A stretch of 64,000 bases of DNA from Callorhinchus milii (lineage: Eukaryota): NCBI RefSeq assembly GCF_018977255.1, contig NW_024704744.1, forward strand, positions 87,854,001 to 87,918,000, given 5' to 3'. The notes under the pieces were generated by a model. That model was not told the origin of the DNA and searched no databases. It saw only the letters and a list, made by a program, of their open reading frames with translations. Below are positions 1 to 64,000 of this stretch, one piece after another (position 1 is the stretch's first letter; each line of letters begins with the position of its first letter). The position numbers were made by a program, and so were the translations under genes.

Positions 1-2457
1 ATTAGATGTCTCAGATGCCGCAGTATGTAGCTTTTTCCCTTCTAATTTTAATGGCTTCAATTATCATTAGGATTATATTTGAGGGAAAGTACACATGTAG
101 ATAAACACTTCAAACTGACTGTTTGGTGTAATGGTTCTCCAGCAGGCCAGCTGTGTTGTGGAAATGATGGTATCTAATACTGTAATATTCAATTGCTGAA
201 AACAAATTAAGCGCTCCTATTACTGCTCTAAGGTTACTTACCCCATTCGTCAGGAAAAGAGCTTTATTTAAATTTTATTTTCCAGTATAAAACAACTAAA
301 ATTTCAGAAGGCAAAAAAGTTGAATTTTTTAAAAAAAAAACTGCCCTTGAAATAATTGACCATTGTCTTGCAAAGATCCAAGGAGTTTGTCATATTGATT
401 TTCTATTAAAAATGAGCTTTTCAGCTGTTGCAAGTACAGTGAAATCTACTGTTATAAAGTGTTAAAACTCTTTGTCATAACAAAAAAATTCTGACTCTGG
501 AGGTAGCTGAATTATAGCTGATATATAAGTGTTGACGCTCAACAAGGTGAATCAGCATTGCCATTTTATTCAAATAAGTTATACTTCAAAACTAATTTTA
601 ATACCTAACGTTAGGCAATTTATTAGTAAAATTATTCATGTAATTTACGTTCTATGAACTTCTGATCTACAAATAATCTTGATCCAAGCAAATAACAAAC
701 TTGTGTAAATCTCTCAATCCCAATGAAATAATTATTTTGACTTTGTATCAGCCAAAATAAACAATTGTTTTAACTCAAATGGTTAACTGAAGCTAAAGTA
801 TTGAAGCTTTAAGATTAATAACATTAAATATTTTAATACCCAACATTTAGCATTTAAGACTAAATTTTTTAACAATGTAATAATCTTAAAACAATTGTAC
901 TGTTTTACAGTTATATTAAATATTACCAGTTTTACTGAATTGTTTTACTGTATTAACATTGCGAATGTTGCAATGTTACACATGTCATTTTACAAGAATA
1001 TTTTCATTTATAATTAGCCCATTTTCATCAATAAAATAATTTTTTAAAAAATGCAATATTTCTCACCTTCATTCTATTTTCTTTCAACCTTGTTCCTTAT
1101 TCTGAAGTTAATTTAGCAATTGAATTGTGCTGATTCCTTAAATACATTTGTGCTTCCATCATTTTTACTGTAGAGGGAAATAATGCACATGCAAATTTTA
1201 TTTTACTGCATTAAATATAGACCCTCATCTACAGTATTTGCAACAGTCGTAACGTAAACTCTTGTTCCTTGATGGTGCTGAAATGCATGCGCTTTGTGCC
1301 AAGGGTAAAAATCCTTCATAAAATAACTGAAAATAGATTATTATAAGCTTCACTTGTGATTTATGATGCTTTCTTTGTAAAATGAGAATCTGAGCAAGTG
1401 CTGCATGCCACACATTTCTGAGCAGGCTATAGCTACCATCCTCTGATCTATGCAGAATTAATGTCTCTGTGAGCAAACCTTTTGATGGTGCATATGTGCT
1501 AAGTGCATGGATTTGCTGCTACAGTTTGAACATTTCTTAAATTAAAATGTATTGCTCCTTCTAGATATATTGATTTACACATTGCTGTGTCAATATTAAC
1601 TCCCAACAATTTTTCCAATAACTAATAAGGATCTGCCAGTGGGGTTTGAATCCATTGGTGCGGTTTGAATTTGTACAGCAGTACTTTTCTCAGCTTCTCT
1701 CTCTTGTTCCTGGAGTCTTATTTATTTTATTTAATGATTAAAATAAAATGTTTACTTGAGTTGCTCTGTTGCAAGACTTAGACGTTATGTCCAGAAGATA
1801 CTTTACACAACAGTGTAATGGGTTGTTCCAATTAAAAACGAAGTCTGCTCTTTGCAATTTTGTTTTATTTTCAAATGTGCCATAATTAAATCTGCTTCTA
1901 TACACTGGTTTCTATACACGCACTTTCTTACCAGTTATGTTTTAAACTGACTAAAGATTTTCAATACTTGACTTTTGTTTACATTGAAGTTTTTCTTTAA
2001 AGAAAGACCCCAATGTGTTGAATTAAAATGTTATGTTATTGACGTGAACTGGACGATACTGCAACTGTAAAATTGGTTGGATGGATTCTGAGAAAAAAAA
2101 AGTTGGCATAAATCCAAAATTACATGGTGTTGATATAGAGGAAATTCATAGTGTGGATTTGCATTATTGATTTTGGATATTATTGTTCTATAATTTTAAG
2201 TAATTGAGTTTTAGGAAAATTATTTTTAATAGAATTGTAGCACTGGCTAGCTTGATCCTTCTGCAATTATCTTTGATTTTGTAGAATTGTCTGTTTTATG
2301 AAAAGTGTAGACAATTTAGTTTTGTGGAATGATCTTCAAATCAATTTTTATTTGCCAGAGTAAAGTAGTTTGAAGAACGATTATAGCTTAATCGGTATTC
2401 TTGCTTTTACATGTATGGAAACTTTTCCTGTTTTTTAAAAAAAAACAGAAGGAGCTC

Positions 2458-2475
2458 TGCCACTAGATGTCACTG
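2458..2475 (+). promoter_or_regulatory. CTCF-like motif
   Basis: TGCCACTAGATGTCACTG fits the CTCF core CCACYAGRKGKCRS; an E-box CACGTG (2489-2494) and an ETS site ACCGGAAGTG (2671-2680) lie nearby. Confidence 0.5.
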
Positions 2476-3084
2476 GTTCACTGGAGTCCACGTGTTAAAA
2501 ATGGTTTAATAAGTTTGTTTGTTTCTGACTTATCCCTGGCAAGTCTAATTATAAACTCCTAGCTGTTGCATCATCTTACCCATTACAATTAATAGTGCAC
2601 TGCATACTCCTGTAGTACAGGTCATCAGAGTGGCATCAACGTTGCTTCTTGTTCGCTGAACATGCAGAACACCGGAAGTGACATCTGTGGCAATCTGATG
2701 ACCCAGAAGTTGGCCATTTTTAGCACAGAGCCAGCTAGTGTGGAGAAAGTGAGCCAGCTGGCTGCAAACATGTTCAGTGAATGGTTCCCACACCCCATTT
2801 GTGGTGTTTACGGCTTAGCACTCTGATGAAACTCATAAAACAGCATTGCACTGTAGTTTTATTTGTTAGCTGTCTGGAGATATTTAAAGGTAACTGAATC
2901 AACTTTCTTTTTCCTTACAAATTTTTGGCTGACAATGCTGTTAGTCGCTCCTGGTCCACTCCCGATGATTTCTGTTAACCTCTTCCCTAGAAGTACAGCA
3001 TTGATCACCCTCTCATATCTCATTGCAAATAGCCATTATTCAAATGTTTGCCTCGACAATGAAAATTAGTTAATTATTTGACTG

Positions 3085-3149
3085 CGGCTCTGATCATCCT
3101 CCCGACGTGAAAGATGCTGTACAAGTGTAATTTGTTGTTGTTGTTGTTG
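3085..3149 (+). mobile_element. L2 LINE extreme 3' tail fragment
   Basis: TCCTCCCGACGTGAAAGATGCTGTACAAGTGTAATT(TGT)n matches the 3' end of the L2 at 19195-19252. Confidence 0.75.
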
Positions 3150-3385
3150 ATTGTCAGCTGAGCCTGAGAGTCGATACTCTTCCGATGCTCTCTACTAGCA
3201 TGGGGTTGCTGGATAATCAAAAGGTGAATTATGACTAAATTCTTTCTAAACATGGCTAAACATAACCTAGGGTGTTGAGGCCGTTTGCTTTAGTCCTACT
3301 GATGCCTTGGCTGAGGTCAAATCAGTTAACTGAACACACAGAGCAGGATCAAACCTGACATCTTCCCTATCTGTATATCTTCCCT
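3150..3385 (-). mobile_element. Ancient tRNA-SINE relic (family D, AmnSINE2-like)
   Basis: CTGAGGTCA...GTTAACTGAACACACAGAGCAGGATCAAACCTG aligns with 53540-53600; family name from remembered consensus. Confidence 0.5.
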
Positions 3386-4896
3386 ATCATAAACCAACTG
3401 GTCAATTGTAAGCGGGGAGGGAGGAGTTATACTAACTTCCATCCAATCCCAATATAATGCTTCTCGTTATAGCCTAAGTCTGTTTTATAATGGTTTTGAA
3501 CTCACACTCTACTTGGAATACTCTACAATTCCATGCTGATTGTCCAGCTTCCAAACGCATGGGTTCAGCTCAGGAAACCAGCCAGTCAACTGCAATTACT
3601 CTAGGTGTTCTAATGCAGCCCAGCATCTTGGATAGTTACGTCAACTCACAGATATTTAAGATTAGATTTGAAGCAATTAATAATCAATTCATATAGTGAT
3701 TTAATATGTGTTGTGATTTTAATTTGAGAACAGAGAATTTTATCTTCCAAAAAGGACCTTTTATAAATTTTGACCTGTAGAAATAATTTCTTTAGGTTAT
3801 TAGAATTCCACAGCACATTAAAAAAAACATTAAAAGCACATATTTTACAGTGGTAACCTTCATAGGTTCAATTCTTAGCAAAGGCTGATACTGTTCAACC
3901 TAGGGATGAGGAAAGATTTGTATTTGATATTGTCATTAAAGAGACAATTATCTGAAGGCAGTTTTGTTCATGCAAAAATGAGGCCAATTTCCCACAACTT
4001 ATTCTCTAACCTGGAGTGGCAGTTTTTTCTCTTCAATATTGGGTTCGTGGCTGAGCATTCCAATTGATTTGTATTCAGACCACCCAAAATTTGGATGTTT
4101 TGAAAGTTAATTGCAAGTTAACATGACTGGCATTCATGTGAGAATACCCACCACTGGGAAGTATGATATGTATCTGCTACTGGAGCATGAGACATCGACA
4201 AAATCTGATACATAACGAAGAATATCATGGAAATAAGAGCAATGAAACACATGCTCAAGAAAAAGCTCTAACCTGTTTCTCCTCTCTCTTATCAGTTGCC
4301 AACACCAGGCTTAAAGCTAATGCTGCAGTTATCCTGCTTGAAGCAATGTGATGTCACTTCCAGCAGTAGGTTGAACTGGAGGCCTGATTTATATTTCTCA
4401 CTCCATTATGTCACAAGTGTTGAGACTAAAATTTGATTTCAGAAGTTATGCATATGGAGAAGATCGGTTTTGCACTCCACTCCATATGCATAGAATGCAG
4501 AACTTGAGTGTTTGCAATTTTAATATTACCAGTTACGGTTGATTGTATGACGGGCCCTCTGATAACAAAAAATTGCCCTTTGAAAGTTGTTATTCAATGG
4601 ATCGTCTGAGAATTTCCAAGGTACCTTGGGGAGTGCAGACCCCAATCTGACTCGCTTCTGCTGGGGTTAGGAACCAAACAGCATTGCAATTTGCACTGGC
4701 TCAATTGTATGGTATAAATACAGCATCACCTGCTGCGCCAATAAACAGCAGAGCAAAAATAGCAAATGCACTGCTAGCAGTTTAACAATAAAGAATTGTC
4801 ATTTAATGTCATTTAAGCAAATAGGAATGTTCGTTTTTTTAGGTTGATTCTCTCCCGCACCCCCCCACCCACCCTCCCTAAACTATATAGCCAATA

Positions 4897-4960
4897 TCAA
4901 TAATTTATACTTATGTAGCTCTTTCAATGTTGGGAAGATGCCTCAAAGAGCTGCACACAG
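4897..4960 (-). mobile_element. L2 3' tail fragment
   Basis: Reverse complement of the L2 tail (TTTCAATGTTGGGAAGATGCCTCAAAG). Confidence 0.55.
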
Positions 4961-5958
4961 TTGACTGGACACCCAAACTGGGGCAATCCTGAATTTTACT
5001 TTGATTGATAGAAGAAAAACATTACAGTCCTTTTACATTGAAATCAGAAGATGATCTGACAAAAATTTCTGTGTGATAGTTTTGAGAGGTTACTGATTGT
5101 GTGGTTTTGCCCACACAAAGTTGCTTCAACTAGAACTAAATAAAGAATATGGTGTGTTTTCTATTTCAATATTCTAGCATGTCTGATGTTTGAAAATATG
5201 ATTTGATCCGAGATTTATAAATACCAGACGGACACTATCACAGTTAGCTATTTTCCAACATTCTGTTAAAAAATGTTTTAGCTTTCTATTACCTCTTTCA
5301 GCTTATCATGCTTGTTTATTCTAATCGGTTTTTGATATCTTTTCATGGTCTATTCTCAGCTGTGCCTCAAGATCAGACATTGTATCAAATGCCACTTCAT
5401 CAATCTGTCTCCATGGAATTGCACTTCCTGACACTCAAGTCTGAAATGAGAATTAACACAGGAAGCTATAGCGTTCAGTGTAAGTAGCCAGATGGGTGAA
5501 AGCAGTCTTGTCATAAAAGAATTCCTGTTTTCCTCTCAGGGAAGCAATAACCAAATCATAGAACAAACTGGGGTCAGCCATTTACATTTAGTCACCACAA
5601 AAAGCACTTAAAAATGAACCATGAACCATTAGAGTAAACATTTTGGGTTTATTCGTGCCAGAGAAAATTGTCACAGCATCACAGTCCATTTGAATATGCT
5701 GCTCCTGTCCAAGATCTTAACTTCCTGTCATTTTTTAGTTTGAAATTTAGATTCCCTTCCTATTTGTAGGTCTTGCTTATCAACTCAATCCCTTTATATT
5801 TTCTGTTGTCTAGTGTCTCTTTATATAGCAAAGAGAAATGGAGAGACAAATGAGACAACAAAGAAAGACATGAACACAATGAGGAAAAAGATGGGGAAAG
5901 AATTGCTGAGAAAATTAATGCCCATTAATACAAAAGTCTGCAGATGCATCTTTGCATG

Positions 5959-6205
5959 ATAATAATAATAATAATCCTTGCATTTGATATAGCGTTTTTC
6001 ACGTTGGGAGGACGTCCCAAAGCGCTTCACAGAACACACTGTAAAGTGAATTGACTCTATATTTGTGGGCGAACGCAGCAGCCAATTGCGCACAGCAATA
6101 TCCCACAAACAGTCGTAGATTGAAAATGACCAATTTATTATTGTTTTTGGTTTTGGAGGGATTATTATTAGGCTCTGTGTGGAGTAAGGAAACTTGCCCA
6201 AGGTT
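5959..6205 (-). mobile_element. SINE family A, 5'-truncated
   Basis: High identity to 51135-51370; (AAT)n tail; tRNA head missing. Confidence 0.9.
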
Positions 6206-7706
6206 ATGATTATGATTGGCAGATAGTGGGATTAATGCTTAGCTTTCTAGGAAGCAGTTTCTAGTAAATCTGGGATCGTTACTGGTCTGGAACTAACTGG
6301 ATCTACAGTAGAGATGCACATGATATTAAAAAAGGAAGTTAGGCAATCCTGAAGGAGAATGGCATTGTGGTTCAGTGTGTTTGTGCTCCAGCATACTCTG
6401 CCTTGTAGCACTAGTTTATAGATAAGCTTGACCATTTCGGATTTTGATCAGCAAAAATTGGAATTCATCGTGTTTTCAATTTGATTCAAATTAAGAAATT
6501 AATTCCCATTATTAAACATTGTGTTTGTTATATTTTGTTTTGTTTGAAATTACCAAATGACCAACTTTTGGGTTGAAAGGTTGTCACAGATGTCACTTCT
6601 TGCATGATGCTCGTCTACACCATGCACAGGCAGTGTCCCAATCATCGTTAGTGAAAAAGATTGCAAAAAAAAGAACAAATGTTAATATTATCCATCAAAA
6701 CATTTTTTTAAAAAAGTCAACAATATTCATAGAGGGCTCCCATCTGGCTTTCTGGGATGCTGAAACTTTAGTAATGAGTAAACTATTAACTTAACTGAGA
6801 TGCTGTGTTGGAAACTGAATATTTTTATTGTTCCCTGAACAATTTACTGTTTGACAAAATAATCTATTCAGTAGTAAGTAAAATTAGGGATTTGTTGTGA
6901 CCCATTGGTTATGAACCGCCATCAAGTTGGTGTATAATTTCATTCAAAGGAGACTTTTTCTGTACAGACTAATTTCTATTTTATGAAAAACTGTATAAAG
7001 GTACGCGAAACACTTTCATTATAGGCATGGGCACCAATTCCTTCAAAATAAATTTCAGGTGCAATATCCAAGAAAAACTTTTCATTGTACTTAGATGTTA
7101 CGGGTAAGGAATTTAAGTAACTTCTTATATGCCTATTTATCATTCACATGAACTGAAATTTATTCACGGGCTGAAACTATCTTGAAAAATACAGCATTTG
7201 GATTACTGTATTTCTTCATTGAAACATTTAAACCCCTGTTATATTGTCATAATAATCTAAAAAATCCCAATAAAACAATATTTTTCAAGAATTGATTTGC
7301 TGTCACGTGCCATTTATATCTGAACGTGTCATTTATAATCTTTTACTGAAAAAAAATACTTTTCAAGGTTTGAACCATGAACTTTGCTTTGTGACAAAAT
7401 AAGTTGATGCATACTCTGACTACTATTATGTAAAACCACGTTCAATAGAGACAAACCATGAGGTTAACATTTGTATTGCGATGCATGCAAACTCATATAT
7501 GTACTACATGATAGTTCAGGTATGAATTGTGTAAAAGATGTTAAAGGTGTAACATCGTCTGGGGATGTGATATTGTAAAAAAAAATTGCATGTGATACTG
7601 AAACAGTCTAGGGATGTGATGACCTTCTAAAAGCATCCAAGCTTCACTCTTATGACATCAGAAATCTTGGATTGTATTACTAACTTGAACCACTCCCACT
7701 CTTTTT

Positions 7707-7770
7707 TGAGCGCTCTGAGATGTCGTCCGGTGTGGAGGGCACTATATAAATCGAAGTTGTTGTTGTTGTT
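7707..7770 (+). mobile_element. L2-type 3' tail (second variant)
   Basis: AGCGCTCTGAGATGTCGTCCGGTGTGGAGGGCACTATATAAATCGAAG(TTG)n; similar copies at 12728-12782 and 42398-42454. Confidence 0.65.
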
Positions 7771-9415
7771 CTGTGTTTTGCATAGTAAAATGTATCTTTC
7801 AAGGATATATATAACCAAAAGTGGAATTTGTCTTTTTAAAAAAAGTCTCTTATTGAAAGCCATTTTTTTTGCCAGTTTCTGATTCAATTCACTGTTCAAA
7901 TCCCATCCCCCTCACATTGTCAATACACATCTAATTCCACTTTAACAACAGTAATTGGCTGATAGAGTAGAAGGTATAGATTTGTTTTCCTGATGACTCC
8001 TTGACTTTTTCTTCTGGTAATACTAATAGAATTCCAAATCCTTGCTGGTGTGATCATGTCATGAGTAGGTCAACAGTCGTGTCAAGGTCCTATTGGAAAC
8101 TTCATAGCTAACATCTTAATTTAGACTTAGCTATCTTTTTCATGTATGAGCAATTGTAAGCAATTCTTTTGAGTCTTGCACTCATTCTATTATATCAGAA
8201 CTCATTTAATTCAGTTGGAGCCAATTCTGCATGTGAATAATTTTGCTTGCTAGCATTCAGTGGATGCAGTCTGCAGAGAGGATTTCATGCACTGGATTTT
8301 TTTTNACTGATTTAAGATCCACAGGGAACAAAAACAAATCTTATAACACTTATTCCCATTTATGGAGCTAATTGGAACTTTAAATTGTTTTGATTGATGG
8401 ACCTGAACAGATCGAGTTGCGATAGTTAGGTGTAGAATGATAATTAGAACACATTAGTGTTCTGGATTTTTGGAAACCCAACTCGGTTAGAAAAGCTTAA
8501 TATTTTACATATTGAGTTGTCAAACTATCATAGCAAACGCTGGGGCATGAGTATTTTTTTAAAATATATTGCTAAGAACCCCATCAATTTAACTCCAGTT
8601 TTGAGACTACAATAATTAATATATTGTGAGTCGGGAAGTCCCGCTGGGATAATAGTTGCTTTCAAGAGGAAAAAAAAGTAAGAATCAGTTTTAAAAGGCA
8701 ACCTGCAATCTAGAGATTAATTTAACAATGGGAGACTGCTCATTCTCACCTTGAATATATTGCAGTTCAGTTGTGCAACCATAAAGTACCCCCTTTGTGC
8801 CTGGTTACACAGCCAAATCTCTGCCACGTTGTTAGTTAAATTTAAGTGAATTCATTATAATACCCTGTTTATACTAAGCTACAAAAATGCCACTTTGATA
8901 TTTAATTGCAGCAGATGGTCAAATTTAAACAATGGGTAGTTAGTTTAATGTTTGGAATAAAGAAAAAAACTCATCCACTAGACTTGACTGGGTTATTGAG
9001 CAGGATATTCGCATCAGCCTATTCATGCAAGATACAAGCTCTTTACTGCAGCCTGTGATTTGGAAGAGAATGTCATGAGGACTGGATTTGGGTAGTAGCC
9101 TGTTAGTGTAAACTCAAGGGGAACACATCCAGAATCAGATTGTATAATCCAAGTACAGTAAAGCATTTCAATTCTGAGTGAATATAATTCAGAGCGACAA
9201 TTGAAGCACATTAGCTCAAAAAATGCTTTTGTTAAGGCAGTTCATTATTAATCTTAGTGAAGCAAAATCCAGGCAATGGATGAGTGATAATTGTTTTGGG
9301 GGGCAGCCTAGTATATGACGCGTGCGGAATCCCATCATTTCCTGGGAGTTCCTTGTACTTACCATCCACCTAGTGAGGCTCAAACCCACACTTTTAGTGG
9401 GTGTCGAACGATCGA

Positions 9416-9700
9416 CTAAAGCATGGAGATGGGTTTCGGCATGTGTCAGACGCCTGGTTAACCAAAAAAAAATGCTTAAGAGTATCCAAACCAAAGTGTG
9501 AATTTCATGCATTTTGCCTGCACATGGAAATTCCAGGGATAGATTGTTGGAATGGAATGCGCACTCTCTCCTTAGAGAGACTCACCCTGCTTACCTAATT
9601 TCGGAAAAGTATTTGCCGCAAGTTGACTTGGGAAACCCAGTATGTGCGTTGGAATACTGTTGGAGTCTTAACTAGGTAAAACGGCATAGCGTACCATTGA
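9416..9700 (+). repeat. Unclassified dispersed repeat family C, copy 1 (orientation arbitrary)
   Basis: Shares TGCTTAAGAGTATCCAA, TTGGAATGGAATG and CCTGCTTACCTAATTT with the copies at 26840, 56531, 60821 and (inverted) 46250. Confidence 0.8.
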
Positions 9701-9701
9701 T

Positions 9702-10014
9702 ATAATAATAATAATCCTTGCATTTGATATAGCGCTTTTCACCTCTTCTAGATATCTCAAAGCGCTTCACAGAATACACTGTACTGAATTGACCGTATAT
9801 TTGTGGGTGAAATACGGTAGCCAATTGCGCAGAGCAGTGTCCCACAAACAGTCGTGGATTGAAAATGACCAATTTATTATTGTTTTTGTTTTGGAGGGGT
9901 TATTATTAGGCGTGTGGAGTAAGGAAACTTGCCCAAGGTTTCGCCCTGCCTGGAATTGAACCCAGGTATCTCGCTTGGAAGGCAAGTGCTCTAACCACTG
10001 AGCTACAGGACTCC
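9702..10014 (-). mobile_element. SINE family A, full length
   Basis: On the minus strand: A box TAGCTCAGTGG, B box GGTTCAATTCC, CCTTGGGCAAGT segment, Deu-like 3' part, L2-like tail and (TTA)n; collinear with 51061-51370. Confidence 0.95.
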
Positions 10015-10072
10015 ACTCCATATGACTGATAATACTAGTTGAACACCCAAACCTGCTTTTAAAATGGCGAAA

Positions 10073-10122
10073 TTAAAAAGTGCAAGTAAATTCAACCTAG
10101 TTAAAAAGTGCAAGTAAATTCA
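10073..10122. repeat. 22-bp direct duplication
   Basis: TTAAAAAGTGCAAGTAAATTCA at 10073-10094 and 10101-10122, followed by a TG-rich duplicated unit. Confidence 0.85.
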
Positions 10123-11565
10123 CACTGTATATGTGTGACGGTCACTGTGTGTGTGTGTGATGGTCACTGTGTGTATGTGGCTTTTATATGACCTCTTGTT
10201 GCTTGCGATTTCAGACATTTGGCGACTAGATTTTTGTAGATTAAGGATAGCAAGTTGGAAATTAATGGAGTATGCTTCAACCTCTGTCAATTTCTGAATT
10301 ATTGGTGATATCCTGGATTGAATAGATTGTTTAATTGCTAACACTGATCTTTGAAGATTTTGTGCTGCTCACCAAATTTAAGGGGAGAGTTGTGTTACAA
10401 AGTGAAGGAATTTAGGAATGTACAGTATTGGATTATTAGATCATTGGGTTCCACCTGGCATATCCCAAAATGCTTTTTTAAAAAAAAAACCTACTCAATT
10501 GTCTCTCATATCCACTTTTGATTTCTTCAGCAAATAGCTATCTGATTCTGCCAAATTTAGTGCATAGGTTTCATAAATTCCACCACTCCCTCACAGAGGA
10601 ATGTTGGGAGGATAATGGCTTTAGGGTCATAACCTACATGGTATTATGCCTCTACCAGCTCAGATTTATGTAATATCCTTTCAATAACTTGTCAGTATTT
10701 CAACTCAAAACATAATTGTATGTCTCTGCAAACTATTGTGTGAATAGAATGTGTCATGATTGAATTGTCATTATGTGCCTTGAAAATAACAATGCAAAAA
10801 GAGAAATACAATCAAGTTAAAAGATCTCATGTTACAGTTTTCAGGATGGTAAGGAGAGTAGCTTTATTTTGGCCAAAATGGCATTATGCTGCTCATTTTG
10901 TTCAAACATTGCTTGAAGTCTGCAGAGTAAACCTGAGGCCTTTGTATTCCTGGTTGAAATGATTCTTATTATTCTAATAAAAGACCAAAAATTCCAACAG
11001 TGAGATAGTAAAATATTGAGTTATGGACATGTATGCTGTGATATCAAGATATCTGAAAATGTAACACATCTCTGTACCTAATATAAATTGTGAGAATACT
11101 GTATATTATATGGTTTCCAAAGGTATCCAGGCAGCAGTGATGTTGTTTCAGCCAAAGTAACTATCATAGGTTAGCATATGATCAACTTGTTTGATTTGGA
11201 CTTTGAGCACAATAAAGACAAGCTGCTTTAATACAATGAAAGTCTGATGGCTTGATTATTTAATCCTTTGAAGCCTATAACTTTGCACAGAACAAGGTCC
11301 CAGAGCTCCTTATTGGCAGTCAATAGTTGTGCCTATCCCTTCAACACACTGACAAGCAGACTGACTCAAATGTCCATGGGCTGACACAAACATGGATGGC
11401 ATACAATTGGACACTGATCGATCAGAAATACTCATAGGCACTTTGATTTAAGTAGTTGTTTTCCCAGCCCCTTTAGATCTTTGGTATTATCAGAAAGGAA
11501 GAGATGATTTTTTTTCACAATTCTACAGCAGCCTGAAGGTCATTATTGCATCTTTGCAATAATTA

Positions 11566-11677
11566 TTTCCTCCCCACAAAATATGCAGTCAATTCACTTA
11601 ACTGTATATTTTGTGAAGCGCTTTGAGAAGTCTCAAAGATGTGATAAGGCTCTATATCAAATGCAAGGATTATTATT
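11566..11677 (+). mobile_element. SINE A/B 3' fragment
   Basis: CAGTCAATTCAC...GTGAAGCGCTTTGAG...CAAATGCAAGGATTATTATT. Confidence 0.85.
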
Positions 11678-11789
11678 GTACATGCTGATTTCAAATTATT
11701 GCTTTGAAAATTTAGAATCTGGCAACCACTGAATAGTATATATAAATAGGTTTTAAGAACAAGAACATCCAATTGTTTTCTAGCCGTAT

Positions 11790-12217
11790 AACAATAACAA
11801 CAAGTAATTATATTTGTATAGCACCTTTCATGTTGGGAAGATGTCTCAAGGTGCTGGACAGTCAGCGATTTGGATCCAAGTAAGTGGGTTGGGATCAGAA
11901 GGTGTGGAGGTAGTGATAGGTCCACCGCTGATGGTGAGGCAGGCCAGGAGGGGACGTGGAGCAGGCTGGAGCATGCCAAACAGAGGGAGCGGACAGGTTG
12001 ATATGGCGTTAGCAAGTCACAGAGCTAGGAAGAAGCATTGCTGTGCGCAATTGGCTGCCGCCTTCGCCCACAAATATACAGTCAATTCACTTTACAGTAT
12101 ATTCTGTGAAGCGCTTTGGGACGTCTAGAAGACGTGAAAAGCGCTATATCAAATGCAAGGATTATTATTGTTATTATAAGTAAGTCCGTGGAGAGCCTTG
12201 AAGGCAAGGATGAGGAT
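11790..12217 (-). mobile_element. L2 3' fragment interrupted by a SINE
   Basis: L2 tail at 11790-11870; sequence homologous to the reverse complement of ~18797-18950 continues on both sides of the SINE. Confidence 0.75.
12038..12177 (+). mobile_element. SINE A 3' part nested in L2
   Basis: Near-identical to 51235-51370; flanked by AAGCA/AAGTA, a possible target-site duplication. Confidence 0.9.
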
Positions 12218-12354
12218 AGTATCCCAACAGCTATAAAAAGAATTTGGGGGTTTTAAAATAAAGTTATAAGCCGCAATCTCAGCCTTATTTAATGCTTAGA
12301 TTTGATTGTTGTCATTTGGGCAGTTTGACAAGTTCTTAGCTCCATTATCAGATG

Positions 12355-12570
12355 TAGTTTGGGATGAAGAAACCCCTTCGGCTCATTTGATCCCATCCTT
12401 TCATAATACCAGTCCTACTATCTTAACTATCAAACTATTTCTAATATTAGTTCAGTATTTTGGTCTCAGCCATCCTTCCCGGTGACCTATTCTCGTTGTG
12501 GTATTACTCTCTGTGTAAAGGAACTGGTGTACGTTTGAAAATATTTCTTACTGCCTGTGCCCCATCACAA
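12355..12570 (-). mobile_element. Decayed CR1 LINE 3' end
   Basis: Resembles the antisense CR1 3' region (CCTTCGGCTCAT...CTATTC...TACTCTCTGTGTAAAG). Confidence 0.45.
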
Positions 12571-14146
12571 TAATCCAAAAAGGCCATTCTGAGTCTCGTC
12601 CACATAGGAATCCAATTTGTGATTCTCGTAAGGGGTGAGTAACACAAATTTGGATTTGTTTTATGGTCTAATTTGTGATGCTCACAAAACATTTCATTGC
12701 AATTTTTAATGTGTTTTGATCTCTGACTGCTCTGGGATCCTACCCTGCATGAGGAACTCTATATAAATGCAAGTTGTTGGTGTTTTTGTTGACTTTTTTG
12801 CACACTTTGGCGCCTTTCAGAATTGCATTTTCATTCGCGAATAAGTTAAACTGCTTAAAATGAAACTGCATTTAGCACTTCCTATCTATTTTGCAACTAT
12901 TGTAAATTAGATCCCACTCATGTTATCACTTGGCAATATTTCTGTTGATTTCACTAGCAATAGAATAAGTGAGGTTTTCAATGTATTTTCTTGAATCAGC
13001 TGAATTGCTCAAGTGGCCCTCATCAGGACTCCAAACAAAGGTGTATCTAATTACAGGAGGACTCCATTATAAGATGTCATTGGGGTCCATAAATACTAGT
13101 TATATTATAGTGGACACGCTGAAGAGTGGATGCCAGTCAGTCCTTCTGGGTTGTAATGTAACCGATAACGTTATCAATTATGTCACTGAGCAGAAAGTCG
13201 GACAGATGTACCATCAGGATTTAGAGTGGAAAGACAGGATTCCAATTGTCAGGTAACAAAATGTCAGGGTCCACAATACAATTGTGTTATAAGGAAATCC
13301 AAGCCATGTTATAACGAGCCTCTTTATAATTTTGTTCCTTGTAAATAGGCCAGCTAAATATTTTTGCTGGAGAAGTAACAAATAGCATAGTTGCACAGCC
13401 ATGGGATGGCAGATGTGATGGTTAAATGTTTTTCAGCGACAACTCAATTTTGTCAGCTGAAATTAAAATTTTCGGTTCCCTGCTTGGAAAATGCATACAT
13501 CTCCAAAACAAAACATGTTGACGCCTCTTAATAGTTTGTTCATTTGCAGGATCTCCATCCATTCATCCAACTGTTGCCTTTTACCATGTACTTGTGCTTA
13601 GTTTATTTCAACAAGGTGGCTGGCTATTCATGAAATTTGAAAAGCAGGGGTTACCTGTTTTCTCATCCATTTAATATCATCCATTGTTGGTATTAAATAT
13701 ATGAAACTAATTGAAATATTTCCCCCAAAATGTGTTTTTTAACAAATAATGAGGAAAGTGGGATACTTTCTCATAAAGCAGTTGAAGGATTATCACAGGT
13801 CATCTATTCTTGTAAGATAAGGGTGACTTTCAACAGTGCATTCATGAGTTTCTTTTGAAAGCCAGCAAAAGAGTAGCAGCCATTTCAACAGAGCCCATCT
13901 TTTCAGAAACTGTACTTTCCAGCTACTTCATTAGCTTCTCATTCTGTGTTTCATTCAAAGCTCAGGTTCTGAATATTGTTGAGATGCCCTTTTAGCTGAC
14001 CAAGATTATTTTATTGCTTCAAATGCAACTTTCCTTAGTTTGTGCCAACAAAGGGCTCTGCAAATAGAACAGGTCGACTAATGTAGTGAAACAGTGTGCT
14101 ATTGCACTGATCTCTTTCACACAAAGAATCGCCGGAGGGTGAGGAG

Positions 14147-14160
14147 AGGACATCTGGTGG
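14147..14160 (-). promoter_or_regulatory. CTCF-like motif
   Basis: Minus strand reads CCACCAGATGTCCT; convergent with the site at 2458. Confidence 0.3.
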
Positions 14161-15137
14161 ATAAGGGTTCAGCATGATGGGGCTGATAATGCAGCATCAC
14201 TTCCCATTCAGAAGGGGGAGAGATAAGTTGTTTAATTGCACTAGAATGTATTTAACGGTGAGCTGGAAGATTGTGATGATGTAATGTGTGGAGTCAAACT
14301 GAGCTATTACACTTTTAGAGCAAAAAAAATTGAAAATTGTTCACTTGGGGTAAGACAAATGGCATTAAATGAGGAAGCACACCATGAATTGCAAATGGGT
14401 CTGAGTTAATTTGTTGCTACAGTGGTGTTGCCCTACTGCTAAATGAAGGTGGTGTAATTATCTAGCTGGCAGAGATAATGTCAGCACCTCATTCCTCCTT
14501 ACACGCCTGTTTTTTACATGAGTGCTAATTGAGCTGCAAGGTGACAACTTATTATATATTCTAATGATAGTTTTTCATGCATTTGCAAATAAATGTTCAT
14601 TTTTTTAAATAAGCAGATTTTAACACCTGTAGAATTTGTACAGTTCAGAAAAAATGCAATTTTTTTGTTCCTGGAGAAATGTGATGTAGAGGATTGTGGC
14701 ATTGGCTGAGATCCTCTTGCTTTTAGGCATCCTGATCAGCTCACATGTTGTTATTACTGCAGGATGGAAAGACCCCTGGCTGTCTGAACAGCCTGTAGAA
14801 AAGGTTCTATATTAACTATGTTGTGTCATTTTATGTACCAAAAAACAGATAAACAGATAAAACTCACTAAATAAACATCATTCATACTGATGTGAAAAGT
14901 TATTTCAGTCGTAACATAGTAGGTTTACAATTAATTAAGTCTAAACACGAGTGGTATGTGTTGGATATGATACAATTGCATTAAACAAAAATCTCTTTGT
15001 CTCTGAAATTCAGTATTTAACTTGTGAATGTTTGGTACCTTCATCAGTCTGAGCTTTCTATAATCGATACTGATAACTTGGAGATATTATTTAAGCATTT
15101 CAAACCAAATGGGGGAAAACCGTGGAAGGATTTAAAC

Positions 15138-15244
15138 ATAATAATACTTGCATTTGGTATAACGCCTTTTCACGTCTTCTGGACGTCTTAAAGTGCCTCA
15201 CAGAATATACTGTAAAGTGAGTTGACTGCATATTTGTGGACGAA
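15138..15244 (-). mobile_element. SINE A 3' fragment
   Basis: Reverse complement of the SINE tail; directly abuts an L2 fragment. Confidence 0.85.
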
Positions 15245-15421
15245 TGAAGATGAGGATCTCAAATTCAATCCTTTGGGAGTTAGGATATGGGGTGTTAGGC
15301 TTACAAAGTCAAGTGCAGGAGAGGTCATGAGCTGCAAAGTTCTGGATGGTCTGCGGCTTGTGGAAAGAAGAATTGGGAAGTCTGGCAAACAGAGTTGCCA
15401 TTGTTTAGCCTGGATGTGATA
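15245..15421 (-). mobile_element. L2 ORF2 C-terminal fragment
   Basis: Homologous to the reverse complement of ~18610-18810 (GATGAGGATCTCAAATTCAATCC...GAGCTGCAAAGTTCTGGATG). Confidence 0.75.
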
Positions 15422-15424
15422 TAC

Positions 15425-15570
15425 ACTCTTTGATTGATAGGGACGTGAGGACATCTGGCTCTCATCCTCAATGGTATTCATCAGAGCTTTATTTTATTCT
15501 CCACTTTGGGGGAGGCCTTATGTGCACCAAGGCATCGCCTAATGCCCCAGCTGAGATCAAGAGCTCACAA
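15425..15570 (-). mobile_element. Family D SINE relic
   Basis: GCCCCAGCTGAGATCA motif shared with the relics near 3300 and 53545. Confidence 0.35.
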
Positions 15571-17872
15571 TGTGAGTGTCTCGCATGCTCTGTTGCAGCA
15601 ATTTTGTTCACTATACTGGAATGAACTTCTGACTTACATCTGAGCACTACGCTCTTACTAGCAATCTTAATGTGACATCGCTTCCAGCAGTGGAACAATT
15701 CAGAGCAAGAAGCCTGATTAATACTTCCTGCTTGCATTCGCACTCTCCAGAGGGACCAAGCAGAGCTCCCTAAAGCAGCCTTAATTTTTAATGTTATTCA
15801 AAAGTCGGTCGTGTGGCAGGATCTTTGATAACATTAAAATCAATCCCTTAAATTTTTTTACAATTCGCCACCCAAGAGCTTTTAAGGTACCACTTCTAAG
15901 CAGATTCATACAATTGGCCTTTGTACTACACAGGTACGAATCAACATCCCATTGGAAGCACTTCCTCAACCTGGTCTTGGGAGCTGTGTTCCTGCCCAAG
16001 TTGTTTTGGAATCCCTTTTTCTGGGTGTTTGTGTTGATTCGTCATGATTTTACCTAGTCAAATCACCTATCGAAAGCATAGTAATCTCGTACAACAGTCT
16101 CAACAAAAAAATGTATATCTTAGAAAATAATTGGTTTACACTGCAGTTGAGCAAATAATTTCTTTGGATTCTGAATCAGCAGCATAGAAAAGAATGTCTG
16201 ACACAGAATCTTAGTTCCCAAGTTGTACGTGAACCAAGCAGCATTTTCCTGGAAGTTGACAGCTTTATAAAACACAAAGTGAAATTATTTGAAGCCCGTT
16301 GATGAGAAAATGTGCAGCCTGAAGTTACAGAAACAATTCTTTTCTTAAGCTGTTGATTAAATAATTTGGTGCCTGAAGTTATGTAAACTATTCTATCCTT
16401 AAGATTCTGGTTAACCCTCAGCTCTGTGCCGCACTTTTTCTTTATTGATGACCTTCAGGCAAGCTTCAACTCCTTCAGAATCTTAATTTTCTTTAGCAAA
16501 TGACCTGATTCAAATCTCTGAGCCAATCATTCTTTTTTTATTACCTTCCTCTGGTACTATAGGCAGGATTCAGCGAGAATGGCTCTTTTGTAATGTACAG
16601 GTTACAGATTTTTATCTTGCAAGACAATTTATACACTCTATAATTATAGTGGTACCAAATGAATGGTTCCTAGTTTGCTGCCTTAAGTCATTTTAACTTT
16701 AATAATTGAACACATTGTTTCTTCAGCCAAAGTAGCAAAATAAAGTACAAAAACGAATTTATGCATCAACATTGATTTGTGTTGTTCAATTTCGTTTTCT
16801 TCTGCCCCCTCCACCCCCCCGGCCCCCCCACCCCATATAAAAAAAGTACGGTAGATTGAAACTTCATACAAAAAGATTTTACCTTCATCCAATTGGTATA
16901 ATGGTGGAGCCAAAGCACTTTTCTGCCTTCATCTTGTATGTAATTTCATTTTCTCAAAATTATGTAGTTATGATGTCCATGTTTATGAATTAAACATTAT
17001 GTACATTTCAATGGGTAGAAATTCCACCTGGATCTCGATTTATTCTATGTAGGATTTCAGAATGAAGGGAATTCTTAAATAAACCTTAATATTGAAGCCT
17101 GCTTTCTGTAAATTATTTTAAGAACTACAGAAAATTAACTTCAAAGTTAAGGCAGAGCTTAACAAATAGTGAAGTTCTGGATGTTCTAAAATGCTGCATA
17201 AATAGAGTATATCCAGACCCAGTTCAAATTTCTTCCCACAAATCACGTTGTACACATTTTATCATACATCAATGAAGTAGCATTGGTCTCCTTTTGCAGC
17301 TTGCATTTGAGAGACTTCAAAAGGGGAGGGAAAGGAGTGTTAAACTATTGTGTTAACTAACATAAGTTAAACATAGTAGAAAAGAATAGTTGGCCTTCAT
17401 TAGTCCAGACTGCAGTACATTTGTTCCATGTCTCTCTTGGTAGAAATAGAACAAAGATATTAACTAATCTTTCCCATAGTATATTGTCCTTCCCACCGCT
17501 TAGCACAAAAAATAGCACTGCCCCTAAAGAGAAGCTGACAATTTTTCACAATTCCAAATGCTGAAAAATAAATGCGATAAGCCATTTTACCTCTTCAACT
17601 CACTCCCTATCCATTCTACGCCACTTTTCCCCTACCCTTTAATGTGGCTGAAATTCTTTATTTATCTCTTCCCTCTTCACCACCCCCCTGCGATCTTCTG
17701 TTAAATTCCACCTTCATTATATACTTTAAATTAGCAATTAAAATTTATAAAACAAACATGATGTGTGTTTTATAAATGCAAAATGTGTATAAAAGCAAAA
17801 AAAATGCAAGTTGTTGTTTGCTAAGGTTTTGTTATGGTTTTGTAGAAAAAAAACAGAATTGCCCTAAGGAGG

Positions 17873-19252
17873 CTGCCCATAGCACAGAAACTGCCCTGGT
17901 CAAGGTCACCAACAACATCTTGACCATCTGCGACCAGGGCTCCCTCTGCCTCCTCGTCCTCCTCGACCTATCGGCAGCATTCGATACGGTCGACCACGCT
18001 ATCCTCCACCGCTTGTCCTCCCACCTCAACCTTCGAGGCCCTGTCTTTGAGTGGTTTAGGTCATACCTCTCCCACCATCTTCATTTTGTGTCCACAAACG
18101 GCTTTTCCTCCGGCCCCCGCACTGTCTCGTGCGGTGTCCCTCAGGGCTCTGTCCTCGGTCCCCTCCTCTTCACCCTCTATATGCTCCATCTTGGTGACAT
18201 CATCCGCAGACATGGGGTTAACTTCCACATGTATGCGGATGACACCCAACTCTACCTTTCCTCCTCTACCCTCAACTCCATGACCACTGATGTCCTGACA
18301 GCTGCCTGTCCGACATCGAGTCCTGGACGAGAGACAACTTTCTTCTGCTCAACGTGCGCAAAACTGAGGCCCTCCTGATTGGCTCACGTCAGTGCCTCCG
18401 CACCTCAGGCGCTGACACCATCAGCATCCAAGGCTGCACTCTCCACCTCTCAAAGCAGTCAGGAACCTCGGGGTTCTGTTCGACCCTGAGCTGTCCTTTC
18501 TTCCTCATATCTGCGCCACAACTGGCACCGCCTTCCATCACCTCTGAAACATCGCCAGACTACGGCACTACCTCACCCCTCACGCTGCTGAAACTCTGGT
18601 CCACGCCTTTATCACCTCAAGGCTGGACTATGGGAACTCTCTCCTCGCCGCCTTCCCGGCACCTCCCTCCACAAGCTGCAGGTCATTCAGAACTCTGCAG
18701 CTCGTGTACTGTCCCGCACCAGGCTTCGCGACCACATCACTCCCACCCTCGCTCGCCTCCACTGGCTCCCCATCCCCCAGAGGATCGAATTCACGATCCT
18801 CATCCTCACCTACAAGGCCATTCACGGCCTTGCTCCCTCCTATCTCTCCGACCTACTATCCCCCTACCTACCTGCCCGTACCCTCCATTCCTCTGGCTCC
18901 GGTCTGCTCCACATCCCCCGCCCCAACCACCCTACCATCGGTGGCCGGGCCTTCAGCCTCTCAGGCCGTACGGTCTGGAACTCCATTCCCCAGTGCCTTC
19001 AGCTCCCTTTCATATCCTTTCAGACCTTTCTCTTCAACTGTGCCTTCAGCTCCCCTCTCGACTCTCTACCCCCTCCTCGCTCCCTCCCTTCCCTCCCATC
19101 ACCCTGACCATTTCCCCCCTCCTCGCTCCCTCCCTTCCCTCCCCTCCCCCTGACCATTTTTCCACCAAGGCTCAGGTCCTGACCCAACTGTCCAGCGCCT
19201 TGGGATGTCCTCCCGACGTGAAAGGCGCTCTATAAATGGAATCTTGTTGTTG
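17873..19252 (+). mobile_element. 5'-truncated L2-clade LINE: RT C-terminal half (frameshifted), 3' UTR and (TTG)n tail
   Basis: Translation contains [41 protein letters not shown] and KTEALLIG; frameshifts after ~18300; CT-rich UTR with a ~46-bp duplication (19069-19160); terminal stem-loop then TTGTTGTTG. Confidence 0.95.
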
Positions 19253-20414
19253 TGTTTGAGATAAAACCAGGTTTTTGGGGGGTATCCATTGATGTTTAAG
19301 ATATTGCTCCAGTTTCAAATGAAAGTAAATAAAATAATAATCTATGATGTATGTGTTCTTTTCTGCCTATATTTGAATAGCTCTTTCAGACATTCTCTAA
19401 AACAGAGATTCTTATTTAGCCAAAAGGGATCCCTTTCGAAACCTACAGAATCAGAATCTGAATTTAAAAAAAACGGTGGCAACAGTCTGTAACCTCCCTC
19501 CTGCCTTTTCTCCGAATATCTGCTTAATAACTTCTGTGCAATGGCACCAACTCCCTCCGCCTCAACACCATATGCAGCCAACCACTGCAAGGGGAGGATT
19601 TCTTAAACATGTGTGATTGTATTTATGGGCTATGTGCAAGATTGGAAAATACTGCCTACAGTGCTCAGCGGAGTATGACACTGTGGGAGCATACACATAT
19701 GACCCCAACATGGAAATAGTCTGTGATACAAATTACTTATTGTGAATAATTATATCACACACTTTTGGAACTTTGTTTTCAAAATATTTTAATACGCATG
19801 CACAAGTACTGAGATTGTTAAAAATGAACTGCTCTACAATCCAGAAGTAAACCAAACTGGCCGTGTTGAAGCTGCTTTTTATATGCACATAAAAAATTAC
19901 CTCTGGGAATAAGATCTACGATATAGCTTAATTTTATTACAATGTTATAAAGATAACTTTGCCACAATGAAATAATTTGTATTATAAGTAATATTGCATA
20001 AGATCCTGCAGCTGTAAGTTGAGGATATGGTTCTGTAATTTGTGACTTCCATTTGATGATACGAGAACTGGATCAGACCAGAAAGTATACATTATTAAGG
20101 CTGTGGTGAATAATCCAGCAGGTTTTATGCTAGAATAGGGGACAGATAACTAATTAATCCACTCAAATGCCCCCTTTCTAGCATAAAACATCCTAGAACA
20201 CTCATTATGACAATTAGTGGATAACATTTCATTGTGACATAACTAATGAGCTGTGGCAGTTAAGGTCATTCCAGTAATGTGGGGTTTTACCACACATTTA
20301 ATACCCAACCCATGTTCAAAGTCAGTTGAATCACTCGGTTATGTGATTAGTTGACAGGATTTAGTTTGGCTAGTCCATAGGTACTGCTGTTGTCGCATCC
20401 TATAAATTGTGTGC

Positions 20415-20605
20415 TTCTCCTGTTGTCCTGGCCAGCGATCCTCCACATAAATTGGTCATTCACTTCACAGCTGTTTGTGGGAATGTATTGCATGCAAAAT
20501 TGCCTGCCACGTTTGCCTGCAAATAAAGTCACTAAAATTGACAGAAATTACCTGTGAAGTGCTTTAAGATGTTTCTACATTATATCAAAATGCAAGAATT
20601 ATTAT
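20415..20605 (+). mobile_element. Decayed DeuSINE (family B), 3' half
   Basis: TGTCCTGGCCA...GCTGTTTGTGGGA...AATTGCCTGCCACGTTT...AATGCAAGAATTATTAT. Confidence 0.75.
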
Positions 20606-23330
20606 AATGGTCCCTTGTTTCTTCCCATGCTGCTGTCTGTGACACTGAATACCCTTTCTATGTGAGATGACAATTTAAATGTGCCTGCTCTTTTTTTTGC
20701 TGTTTGTAGTGTAAGTATCAATTGGCTGACCACTTCTAATTTTTTTAAAAAAGTTATTCTAGTTTTATGTGCTTTATCTCTGCTGTTTCACTCACACCTG
20801 TGGTTTTTATGCCTTTGTCTTTCTAATGCCCGTGTATCTAATATTTCTCTGCTAAATGTCTAAATTATAATCTGCAGGGATTCTTAAATTGTGGTAGTAT
20901 ACGCATCATGAGTAAGTTAGACAAATAGCCAGCAAAATTCCATTTATGTGCCAAGATGCATATGATTGGATCCATATAATTCATAGAAGTGTAAGCTCCA
21001 TGCAAAGAATGAGAGAATATTAAATGATCCAGTGCACATCTACCTTATTGATTCAGAAAGTCAGTGATAAGGCCTTTGGACCTTTCTTGAAATTTGCTCC
21101 AGTTCAAGCTTATAACTCATGGTTCAGGCATTGCTCTACTTTGCAAAATTGTATAAATTGATGTGGATCAATCAGTGGTATCTTCCTTCTAGGAGCTGTG
21201 ACTGGCCCTATTAAACAGTGGCTCACCTCCATTATTATTCCACCACTGGCTACTTGACATTGACCAGCGATAACTCCTATCGATATTGCTGATAGAACAG
21301 GGTCTGGTTGATGGAGGGACTACTTCTTCAGAAAAAGCTTCAACTCCATCTCTCCACATGTATTTTCACAGGCAAACATTACACATTAGTTCAGCTATTT
21401 CTTATGTTCTTCATTTGATTTCTTCATTTGATTCACTGTCAGATACAATTCTTGGGTGTTGTAATTTTGTTTTACTCTGCTTTTCTCCTCATGCAGTTAC
21501 TGCTCAAGTTGCAGTTAATTTCATAGGTGCTGGTAGCCTTCTAGAACCCCACTCAAGGGTCACTTTTAATTTCTGTAGGAAAGGGACTGAAGTCCCTCAT
21601 GCTGTGTGTTCAGCTAACGTATCATAAACCCATCAAAATCGGAACTTTTCAGGAGAGCATGGCCCAGTTTTACTGGGACTCATTAGAGTTGCTAAAAAGA
21701 CAAATTTCTTGGCAATATCCAGCTGATCCATTGCATCGATCCAGTTCCCTAAAGTGAGATATGATATCTGGCTCATATCCCTGACAGATCTCAGGCTTCC
21801 AATTGCACCTACAGTTGAAATTGCTGATTTTCTCTTGGAGAAACTAAGGTAAACTGCATTGCAAAGTTTCACGATATGCTGCTAAAGTTAATCTAGTTAA
21901 CAGACAAGGGGGTTATTCATTTGAAACCAGTTATTGGTGACTTGAAGAGCAGGGCTTGATTTGAGTTACTCAGCTGTCATATTTTCAATTGGTGTGTGAA
22001 TTGCAAACAAAATATAGTAACTGCTCTCTAACCGTAGCTTCAATCCATACAGCTTCAATCCTCCTACGTTTTCTTACAGCTGTAAACTTTCTTTAGCAGA
22101 GAGATTAGTGGATGCAGACGAGTTGTCAAGCAAGGCTAGGATATGAACCTGCAGTGACAAGTGCAAAGTGAGCAACAATACTGTTGTGCTCCTGCGTAGC
22201 TGCATGACTCTTGGGTTGATGGATTAATTGATAACATGCACATAGACATGCACACATGTATGTACACATACATACACCCGCATTTGTATTACACATTGTG
22301 GACTATCTCACTGCCTGTATGATGTTTGATGAGGCACAACCAATTGATAATGCAAGATGTTATTTATTCATGGTTCAACACAGGCATAATATGATTGTGT
22401 CTTTTCCTCTTGTTAAACCACAGCTTATTGTCCTGGTCTTCAAACTTTGCAATAAACTACAATGGTTACATTTCAGCTTTAAAATCATTGCTTTCTCCAC
22501 ACAATCATAAAATATTATGGTTTACTTTTTAGAAGTTTAATGATTAAAGCTTTTCAAAGCTGTCATAAAATGTAAGATGTTCTGGATGGCAATCAAAAGG
22601 TGTGGCTAGCTCTGTCATGCATAATTTTAACTATTTGTGATGACTAATATTGTGGTTATTTTTAGTTACCATTGAGTAAATATGACAAGAGATAACAAGA
22701 TCACAAAAGCTATCCTGACAGTTCCTGCAGTGACTCGGCAGTGCCCTGCAACAAACCCCAGTCGTGGGTTCAGTAAGGTGGTGACATCATCATGCCACCA
22801 GCACACTGCAACTTTCAAACCTCCTTTTTCCTACTGGTTGTAAGAAGAGAAATGATAATCAAGATTTTAAAAGCATCATTTGTTCAGATGGAACATTTTC
22901 AAATTCTTTAGCTACATACAAAATATTGTGTAATAACACAGATCATCTTATTTTTGAGGCTATGTTCCCAGGATATTTGGTGGAAATTGAACTTTAAGGT
23001 GCAGCATAAAGGCAGAACTGATTAGTGATAGTTGATTTATTGATTACCAATGTTAATTAACAGAAACTTCAAACAGGGCAGCTGGACCTAGTCAAAACAG
23101 ACAAAAGAATCTTTCTCTGGATCCTTCATGTTTTCATTGACTGCTAGTTTGTGTGATCCTCTGTGGATTATTCCCATCACTTGAAACTTACAAGAGTAGA
23201 TACAATACCGTACGTATCATTGTTTATTAGGGTCAAGGTCATCTGTATAATGGGCCATTTGACCTCCGGAAAATCTGCTTATTTCCCTTTCCACCACATT
23301 TCTTTAATCCTTTTGTTCCTTGATTCGTTG

Positions 23331-23790
23331 TGTCAGCTTGGCTCAGAGGTAGCACTCTCACCTCTGAGTCAGAAGGTTGTGAGTTCAAATCCCACGTCGG
23401 GACTTGAACTCATGTAGTCCAAACTGACAGTCCAATGCACTGCTGGGGGTTGGAGCGGTGGGTTGGTGGGGGGGTGTGGGGGGGTTGCATTGTTGGAAGT
23501 GCCATCTTTCAGATGAGTTCTTAAACCGAGGTCCATCTGCTTGTTCAGGTGGACGTTAAAGATCCCATGGCAATATTTGAAAGGAGAAGGGAGTTCTCCC
23601 AGTGTCCTGGCCAACAATCCCCCAAATAAAATTCGACATTCGTTTCATGGCTGTTTATGGGACGCTGCTGTGCGCAATTGTGCTGCCACATTTGCCTGCA
23701 AAATACTATATTTCACAGTAAATCCTGTGAAGCTCTTTGAGACATCCTTTCTGACATAAGGCTCTGTGAAAGATGCAAGGATTATTATTG
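23331..23790 (+). mobile_element. Full-length DeuSINE (family B, SacSINE1/AmnSINE1-like Deu domain)
   Basis: tRNA head (TGGCTCAGAGG; GAGTTCAAATCC), Deu core (TTAAACCGAGG...CAGGTGGACGTTAAAGATCCCATGGCA...GTGTCCTGGCCAA) and L2-like tail. Confidence 0.9.
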
Positions 23791-24303
23791 ATTCATCCTT
23801 TTATTCACCTTCCAGATCTTTGTTTCTTTTTCTGGCTATAGTTTTACACACAATCCTTGACATTATTATTGCTCTGTAGGGTATGTAGTAGTTTCAGATT
23901 TGTTAAGCGCCATGGGTATTGATTGACTTGTGCCTTGTATGTTCCTTAGTGGAGGCTATGTAAGTTGCTTAGAGTGGTTTAAACTGCAGCTTGGATAGCA
24001 ACTACTGCCATTGGGACTTCTTGTACCATGATCTCCAGCAAACGAGGCAGAAAGGGGACTGGTGGCAAAAATGTCAGAAATCATCAGCTACTTCTTGGGA
24101 GTAGCTGATGACTTCTGACATGTATACACATAAAATACTGAACCTAGATAATATTTTTTTACATCTGTCATTATTTTGGTCCCAATTTTTTGTCATTGCC
24201 CCTCCTGAACTCTGAATCTAACTTGCTTACGCATGTGGAAGCTTAAGTGTCAGAAGATAATAAATGTTGACTGATCAATCCAGCTGGTTTGGGCATGGTA
24301 AAG

Positions 24304-24441
24304 CATACTGCACGCAATTGGCTGCCGCGTTCGCCCACAAATATTCAGTCAATTCACTTTACAGTATATTCTGTGAAGCGCTTTGGGACATCTAGAAGAC
24401 GTGAAAAGTGCTATATCAAATGCAAGGATTATTATTATTAT
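24304..24441 (+). mobile_element. SINE A 3' part
   Basis: Near-identical to 12038-12177. Confidence 0.9.
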
Positions 24442-24767
24442 GTGGCCAGTGAGATCCTGTTGTATAAAGTACCAATGAGCATGTGAGTCACCATTGAAAA
24501 AAAGACTGAAACATATCTGTATGGCTTTTCGATGGAAAATAGGGAATTTATTTGAGTTGTTCAACGAGTAAGACGTATTTAACCAGATTTTAACCAAATG
24601 TTAAATGAGAGTCCTCTTCTCATTAAGACACTGAGTTTTTTTTGTAAAAAGATGAATACTCGTCAGCATTCACATTTTCTGTTTGCACATCATAGTAAAA
24701 TCATCTGTCATCTTTTAAAATTTATTTAGATTTGTCATGAAGCTTAACCTGTCAAGCATAAAGAATA

Positions 24768-24873
24768 TTTGCCTACAAATACAAAGTCACTCCATTATAG
24801 AATAATTCCTGTTTTGAGACGGTTTGAGAAGTCCTGATGTGAAAAGGTGCTATACCAAATGCAAGGATTATTA
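24768..24873 (+). mobile_element. Decayed SINE 3' fragment
   Basis: GTGAAAAGGTGCTATACCAAATGCAAGGATTATTA. Confidence 0.7.
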
Positions 24874-26839
24874 GTGTTTTTAATAACAATAAATTACTTG
24901 TTTTTCTATCTATTTACATAAAAATATAAAATTTTATATAGTGTATTTGAATTACTCATATCAAACAATTTATAATTATGTTGGTGGCTGGTTTACCGAC
25001 TTCAGGCAAAAGGATATCTTGTCCCTTAGCTTCATAACTCTTTGGTTCTTTCAGTAAAAGTAATTTCTATGAATTGTTTGGATTGGTAGGTTAAGATTAA
25101 CATGTTCATGACCCTTTCCCAGATCAAAAAACTATTTTTCCTGCTTTTTTAAAAATCTTTCCTCTATTCTTCTCTTCATTCACTATTTGAATGCACAAGA
25201 CAACATGTTTCTATAATCGCTGATTTCATTTTCTTCCTTTTTTGTGGAGGCTGGAATAAGACAGATTGAAATAATTGATAGTTCGGAGTGGCCGCTGCTA
25301 AATAAATGCTACTTTTAAAAATCAGGAGATTTTGTTCAGAAAATTTATGATGAGGTTTGGAGACCAATTTAGTTGGTATAAGGCCATATGGTGCAGGATC
25401 ACATCTAAGTGAATAAATTATTCTTTAATAGCATCCTCACCATTTTATCAACATGATCTGACTTTAACAGCTTTTATTTATGCAAAGGGATCCCAGTCAG
25501 GATCCTGATCCCACACTGAATTGAAAGTGGTGGTTAATTAATTCATTTATGCAAGGAAATCTTGATTGGGAATCTGATCCCACTATAAACAGAAATGATT
25601 CCTTATACCTGAATCCAATCTCTGTAAAACCTTTATTTTTTAAAAAAACATGCAAGATTGTTGCATTGTATTGCATTGAGTACACTCTGTCAGCTTCACC
25701 CTTTCACCCCAGCACCTCCACATTAGATACCCTTAAATAATAATAATACCTTTACTTACATATCATTTTTTCACGTAAATTATTCCCAAGCACTTTACAA
25801 AATAGATTATAAATTATATATTATAAATTATGTTGCATAGACAAACGTGACAGCAAATCTGTGCCCGTTATGTGTTTTATTTCTGATAATTGGTTGCTCT
25901 GCTTTCTTAAAAAAAGGGGAAAATGTGATGTTATAATACCAGCTATAAAATTATAATATATAATCTTATCATATTGCCATAGTAGTAAGTGGTGTACTGT
26001 TCACTAGTTCTAACAAATTCTGTGTTCCCCACTTAGATGAGAAATCCCATTATAAGCACAGAACACAAAGTTTGCGTGCACTGATATACAGTGCATTATT
26101 TGATTTTATGCGCCTGTCAGCTCTTCATGCCATTTCATCTACATTACACCGGCTCTGATTCACCTCGTCTGCCTGTCACATATTGGTAAGAAAAGTAAAT
26201 GGAAAAACAAATCAATCGCTTTAAGTTTACAGCTCAACTTTCACAACACTGATTTCCCACGTGTATTTTCCCAAGAATGAATAACCGAAACCCAAATTAA
26301 AAGGTTGCGAGATGTATCTTTTTAATCTCAAAAAATGAAGGTTGTACAATTCATGCATTAAATTTTAACTGACATTCCTCACATATTAATCACTGCAGTA
26401 TTACAGTACATCACCGATGAGGTAGAAACTAGGTGTTGTTTCACCTTAGAGAAGATTTGCAGTAGAAGGCATGTATTGTGAAGGTATGTTAACCATTTTG
26501 TAAATATATACTTCATAATTTAATACGGTTTGTGGCCTTTACTACTTTCTGAGTAGTAACAAAATGCCATCAGTCCATTACATGTTATGCTTTTACTGTT
26601 GAGTAGAGTACAAAAGAAATGTGTATGCTCGTATCTAACTGTCAAACCCATCTCTATGTTATTATTAAGTGCTCCTACAAAGTGCGTGGATCTGTGTCCA
26701 ATAAAAAAGAGAGCACATTTCCAAAATTCTAATTTTTTAAATTGACTTTTCCTAAAACACATCTTGCAAGTTTCATTCAAGCATTATTGGTATTTTGACA
26801 ACAATACCAATCCACTAAGTCTCAAATTGAAGCGTTTTG

Positions 26840-27450
26840 TGGGTTTCAGCATTTTTGTTTGGACAGCTGCGGAAACAGATCACCGTGCTTAAGAGTATCC
26901 AAGCCAAATTGAATATTCCATGCATTACACCTATACGTGGAAATTCCCCAAGATATTTGTTGGAATGGAATGTGTTCTCCCACTCTGCAGGGACGCAACC
27001 TGCTTACCTAATTTTGGAGAGTATTAGGCACAGGTTGGCAAGAATCAAGGATTGAGGACACCAGAGTGTGTGTTAGGGTCCTACTGGAATCTAACCAGCT
27101 AAAACCACATATCTTGCCATTGAAAGCACTGTCTGTCAAGCTTTTCCACTTCTTATCCAGCTAAGATCATCATTCACTTTAGGACTTTAGCTTGCTGAGT
27201 TTAACAGGAGCTGAGTGGGAAGAATCCCTGCTCCCAATGACTGATCTACCCTTCCACATCATGCCGACGAGCCACGTTGACTGGATATCATCAGCAGTGT
27301 CCTGGAGTACTGCATTTCTGCCTGGCTTAGGAACCGAACTACCGAGACCAAGGGTTTGGTAGATTCTGGCATTCCATTGCCAAACATATCAGCTAAGCCA
27401 TTTCAACTCCAAGGGGTCCCCTGCTTATCTCCCCAACCACCCTCACCTAC
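26840..27450 (+). repeat. Family C repeat, copy 2
   Basis: Collinear with 60821-61558 over ~600 bp (GGTTGGCAAGAATCAAGG, TAACAGGAGCTGA, GGGAAGAATCCCTGCTCCCA). Confidence 0.85.
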
Positions 27451-29429
27451 TTTCCACTTCTGATTTAAAAAGCTATCTCCCAATGTGAGATTTCTGTGCA
27501 TGAATTCATATTTAATGTTTTAGCTTTGTGACTTGCAAACAAATTGGCTGAAGTTTTCAATCTGAACAATTTGTTCAGGTTGATAACGCATTACTTTGGA
27601 AGACGCAGATAAAATTCAGCCCAAAATGTTTCTTGTTTCAGTGGATGGTTTGATACATCCAAATAGGAGAGCAATTGTTTCAGAAAACAATGGGCTGTTT
27701 GATGACTAAAATAATTAGTTGGCATAGCCTTGCCCTGATTATATTACCCAGCACACTGCGTACACATTGCAGGACATCTTTATTTAGCAGTGTTGTGACA
27801 AAAAGATCAAAGCCACCCCTATAAATGCAGCCTGGCATGAAGAATATTGATTCAACACAGTGGATGGCTATCGTGACAAGCGGAGGGGAAGGAGTGGTTG
27901 GTGGAGAGTGGGCTTGCCCTGGCTGGTGACCCTCATAATTTCCAGTAGCAGGTGTAGGTGGCAATTATAGCTGCAGCCGCTATCCTGAACCTTCCATAGT
28001 AGGTGATGAATTGCAAATAGCTGGCACACAGTGCACAACAATAAACTCAAATAAATCTTCACCTGTAATAATGACAGCATAGGAAGACTGGCAGCTATAA
28101 CAAGGCTTCTGTTGTCACCCACTTTACCGTAGCCTTGATATTCATCATTATCAGCCAGGCCTTGCTCAGAAGATGGACAAGTAAACCCAAAGAAGGATGA
28201 TACGTTTGCTTTAAACCATCCAGCAGGTCCCATCTGGCAGCCAGCAAATGGGATTTTCGCCTGTTCACCCGGCCATAGCTGTCCATCATTTTCGGCAGGT
28301 ATCTGATCACATCTCAGTGTGGGACAATATGGCATCACACTGTACATTACGGCCTTGGCAACCAACATAATGCCAGCAGTAGTACAGTACATCAGTACAT
28401 GCTGTGATCCTATTTGAAAAAGGGAAATAATGTCATTGTCATGCACATAATAGTTAATGTATCTATGGTACATTTTAAGTAAAATGATTTATGAAATCTC
28501 TGGCAGCATAAAGTATTACAGGTACTTCAACCTTGTGCATATATAAAATGGTGCTTAGGCATTTGCTATTCTTTAAGTGTCTTCTGCATTTGCTGTAGAT
28601 ATTTTTCCTAGATTATTGTGCAGGCGGTGGAAATACACTTTAAATACTAGTAATTTTTCTAGGCCCTAACAATGTCCTATTGAAGAATTTCTTGATTCTG
28701 CTAAAATGGTTGTCAAATGAGTATTTCATCTCAGGGTTGCTTTGTACTGTGCTATGATTAAGCTTCATAATGTGCATAAGAAATGTGTTTAAAATGTAAT
28801 TTTTTTAAAGAAATTCTAAATAGGATATCACATTGTACTTTTGACTTGTAATTTCTTCACGCTTCTCATTACCGGCAAATGGCTGGATCCAGCTATTTTG
28901 TACAGATCATTGGTGAAGCCACACTTGTACTGTACAGTTTTGAGCACCGTACCTTCAAAATGACATTGATTTCTTTGGGAGAATTCAGAGAAGATCGTCA
29001 AGCATTGTTCAATCACTTAGATCTCATGCCATAAAGAGAGACTTGGAGGGCTAAACTTATTTTCATCAAGGAAAAGCACGTGGGGATTGGAGAAAGTAAA
29101 GTAGATGTAAGAGTAGAACCGGAGAATACTTTTTCAGCTCACACATTATGATGCTAAAAGCTCTAATATCCAGTAATAAAGCTATTTCAACATTAATATC
29201 TGTTAACCTTTAATGCTAAAATCATTTTGTTTTCTCCATATTGGCTTTTTCTTCTTCTATTCCCTCTCTCCCTCCCATTATCCTGAACAATTTCTTAAAC
29301 ACTTTTCTGTATATTCTAGTAATGCTTAGCTTTCAAATCTGTTTGCTTCTTTCTTCCAGCACCCACCATCCATATTGTAACCTGGAGGCACTTTTTTTAT
29401 TGCCTAAAAACAGACTTCCATTTTGTACA

Positions 29430-29540
29430 TTTTCTCACAAAATACACAGTCAATCCACTTTGCAGTATATTCTGTCAAGCGCTTTGAGAAGTCTGAATGA
29501 CGTGATAAGGCACTACATCAAATGCAAGGATTATTATTAT
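29430..29540 (+). mobile_element. SINE 3' fragment
   Basis: Standard SINE tail ending GCAAGGATTATTATTAT. Confidence 0.85.
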
Positions 29541-29619
29541 CCAATGAAAAGCACAGATTCCAATGATTGATGGGGTTAAATCATATTATCAGATCAATCC
29601 CAAAACAAAATGGCATCAG

Positions 29620-30003
29620 AAGCAGGAAATAAAACTGGAGATGGGAAAAAAATCTTCCCACTGAGTAATGGATATGTGAAACAGATTCCCAGTATAAGTA
29701 GTTAATACCATGTGGATGAACCACTTCAAAACCAGTTGGATAGATATCATCTGGTTAGCAATGTGTTTGAAGCCTATAGTATGATTATTAACTAACATGA
29801 TCAAATGATTCATGGAACATGATATGTTTTGGATCCAACCCCTCAGAATTCACAAGTGGAAATAGATATATTTTCTGGGAGTTTGTTTGATTATTTTTGA
29901 TAACTGGGGAGAAATTTTAAAGATTTGATAAGTGGAGTCTGTGAAGGTTTGGTCTGTGCAAGGAGTGAACTTGATAGACCAAATACCCTTTTCCTATTTT
30001 ATG
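29620..30003 (+). mobile_element. Decayed CR1 ORF2 end and 3' UTR
   Basis: GAGTAATGGATATGTGAAACAGATTCCC...TTCAAAACCAGTTGGATAG resembles the CR1 'RVV.MWNSLP...FK..LD' end; TTGATAGACCAAATACCCTTTTC resembles the CR1 3' terminus. Confidence 0.55.
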
Positions 30004-31203
30004 TTATTTTTCTTATAACATTGGATTTGTTTTAAAGATCACTACCCGCTACACCAATCTGCTTTTCCTTGATGAAAATAAGTTCAGCCCTCTATATCAG
30101 GTACTCCAGCCATCCCAGAGGTATTGGATATGCCGTAAGGATTGCCCTCCTCTAGAAAACTCATTTTCATTCATTTGAAACCCATGCTATTCATTGAAAT
30201 GTCTTTGAGTTGTCGATTATTTTGTACAGAGTAACGCATCAGTAATCCAACAAGGCTGGAGTATAACTACACGTGTTAACCTCTCACCTCTTTCAGTGTA
30301 ATTAGCTAAAATAACAATATATTGACTCTAGAATACACTAAGCAGCAAACATTCTAAATAAATTACATTAAAATACTATGAATTTGAAAATATACGATCC
30401 CCAAGGTAAGTATTTATGATTGAGCCTGCCAAATTACACATAAGGCTTCTCCCTGGCCACTGGCCAGAACTAGTGGCATACTATTTTTCAAGTGAATTTG
30501 TTTTCTCTCACCTTATTTTATTATAAATCTTGCATTCCCCTTAGCATTAGCTATGTAAGCAGATGCAGGTACACTTTGGCAAAGAACTCTTGATGGAATA
30601 ACATCTGACAAATTAAAAGTTACGGATATCATTGATCATCTGAGTCACTTTACCTCAAGATTGCGGTAGCCAGTGGAAAATGTATGTCAAGAAAGCTGTT
30701 TTCTCATGCTGAAATTTGGGCAATTTGTTTTCAGCCAGCCAGAGCAGTTTCCAGACTATTTTTGGAGCCCCTCTGTGGCCCAACCATACGTTCCAACATA
30801 ATTTATGGTCACACTGTAACATATGGACTTTTCATCATTGTCCAACTTGAAACCCTCTGTTGGAAGTAGCTGTAGTTATGTGCGTGTGTGGAGTGGGGTG
30901 GGGGATGCATCTTAAGTTTGAAAAAGCATGGTGTTTGTTTAGGTAATGCCTATTTAATTTTATGAGGAAAGGTAGTTTTCAAGGATAGTCGTGTGCATTG
31001 CTGAACAATAATTGCAATTCAGGTCAGGTCTCGCTTCATAAAAGTGGGGGTATGCTTGTTTGCTGGTTGTGTGTCCCAATGTTAAATCTGTTGTCGTCAT
31101 TCCTGTACATCACAGCTCTCACTGTAGCTATTACTATAAAACGCTCCCTAAGTACATAAAGGTTCTAATCGTTAAGATTTTTATTACCAGCCACACATAC
31201 AGA

Positions 31204-31367
31204 NNNNNNNNNNNNNNNNNNNNNNNNNNNNNNNNNNNNNNNNNNNNNNNNNNNNNNNNNNNNNNNNNNNNNNNNNNNNNNNNNNNNNNNNNNNNNNNNN
31301 NNNNNNNNNNNNNNNNNNNNNNNNNNNNNNNNNNNNNNNNNNNNNNNNNNNNNNNNNNNNNNNNNNN
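31204..31367. other. Assembly gap (164 N)
   Basis: Run of N; there is also a single N at 8305. Confidence 1.
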
Positions 31368-32124
31368 GGGGATTTTGCAGACCTGATTGGGAATGCAGAG
31401 ACAAAATTTATTTATTGAGCGTGAGCCTGAAAATTGTTTGTAGGACAAGGAAAACCAAAAGTTCAAGCTGTTATTGTACGGTGCCACATTGACAGTTATT
31501 TTTGAAACACCTCTCAGTCAAGCCAATGCGCAATGTACTAGAGAGTAAGCGAAATAGAAAAGGGAAGCATTTTTTTTTAAATGGGAAAATTGGACCAAAA
31601 TATCCTTTTGTTTCCTATCAAAAGGCTTTGTCAAACCAATGAAAGCCGAAGGATCACTCAGAGTAAAGTAATATAGTGTATAGTCTTCAAAGTTATTGAG
31701 CCGCTAACTTGGATTCATATCATTGCAATAATGGATAGCCATTTTAACCATTTAGTTTTGTGAAGTAAATTGAATTTGAAGAAAAGTAGTCATATGAATC
31801 AAACTATTAGATATCATATGATCATGCTTTTGTGATATGTTGTTTACAATTATAGTAAAATAATTACTGTGTTTATAATATTGCATTTATTCTCCAATGA
31901 GCATAAACTCATATTTGTTTCAAACATTTGTACATCACATGAGTTTAAAAAAAACTAAATAACGAAAGGTAAAATTGGATAGGCTTTGTACTCCAAAAAG
32001 GTTTAGAATATCTGTGGTAAATTTATTTATTAAAAAGATAATTTTGAGCATATTGATACTATAGTGGCATGACAAAAGGACTCATACTAAGGTACACACA
32101 AAGAGTTGGAAGCGTGAAGGGGGA

Positions 32125-33033
32125 AGGTGACTGAAAGCGCATTTGAAGGCAGAAGAAAGGATTAAGGCGGGCGGATTTAGGGAGAGTTCCAGAGTGTGAG
32201 GCTTAAGTGGCTCAAGGCTTGTTTATTTTGATGGAGTGAAGCAGGTGGGAAACTTGAAACGGGCCAACATGAAGTTGGAGAGGAGGGAGTGGCCAGGATA
32301 ATAAGCTCGCTGCAAAGCTATGGAGGAATTTGAAGGTAAAGATGAGGATCTTAAAATTGATCCTCTGGGGATGGGAACCAGTGAAGTCCATTGAGGGTAG
32401 GGGTGATGGACTCGGAAAGCCTAGTGAATGAAAGGATATGGGGCGTGTGGTTCTGCATGGAGTGGAGTTTGTGGGAGCTGTAGCTGGCAAACATGGCATT
32501 GCAAAAGTCAAGAAGTGACAGAAAACATGGTTTAGGGTTCCGCAGGCATTTGGAAAATGGTAGTAGTGGAGGCGCAATATGTTGCTCAGATGAAAGCAGA
32601 TGAAATCCCAGATAAAAGGTTTATTGGAGTGTTAAGGGTTATACAAAACACTGAGGTTCTGCACAGGTTCCGTGAGTTGGAGTGAGCAACAGGGGAGATC
32701 AATTCAGTCAGGACCTGAGGTGCGGAGGCACTGACTGGAGCTGAGTAGGATCACCTCAGTTTTCCTGATTATGAGATCATTGAGGACTTGATGTCTGACA
32801 GGCAATCTGTCAGAACAGCAGTGGTCCAGGAACTGAGTGAAGGCAGAAAAGGTAGAGATGGGTGTCATCCGTGTTCATATGGAAATAAACCCCCTGCTTA
32901 CAGATGATATCACCAAGGGGGAAGCGTATTGATGATGAAAAGGAATGGACCAAGGACAGAGCCCTGAGGAACATCTCAAAGTGACCAGGAGGGGCAGGAG
33001 GAGAAGCCATTAGATGAGACAAAGTGGAGTCTG
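32125..33033 (-). mobile_element. Decayed L2 ORF2 fragment
   Basis: Reverse complement is collinear with ~18085-19050 (SNGFSS, PQG-like region, FHMNTDDTHLYL, QRINFKILIFTFK). Confidence 0.85.
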
Positions 33034-33092
33034 CGCCTTGGGACATCCTCCCGACGTGAAAGCGCTCTATGAATGTAATTTTGTTGTTGTTG
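33034..33092 (+). mobile_element. L2 3' tail in opposite orientation to the adjoining fragment
   Basis: CGCCTTGGGACATCCTCCCGACGTGAAAGCGCTCTATGAATG...(TTG)n. Confidence 0.85.
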
Positions 33093-34061
33093 GTATGTTA
33101 TCCATTCTATTGAAGCCATATGCCTGCTATCCTCATAATGCAGCAGCAAGTCCACTCGCTCATGCTGTTGCAAGTATGCTGTTGAGCTTCAGAAAGATAA
33201 ATAAATCTTGTGTGTTTTCGGCCATCCGCTGCGTTTCTTGAAGCAAAGTGAGACAGAGGAGTATTTTACAAACAAGCATTTCCTCAGCAGCTTTTCTCTT
33301 TTAATGGATTAGTGCTTCTCCTCAGTTTCGCTTTACATAGAAAAATCCTGATGGATGGTCAAACACACAGAGAAACAGATTTGTTTTCTCCCTTTACTTG
33401 TGAACTGCACCAGCAGTGACATAGAAGCATATTCATGATGCTTCTCTCATGTGTTGCTGTTAATAGCTAGTCCTTTTTTTAAAAAAAGGGATCTATAGTA
33501 TTTGTTTTAAAAATTTCAAATGTCTGGCTGATACCATTATATTTGACTATAAAAGTTAGAGCCATAGGAACAGGATGAGGCTATTCAGAAAATTGAACAT
33601 GGTCCATAGCTACTTTATTATACTGTATTTGTGTCATCGTACAAAGTAATTTGGTGTTTTAGCTTCTGTAAGACTTCTTCCACATGAGGTATCCTCAGTA
33701 AAACGTGTAAAAAAAAGTTTTAATTGCAAAGCCATTAGTGATTTTTTTTACAGAAAGATGTTGAAAACGAATGCAACAAATGTCAGCTTGCATTCAGGTG
33801 ACCCATTCCAAAATGCATTTAGTGGAGCTGTTATGCTGTGAATGTTCCTTTGTTAATGTCCTAAAAAGATCGTCATGCATCAAAGGCATGGAGCTAACTG
33901 ACAGTTGGCAATGGTGCGAAAAAAGCTTTTAAAACTATATAAATGTCCACCATATTAGTAAAAAAGCCAGAAAGTGAGTTTGCAGCTATACTATAATATA
34001 AGACTTCTCCTGAGGATGCTCCACTTGTGCTTATTCTCTTTGACACAATGTCATCCAATTC

Positions 34062-34283
34062 TCCCAAGTCAGGACTTGAATTCATATCTTCTAAGATGAC
34101 ATTCCAATGCAGTGCTGGGGTGTGCTGCATTGTTGGAGGTACTTTTCTACGAATGAGACATTAAAAATGTGGTCCCATCTACCTGTTCAGGTTGATGTTA
34201 AAAATTCTATTGCACTATTTGAGAAGAGAAGGGTGTTTTCTTCCGGTGTCCTGATCAGCAATATAAATGCAAGTTGTTATTGT
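34062..34283 (+). mobile_element. DeuSINE (family B) internal part
   Basis: Aligns with ~23390-23615; ends in an L2-like TATAAATGCAAGTTG. Confidence 0.8.
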
Positions 34284-34530
34284 AGTGCCAGTTGGCTGTG
34301 GCTGCATCCTCACCAGACCCTTCCTGTTAGTGTCATTACTGAAGCAGAGCAGGAGATGGATCCCAAGGATCCTCGAAAGACGAAGATTTCTCATTAGCGT
34401 TATAACATTTTTTAAACTGTTTATTTTTCATTTTCCAAACACAATCTTAAAAATATTAAAACTAACCCTCAAAGTTGGGGAGAGAGACTCAATTCCAAGT
34501 TTAGAATCCTATTCAGCAACTACAGCCACA

Positions 34531-34772
34531 AATAATAATAATAATCTATTATTTGATATAATTTGATATAGCGCCTTATCACATTGTTGAGATGCCTCAA
34601 AGCGCTTTACAATATATACTGTAAAGTGGAGTGACTGGGGGAAACATGGCTGGCAATTGGGCATAGCAGTGTCCCACAAACAGTCGTGGGTTGAGTGACC
34701 AAATTATTATTTTATAATATATTATTTTATAATAATATAATCCTTGCATTTGATACAGTGCCTCATCACATC
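34531..34772 (-). mobile_element. Two tandem SINE 3' fragments
   Basis: 34531-34711 and 34729-34772 are both reverse complements of the SINE tail. Confidence 0.8.
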
Positions 34773-37540
34773 CAAATCATATATAAAAAAAATCTTATTG
34801 AAAGTAAATCAATATGGGTTCGGGGGAGCTGGGGCGAAGCACGCAACAACATATACAGCTACTTGAATAAGAAAAGCTCAATATTCAGGGATGGGAATAG
34901 GCTGCAAGTCAAAATCATACGCTTCCCAAACCTCTCACTGGTGTATTTGAACAAAACAGAGGAAACATATAGTTTTACTTCACTTGTCTCTACTTCCCCT
35001 TTCAATATCATATCTTCACACTGAAAGTTAGTGGATGCCCATTTGTGCATTAAATTAGGTTTCTTTCTGGCAAATTTTGAACAGGGTTGTTCAAAAGATT
35101 TTCTTTTGTTATTGGATTTAAAGATAGTCTTGCTTTATGTAATCAGAAATCATTCCAAATTGGATTATTTTCAGGAATGAACTTATTGATGTATTGCTTA
35201 CTGTAAAACAAATAAAATCACATCATAATATTAATTGACAGTTTACAAAATACTAATGTCGGACATCTCCATCATAAAAAATAATTTTTATGACTAGAAA
35301 AAATTAATAACCTTTATACCAGCTGTTTCCTCCCCATATTGATTTTCTCCAAACTGAACTCATGAACTCGACAATAAAAAATACTGTTTACTTTTCATTT
35401 GCACAGCAGTGTTTTGCAAGAACTTTTAATTGGTCTGTGCACAGAAAATACAGAAAAATCTGTGAAGAAAAAGCTTCAAATAGTAGTTGACTTGTGTTGT
35501 CACGCCATCTGTATCTTTGCAATAGAGTGCTTATGCTGGGCATGATAATGTATTTTATCACACTGGCATATCCGTGAACAATTTAATGGAAAGAAGAGGT
35601 AGGCTGAATCCAAATTTGATTTCTGGTGTGAAATGAGCTTCACTTGTCACACAGTGATGGTGATTTGGAGCTGTCGGGTCACTTTTGACACCTGAAAAGT
35701 TTTTCTTTCGTTTTCACAAGCTCTCTTTTAATGCTCAATCTTACCTATAGATTGGTTTATTTTCTGTTTTTATTTTCTGTTGCTCTGGAGAAAACCCCAG
35801 AGGACTGAATACAATTGTCTGAAAATGTAGGATTGTGCAGAATTCTTAAATTCAGTCCAGTTTCCAAATTAAGGTTGAATTGAAGTGAGCATGTTGTCAC
35901 AATGACTAAAGACTATGCTGAATTTGGGGCTTCAGACTTTGAAAACTTTTTTTTAAATGGCTTTCTCCTGTGCATTATTTATAGAGATTTCTTTAATTAT
36001 TCCAATGATTTAAAAAGTAAATAATTACACAAGGCTCAGTAATGACAAATATAATATCTAAGGAATACAACTTTTGAAACCTTATTGTGCCATATGAATG
36101 TGGTTTGTAAAAATCGAACACACGTCATACTCAAACTGTACACAATTTGTAGAACTGGTACTAGACGAGTAAATATCAGCTCCTATGATTGTCTGACCTG
36201 TTCCACAGTTAATTCTTTGTTTATACTGTGCTTTTCAGGTACATCTGCTGTGAAAAATGCAATATAACGAGTTGAGTAGCATGATCCCAATGTGAATCAG
36301 GCAGGAGCTGAGCTGTCGAAGATCACCTTGAGGGGGTTTATTACAAGTATCAGAGTTCTGCGCATGCATTGTTTTGCGCATGTGCAGACCTCTGCACAGC
36401 CCCCAGCTAATGTGATTAGCTGCACAAAATATAAATTGGACTTCCCGTTCCGCATCGCTCCACTGATGGAAGTGATATCTCTTCACTTCCAGAGGTATAA
36501 ACCAGGCATTAATAGTGGTTACACTGCAACAGCAGGCACCCAGCATAGTCCGGGTTGCAGCATGTTGATGAATTAACGCTGAGCCAAACAGTACCAGATA
36601 TGAATGAACTGTTTACCCAAACATAGCTGCGTATGTTTGTAATACTTTTGACAGCTATTACTATGAATGTTGCATAAACTGCCTAGAATAAGGTGCAGAA
36701 CTTTTAAAATTCAAGTTTTTTGACCTTTTGCTTTTAGAATAAGATTCAAGCTTCAATATTGTTCCAAAACAATCTTTACAATCTTCACAGAATTATGTTA
36801 AGATCATTAATCAGCGAGCTTTTTAAAATAAATATTCTATTTACAAAATTAAATGATTATAAAAAATTATGATATTTTAATTTGTGTCCATTTCACTTTG
36901 GTCTAATAAAATGTATGTGTTTATGACACCAGCTGAACTGGCTTGGAGGAGTAACTCAACCCAAAAATCAAATTACCATACACAGCAGAAGTGACACAAT
37001 TGATGAAGCACCCTGGGTTAAAGACTGCATCTACTCAAATTAATTCAGATTTTTTTTCTCTCTCTCCCTCTCTCAGTAGGGCTCAATAAGTATTCCCAGC
37101 CCATTTTCCCAGTTGATGTTATTAGGACTCACCATTTTAATTTTTTTTGAAAAAAGGATTTTAATAGTTTCATTCCTAGAAGCAGCTGCTGCTGTTGACT
37201 TCTTGAAAGGTTGAAAATCTGCTATAACTTAAAGTAATGTGCATTAAACAAGATGTAAAGAAGAAGTTTTAAGAATATTACTTCAATGATGCATAGGAGA
37301 GGACAAACTTATTATTTAACCTGTTTCTACCTTCCATTAAATTTTTGTTGATAGTGATTTATTTAATTGATTTAATACCGACACTCAATCTTTGTGACAT
37401 AACATACTGCAACTCATTTGCAATTTGCACAATTGCAGTTTGATCAGCACTCACTGTCTTCCTAGGACTAAGGACAGCAGCATGGTATAAGGTTGGTTGG
37501 TTGTCCATCAATGCTCATGTTGACAATGTAAGTGTTGCAC

Positions 37541-37857
37541 ACAGAAACATTACAGCACAGACATTTTGAGCCTCCACCCCTTCCAATCCCTTCTACCAAA
37601 CCCTTCTATACTCTCTTCCCTCATGAGGTTACCTCTTAAATAAGTTAATGTTTTTTGCTTCCACGTTCTCACCACCATGTATAAAGAATTCTTCCTAAAC
37701 TTCCTTTTAGAATCTGCTAACTGGCTATCTCTTATTTATGCTTCCTTTTTTTTGGCCTTTTGGACAGTGGATACAGCTTATTGACATCCACCTCATCAAA
37801 TCCTTTCATAATTTTAAATACCACTATAAAGTGCCCTCTCAATACTTCTAAAAAAGC
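37541..37857 (-). mobile_element. Decayed CR1 3' fragment
   Basis: CCTTTCATAATTTTAAATACCACTATAAAGTGCCCTCTC is the antisense of CR1 'RG.LI.VFKIMKG'. Confidence 0.65.
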
Positions 37858-40800
37858 ATGATCCCATTAATTATCATTTATGACATACTTTAGCATATAA
37901 ACTGAATGCAACAAACCTTTTGAACACCAGTTTCCACCCTGAAAGCCTCTCCAGAACTGTCCGAATGCGGTTTGGTGCGCAGGCAGGGCATGCATGTTAA
38001 AAGCAAACTCGCACTCCAGCAAGGTACTTGATAGAAGTACTCTAGTTTAATGGAAAACAATATATATGGCTAATGAAACATTTTGGTAATTTTTCAAAAA
38101 AACTTAACAGAAAAAATTGAAGAATTCTTTTATTATTACATCATACCTGAGTTCCTTGGTTTGATTGATATCTTTCTAGGCTAATGAAAAAAGCTTACGT
38201 TGCATCAGAGTGTCACATCCCAATGGTTTAGCATGAGATGAGGGGATAGCTTGCAAGTCAGTTACCTCTTAAACAGGTTACCCAATGTCAAGGTTTGAAC
38301 CAGCAAACCTTGGACTTATTCCTGGAATTAAAGATATGCATTCTTTACTTTGTTTAAAGTTGAATGAATTTAAAACAAATTTGCAGATTGTGTAGTTTTA
38401 AAGTCTGGCACTTACCATTTAACTATGTATCCTCTAGGCCATATAATACTGAAATCCACTGGGTAAGAATCTTAATACAGAATGAATAATTTCTAATAAT
38501 AGCAGAGAGTCGTACACCTTGTGCATGTTATTTGTGTCCCATCTTTATAAATTCTAAAAGAAAGTTGTACATAATTATTGAAAGTACACCAGACATCATT
38601 TAACCGTTCCCCCCAGGCTATGCAATTTAATTAAATCTAGTACACGGAAATTGTAATATTGAATTATTTCCAGTAATTGCAATATTGTACTCTTCTGTCT
38701 TTGAGTTTTTCCCCCAAATCATGTGGGGAAATTATCCATTCTCCTGTTTAATTGTTAGTAAAAGTGGAACATTTACCAGATATTATTAAGAAGGCAGAAC
38801 AAATGTCTTTGAATGACTTGCATGAACCTGTTCAGATCTTTATTCAGTAAAATACTTGGTGCGAGTTAAGTCTTAAAATGTATCAGTTTTCTGTTCATTA
38901 GAATACAGTATTACGATTAAAGCTGCTTTAAAAAAGCAGTTTAAACCTGCCACATACAAATGTTTTTTTTCCTGACTGATGCTTGTTTTCAGGGACTTTA
39001 AAGCTTGATGAAAATGCAGTAATTGAAGTTTGATATTTTGCATCTGTGTTATTCAGAAGCATTTTGTTAATATTCAAAATGATTCAAACTACATAGAGTG
39101 AAAGTGGGTGTAAAACTGAGTAATTATAGCCAAAGCAATATGGAAGTTGGCTGTAAAGTTTTTTTGTCCATTGAACATTTGTGCTACAGGCCCAAAGTGT
39201 CACAGGGATATTTTCTTTTCAACTAGCAAAAACAATCTGAATCTAAGTGAGACTAATGACTAGTTTATAAAATGAAGACTGAATCGTGAGATACTGACAT
39301 ACTGAGTTATGAATCTCACCAGCAATGTTGTGCTGGCGGATAGAATGCTGACTAGCAAAACAGAAAAATTCACTCGCAATTTGCTAGTCAGCTAGCATTA
39401 AATTCAAGCCCTATATTAGGAGTCATTTGACCTGGGGGTTCTGTCATAATAAATAACATGGTATCTTCATGCATTTTTAAAATGATAATGACACTCTGGA
39501 ATTTTGTAGTTTATTCTGTTATGGTGCAGTTTTTATCCAGTGGATTGTTGTAATTCAGTACATTTTCCATCTGTACTTTTACTGAAAATAATTTTGAAGT
39601 AAATGATTTGTGATGAATAGCTTGTCTGCTGCCAGCCAAAAAAGGCTTAAACCCCTATTGATTTCTTCACCTTTTTCACCTTTTGTTTTTTTTTCCAATT
39701 TCAAATACTATTGTACACCACTAATTTGGTTTAAGAAATTGTCATGGATTTTCTTGTCGACCATATCAAAAATTGAAAGGCCAGATCTACATTCCTCTGA
39801 AAGATGCTGAATGTTTTTACACAAGGTGCAACGTTTCTTTGATAACTTTGTATTCTAAATCATATGGTGGCATTTGTGCTTCTATAAATTAGAAATTTCT
39901 TCCAGAAATTAGTAAATATATTGTTCTCAATAAGTCTGTGAAACATTTTTGGTCAAATTGACTGATGTTTATAGCATGCTTCTTCCCAGACACAAGCAAT
40001 TCCCTTCACGAGAGATTGTTATTTTCAATATAAGATTGGAAACTTCAGAGATCACAGTTATACAGAGTGCCTATTGAAATATTTATGCCTGGAAAAAAAG
40101 CACTCTACAAAACAAAAAAAGACTGAAAAGTTAGGTGAGAAGATTCAGGTAATAAAATATTAATTGTTCTTAGGTCTCCAGATCGCAAATAAAAAGGATT
40201 CAAATGTGACATTGCTTTTCACAAGTTGTTTTTCAAGCAATACTCTTGTTTGACTAATCACAGCAAAATTGTACAAATGATTGAATTTAAGTTAAACTAC
40301 ATGTGTTTTACTATTGTCTGGCTTCCACTTCCACTGTGCATTGTGAAGATGCAAATAGATTTTTGCAGTGCATTTGATGGTTTTGTTGCACAACAGTCAT
40401 TTTGCCTTGGGAACAGAATGCAAGTAAAGAGTAGGGTAAGGTCGCCCATGTGGTGGTATTTCAGTGTACTGTGTCATCGAGTGGTTCAGGATAGAAATGT
40501 AGTTCCTCATTTGGTGAATCCCTAATCTTTTAGCTTCGAAATAGAAGTGAAAACATTTCCCGTAGGAATGACTGAAAACATTGGAAGATTAATCAAACTT
40601 GCTCAACTTCACACAAATCTTCAGTGACAATTTTAGAATAATATTGGCAGACGAGTAAGTCTGCTACAATCATTCCCATCCCTTCTGCCGGTAAACCATG
40701 CATAGAATAAGAGGATAGTGAGTGAATTAGTTATGGGAAGAGGAAAAAATGCAGGTTAGAAAAGACTACATTGATAATAAAAATACAGAAAAATAAAAGT

Positions 40801-41269
40801 GATGCAAACGAAAGTTCAAAGGCAAAATCTTACCAAACAAAAGAGTAAAAAATAAAAAACATGAAGTCAAAAGAAAGACAAAATATTAAAAGGAGGTTAT
40901 TATTAATTTCCAGTAAGAAATAATACTTGTATTTGATACAGTACCTTAGTCAAAAATCTCAGTGTTTCACACAATGCGTTGATTTGAAATTTAGTGATAT
41001 GTCGGCAATTGAGAGAGCTGACCTGTTCCAGCAATGTTCCCTGTGTAGATATCTGCATTTAATATTCCCAGTGCACAAGACATTTAAGAGAAGTTGTGAA
41101 TAATAAGTCCATAAATTGTGGAGCTACCAACTAATTGTATAAGAACCTGGTTTAGAATTTGTATTTGTACAGATGACAAGTATAATTGAATTGCAATTGA
41201 GAAATCGGCAATATAAATGCTTCATGATGTTTTGTAAATAACAGTGCAACTGTTTAACCAGGTTTAACC

Positions 41270-41415
41270 AATCCACGATTGTGGGACACTGCTATGCGCA
41301 ATTGATAACTGCATATTGCCCAGAAAATACACTTGTATTCTGTGAAGCACTTTGAGATGCTCAACAGTGTGATAAGGCTCTATATCAAATGCAAGGATTA
41401 TTATCATTGTTATTA
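41270..41415 (+). mobile_element. SINE A 3' part
   Basis: AATCCACGA...GTGGGACACTGCTATGCGCAATTG...CAAATGCAAGGATTATT. Confidence 0.85.
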
Positions 41416-42137
41416 CGCTTTTCTACTTTCTAAATTCATAACAATCTTATATTGTTTGGTATATTCACTAATTTACCATCAATTTCTAATGCCAAATCGT
41501 TCAAGAACATAGCAACACTGTTTTTTATTGTATGCAATTTGAGATTAAATGGAAAAACTTGAAAATATTTTTGTTAGATGCGATGCTGTGTGGTACAGGT
41601 ACTGAAAATTAGAGAAGTGGTTGCTGTGTATTCAAGGATTAAAATCCTGATTACTAGAGTTTGTAGATTTGTTTACCCATTTTATTTTTTGTGCAGGTCA
41701 TCAATGCTTTGGGATGGATTGCATTGGGACAGTTGTGTGGGAAAGAATGCCACTAAAGCCACTGTGCTCAGCTGTTTATAATCTTGAATCTAACTGCAGT
41801 CTTCAATAATGTTTTATCAGATTTTTAAAATGTTTCCTCTGCAGTCAAATTTGTAGGTACTATTATTATTGTTACTATTTCAAGTCAGTGATATTTCCGT
41901 AACCAATATAATCAATATATGGCAACAGTGGCTAATGGAACTATTACTGCTTAAGTAAAAAGAATTGAATTTGGCGGAGAGCAAAGGATTACTTGCAAAA
42001 TGTGCTCATATTTTAAAAGCTGCAAAAGTTATGCAATATTTAATTAGATACGATCTGCATGGAAGGCTTTCTGAAACTTTTTTGAACTGCTGATTGTATT
42101 GAAAGCATTCAAAATAATAGAATGTACTGTAATCTAC

Positions 42138-42385
42138 AATGTTAGAGGAAAGAACTATAAGCATCAATTAGACAAATGAAGCATTCAGCCTTGAAAAGAG
42201 ACATCTCAGAAGAGATATAGAGGTATGTAAATATTAAATGGGAATGAAGAAATAAGCCCAAAACAATACGGTCAGGTATGCCATGGCAGAAGAACAAGAA
42301 GATGCAGATTCAGGGTAGAAAAGGGCAGTTTCAGGACAGGACATCTTCACCTGGAGGAGAATTAATGACTGGATGAGGCCACATT
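42138..42385 (+). mobile_element. Decayed CR1 ORF2 fragment
   Basis: Translates as LRGKNY...FSLEKRHLR, matching CR1 LRGLSYEERL...FSLEKRRLRG. Confidence 0.7.
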
Positions 42386-44533
42386 GACACCACTGCTAAG
42401 CGCTCTGAGATGCTACCACACTGGAGGGTTCTGTATAAGTGCAAGTTGTTGTTGCAGTACTGATTTTAAAACTATTGCGCTCGTTAGAGTGGAATTGTAA
42501 GAAAGTTAATGCTTGGTAGATATTCTCCATATATATCTTCTCTATAGATATAATCGTCTAATGACCAAAAGTTATTAGCCAATTCTAAGAAAGTGTTTTT
42601 GATGAGTTGTCTTCCTTCAGTCACATTTAGTAATGCAAAATAAAGTAATTTTATTTCCAAGGTGTCTTGTTCAAACAAAACTGTAAATCATTTTTCTATT
42701 TCTAAGCTCTCCCTGTATTAATGCTTTTGGCAGCTACAGCTTCAAAGCCGTTGTATTCAATTCTGCAAAATTATTTAAAATTATCTGCAATGTACTGAAG
42801 CCTCATGAATAGTGTATCCTTGATCCTTTACTAGATGAAAACTGAACATCATTTGGAGCCTAAACACCCTTAATTAAATTTTAAGAAGTGAATCAATAAA
42901 ATCTACATTAACTGCAATGCGGAGGTGGGGCACAAATTTAGTTTTTATGCTGCATTTATATTGCAGATACCAAGTGATTTGGAGCTGTTAAACCAGAGTT
43001 ATAGAAGCAGCTCCATATCATTCTTGGATAGGCTGAGTTCAAGCAAAGGAAATCGCTATGCATATGTGTATCCAAACTAACTCTCCAATTATGTTGAAAG
43101 GCTACAATATATTTACTTCTTTTATTTTACAAGTTTTTAACTTTCCATTAGAAAAATATTGCATTTATACGCTGTGTACATTGTGTTGAGAAATTTCTTT
43201 TTACCAGCTTTTGCTTAATGACATAACGGATTCTGAAAGCATCCAGTTAGTAGTAAGATCTTGTCTTTGTCCTTTATCATTTAATTTAGCTTTATCTTAG
43301 ACGTTACTGGACAAAATTGTTTTCAATTGTGTGCACTTGCCGGGGTATTTTTTAAAAACTGACAATACTCATTGTTTATGTTTATGCAGTTGTTTCAGGG
43401 AAGCTTAAGAAATTGCAGTGCATCAAATATACTAATTCTGACAGTGTAGTGGCACAGCAGGTTAGTGTCCTAAAGTACTGTGCCACGAAGTGATAGGACA
43501 CTAGTTTACGGCTGAGATTCTCCATGTGGTCTTAGACACAGCCTTCTGGTAGTAAGCAGGGATGAGAGTTGGAAAGAAAATCAACTTGCATCGCTCATAC
43601 ATTCTCCTCATACAGTTATACACTGCTATTGGCAATACACGGGAACAAATTATTTTCTGTGCAATGGATCGGAGTGGGTTTGAAGTGAAGGACAACAGAT
43701 GTGTTTGTATGTGTGTGTGATAATATACATATAGTCTTCCCACAAACTGATCATTACATCAATGGAACCGTAATTATTTCATGGATCAGTATATATTGGG
43801 GTCCATCATGAGTTTGTTTTAAATTCTGTAGCTTTAAGGAAGTGTGTACGAACGCTAAGTACACTTACAAAAAAAATCATGAAACGTGTTAATATGAATA
43901 CTGTATTTATGCAAAGTATAATCCTGACTCACTCAGTACCTCTTCTCTCATGGGTCCCCTCATTGCTTAAATGTGGTGACCCACAGGACCTAAATAGACT
44001 CCTCAATCAACTACTTTACATACAGTACAGTATTAGGGATGTTGAGTAGCAAATGTTACACTGTACAAACTCATTAAAGACGAGTGCCATTTTAGCGGAG
44101 CTTCTTCTCCAACCTCATCAGTATCTATATAATGTTTAGTGACATCTATTCTGTAGGACATTCTAGCCTGGTAAACACTGTAACCCGTGGCATAAGACTC
44201 ACAATAGGATTTGGAGCCTGACAGTGGAATTTTTAAAGATAATTGTTTTAGACAGTAGCCCAGTAGCATACCAGTTAAGCCTCACAACCCCATGACCCAT
44301 CCCCAAGTTTGAATGCATTTTCAACTGATGCCTAAATCCACTATCCCCACTTATTGAGGAGTTTTTCTTATTGTTAAGATTGGTTTACTTTGTAACAGCA
44401 GATTTTCGCAAATTGGGATTTCAGTACACAGTATTATGCTTTGTTCCTTTTAAAATGTTGCTATCATAGGATTGATGTAAAATAAATGGCCCACTGCCAT
44501 GTTCTGTAGCCAAGAAAGCAGTCAGCCAACAAT

Positions 44534-44599
44534 GCTGTTTGTGGGACTTTGTTGAGTGCAAATTGGTTGCTCTTCAAATGCAAGGATATTGTTATTATT
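44534..44599 (+). mobile_element. Internally deleted SINE 3' fragment
   Basis: GCTGTTTGTGGGAC...AATTGGTTGC joined to TCAAATGCAAGGAT. Confidence 0.6.
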
Positions 44600-44689
44600 T
44601 GTAGAGTTTGGTGGTTATATTGAGCTTGGTTTGGATACTTTTAAGCATAGTGATTGGTTTCTGCAAGCGTCAGACACCTGGCTGACCAA

Positions 44690-44730
44690 ATATATATATA
44701 TATATATATTGAGAGAGAGAGAGAGAGAGA
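44690..44730. repeat. Compound (TA)n(GA)n microsatellite
   Basis: Read directly from the sequence. Confidence 0.95.
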
Positions 44731-44788
44731 GGGGGGTTATAAAGCTTTGCGATGACTATGTCTAGCCAGCACACAACACTAGTGGCAT

Positions 44789-44895
44789 ACACAAATATAT
44801 GGTCAATTCACTTTACAGTATATCCTGTGAAGCGCTTTGAGATGTCTAGAAGACGTGAAAAGCGCTATATCGAATGCAAGGATTATTATTATTAT
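44789..44895 (+). mobile_element. SINE A 3' fragment
   Basis: Matches ~51265-51370. Confidence 0.9.
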
Positions 44896-46249
44896 AACCC
44901 ACTTAATTTCTGATTAATTTCGTTGTTGAGGCACTTTGAGACATTGCTTTAACTGAAAAATACTAGATAAAAGTAAAAGTGCTATAAATGTTAAATGATT
45001 ATAGTGGGTCAGAAATCCAAGAATGATCTAACCTGTGTGAGTTCAAATCGAGGTCCGAGAGGTGAACAGAATTTTTTAGCTACTTTACCCATTGTTCATT
45101 TGAAAACAAAACTAACAACATAGCAGAAAAAAAAGACTTGAGAAGCAAGCAATCAGCCAGTCAGAAGATCAGAGGGTATTGGGATAATCAGGCTGAAGAT
45201 GATGGCATATGTAGATTGAAGCAAGACTGGGTGGACTTGATGGACAAGAATATTAAACTTGATTGTCTAACACAGTGTTTCTCAGCACCTCGTCTTGAGG
45301 GTTGCACTGTTCTGTGATAACCATGCAACATATTTCTTTGAGTAATTTGGCAGGTTTATTACGAATGCCCCATCACATTTTAAGAAGAAACTGACTCAGT
45401 GTCGAATATTTAACACTGCTTAGAGATATTGGGAGCCAATAGAGATTGGCAAGAATTGGGGAGAGGGGAGTAATAGGAGCTTTGTGAGGGAGAGCACAGG
45501 GATTGAATGTTTTTGCTGAACCATGTATTACAAAAGGAATGTTTTATGGTTTTAAAAAAATAAAGGAAAGACAAAAGGAAAGCAGTAACTACTCTCCAGG
45601 ATTATTACATTATAAAGCTTCCACACAATCAGTGGCAAGCACTGATTGCTAGTAATTCAATCGCAACATATTAGTTTAGATAGAAACATTGTTGTTTCAA
45701 AATAGTGTAGCAGATTGATTTTGTGGAATAAAAACTGCTTAGTAAAATAAACTACCTTTTTTCTAGGTTCAATGTAACTGCAACAGTTTCCTCATTCCTT
45801 GTAAATCCAAATGTTTTGTTTGTTGATCGTGAAAATAATTTATGTAGAAATGAATTTATGAGACAAATCTTGATTTACAGGTACAATGATAAATTGATCA
45901 TGAAGATTGATGAGAAAATCATCTTGTACAGTAATGAAAGCAGATAAATGATTCCAGCATGAAAAAACATTTGCTAGGGCCTCGACAATTGATCTCCTTT
46001 GATAAATGTGAAGTTTTGTGGACTTACTCGCAGCAGAAAATCAGTTTCAATTGGAATATAAACAGTGGTTTACTCAGTTAAAGCATTGATTAATTTCATA
46101 TATTCTAACTTAACTGAGTTTCTATACTAATTGATAGTGAGTACTCGTTGCCTGTGAAATATCTTTTTCCCGAAGTGGCCACAGGTTACAAATTCCTGAA
46201 CAACATTGTAATCGCATCAAGAATTGGGTTAAGCTATCATCAGCCTATA

Positions 46250-46430
46250 TGTTTTTAGCTGGTTGAACTCCAGCAGTACCCCAGCACACTCTCTGGGATC
46301 CCCAAGCCCCGGCTCTTGCCACCCTGCACCTAATACTGTGAAATTAAGTAAGCAGGGTGCCTCCCTCCAGGGAGAGAATACGCATTTCTTTCGAGAGGTA
46401 GGGAACTTTCCACATCTTAGTGGCATATAT
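46250..46430 (-). repeat. Family C repeat, copy 3 (inverted relative to the others)
   Basis: TTTTAGCTGGTT...CTCTGG...TCTTGCC...CCTAATACT...GTAAGCAGG is the reverse complement of ~26930-27105. Confidence 0.8.
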
Positions 46431-49400
46431 ATATCGGGTTTGATAACTTAAGCAGGTGAAAGGTGTGTGAGACACGTATGTGACCAAAAACAAATTGGTA
46501 AATCTTATACTTTTTAATTCTAATTTGATGATGCAAATGTCATCTGCTTAGACCAGACCACTATTGCAAACATTTATTTGCCATTTTAGTCTACATTTTT
46601 AGAATTTTTAGCAGTTAGAATCACGAGAGTTGCCAGAACTTCCTGTTGTTCTTCAGTGGTGTAAACTTTTGAAAACTCCTTTGACCTAATAGTAGGGGAG
46701 GTGATTGAATCTCCATGTTATTGTAGCTTGTTGAGAGTTTATTTTTCTCTCTCCTCCCCTCCAGCCCTACCCCTACCAAAAATGGCCTAATCTGGCACAT
46801 CAAAAATAGACAAAAATCTGATCCAAAATTAGACCAGGAAGATTGAGTGATCGTCAGCTCTCTGTCTCAAACAGACGATTAAGAGTCTAACTTTCGATAT
46901 TTCATTTCTTTTATGCATGTAAGTGAATTTGAACTGCAGTATTTTACCTTGTCTTGTTATTTTAAAATATTAGCAGGATGCTTGAAACATCAAGAAATGT
47001 GACTTTGAAATCCATTCATAGGCCTTGAGTGAAACTCAATTATGTTTCTCTCTCTACTTTATGATAAAAAGCAGCCATCAAGCTTCTCTTTCCATCATGT
47101 TGGTATTTATTGTGCCTTATTGTGGCTTAGCTGTAATAGTTAAATCACAAGTCTCTGGATTCCAACTCCCTTACTCCAACATTGAGTATCTTCAGCTTGA
47201 CTTATTGCATAACAATTCTGAAAAAAATCAATAACTCTTGTGTTTGTAAAATATGGAAACCATTTTTCAGTTAATAAGATTTATGGTATTGGAAAGCTCA
47301 TGCTATAATGCTAATTCATTTTGTACACTTTATGTAATTGTATGACTACAAGTGTAGCGTCGTGAAATTGCTGCTTTTCTTTTTAAATTCCCTTGTGTAA
47401 TATATTATTACCCATCGCTCTGTATTGCCCTCAAATAACAATGTTAAACTGGTTCAAAGATACTGACTCTTATGAAATTCATGCTATTTGTTGTTGTTGG
47501 TGCACTAAAACCTTTTTTGGGTGAAAGCAGTTAATGTCAAAAAATGAAATAAACTCAATGTGTTCGACACACCATGCACAAAACCAGTGAATAAAATATT
47601 TGCTTGTTAATATTTGGTTTTGATACTGTCTACCTTTATATTGACATTAATAATCTTATGGGGTAGAATATTTATATACTTTTTTTAAGTAGATGGTAAT
47701 GTTTTGCTATCACCTGCAAATGAAATGAATCATGAATAATGCATTTGAGGAAATAGTTGTTTTCTGAATTAGATTAGAAATAATTTAGACTGGAGAAACA
47801 GTGTGTAAGCCATGGTTGGATAGTAGATAGAAGCAGGATGATAGTTTTTATTACAGTTCAATCTAGCCTTTAGAGCTTTACATGACTGAGACCAATAAAA
47901 CTATTTTGCACACGGAAAAAGCAATTGATCACACTTTTTTATAGTCATTTATGTAAGGTTGGCAGTGCCTCCAATTATATTAATGATATGATGCAATGCT
48001 GCTGTATGTAAGCATGGCAATAAATGTATTTAATATATGTCAGAAATTGCAATTCAGTGATTGTATTTGAAAAAGCAAATCTTAAGACAATTAAAATGTG
48101 AGATAATTGCTTGATTTCTTGGAAAGGGGGAATCTATCTATTCCCTGTACTTTACGGTTTTAAATAGTGTTTAGCTATTGTTTTAACTGGTTTGATTTGC
48201 TTGAATGATTTTGTTTTTGAACATCCCTGATTACCACATTTCATCACATAGGTCAAACTGCTCAATTAGCCAGTTTTCTTCTCTGACCTGGAACGTCGCA
48301 AGTGCAAAGGCACAGAGTGATTTCATATGTAGTTTCTGGTAAATTCATTGTACTAACATTCATGTGGGTTGGCCACTGCCTCTTAAATTCTGTTGCTAGT
48401 GATCCAGTATGGTCTTATAAGTAAACTAAATGCTTACTTCACTCTTGGATGCTACTTGTGTACAGGAAGACTCAATTAAAGTGTAAAACATTATGACACA
48501 CGTTTACAGAACATAGAAAGGCTTGTTATGCTGGTATTCTCATTGGTCATTGGCTAAACTTCTAATTGTGCTTTTGAATTCAATCATTCTATCATAATTG
48601 TTCTTTCAATGAAAAACTTGGGAGAGTTGTCCATGCATTTGATGTTTTTTTTTCCTCCAAGCCCATACAGGCCTATTGGTTCCCGAATGTGTTTTACCTG
48701 TCCAAAAGACCAGCATTGCCATCTAAAGGGGCAATTATGAATACAGTGCAACTCGTAAAATAAATAGTCCAATTATTTTGTATTCCAGAAAGAGCCCAGT
48801 GCAACAATTTTGACCTATCTGTGTAATATTAGTTACCTTTGGCATGTAATCAAACAGCCAGATTGAAATACAGTATGTGTTCTAACCGGAAAATGCAAAG
48901 ATTGTCAGTGTCAAAACGAAAGTCAAAACAAGGTCTTTCCTTGCAATTAAAAATTGGCATTCCTTATTCAATTTGCAACCGCCTACAAAGACCTTGTAGA
49001 ATACATGGTAGTGGTTTGGCTAGTTCTCCTGATTTTTATTTGATTAATGGTGAGAAATCAGCACACATTCTTTAAAAAAGACTTTCTCAATTATCCAGGT
49101 AAGGGAAAGAGAGAGAGAGAGAAATTCTAGAATGTTGTATAATTTGTTAACCATGGCAAGTGAGTAAATAAGATTAATATTGGTTGGAAAACCTAGTCAG
49201 CAGTGTAGACTGAGGAATGCACTTTCCCTCCACACATTTTATACTGTACAACTGAATAAAAACATCATGTCCGCCATGAGATAATGCGATCATGAACCTT
49301 TAACTCGGCATGAAACATGCATAGTCTGCTCATCTTGCAGTCATTGTGTAAAAAAAGGATTAATGTGTTGCAGGAATACAGACAATGACACAGAATGAAA

Positions 49401-50968
49401 ATCTCTTCTGCAGATTAAAAAAGAAAAGATTCCGATCTACACTTGGCTCATAATATAATATTAGTTTAATAATAATAAGGGAGGGATGTGGAGGGAATAA
49501 TAATAATAATAAGTTTGTTTATTTGCCGAGCTGGAAGTTGGGGGGGAAATATTGTCTGCAAAAATAGAATGCGGGTTTCAGACATTCTTGTATATATTTT
49601 ATTAACTTGTGACATTGATTTATCACATCTCATTCATATACCCTATTTTTTTTAAAAAAGATGCACCATCTTGATTTATTGAAATGCATTACAATAGAAG
49701 AAAGTGTTTTAACAAATAAAAGCAGCAGACCCTTCTGTGTTGTTTTGTCTGTGTTAAATAGTTGACTGTTTTTCTCATGGGTGAGTCATGAAACTGAGAA
49801 TAAACAGCAGTTGTAAATTGTTCATTTTTAGTATTACCTAATAATTATCGGAAGGAGTCCACAAAAAATAAATTGTGTTTTTAACATTAGTAGGTTTAGA
49901 AAATAACTTCTATAGTAGGGTAATAATTCCTTTTCAATATATAGGTGCAAAGGTGCTAACTCCTGAAGATTTATAGGTTGGTTCAGAATGGAACATTTTC
50001 AGCAATGGAAAAAATCTGAGTCTGGAACTGAGCTCAGATAGCTTTATTGGGTTTGTTTTTGTGAAAAGAAATTATTTTTCTGAAGTGCACGTTTTTGTCA
50101 CTGAAGCACACAACAGTAGGTAAGGCAAAGAAAGTGAAAAAAACGCATACACTTCAAGTGAATCCTTTCGCTCTGTTTATGTGCTGTTTTTTGGTTGACT
50201 GTGCTAACCTTCTCATTACTAGAATGTATATTCACCTCAGTAGGTGGGATGTAGTCTCTCTGCAGAAGAACACTGTATCTTTGGCTCTGACAGCTCTGCA
50301 TACATCATGGACTCCTCTGAGCAATTTGTTTCCCTTTTCCAGATTAACACTCCTGGGTCTGGCAGTAATGAGAGACTGGTCCACTTCTCCCAGGACCCCC
50401 ATCACCAAGAGTGAGTATAATTTACATCAATGATTCCTCATCATTACCAGTGCCCAGACTTATTTATTATCCCCCTGCTTTGTGAACAATATCCCAGAGA
50501 AGCATGGAACTGTGAATTTTATTTTAGGTCAAAGGTAGTTTATATAAAAGGGTAAAACCTGCTTTTTTTCCAAATGTGTAGCATTTTCGTATTATGTTAT
50601 GGTTTTAAGAGATGAAAAGTACTGAATGATGAATTCAATGCTAAAGGCGTTACAACCATGACTTGACCTTAGAATTCTTAAAAATATTTTCAGTGTAAAT
50701 ATATATGTATGCTTTATCATGATTACACTTCTAGCTAAGAAAACAAAAATATAATGCCACAGATATATAAAGGTCTAATATGCGAAGTTAGATTCACTGC
50801 AAAATGTCAATCTTGAATATGTAGCCTGTTTACTTCTTGGGTTAGGTGTTTTTGTTGCTGTCGTACAAAAAACAGTATGATTTGATCCAATCCACAGGCA
50901 TAACAGATATATGTAATGCCCAATATTAGGGATGAAAAGAAAACCATGTGAATCCTAGTGATTAGCGG

Positions 50969-51015
50969 TTCTAAAGAAGGGTCACATCCAAAATATTAAC
51001 CTGTGTTTCTCTCCA
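50969..51015 (+). mobile_element. Penelope-type pLTR remnant with degenerate minimal hammerhead
   Basis: TTCTAAAGAAGGGTCACATCCAAAATATTAACCTGTGTTTCTCTCCA resembles the remembered shark repeat TCTGAAGAAGGGTC...CGAAACGTTAAC..TGTTTCTCTCCA. Confidence 0.45.
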
Positions 51016-51060
51016 GTGTGATCATCCATTTCTGTGAAGTGTTGAGGCATCTCAACACTT

Positions 51061-51370
51061 GAGTCCTGTAGCTCAGTGGTTAGAGCACTCGCCTTGTATG
51101 CGAGACTCCTGGGTTCAGTTCCAGGCAGGGTGAAACCTTGGGCAAGTTTCCTTACTCCACACGCCTAATAATCCCTCCAAAACGAAACAATAATAAATTG
51201 GTCATTTTCAATCCACGACTGTTTGTGGGACGCTGCTGTGCGCAATTGGCTGCCACGTTTCGCCCACAAATATACAGTCAATTCACTTTACAGCATATTC
51301 TGTGAAGCCCTTTGAGGCGTCTAGAAGACGTGAAAAGCACTATATCAAATGCAAGCATTATTATTATTAT
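51061..51370 (+). mobile_element. SINE family A, full length
   Basis: A box TAGCTCAGTGG (51069-51079), B-box-like GGTTCAGTTCC, CORE-like segment, Deu-like 3' part, stem-loop tail and (TTA)n. Confidence 0.95.
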
Positions 51371-51394
51371 TTTCAGGCTTTAATAATGCCATAA

Positions 51395-51902
51395 AAATAA
51401 TCTTTGCATTTGATGTTGGGCCTATAATGTTGAAATGTTTCACAAAGTGCTTCACAGGCAATTATCAAGTAACGTAACTGTGTTTGAGGCAAACACAGCA
51501 GGCAATATGTGCACAGCATTAACCAGCCATGAAGTGAATTACCATATTTATCTGCAGGATTGTCTGCCAGGACACCAGGGAACAGAACTTTTAGTCAATT
51601 TCCTCTCACCCTCTGCAACGTTTCTGAAATCCCTCTGCCTTGCCCTCTCTCTCACTCCCCCTGCTTTCAAAACCTGTCTAAAGACCTATCCGTTCACTTG
51701 GTCCTTCAGCCAAATGTTGTTGTTTAATAGTATCATGGGATCCACCTAAACAGGAGGACGGTATCTCAATATTTGAAGCACGGCATCTTTGACATCACTC
51801 CTCCAGTACTGCACTGAAGTGTCATTTTAGAAATCCCAGCATGGAGCTTGAACTGACAAATGTGTGATCCAGAAGCAGGAGCGCTACCTGTTGAGTCAGA
51901 CT
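51395..51902 (-). mobile_element. Old DeuSINE interrupted by an L2 fragment
   Basis: SINE tail at ~51395-51530 and Deu/head at ~51730-51902; plus-strand L2 ORF2 end (PAFKTCLKTYPF) at ~51600-51715. Confidence 0.6.
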
Positions 51903-52044
51903 AACTCAGTTTACTGCAGTATCCCATATTTAATATGCAGTGAAACCAGCTGTTACACCTCGTTGGATGCCAACCATCATGTTAAAACAGAGCTCCACAG
52001 TCTTTCATGAATACGTCTTGATCCACAAAAGTCAAACAACATTA

Positions 52045-52160
52045 AACCTATTTCATATAGGACCTACCCAGCTGATTGAGAGAGGAGATTTTCATCCAAT
52101 CAGTTAAGGTTGTATTTAAACCCAGGTCCCGGAGGTCAAAGGCCAGTATGCTAACTAGTC
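52045..52160 (-). mobile_element. LF-SINE-like 5' fragment
   Basis: Minus strand GCCTTTGACCTCCGGGACCTGGGTTTAAAT...CCTATATGAAAT resembles remembered LF-SINE GCCTTTCACCTCT..GGGTTCGAATCC...CCTATGTGAAAT. Confidence 0.55.
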
Positions 52161-53124
52161 CTGCAAATTGATGTGTTTTGATGAAATGTAGGCGGGGGTG
52201 GGTGAGGTTGCAGTTTTGTTCATGAAGCAAGTGCCTCTTAGATCAATAAGATAAAGACTAAATGAAAGAAAGAGAATAAATGCAAGGAGTTGTTAGGGAA
52301 AGGTAAAGAAATGTCTTGCTCTAAACATTTGTATTTGTTTTTGTGGAAAATAAATTCTACAGAAGTGGCATCGAAGTTTCGCTGATAAAATGGGCCCGCT
52401 GTCAGAAATCGATTTACAATCGATGTAATTTTGTGGAAAGTTTAATTGTGTAAAATTAAATTGACTGTGAATATTTCCTGTTATTGGGTATTATTGCTTT
52501 GGCATAGATGCAAAGACAATTCAATACTGTACAATACTGTGGGAAAATTGGCTTTATCAGGAACAAAATTCTCTTACGATAATGAATGAGGGTATCTGTT
52601 CAAACTATAAGATAACATTGGGAGTGCCACTAAACAAGCACATTCTATCCAGGTTCCCAGGCCCATTAATTTGATATTTTGTACAGTGTGATTCTTGACA
52701 TGTTTACTGTTTGAAGACCAAATGTACAACTTTCCAAATCTTTTATCAGAGTTTATAGTTTACTCATCCCTCTCTCTCCATCCAATGAAATATTTAGCCT
52801 TATCTTTAAGAAAATAAATTCTAATGGTCACATTCATAATGTTGCTATGTCTCGAGACAAAACGTAAATTATGAAACTTTGCCTAATGTGTAATTTAACT
52901 GCTGTTTATTAAATTGGAACATTGTAAGTAAAATCCTAAATGTAACCTTTTGATTCCACCGTCATTAATACATGCCACTTTCCTGACACAAAAGTGAAAT
53001 AATAACTAATTTTTCACAAATGCGCAAGGTACTTTTTCTAATTCCCGCAAACAGCGATAAAAAGATTTTTTTTTAAAAAATGGTTTGTGCATCGAGTTTT
53101 AACCACTGCTTCCTTCATTGGTTT

Positions 53125-53289
53125 ATCCACGACTGTTTGTGGGACATTGCTATGCGCAATTGGCTGCTGCATTTCGCCCACAAAATACACAGTCAATTAA
53201 TTCACTTTACAGTATATTCTGTGTAGCACTTTGCGATGTCTCAAAGACGTGATAAGGCATATCAATGCAAGGATTATTATTATTATTAT
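53125..53289 (+). mobile_element. SINE A 3' part
   Basis: Matches ~51210-51370. Confidence 0.9.
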
Positions 53290-53424
53290 GGCAGAAAATA
53301 ATGACAATTCTAAATTGGCTCGGGTTCAATTTTACACAGGCTCAAATCTGTGTTTTAATTTATTTAATTTTCCATCTAGTTCTTCCTTGCTGGGGTTTAT
53401 TTCTACAACCTTCTGAACCCACAG

Positions 53425-53607
53425 TCAATTGGCCATTCTGCACACTTGAGCCTGAGCAGTGATTGTCAATGAGCAATTCAAGAGTTTGGACGTTACGAGG
53501 CGCAGTGGGGACATTATGGCCGACTGTAATGTTCTCTCCGCTACACTGGTTGAGATCAATTAACTCAACACAGATTAGGGATTGAACCTGAAGCCTTCCT
53601 GGTTACC
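53425..53607 (-). mobile_element. Family D ancient SINE (AmnSINE2-like)
   Basis: Minus strand ACCAGGAAGG..CAGGTTCAATCCCT..TCTGTGTTGAGTTAATTGATCTCA includes a B box; related to 3150-3385. Confidence 0.6.
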
Positions 53608-54289
53608 AGAGAGCACTCGGGAGAGCTACACCAGAGTAGTAATTTCACGGTAGCCTTGGGACGGGAATCAATTCTGTGTTGTCTGCCGGTGGATCGGTTT
53701 TCGTTTAGCAGATGAGCAGAATTTAATCATATCTGTTCTTATTCTACACCAATTATAGAATATTTCAAACATCTATCTGTTTTACCTATTAATTTATTTT
53801 GTCAAGGTTCTTAGCTCACCTCATTCTTATATTCAATTTTTTCCAATTAATTATTTTCCCTAATTATTAATTATTTTATCAGGGGGTTTGAGAACATGAC
53901 ATTTTCTAATAATTGGGATGGGTTTACTTTCCATTCTCTTGTGCCCGCAAGAGAGCATTGGTATTGCTCATTTTGGTATTATTTCCAAGAAGAGAGTCTG
54001 GGCCTTTCAGCTGCTTCCCTTTTCAGGAGTAATTTTTTCAAGCTTGCACAGCAATGGTTGGAGCTTGCAAGTTAAATTCTATTTGCATGGGTTTAGATTC
54101 AGTGTTTGTGTAGATCAGATTGACATCTTGCTGTCGCGTTCATGTAAAATATGTGTTTTAATGTCATGTTACTAGGCCAGCATTTTAGTATGTCCTAATT
54201 AAATATTTGCCAAAGCCACAGTATCACATATAGCTATCGTGTGCTTTGCATTCATAGCAGTGCCACTGGTTCATAGTGGGTCTTGGGAC

Positions 54290-54351
54290 ACCTTGGGAAG
54301 TCCTCCCGATGTGAAAAGCGCTTTACAAATGTCAATTTGTTGTTGTTGTTG
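54290..54351 (+). mobile_element. L2 3' tail
   Basis: CCTTGGGAAGTCCTCCCGATGTGAAAAGCGCT...(TTG)n; an inverted copy lies at 54926-54987. Confidence 0.8.
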
Positions 54352-54755
54352 TCATCCTTGAAGAGTGCTTGGTTGGTAAGAGTGGGGTAAAAAGAAGATG
54401 CACTAGGTTTGTAGAATTTGACTTGCTTAATTAAACTTTTTTATCATCTTAAAACATCATAAGTTCTCTGAGACATTGCTCTGTGTGAAGGGTGCTGTTG
54501 TTCTATTTTATGAAGGGCCTGTGTCCCAGCTCCCACTGGATGAAGCAAAACTAAGCAGTACAGCCATATGAACCTTGATTAACTACAGAGAAACTTATTT
54601 TAGCAAGTGATGGTATTGTGGATGGGAAGAAAAGTGTATGTTGTCACTCATTTTGTGCCAAGTTTCAGATTCCAACTTCCATGGCGAGGTGCAGTGAATT
54701 GGCAAGTCTAAAACCCTCTGCATTGCCCAGTCTGAGATAATGCTCCTGGCTACCT

Positions 54756-54865
54756 ATAATAATAACATAATAATCCTTGCATTTGATTTAATGTCTCATT
54801 TCAAGACATCTCAAAACGCTTCACAGAATATACTGTAAAGTAATTGACTGTATTTTTGGGGCAAA
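54756..54865 (-). mobile_element. SINE 3' fragment
   Basis: Reverse complement of the SINE tail. Confidence 0.85.
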
Positions 54866-55129
54866 AATGATAGTAGACTGCAAATTCCTTACATTGCATT
54901 TTACAAACTTTGATGTTCCTGGTAATACAACACAATACAAAAATACATTTGTATAGCGCCTTTAACATCGGGAGGACTTCCCAGGACATTTATCAACCTG
55001 GTTATCACAACAAATACTGTAATACTAATAACATGCTAATTTCAGCACAGGAGGAGGACATTCAGCACATGGAGTCTCTGCCACAATGGCTCCCCACTGG
55101 TGCTGTCCAATCTGATCTTATTTGTCTGC

Positions 55130-56470
55130 TCCTTTGCCACAGTTTTTGATATCTTCAATTTTCATGTGTTTATCTAATTCTGTTTGAAGCATCTTAATTG
55201 ACTCAGCAGTAATACCCCATGCAGAAACGCCTTTTACACCCTGAGTTTTTGTATTGTTTTAACCTGGCATCAACCTAGCAAATCCTGTCCTTGCATCCAT
55301 CTCTGATATCTTCTATAATGTGTTGCTCATAACAGCACACGATACTCTAGCAGTGGCCTAACCAATGTTCTGTTCAGATTACATATCACCTTTTTTTTAT
55401 TCAGTGTCCCTTATATAAAATGTGTTTGCATTCTTATAACTTGTGTTCAACTAATCTGCAATATTTATTCCTACATTCCTGTGGAACTTCATTCCTTTTG
55501 GTATTTAGGGGGTACTTCCATTTCATGTTACTTTTCTAAAACATGCAGTATTGTACAGGGTGACCAAAGAGTTGTGATACAGTTTATTTTAATAATAATT
55601 ACTTTATTTCTTCAAAAACAGTGCATAAAAAAATGAAAAATACAGACTTTGCTGTTACCTTCTTATTAACTAAACTACTGTTTAAAAATAATAATGGAAA
55701 GATGACTTCCCTGTACGTCTACACATTCACAACAACGGTTAATTACATTTTCCATTAGTTTCTTGAGTGTTTCGGCTGGAATCCTGTACAAACTCTCTGA
55801 TACTGTCCTTCAGAGCCATTGTTGATTGTGGACGATTTTGATAAACTAGAGACTTAAAATAACTCCACCAAAAGTAATCGGGGGCAGTAAGAGCTGGCGA
55901 TCTCGAGGGATAACACCAAACCTGGAAATGACGTGATTAGAGAAAGTTTCACACAAAATTTGCCTTAGCAGTACAACATACTGCCCCATCTTGTTGGAAG
56001 AAAGTTTGCGATGTTCAAGGCGGTCCACTTCTTTGTACATCTTCAACACTTCCTGTACCACGTAATGCAGAAACATAGCGCAATGTGGACATCTTTGATG
56101 GACTATCACGTAATCCATTTTTTTCTGAAACTGCTGCAAAGACCAAATTTCCATTCCAAGAAGTACAGTTCCACAATTGCAGCGTGATATTCATCACTAC
56201 ATTTCTCCATGACTAGATCAATTTTCTTATTTTTCAGCTACCTTATTATTAAAAAAAATCAGTATTTCTTTAAGACTTATTAGACAATGTGATGGTATCA
56301 CTCTGTATTTATCTACATTGAACTTTTTTTTTCACATCTACAAACTGTAGAATTCTCCAGAATTCTTCTTCAAAATTTGCACTGAACTCTAATTTTTAAT
56401 CTGCAAATTTTTATATAATTCTCTTAATGCCTGTGTCAAAATAATTTATGTCTTTTTCTGGGACCTTGCT
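55130..56470 (-). mobile_element. Decayed CR1 (about 55130-55555 and 56290-56470) split by a transposon
   Basis: Minus strand at ~55340-55370 encodes TLVRPLLEY (CR1 LVRPHLEYC); CR1-like TATTTATCTACATTGAAC resumes after the transposon. Confidence 0.6.
55556..56215 (-). mobile_element. Tc1/mariner DNA transposon fossil (DD41D/rosa-like transposase C-terminus)
   Basis: Minus-strand frames give FFQQDGA, HVISRFGVI, PSRSPALTAPDYFWWSYFKSLVY and RIPAETLKKLMENVINRCCECVDVQGSHL; end sequence TA|CAGGGTG at 55554-55562. Confidence 0.85.
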
Positions 56471-56530
56471 AGAATAAATGATGGCCACCAATATCAGTCA
56501 CATCTACAAATATCAGTCTTTTTTTATTTG

Positions 56531-56738
56531 ATCTGACACATGCAGAAACCCATCACCGTGCTTAAGAGTATCCAAGCTAAACTGAGAGTTTCATTCATGC
56601 ATGGAAGTTTCATGTTTGGAATGGAATGCTCACCCTCTCCCTGGAGGGACGGATTCTGCTTACCTTATTCCAGAGAGTATTAGCCAAGGCTCGGGAACGC
56701 TAAAGTGTGTGTTGGGGTACTTCTGGAGTCTAACCAGC
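56531..56738 (+). repeat. Family C repeat, copy 4
   Basis: ATCACCGTGCTTAAGAGTATCCAAGC is identical to 26879-26904. Confidence 0.85.
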
Positions 56739-57158
56739 AATCAGTTAGTATATTTGAAAGGCTGAAATTATTTGTAAAGCTTCTTGAAGATTTGTTGCTG
56801 CAAAATTACGATTTATTTCTTCAAATAGTTGATCACAAAATGCTACTTGCCCATTTGCAATTAATGTATAAGTTTGTAAAGCTCTGTCTGAGCAACTTGC
56901 TGCTCCCCTGACTCATTTATCTCAACAGCAAAATGGGTTCAAAGATGGATCAAATAATTGGAGATCAATATCCTTATTGCCAGTCTGTCAAAGTACGTAG
57001 TTAAAAAGTTGGTATAACATCTCAATCACAGCAAACGTTTGTGTTACCAGTTTAGCTTCAGAGCAAATCATTCAATTAGAAATGCTTATATTGTCATGGT
57101 CCAGAAATAGTTGTTCTCTCGATTCCCATCAGAAAGTTATAGAAGTGACCCCCAACTT

Positions 57159-57206
57159 TTCTATAGTGTACAATATCTAGCCTTCTATAGTGTACAATAT
57201 CTAGCC
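57159..57206. repeat. Perfect 24-bp tandem duplication
   Basis: TTCTATAGTGTACAATATCTAGCC x2. Confidence 0.95.
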
Positions 57207-57808
57207 TCATTGAGACACAGGTCTTTCGTGGCTTATCCAGTGAGCAGCAGAAGCAGATACATGACTTCTGAGAAGACACACATATCATCAGCTCATGATG
57301 AATGGACGTTATTTATCTTATCACAACACCGACAAAGGAATCCCACAGGAAAGTGTTTTTCATCATCTTTAGCGACGTAGTAGATGTCATCAGAAGTGAT
57401 GATGATGATGCCTTTTCTGATGACTCTGCACACTAGTTAGCCCATCACCAGAATTTTAGCGGCGACTGAGTCCCTGCAAGTCAAATGATGTACGGTATTT
57501 GACCGTGTTAAATAAATAGTAAGCCCTGTTACCTTCATTCTGACTGGACCGAGTAAATAATTATCGAGAAGGATTGGCCATGATGTTGCTGCCCTTGAAT
57601 TGCAGGCAATCAGGATCTTTGACTTAGTAATTTCACTTGATTTTCATTGGAATAAGAATGAATTGCAAAACGTCTTAGAAGAATGAGAATCCTACATGAT
57701 CTCCTTCAGCAACTTCAGTGCTCATAAAGGGTTTTCTCAGCAGAGAAAACTGCCTTTTGCTCCTGGATTATTTGAAAAGTCATGAAGACCAGGATACTGA
57801 TAATCCTA

Positions 57809-58154
57809 TAATAAGCTTTGCATTCATATAGCGCCTTATCACGTCTTTGAGACATCTCAAAGAGCTTCACAGAATATACTGCAAAGTGTATTTATTGACT
57901 GTGTATTTTGTAGGTGAAACCCAGCAGCCAATTGCACACAGCAGCGTCCCACAGACAGTCGTGGATTGAGCGACCAATTTTTTTTTACATTTGTTTTTGG
58001 TTTGAAGGGATTTTTACTCCCGAAAAAGCGATCCACCAATCGACTAGCAACCGGGTTCTTACTTACTGCTAGGTAAACAGAGGTGTGTGGAGTAAGGAAA
58101 CTTGCCCAATGTTTTGCTCTGCCTGGGAATTGAACCCAGGTCCTCTCTACTTGT
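57809..58154 (-). mobile_element. SINE family A, long variant (extra ~64 bp)
   Basis: Collinear with 9702-9980 except for an additional segment at 58017-58080. Confidence 0.9.
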
Positions 58155-60539
58155 GGATGGACCCCTTGATGCCAAAGTCTTCCCTTTATGACATTGGATA
58201 GAAATGGTCAAACTGTCTGTCCTCTGTAAGATTCTAACAACTGCGATAACACATTTATGCCAGAAGAAAAAGTGCTGCTGATTGTACACCTCGAAATTCT
58301 CTTGTCAATCCAAAAATGATGTTAATAGCTTAGAGTCAATTAGCAATTATCGCTATCCTTTTCCATAGAATTTCAAATATAGACCTGACCATAATTGGTT
58401 TGATGTTATGCTTAATCTGGATGGCTGTATGTACTGGTGAGGAATTGGTGACTTCTCTGTTAGTACACTGGGATAATATTTCCAGGTCTGCCTTTGTTCC
58501 CAGCAACTACCCAGGGTCAAAATCAGGATGCATCTGTCCTTGTTACAGATTTCTTTGTCCACGTACCGATAGCACAGGCAGTACCTTCAAAAAACAGCGT
58601 AGACAAAATATTAATGTATCATTTCTTCAAAAATAAAGAGTAAACCTGCCCAGATATTACATTACACTCTCTTAGTTTCTAAAACAAAAAAAAGTCATTT
58701 TGTCATGACTTGAGTTCCAGGAATCTATTTAGCATGCATTTCTTTGTGATGTTGAACAACCACCCATGGCAGTGGAAATTTTCAAGCTGAATGCTTGTTT
58801 GCATTCAAATCAAACCCATAAAACAGTTAGTGAGGACTCTTTAACGTCCCATAAAATGTACCATTAAATAACAGAATATAACAGTGTAGCCTATGGCTAT
58901 GTTATCGTAGTGATTGTTAAATGGCCAAAATGCACGTACTGAACCATCATGTGATAGCACATGCTTACGGAGATGTGTCATTAAAACCTATCCGTTTTCT
59001 CCCACAGCCTTTGGTTCTGCCCTGGGGCCAGGAAGGATCATAGCCAGGTACGAAATACTGCAGCCAAAAACCGTTTGCTCCGTGCTCCTGCATATTCCGG
59101 GTGCTGGTTTTGGATATTTTGTTTTAAAGCCAACTGCTGAGGCATTAACTGGCTCTCACAAAACCGCCTGGCTTTTTTTATTCACAGAATTAGCCATAAA
59201 AACAATCTGTAAACAGCTTTCAGCCGCCCCAACAGAATACATTAGATTTATTGACATATTGTTTTGGCATTCTGCTTAACATACTTGTAGATATATTGCA
59301 TTTTAAAACAATATTTGTATGCATGAGAGTGTAAGAACTTGTTGTCCAGTCTCCCTTGGTTTAATTAGACCCAGATGTAAAAGAAGCTGTTTGCTTTCTG
59401 TATTTCTTGAATATTTGAACTGTTTAGAAATAGATTGCTAAAAGGCAGAAATTTGACTTTACAAATTATTATGAAAACTTTCATTCACAACATGCGTTTG
59501 ATATGCTTGATACTTAATACTTTGTTTTTAAAATTTGTTCCAATAATGCTTTCAGAATAATCATTTTGAAGCTTGGAGCATATTTATATCAAATTGCCAC
59601 AAAGCAGAAGATTTTTAGTTCACTCTGAGATAGGTGGAAAAATTCAACCTTAAAAAGTGCAGAAACTCTACTTTAACTATTTGTGTTTCAAGCTGTGGAA
59701 TTTGAGTAGCTAAAGGGGAATCGTCACTAAAGTAATAAATATGAATATTATCTATTTAGATCAGAATGACAGCAAAAGCACCTACAACTGTATTCGCTCA
59801 TGGTAGCAATGCTAGAAAGTGTGCTGTATGTTTCAATTAGCAACTTATGAAATTCAATAAAATGGAATTTATTACTGCACGTTAGCACTTAAATCAAAGA
59901 TGTGCAAAAGTAATCAAAAGCAGAATGTAATTGACTTTAACAAAGTTGTGTGACTTTCTATAGCTCAGTTACCTGCGAGAAGTGCATGGTGACAGAACAC
60001 CCAGAAAGACCAGCTCGTTGCGATCACCTAGTGGGTAAGGTGGTTTCCTCATTCAGCCACTGAAATATGCCCAGTAATGAGCAGATACTATACGTTGCAT
60101 TTATTTATTTGTGCCCCATATTGGGAAGGTAGTACTAGACTTTTTGTGTATGAGCTTTGATGAACAAAACAATGTTAAATTCCTAACACATTGCGGAGCA
60201 ATGATTTGAAAATCTCCACATTTATTGAAATAAGGCAATCAGTGGTAATTCAAATGGAAGAAATTTCTCACTGTCCCTTGCGAGAGTCAACATTACTATT
60301 AGATGTAATACAATTCTTAAAGGCATTTTCAAATTACACATTGGAAATAAAGTTAAGTATTGAAAGGATTAACAGTACAGTGTACAGAACAGCTGAACAG
60401 AATCACTTCCTACACAAATTAGACTAGTATACATTTGAGAAGTTATGTATTATAGCTGTTTGTAATAACTCAAGATATGTATTTATACTCAGTTGTAATC
60501 AAAGGAATTTCAATGGACTTTATTGTATTTTTTTTCGAC

Positions 60540-60770
60540 AGTTAAATACATTTTCAGTTTTAGAAAGAGGGTTTTCTCCACAAGGTAGTAGAACATTGGA
60601 ACAGAATCAGAAAAGGCAGTGCATTCTAAGTTGATTCACAACTTCAGAAAGAATTGGAAAGTGTGTCTGTGGAATTGAGTGTGATTGTGATATTAAAAGG
60701 CTATATACACGAGACATGTAGGTCTGTGCTGCTGGCAACCATAGAAAGCATCTGGCCCAGATTAAAGATG
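60540..60770 (+). mobile_element. Decayed CR1 3' end
   Basis: TTTTCTCCACAAGGTAGTAGAACATTGGAACAG resembles CR1 'FFS.RVV.HWN.LP'. Confidence 0.55.
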
Positions 60771-60820
60771 GAGAATGGACATAGATATTTTGGAGCTCCA
60801 CTGGATTAATGGAGCCAGTG

Positions 60821-61558
60821 GTCAGCCGGATATCTGACGCATATAAAAATCCACCACAGTATTTAAGCATGCCCATACCTATCTGAGAGTTCCACATATG
60901 TATGTCACCTAGACGTGGAAATGTTCCTGTGTCTGGAATGGAATACTTTCTCCCTCGAGGGATGCATCCTTCTCAATAATAATAATAATAATAATCCTTG
61001 CATTTGATATAGTGCCTTATCATGTCTTTGAGACATCTCAAAGCACTTCACAGGATATACTGTAAAGTGAATTGACTATATATTTTTCTTTCTCCATTTC
61101 TGAGATTATTAGGTATAGGTTGGCAAGAATCAAGGCTTGAGAACCCCAGAGTGTGGGTTGGGATACTGCTAGAGTTTAATCAGATAAAACCGTAGTTTGC
61201 CATTGAGTGCACTCTGTTTGTCAAGCTTCCCGCTGCTTGTCCAGCAAGGACCATCCTACGTATTAGGGCTTTAGTGTGCAGGGCTAACAGGAGCTGAAGG
61301 GGAAGAATCCCTGCTCCCAGGGACCAGTCTGCGGCTTCAGTTCCTGCCAATGAGTCACGCTGGCTGATCTGACACCAATGCCTTGAAGTCCTGCAGACCC
61401 TCCTGGCTCAGAATAGCAGGACGGCCACAGTAGATTAACTCAATTCTGACATTCCGTTGCCAAAATTCCAACATTCTGTTGCCAAGTACGTCACCCGGGA
61501 ACCAGTTCAGCTCCAAGGAACCCCACTTACCTTCCCTTCCTCCCTCTGCCCCCACCCC
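60821..61558 (+). repeat. Family C repeat, copy 5 (interrupted by a SINE)
   Basis: Collinear with 26840-27450 on both sides of the SINE at 60975-61085. Confidence 0.85.
60975..61085 (-). mobile_element. SINE 3' fragment nested in family C
   Basis: (AAT)n followed by the reverse complement of the SINE tail. Confidence 0.9.
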
Positions 61559-62826
61559 CGAGGATTATCACTAGTTGCTAATTTAACACTAGATTACCAT
61601 GATCCCTTAAATGTCACACAAACCAAGAATTTTTAGAGAACTATTTCTGAGTTGAAGCAGAATTGAGTCACATTGCTTGGTGTTATATTGCAACAATGTG
61701 AATTGATTCCATGGTGAAATTACTTCCTCAAGATCTCCCAAAATGAATGGCTTTACGATTACCCTGATTTATAATGGACTTTCCATGTTCATTCCATGTC
61801 CTTATTTTCTGTGCCAAATCAAAAAAAAACACTGTGTAAACTGGGATTTAAATAAGAGACAGCTTGTAGGCAGACATTTTTATAAAATTGCTGCTTATGT
61901 GGTACGCTGATGTTCAATCTATTCACAACACCAACGAGAAAAGTAGTAGCTGAATTCATTCACCGTGGCCCGTTATGGGGAATTTGACACAAAATGCCTG
62001 TCTTACTCTAAATTAGCCATTATTGCACCTTGGGAGACCAAATTGACTTGCTCATCAATGTATTTTGCTTTCCTCTCTAATTATAGGTTCCAACAATGTT
62101 CCCACTTAGATCAGAAACTGACTGTGAGAAACAGGAGGAGGGAGATCATCGTGGGTCTATGCACTACAATAGATTAGTCAACTCACACACTCGGCCACCA
62201 TATCACCATTAGCAATCCCTACTAGAAATGTAGCTACATAGAAAAGATTTACATGTATTTATAGTGTGTAGTTTTTAATGCTTTACTGGGGTTTAATGGT
62301 TGACAAATAAGGTATAATTTCAGTGAAAAAGTGCAAAATGCTAGAATTCTAGACTGAGTTTCATTAACAAGAGGACGATTAAGCAAACCCGTATGTCTTT
62401 GCCAATACCCACTGGAAGACTGGCCAACAGATGTTAGGATCATAATGATTTAATATATTTGCATTTTGACCAGATGTGACCATTTGAGAAACATGCAAAA
62501 CCTGTGTGAAAGTTGAGAAAAGGCCTGTGATGAGCCAAAACCTCAGAATCAGTTTTTAAACTTGCAACGGTGGAAGAAAATTACTCTTCTCTCCTTACTG
62601 TGAGAAACGAACACATGCTTCTGTGACTTTTATTAGTTTAATTAGGTCTCATTATAGGAGCTCTTTTAACAAATGGTAGTAGCAGTATTTTGGAATTATT
62701 TCATGTATTTTATTATTTCGTAGTCATCACCTACTGTAATTGTAACTATCTTTTACACTGTTTTTGTAACAACGGTTCATTTCAGTAGCTCGCTTCATTT
62801 CACTGAATAACTAACAAGCAATTATG

Positions 62827-63269
62827 ATAATAATCCTTATATTTGATATAGGGCCTTTCACATTGGGGAAAGTGATCCTCCTGTGTATCGTTCCCATATC
62901 TTCATATATCCTTCACAGTTGTACTGTAAATGGAGTGACTGTATTTTATGGATAAATGCAGCAACCAATTTGTGCACACCAATGTCCCACAAGTAGCCGA
63001 ATGACCAATTTTATTTGGGGGATTGTTGGCCAGGACACTGGAAGAAGCAGCCTCTCTCTTTTCGATTAGTCCATTGGATCTTTTATGTCCTGAACAGGCA
63101 AATAAGACTTCAGTTTAATGTGTCACCTGAAGTACAACACCTGCAACAATACAGTATACCCCCAGCACAGCATTGGAATGTCAGCAAATGAGTTCCAAAT
63201 CCGAAGTAGGATTTGAACCCACAGACTTCTGACTCGTAGGCAGGCGTGCTACCAATTAATTCAGGCTGA
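62827..63269 (-). mobile_element. Full-length DeuSINE (family B)
   Basis: Reverse complement is collinear with 23331-23790, including B box GGGTTCAAATCC. Confidence 0.85.
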
Positions 63270-64000
63270 TGTACAAAAACCAAGTGAATATTTTTGATGC
63301 ATGAATAGAAGCCGAAACTGCCACCACATTTTATGTTGCATTAATTCCTGTTGACAGAATGATTTTAGCTTGCCTTTGCTCTTTGCTTTTTTTTTAGTGC
63401 GTTTTGTGTTCTGGTATTTAAATACTTCATTCAGATAGTAACTTGTAGACAATTTATATTTTGGAAAATAATCCATTACAGACATAAAAATCTCTGATGA
63501 GTAAATATTTGCAGGAAGTTATACTACTTGAAGCAAATACAAGGTTAGATACCATCCCAGGTTAAGATTGGTTTGCTTGTAGTGATGGTTTACTGTGAAC
63601 CCACCCTTTATTGTACGTGTGGCTTCTGCCACTGAATTCCAAGCTTCCTTCTCCCTCCAAAATTCCACTTTCCAGGTTATTAGGTTGCCGCCAGCGTTGT
63701 GTCCTGCATGCATGCACATTATATCTAGGAAGTGCCGCTGTTGTTTCTTACACATAATACACAGGAAGGGACTTAAGTGGCACTTATTGCACAGAGTGTA
63801 TATGCCGCAATGTGCAAGAAGTAATGTTGGCAGCAACCCATAATCAGCCATTGTTTTCACACTTTTTAATGTGGGTATTATGAACCCTAATTACTGCTTT
63901 ATAGTGGGGCTGCCATATAAAACTATTGAAAATAGAACATAAAGAAATCCAGTTGGGAATGTACACTTAATATAAATACTTGTGTTTTCATTCAGTACCT

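Follow-up and report, generated by a model that had tools for sequence, protein, structure and literature searches.

In the window, that is, the whole stretch of 64,000 nt of Callorhinchus milii DNA that was analysed, tblastn located exons of GPATCH2, a G-patch RNA-helicase cofactor, on the plus strand at positions 50343, 59009, and 59964; further GPATCH2 exons on the same strand lie upstream of the window, including one 29 kb away. The intron closed by the exon at 50343 is 66,933 nt long and holds a pair of short inverted arms. The distance from the pair to the 5′ end of the intron is 45,637 nt, and that to the next exon 20,251 nt. Going by this gene model rather than by reads, the locus would be transcribed on the plus strand within GPATCH2, and to that extent the doubt raised in an earlier note on this DNA, whether the locus is transcribed, is answered. 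Early in the same intron (L077:9292), isoform X4 of C. milii GPATCH2 has an alternative last exon, and several sharks and rays have GPATCH2 isoforms truncated at the isoform X4 junction, without the G-patch. Head-to-head with GPATCH2, on the minus strand, are exons at L071:864-1010 and L073:2756-2911 that we take to be SPATA17-like, and window 17776-19235 (plus strand) carries a frameshifted reverse-transcriptase relic, presumably L2-like. An Rfam search over the window returned two tRNA-like SINE heads alone (9941-10012, minus strand; 51062-51133, plus strand) and nothing at the pair. In the accessible parts of the literature on GPATCH2 introns or poison exons, on GPATCH2 with ESRRG, and on A-to-I editing in C. 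milii, the pair site is not mentioned.

Features of the inverted pair and its surroundings (window positions).
Feature	Position	Strand	Evidence
Decayed CR1 LINE, end of ORF2, upstream of left arm	28898..29045	+	nhmmer 28898-28994, E 7.5e-8; z 16.3 versus shuffles
Left arm, putative donor, internal CR1 codons including A29053	29046..29078	+	32/33 match; CR1 matrix
6-nt "bulge" and GATTGG, reading as CR1 after a presumed 5-nt donor deletion	29079..29090	+	CR1 matrix
Piece of high-copy SINE	29430..29540		3651 genome candidates
3′ part and tail of the same CR1, oriented as the 5′ part	29560..30020 (end approximate)	+	L027 match; z 9.5
Right arm, putative inverted copy (33 bp at 30060-30092 and 5-6 bp continuing the CR1 pattern)	30054..30092	-	CR1 matrix; outer flank not CR1-like; site shared by organisms B and C
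Exon-like stretch, predicted poison exon	30297..30405	+	Splice-site scores; stops in three frames
Next GPATCH2 coding exon, closing the intron that holds the pair	50343..50410	+	tblastn, 100% to P0001

The arms are reverse-complementary at 32 of 33 positions and stand 981 nt apart. Their sole mismatch sets A29053, which has a T on its 5′ side, against C30085, and beyond 6 unpaired bases GATTGG (29085-29090) pairs with CCAATC (30054-30059). The outer edges of the pair are sharp, with no degenerate extension; a check of the flanking sequence found no target-site duplication (TSD) of 2-11 bp, and the sequence has no poly-A tail at the right arm, the presumed acceptor. The description given in the earlier note, of 33-bp arms with a single A-C mismatch and a U 5′ of the A, extended inward past a 6-nt bulge and lacking a flanking TSD, was thus accurate. 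Because 400 kb of locally shuffled sequence contained no comparable inverted pair, we ascribe the match between the arms to shared descent.

The genome-wide search with each arm that had been proposed in the same note found the arms to be single-copy. A pattern search of 991 Mb with up to three mismatches gave two matches, the two arms themselves (control, 0), and a search with the 23-base core and up to two mismatches gave the arms and one site with two mismatches (control, 2). DNA similarity searches ignore common words, and it is by the pattern counts that a high-copy family of terminal inverted repeats (TIRs) was excluded. BLAST of each arm with its flanks recovered the partner arm, the left flank additionally matching one CR1 relic, and an exact 25-mer had no match in metagenome contigs.

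We analysed the descent of the arms using an nhmmer profile built from 29 genomic CR1 copies and a CR1 matrix made from 24 of the 29 codon-aligned CR1 blocks, five blocks of a young family having been dropped to reduce bias. The relic L027 matches the window at 28935-28967 and 29634-29711, both plus/plus, and because the two parts are matched in the same orientation, one CR1 appears to span the left arm with an interior that is not inverted. An inverted interior was ruled out, both CR1 parts lying on the plus strand and in order. The 16 nt preceding the left arm are in CR1 register (top 0.11% of window positions on the matrix), and the arm together with these 16 nt ranks in the top 1e-5, whereas the outer flank of the right arm, at the 67th percentile, is not CR1-like. 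Plain pairwise alignment of the left arm alone gave no significant match (z −0.5), its CR1 identity being a matter of matrix and register. By this matrix test, one copy is native to its context and the other is foreign. We conclude from the sequence that the left arm is a stretch from within a decayed CR1 LINE. We also considered the right arm as part of a second, antisense CR1 and rejected this: with its inner flank the arm gave z 3.3 (one of 11 segments tried), the inner flank alone gave z 0.6 and the outer flank z 0.7, and CR1 likeness was dismissed beyond the 5 bases adjoining the arm.

Those 5 bases, on the inner side of the right arm, still follow the CR1 pattern (top 1.6%). On the left side, 29079-29088 scored 5.5 (top 0.16%) when read five columns further on in the matrix, versus −12.9 (50%) when no deletion was allowed. 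A copy of ~38 bp made from left to right, followed by a 5-nt deletion in the donor, would explain the 6-nt bulge. Both arms encode Ser where 23 of 24 CR1 blocks have Leu, and Arg where 22 of 24 have Glu; because they have these decay changes at near-invariant ORF2 codons in common, copying was probably later than the onset of CR1 decay. The earlier note had described a SINE and a decayed CR1 in the interior of the pair. Both are present, but the CR1 is not confined to the interior, the left arm being part of it. That note had also argued, from arms far better preserved than the sequence between them, that selection maintains an RNA duplex, and this argument is not supported: since the left arm too consists of decayed CR1, arm-to-arm identity measures the time since copying, and since copying followed CR1 decay, the contrast between arms and interior reflects two different clocks. 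The best genome copies of the SINE piece are 92-93% identical to it, and a contig of organism C joins 29372 to 29643, the SINE and its flanks being absent there.

Contigs of four runs were compared over 28750-30550. In organism A (runs X1 and X5), both arms are identical to the assembly; at 28980, both runs have T for the A of the assembly, either a polymorphism or an error in the assembly. For organisms B and C, depth was 0 at 28994-29115, the region of the left arm. In organism C, 29855-30550 is spanned by one contig, which has 78 substitutions and 21 gap bases; no gap base falls in the arm. Organism B gave one contig over 29963-30096 with 16 substitutions (positions given for 10), in which at least 22 of 28 bases match at 30060-30087. 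Both organisms have A for C at 30088 (partner G29050) and C for A at 30056 (partner T29088, in the extension), changes that break pairs unless the left arm there compensates. No empty right-arm site was seen, organisms B and C both already having the site. Judged from these contigs, the right-arm site is older than the split from organisms B and C, which are 11-12% diverged.

Over that age, ~3.6 mismatches would be expected between the arms, versus the 1 in 33 observed. The probability of at most one mismatch in 33 is 0.19, 0.11, 0.06, and 0.006 at 9, 11, 13, and 20% divergence, for a pair that was picked for its quality. In organism B, at most 6 differences fall in 70 bases including the arm core, versus 10 in the other ~64 (Fisher p 0.29); the sparsity reaches p 0.004 on the assumption that three more differences lie outside the arm core. 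That the arms resemble each other somewhat more than would be expected at their age is a weak residual hint of constraint, and it is the low arm divergence together with the sparse differences in organism B that keeps selection and conversion among the readings weighed below.

Taken together, these results suggest that the left arm is a CR1 piece and that the right arm is probably a one-off inverted copy of it, likely made by template switching in repair or replication and probably neutral. A CR1 would have inserted in the long GPATCH2 intron and decayed; ~38 bp of it would then have been copied onto the opposite strand just beyond the CR1 tail, at that time ~0.7 kb off, through template switching in the repair of a DNA break or in replication. 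Later, the donor would have lost 5 bp and one arm gained a transition. The copying event would predate the split from organisms B and C, and either the SINE would have landed between the arms or organism C would have lost it. We infer the direction and order of copying, the repair or template-switch mechanism, and neutrality from the combination of these features.

Thomas et al. 2004 are said to have written of "doublets", the kind to which the pair seems closest: donor and acceptor lie within 5 kb of each other, the genome has exactly two copies, and the acceptor has no poly-A. In the accessible text of Pace et al. (2009, PMC2671141), repair-mediated duplications have donors within 5 kb at a mean spacing of 1.2 kb and no poly-A, are found in fish and birds, and are linked to the doublets of Thomas et al. 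The present pair resembles them, as far as that text describes them, in being a short, local, single-copy duplication without poly-A, with a donor ~1 kb off, in which a transposable element (TE) tells donor from acceptor, opposite orientation being allowed (the ACSBG2 example). It differs from the duplications described there in its length, 33-38 bp versus a 50-bp cut-off, and in having the donor within a TE and the acceptor outside. Because Pace et al., in the same text, take insertions of at least 50 bp that interrupt a TE, we file the present copy as the shorter, doublet kind.

We compared the pair with the local background of inverted pairs, using as filter a length of at least 22 bp, an identity of at least 90%, a distance below 5 kb, and arms without a match elsewhere in the sampled DNA. 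Seven inverted pairs passed in 460 kb around the locus (the arm pair included) and four in 400 kb made up of 40 scattered stretches, so that at this loose cut-off the rate is ~10 per Mb, or about one per 100 kb. High-quality pairs are rarer: at 30-50 bp and at least 95% identity, the arm pair and one direct pair remain in 860 kb. Dispersed inverted and direct pairs numbered 9 and 3 (p 0.15). When two of the other pairs were searched genome-wide, their arms matched each other alone. Non-repeat inverted pairs with cores of 22-49 bp and spacers of 415-562 nt occur at L070:1266-1772, L073:4849-5332, L075:5784-6296, L075:8009-8620, and L109:5740-6252; four of these five cluster in 60 kb of DNA around the head-to-head region of SPATA17 and GPATCH2, and most extend into a weaker match. 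They could be old low-copy MITE ends, products of conversion, or RNA structures. A recent tandem triplication with a unit of ~0.9 kb (99% identical) was seen at L069:6734-9537.

Foremost among the alternatives to a neutral copy, and unlikely in our view, is that the accidental copy was later exapted, a selected duplex now modulating how the long intron is spliced or whether the predicted poison exon, 204 nt downstream, is included, perhaps via ADAR at A29053. Because GPATCH2 lies on the plus strand, its pre-mRNA carries the A-C form of the duplex, for which an energy of −50.4 kcal/mol was predicted (−54.6 on the minus strand). The duplex is present in the minimum free energy and centroid structures of a predicted 1.1 kb fold, and in a 1.55 kb fold 31 of 32 pairs have probabilities of 0.89-1.0. 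The claim that the arms pair in RNA is thereby supported as a prediction, and the arms are predicted to pair in GPATCH2 pre-mRNA, a point in favour of exaptation as are the position of the pair in the sense-strand intron, the low number of arm mismatches for its age, and the hint of a conserved right-arm core in organism B. Against it, no pairing is predicted for the 6-bp extension in context (probability 0), organisms B and C differ at one base of the arm and one of the extension, and the coding exons nearest to the pair are 20 and 46 kb off. For five inverted pairs of SINEs in this intron, energies of −94 to −221 kcal/mol are predicted, versus −50 for the arm pair.

ADAR prefers A opposite C and a 5′ U, and the earlier note had read the A-C mismatch as a possible sign of editing. 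Transitions make up 64% (organism C) and 70% (organism B) of substitutions, and because each transition in an inverted pair yields either A-C or G-U, about one third of single substitutions are expected to yield A-C, the form seen here. The coding exons on either side of 29053 are 45.6 kb and 21 kb off, and an A-to-G change at this base would produce neither AG nor GT and would alter no codon or splice signal. A contig of run X5, by guess RNA, has A at 29053 and runs unspliced through 30297-30405, contigs being records that drop minority variants. Recursive splicing at the AG/GT of 30099-30102 was considered and rejected, with a donor score of 1.2 and the AG lost in organism C. Editing-complementary sequences of ADAR targets such as the GRIA2 Q/R site, and editing inducer elements, resemble the pair in that an A with a 5′ U faces C within an imperfectly paired duplex, but differ in that here both arms are deep intronic, the duplex neither contains nor adjoins an exonic codon or a splice signal, and editing is hypothetical. 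In the accessible text of PMC8052449, PCCRs are defined within conserved, repeat-masked intron sequence, and those below −30 kcal/mol are the class most enriched for A-to-I sites. As described there, PCCRs share with the present pair a long-range intronic complementarity below −30 kcal/mol; both arms lie on one pre-mRNA and are predicted to pair, but the left arm is CR1-derived, and thus the pair is LINE-derived rather than conserved non-repeat sequence. As a neutral repair-made copy, the arms would pair in pre-mRNA and may undergo low-level incidental ADAR editing, as in the stronger SINE-SINE duplexes of the intron; such editing of the duplex would have no effect on codons or splice signals.

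The strong orphan exon that the earlier note had placed ~200 nt downstream scores well at its splice sites on a rough matrix (acceptor 5.1, donor 8.0) but stops in all three frames, and its inclusion in phase 0 would give a stop at codon 3. Such an early stop would suit an exapted switch, as would the proximity of the exon: 107 candidates scoring likewise were counted in 800 kb (both strands, overlapping and repeat-derived ones included), a density of 0.067 per strand-kb that gives a ~1.4% chance of one within 205 nt. The window holds two such candidates on the plus strand and one on the minus strand; the exon-like stretch with the top score of the window (15.5), at 46765-46918 (plus strand), has no open frame and lies in the same intron. 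In the accessible text of PMC11632617, PCCRs flank 25% of human cryptic poison exons; on the other hand, the one such exon listed in its supplement for human GPATCH2 is "3b", by name in a different intron. The stretch at 30297-30405 occurs in none of the seven C. milii GPATCH2 protein isoforms, records that NMD transcripts would escape. In organism C, a deletion of 2 nt and an insertion of 1 nt fall within it, and the contig with it has ~11% substitutions, similar to the CR1 relic, which argues against exaptation, as does the geometry: the pair neither loops out 30297-30405 nor covers its splice sites. The specific proposal that a repair-made inverted CR1 copy was exapted in chimaeras as an ADAR-tunable duplex controlling an unannotated GPATCH2 poison exon is more doubtful still.

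Gene conversion or hairpin-templated repair may instead have re-homogenised the arms of a pair that is neutral and older than it appears, and this would account for the low divergence between them. At 30088 and 30056, organism A agrees with the left arm and organisms B and C do not, and a near-perfect core within a longer ~80% match is seen in several of the other inverted pairs nearby. The sharp edges of the present pair speak against conversion, however, and the letters in B and C are explained equally well as changes common to those two species; we regard this reading as improbable, on a par with the ADAR-tunable poison exon. Least credible by far is the alternative offered in the earlier note, that the arms are TIRs of a non-autonomous DNA transposon: the 1 kb size and the inverted ends of some 30 bp are those of a MITE, and one similar neighbouring pair (L074) has a match at a second place, but the arms have just two genome matches, a TSD is absent, and the left arm lies inside a LINE that is in register on either side of it. 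That neighbour, a 35-bp inverted pair (97%) at L074:6143-7127, has a further partial copy, the third, at 6562-6588 and also matches L124; it likely represents real transposon ends, and it was excluded from the filtered count because of its match at a second place.

[quoted passage not shown] If the duplex were selected, it would offer a datable origin of a long-range splicing structure in a slowly evolving vertebrate, and were the ADAR-tunable control of a GPATCH2 poison exon true, the birth of a regulatory RNA structure would be traceable to a single DNA repair accident.
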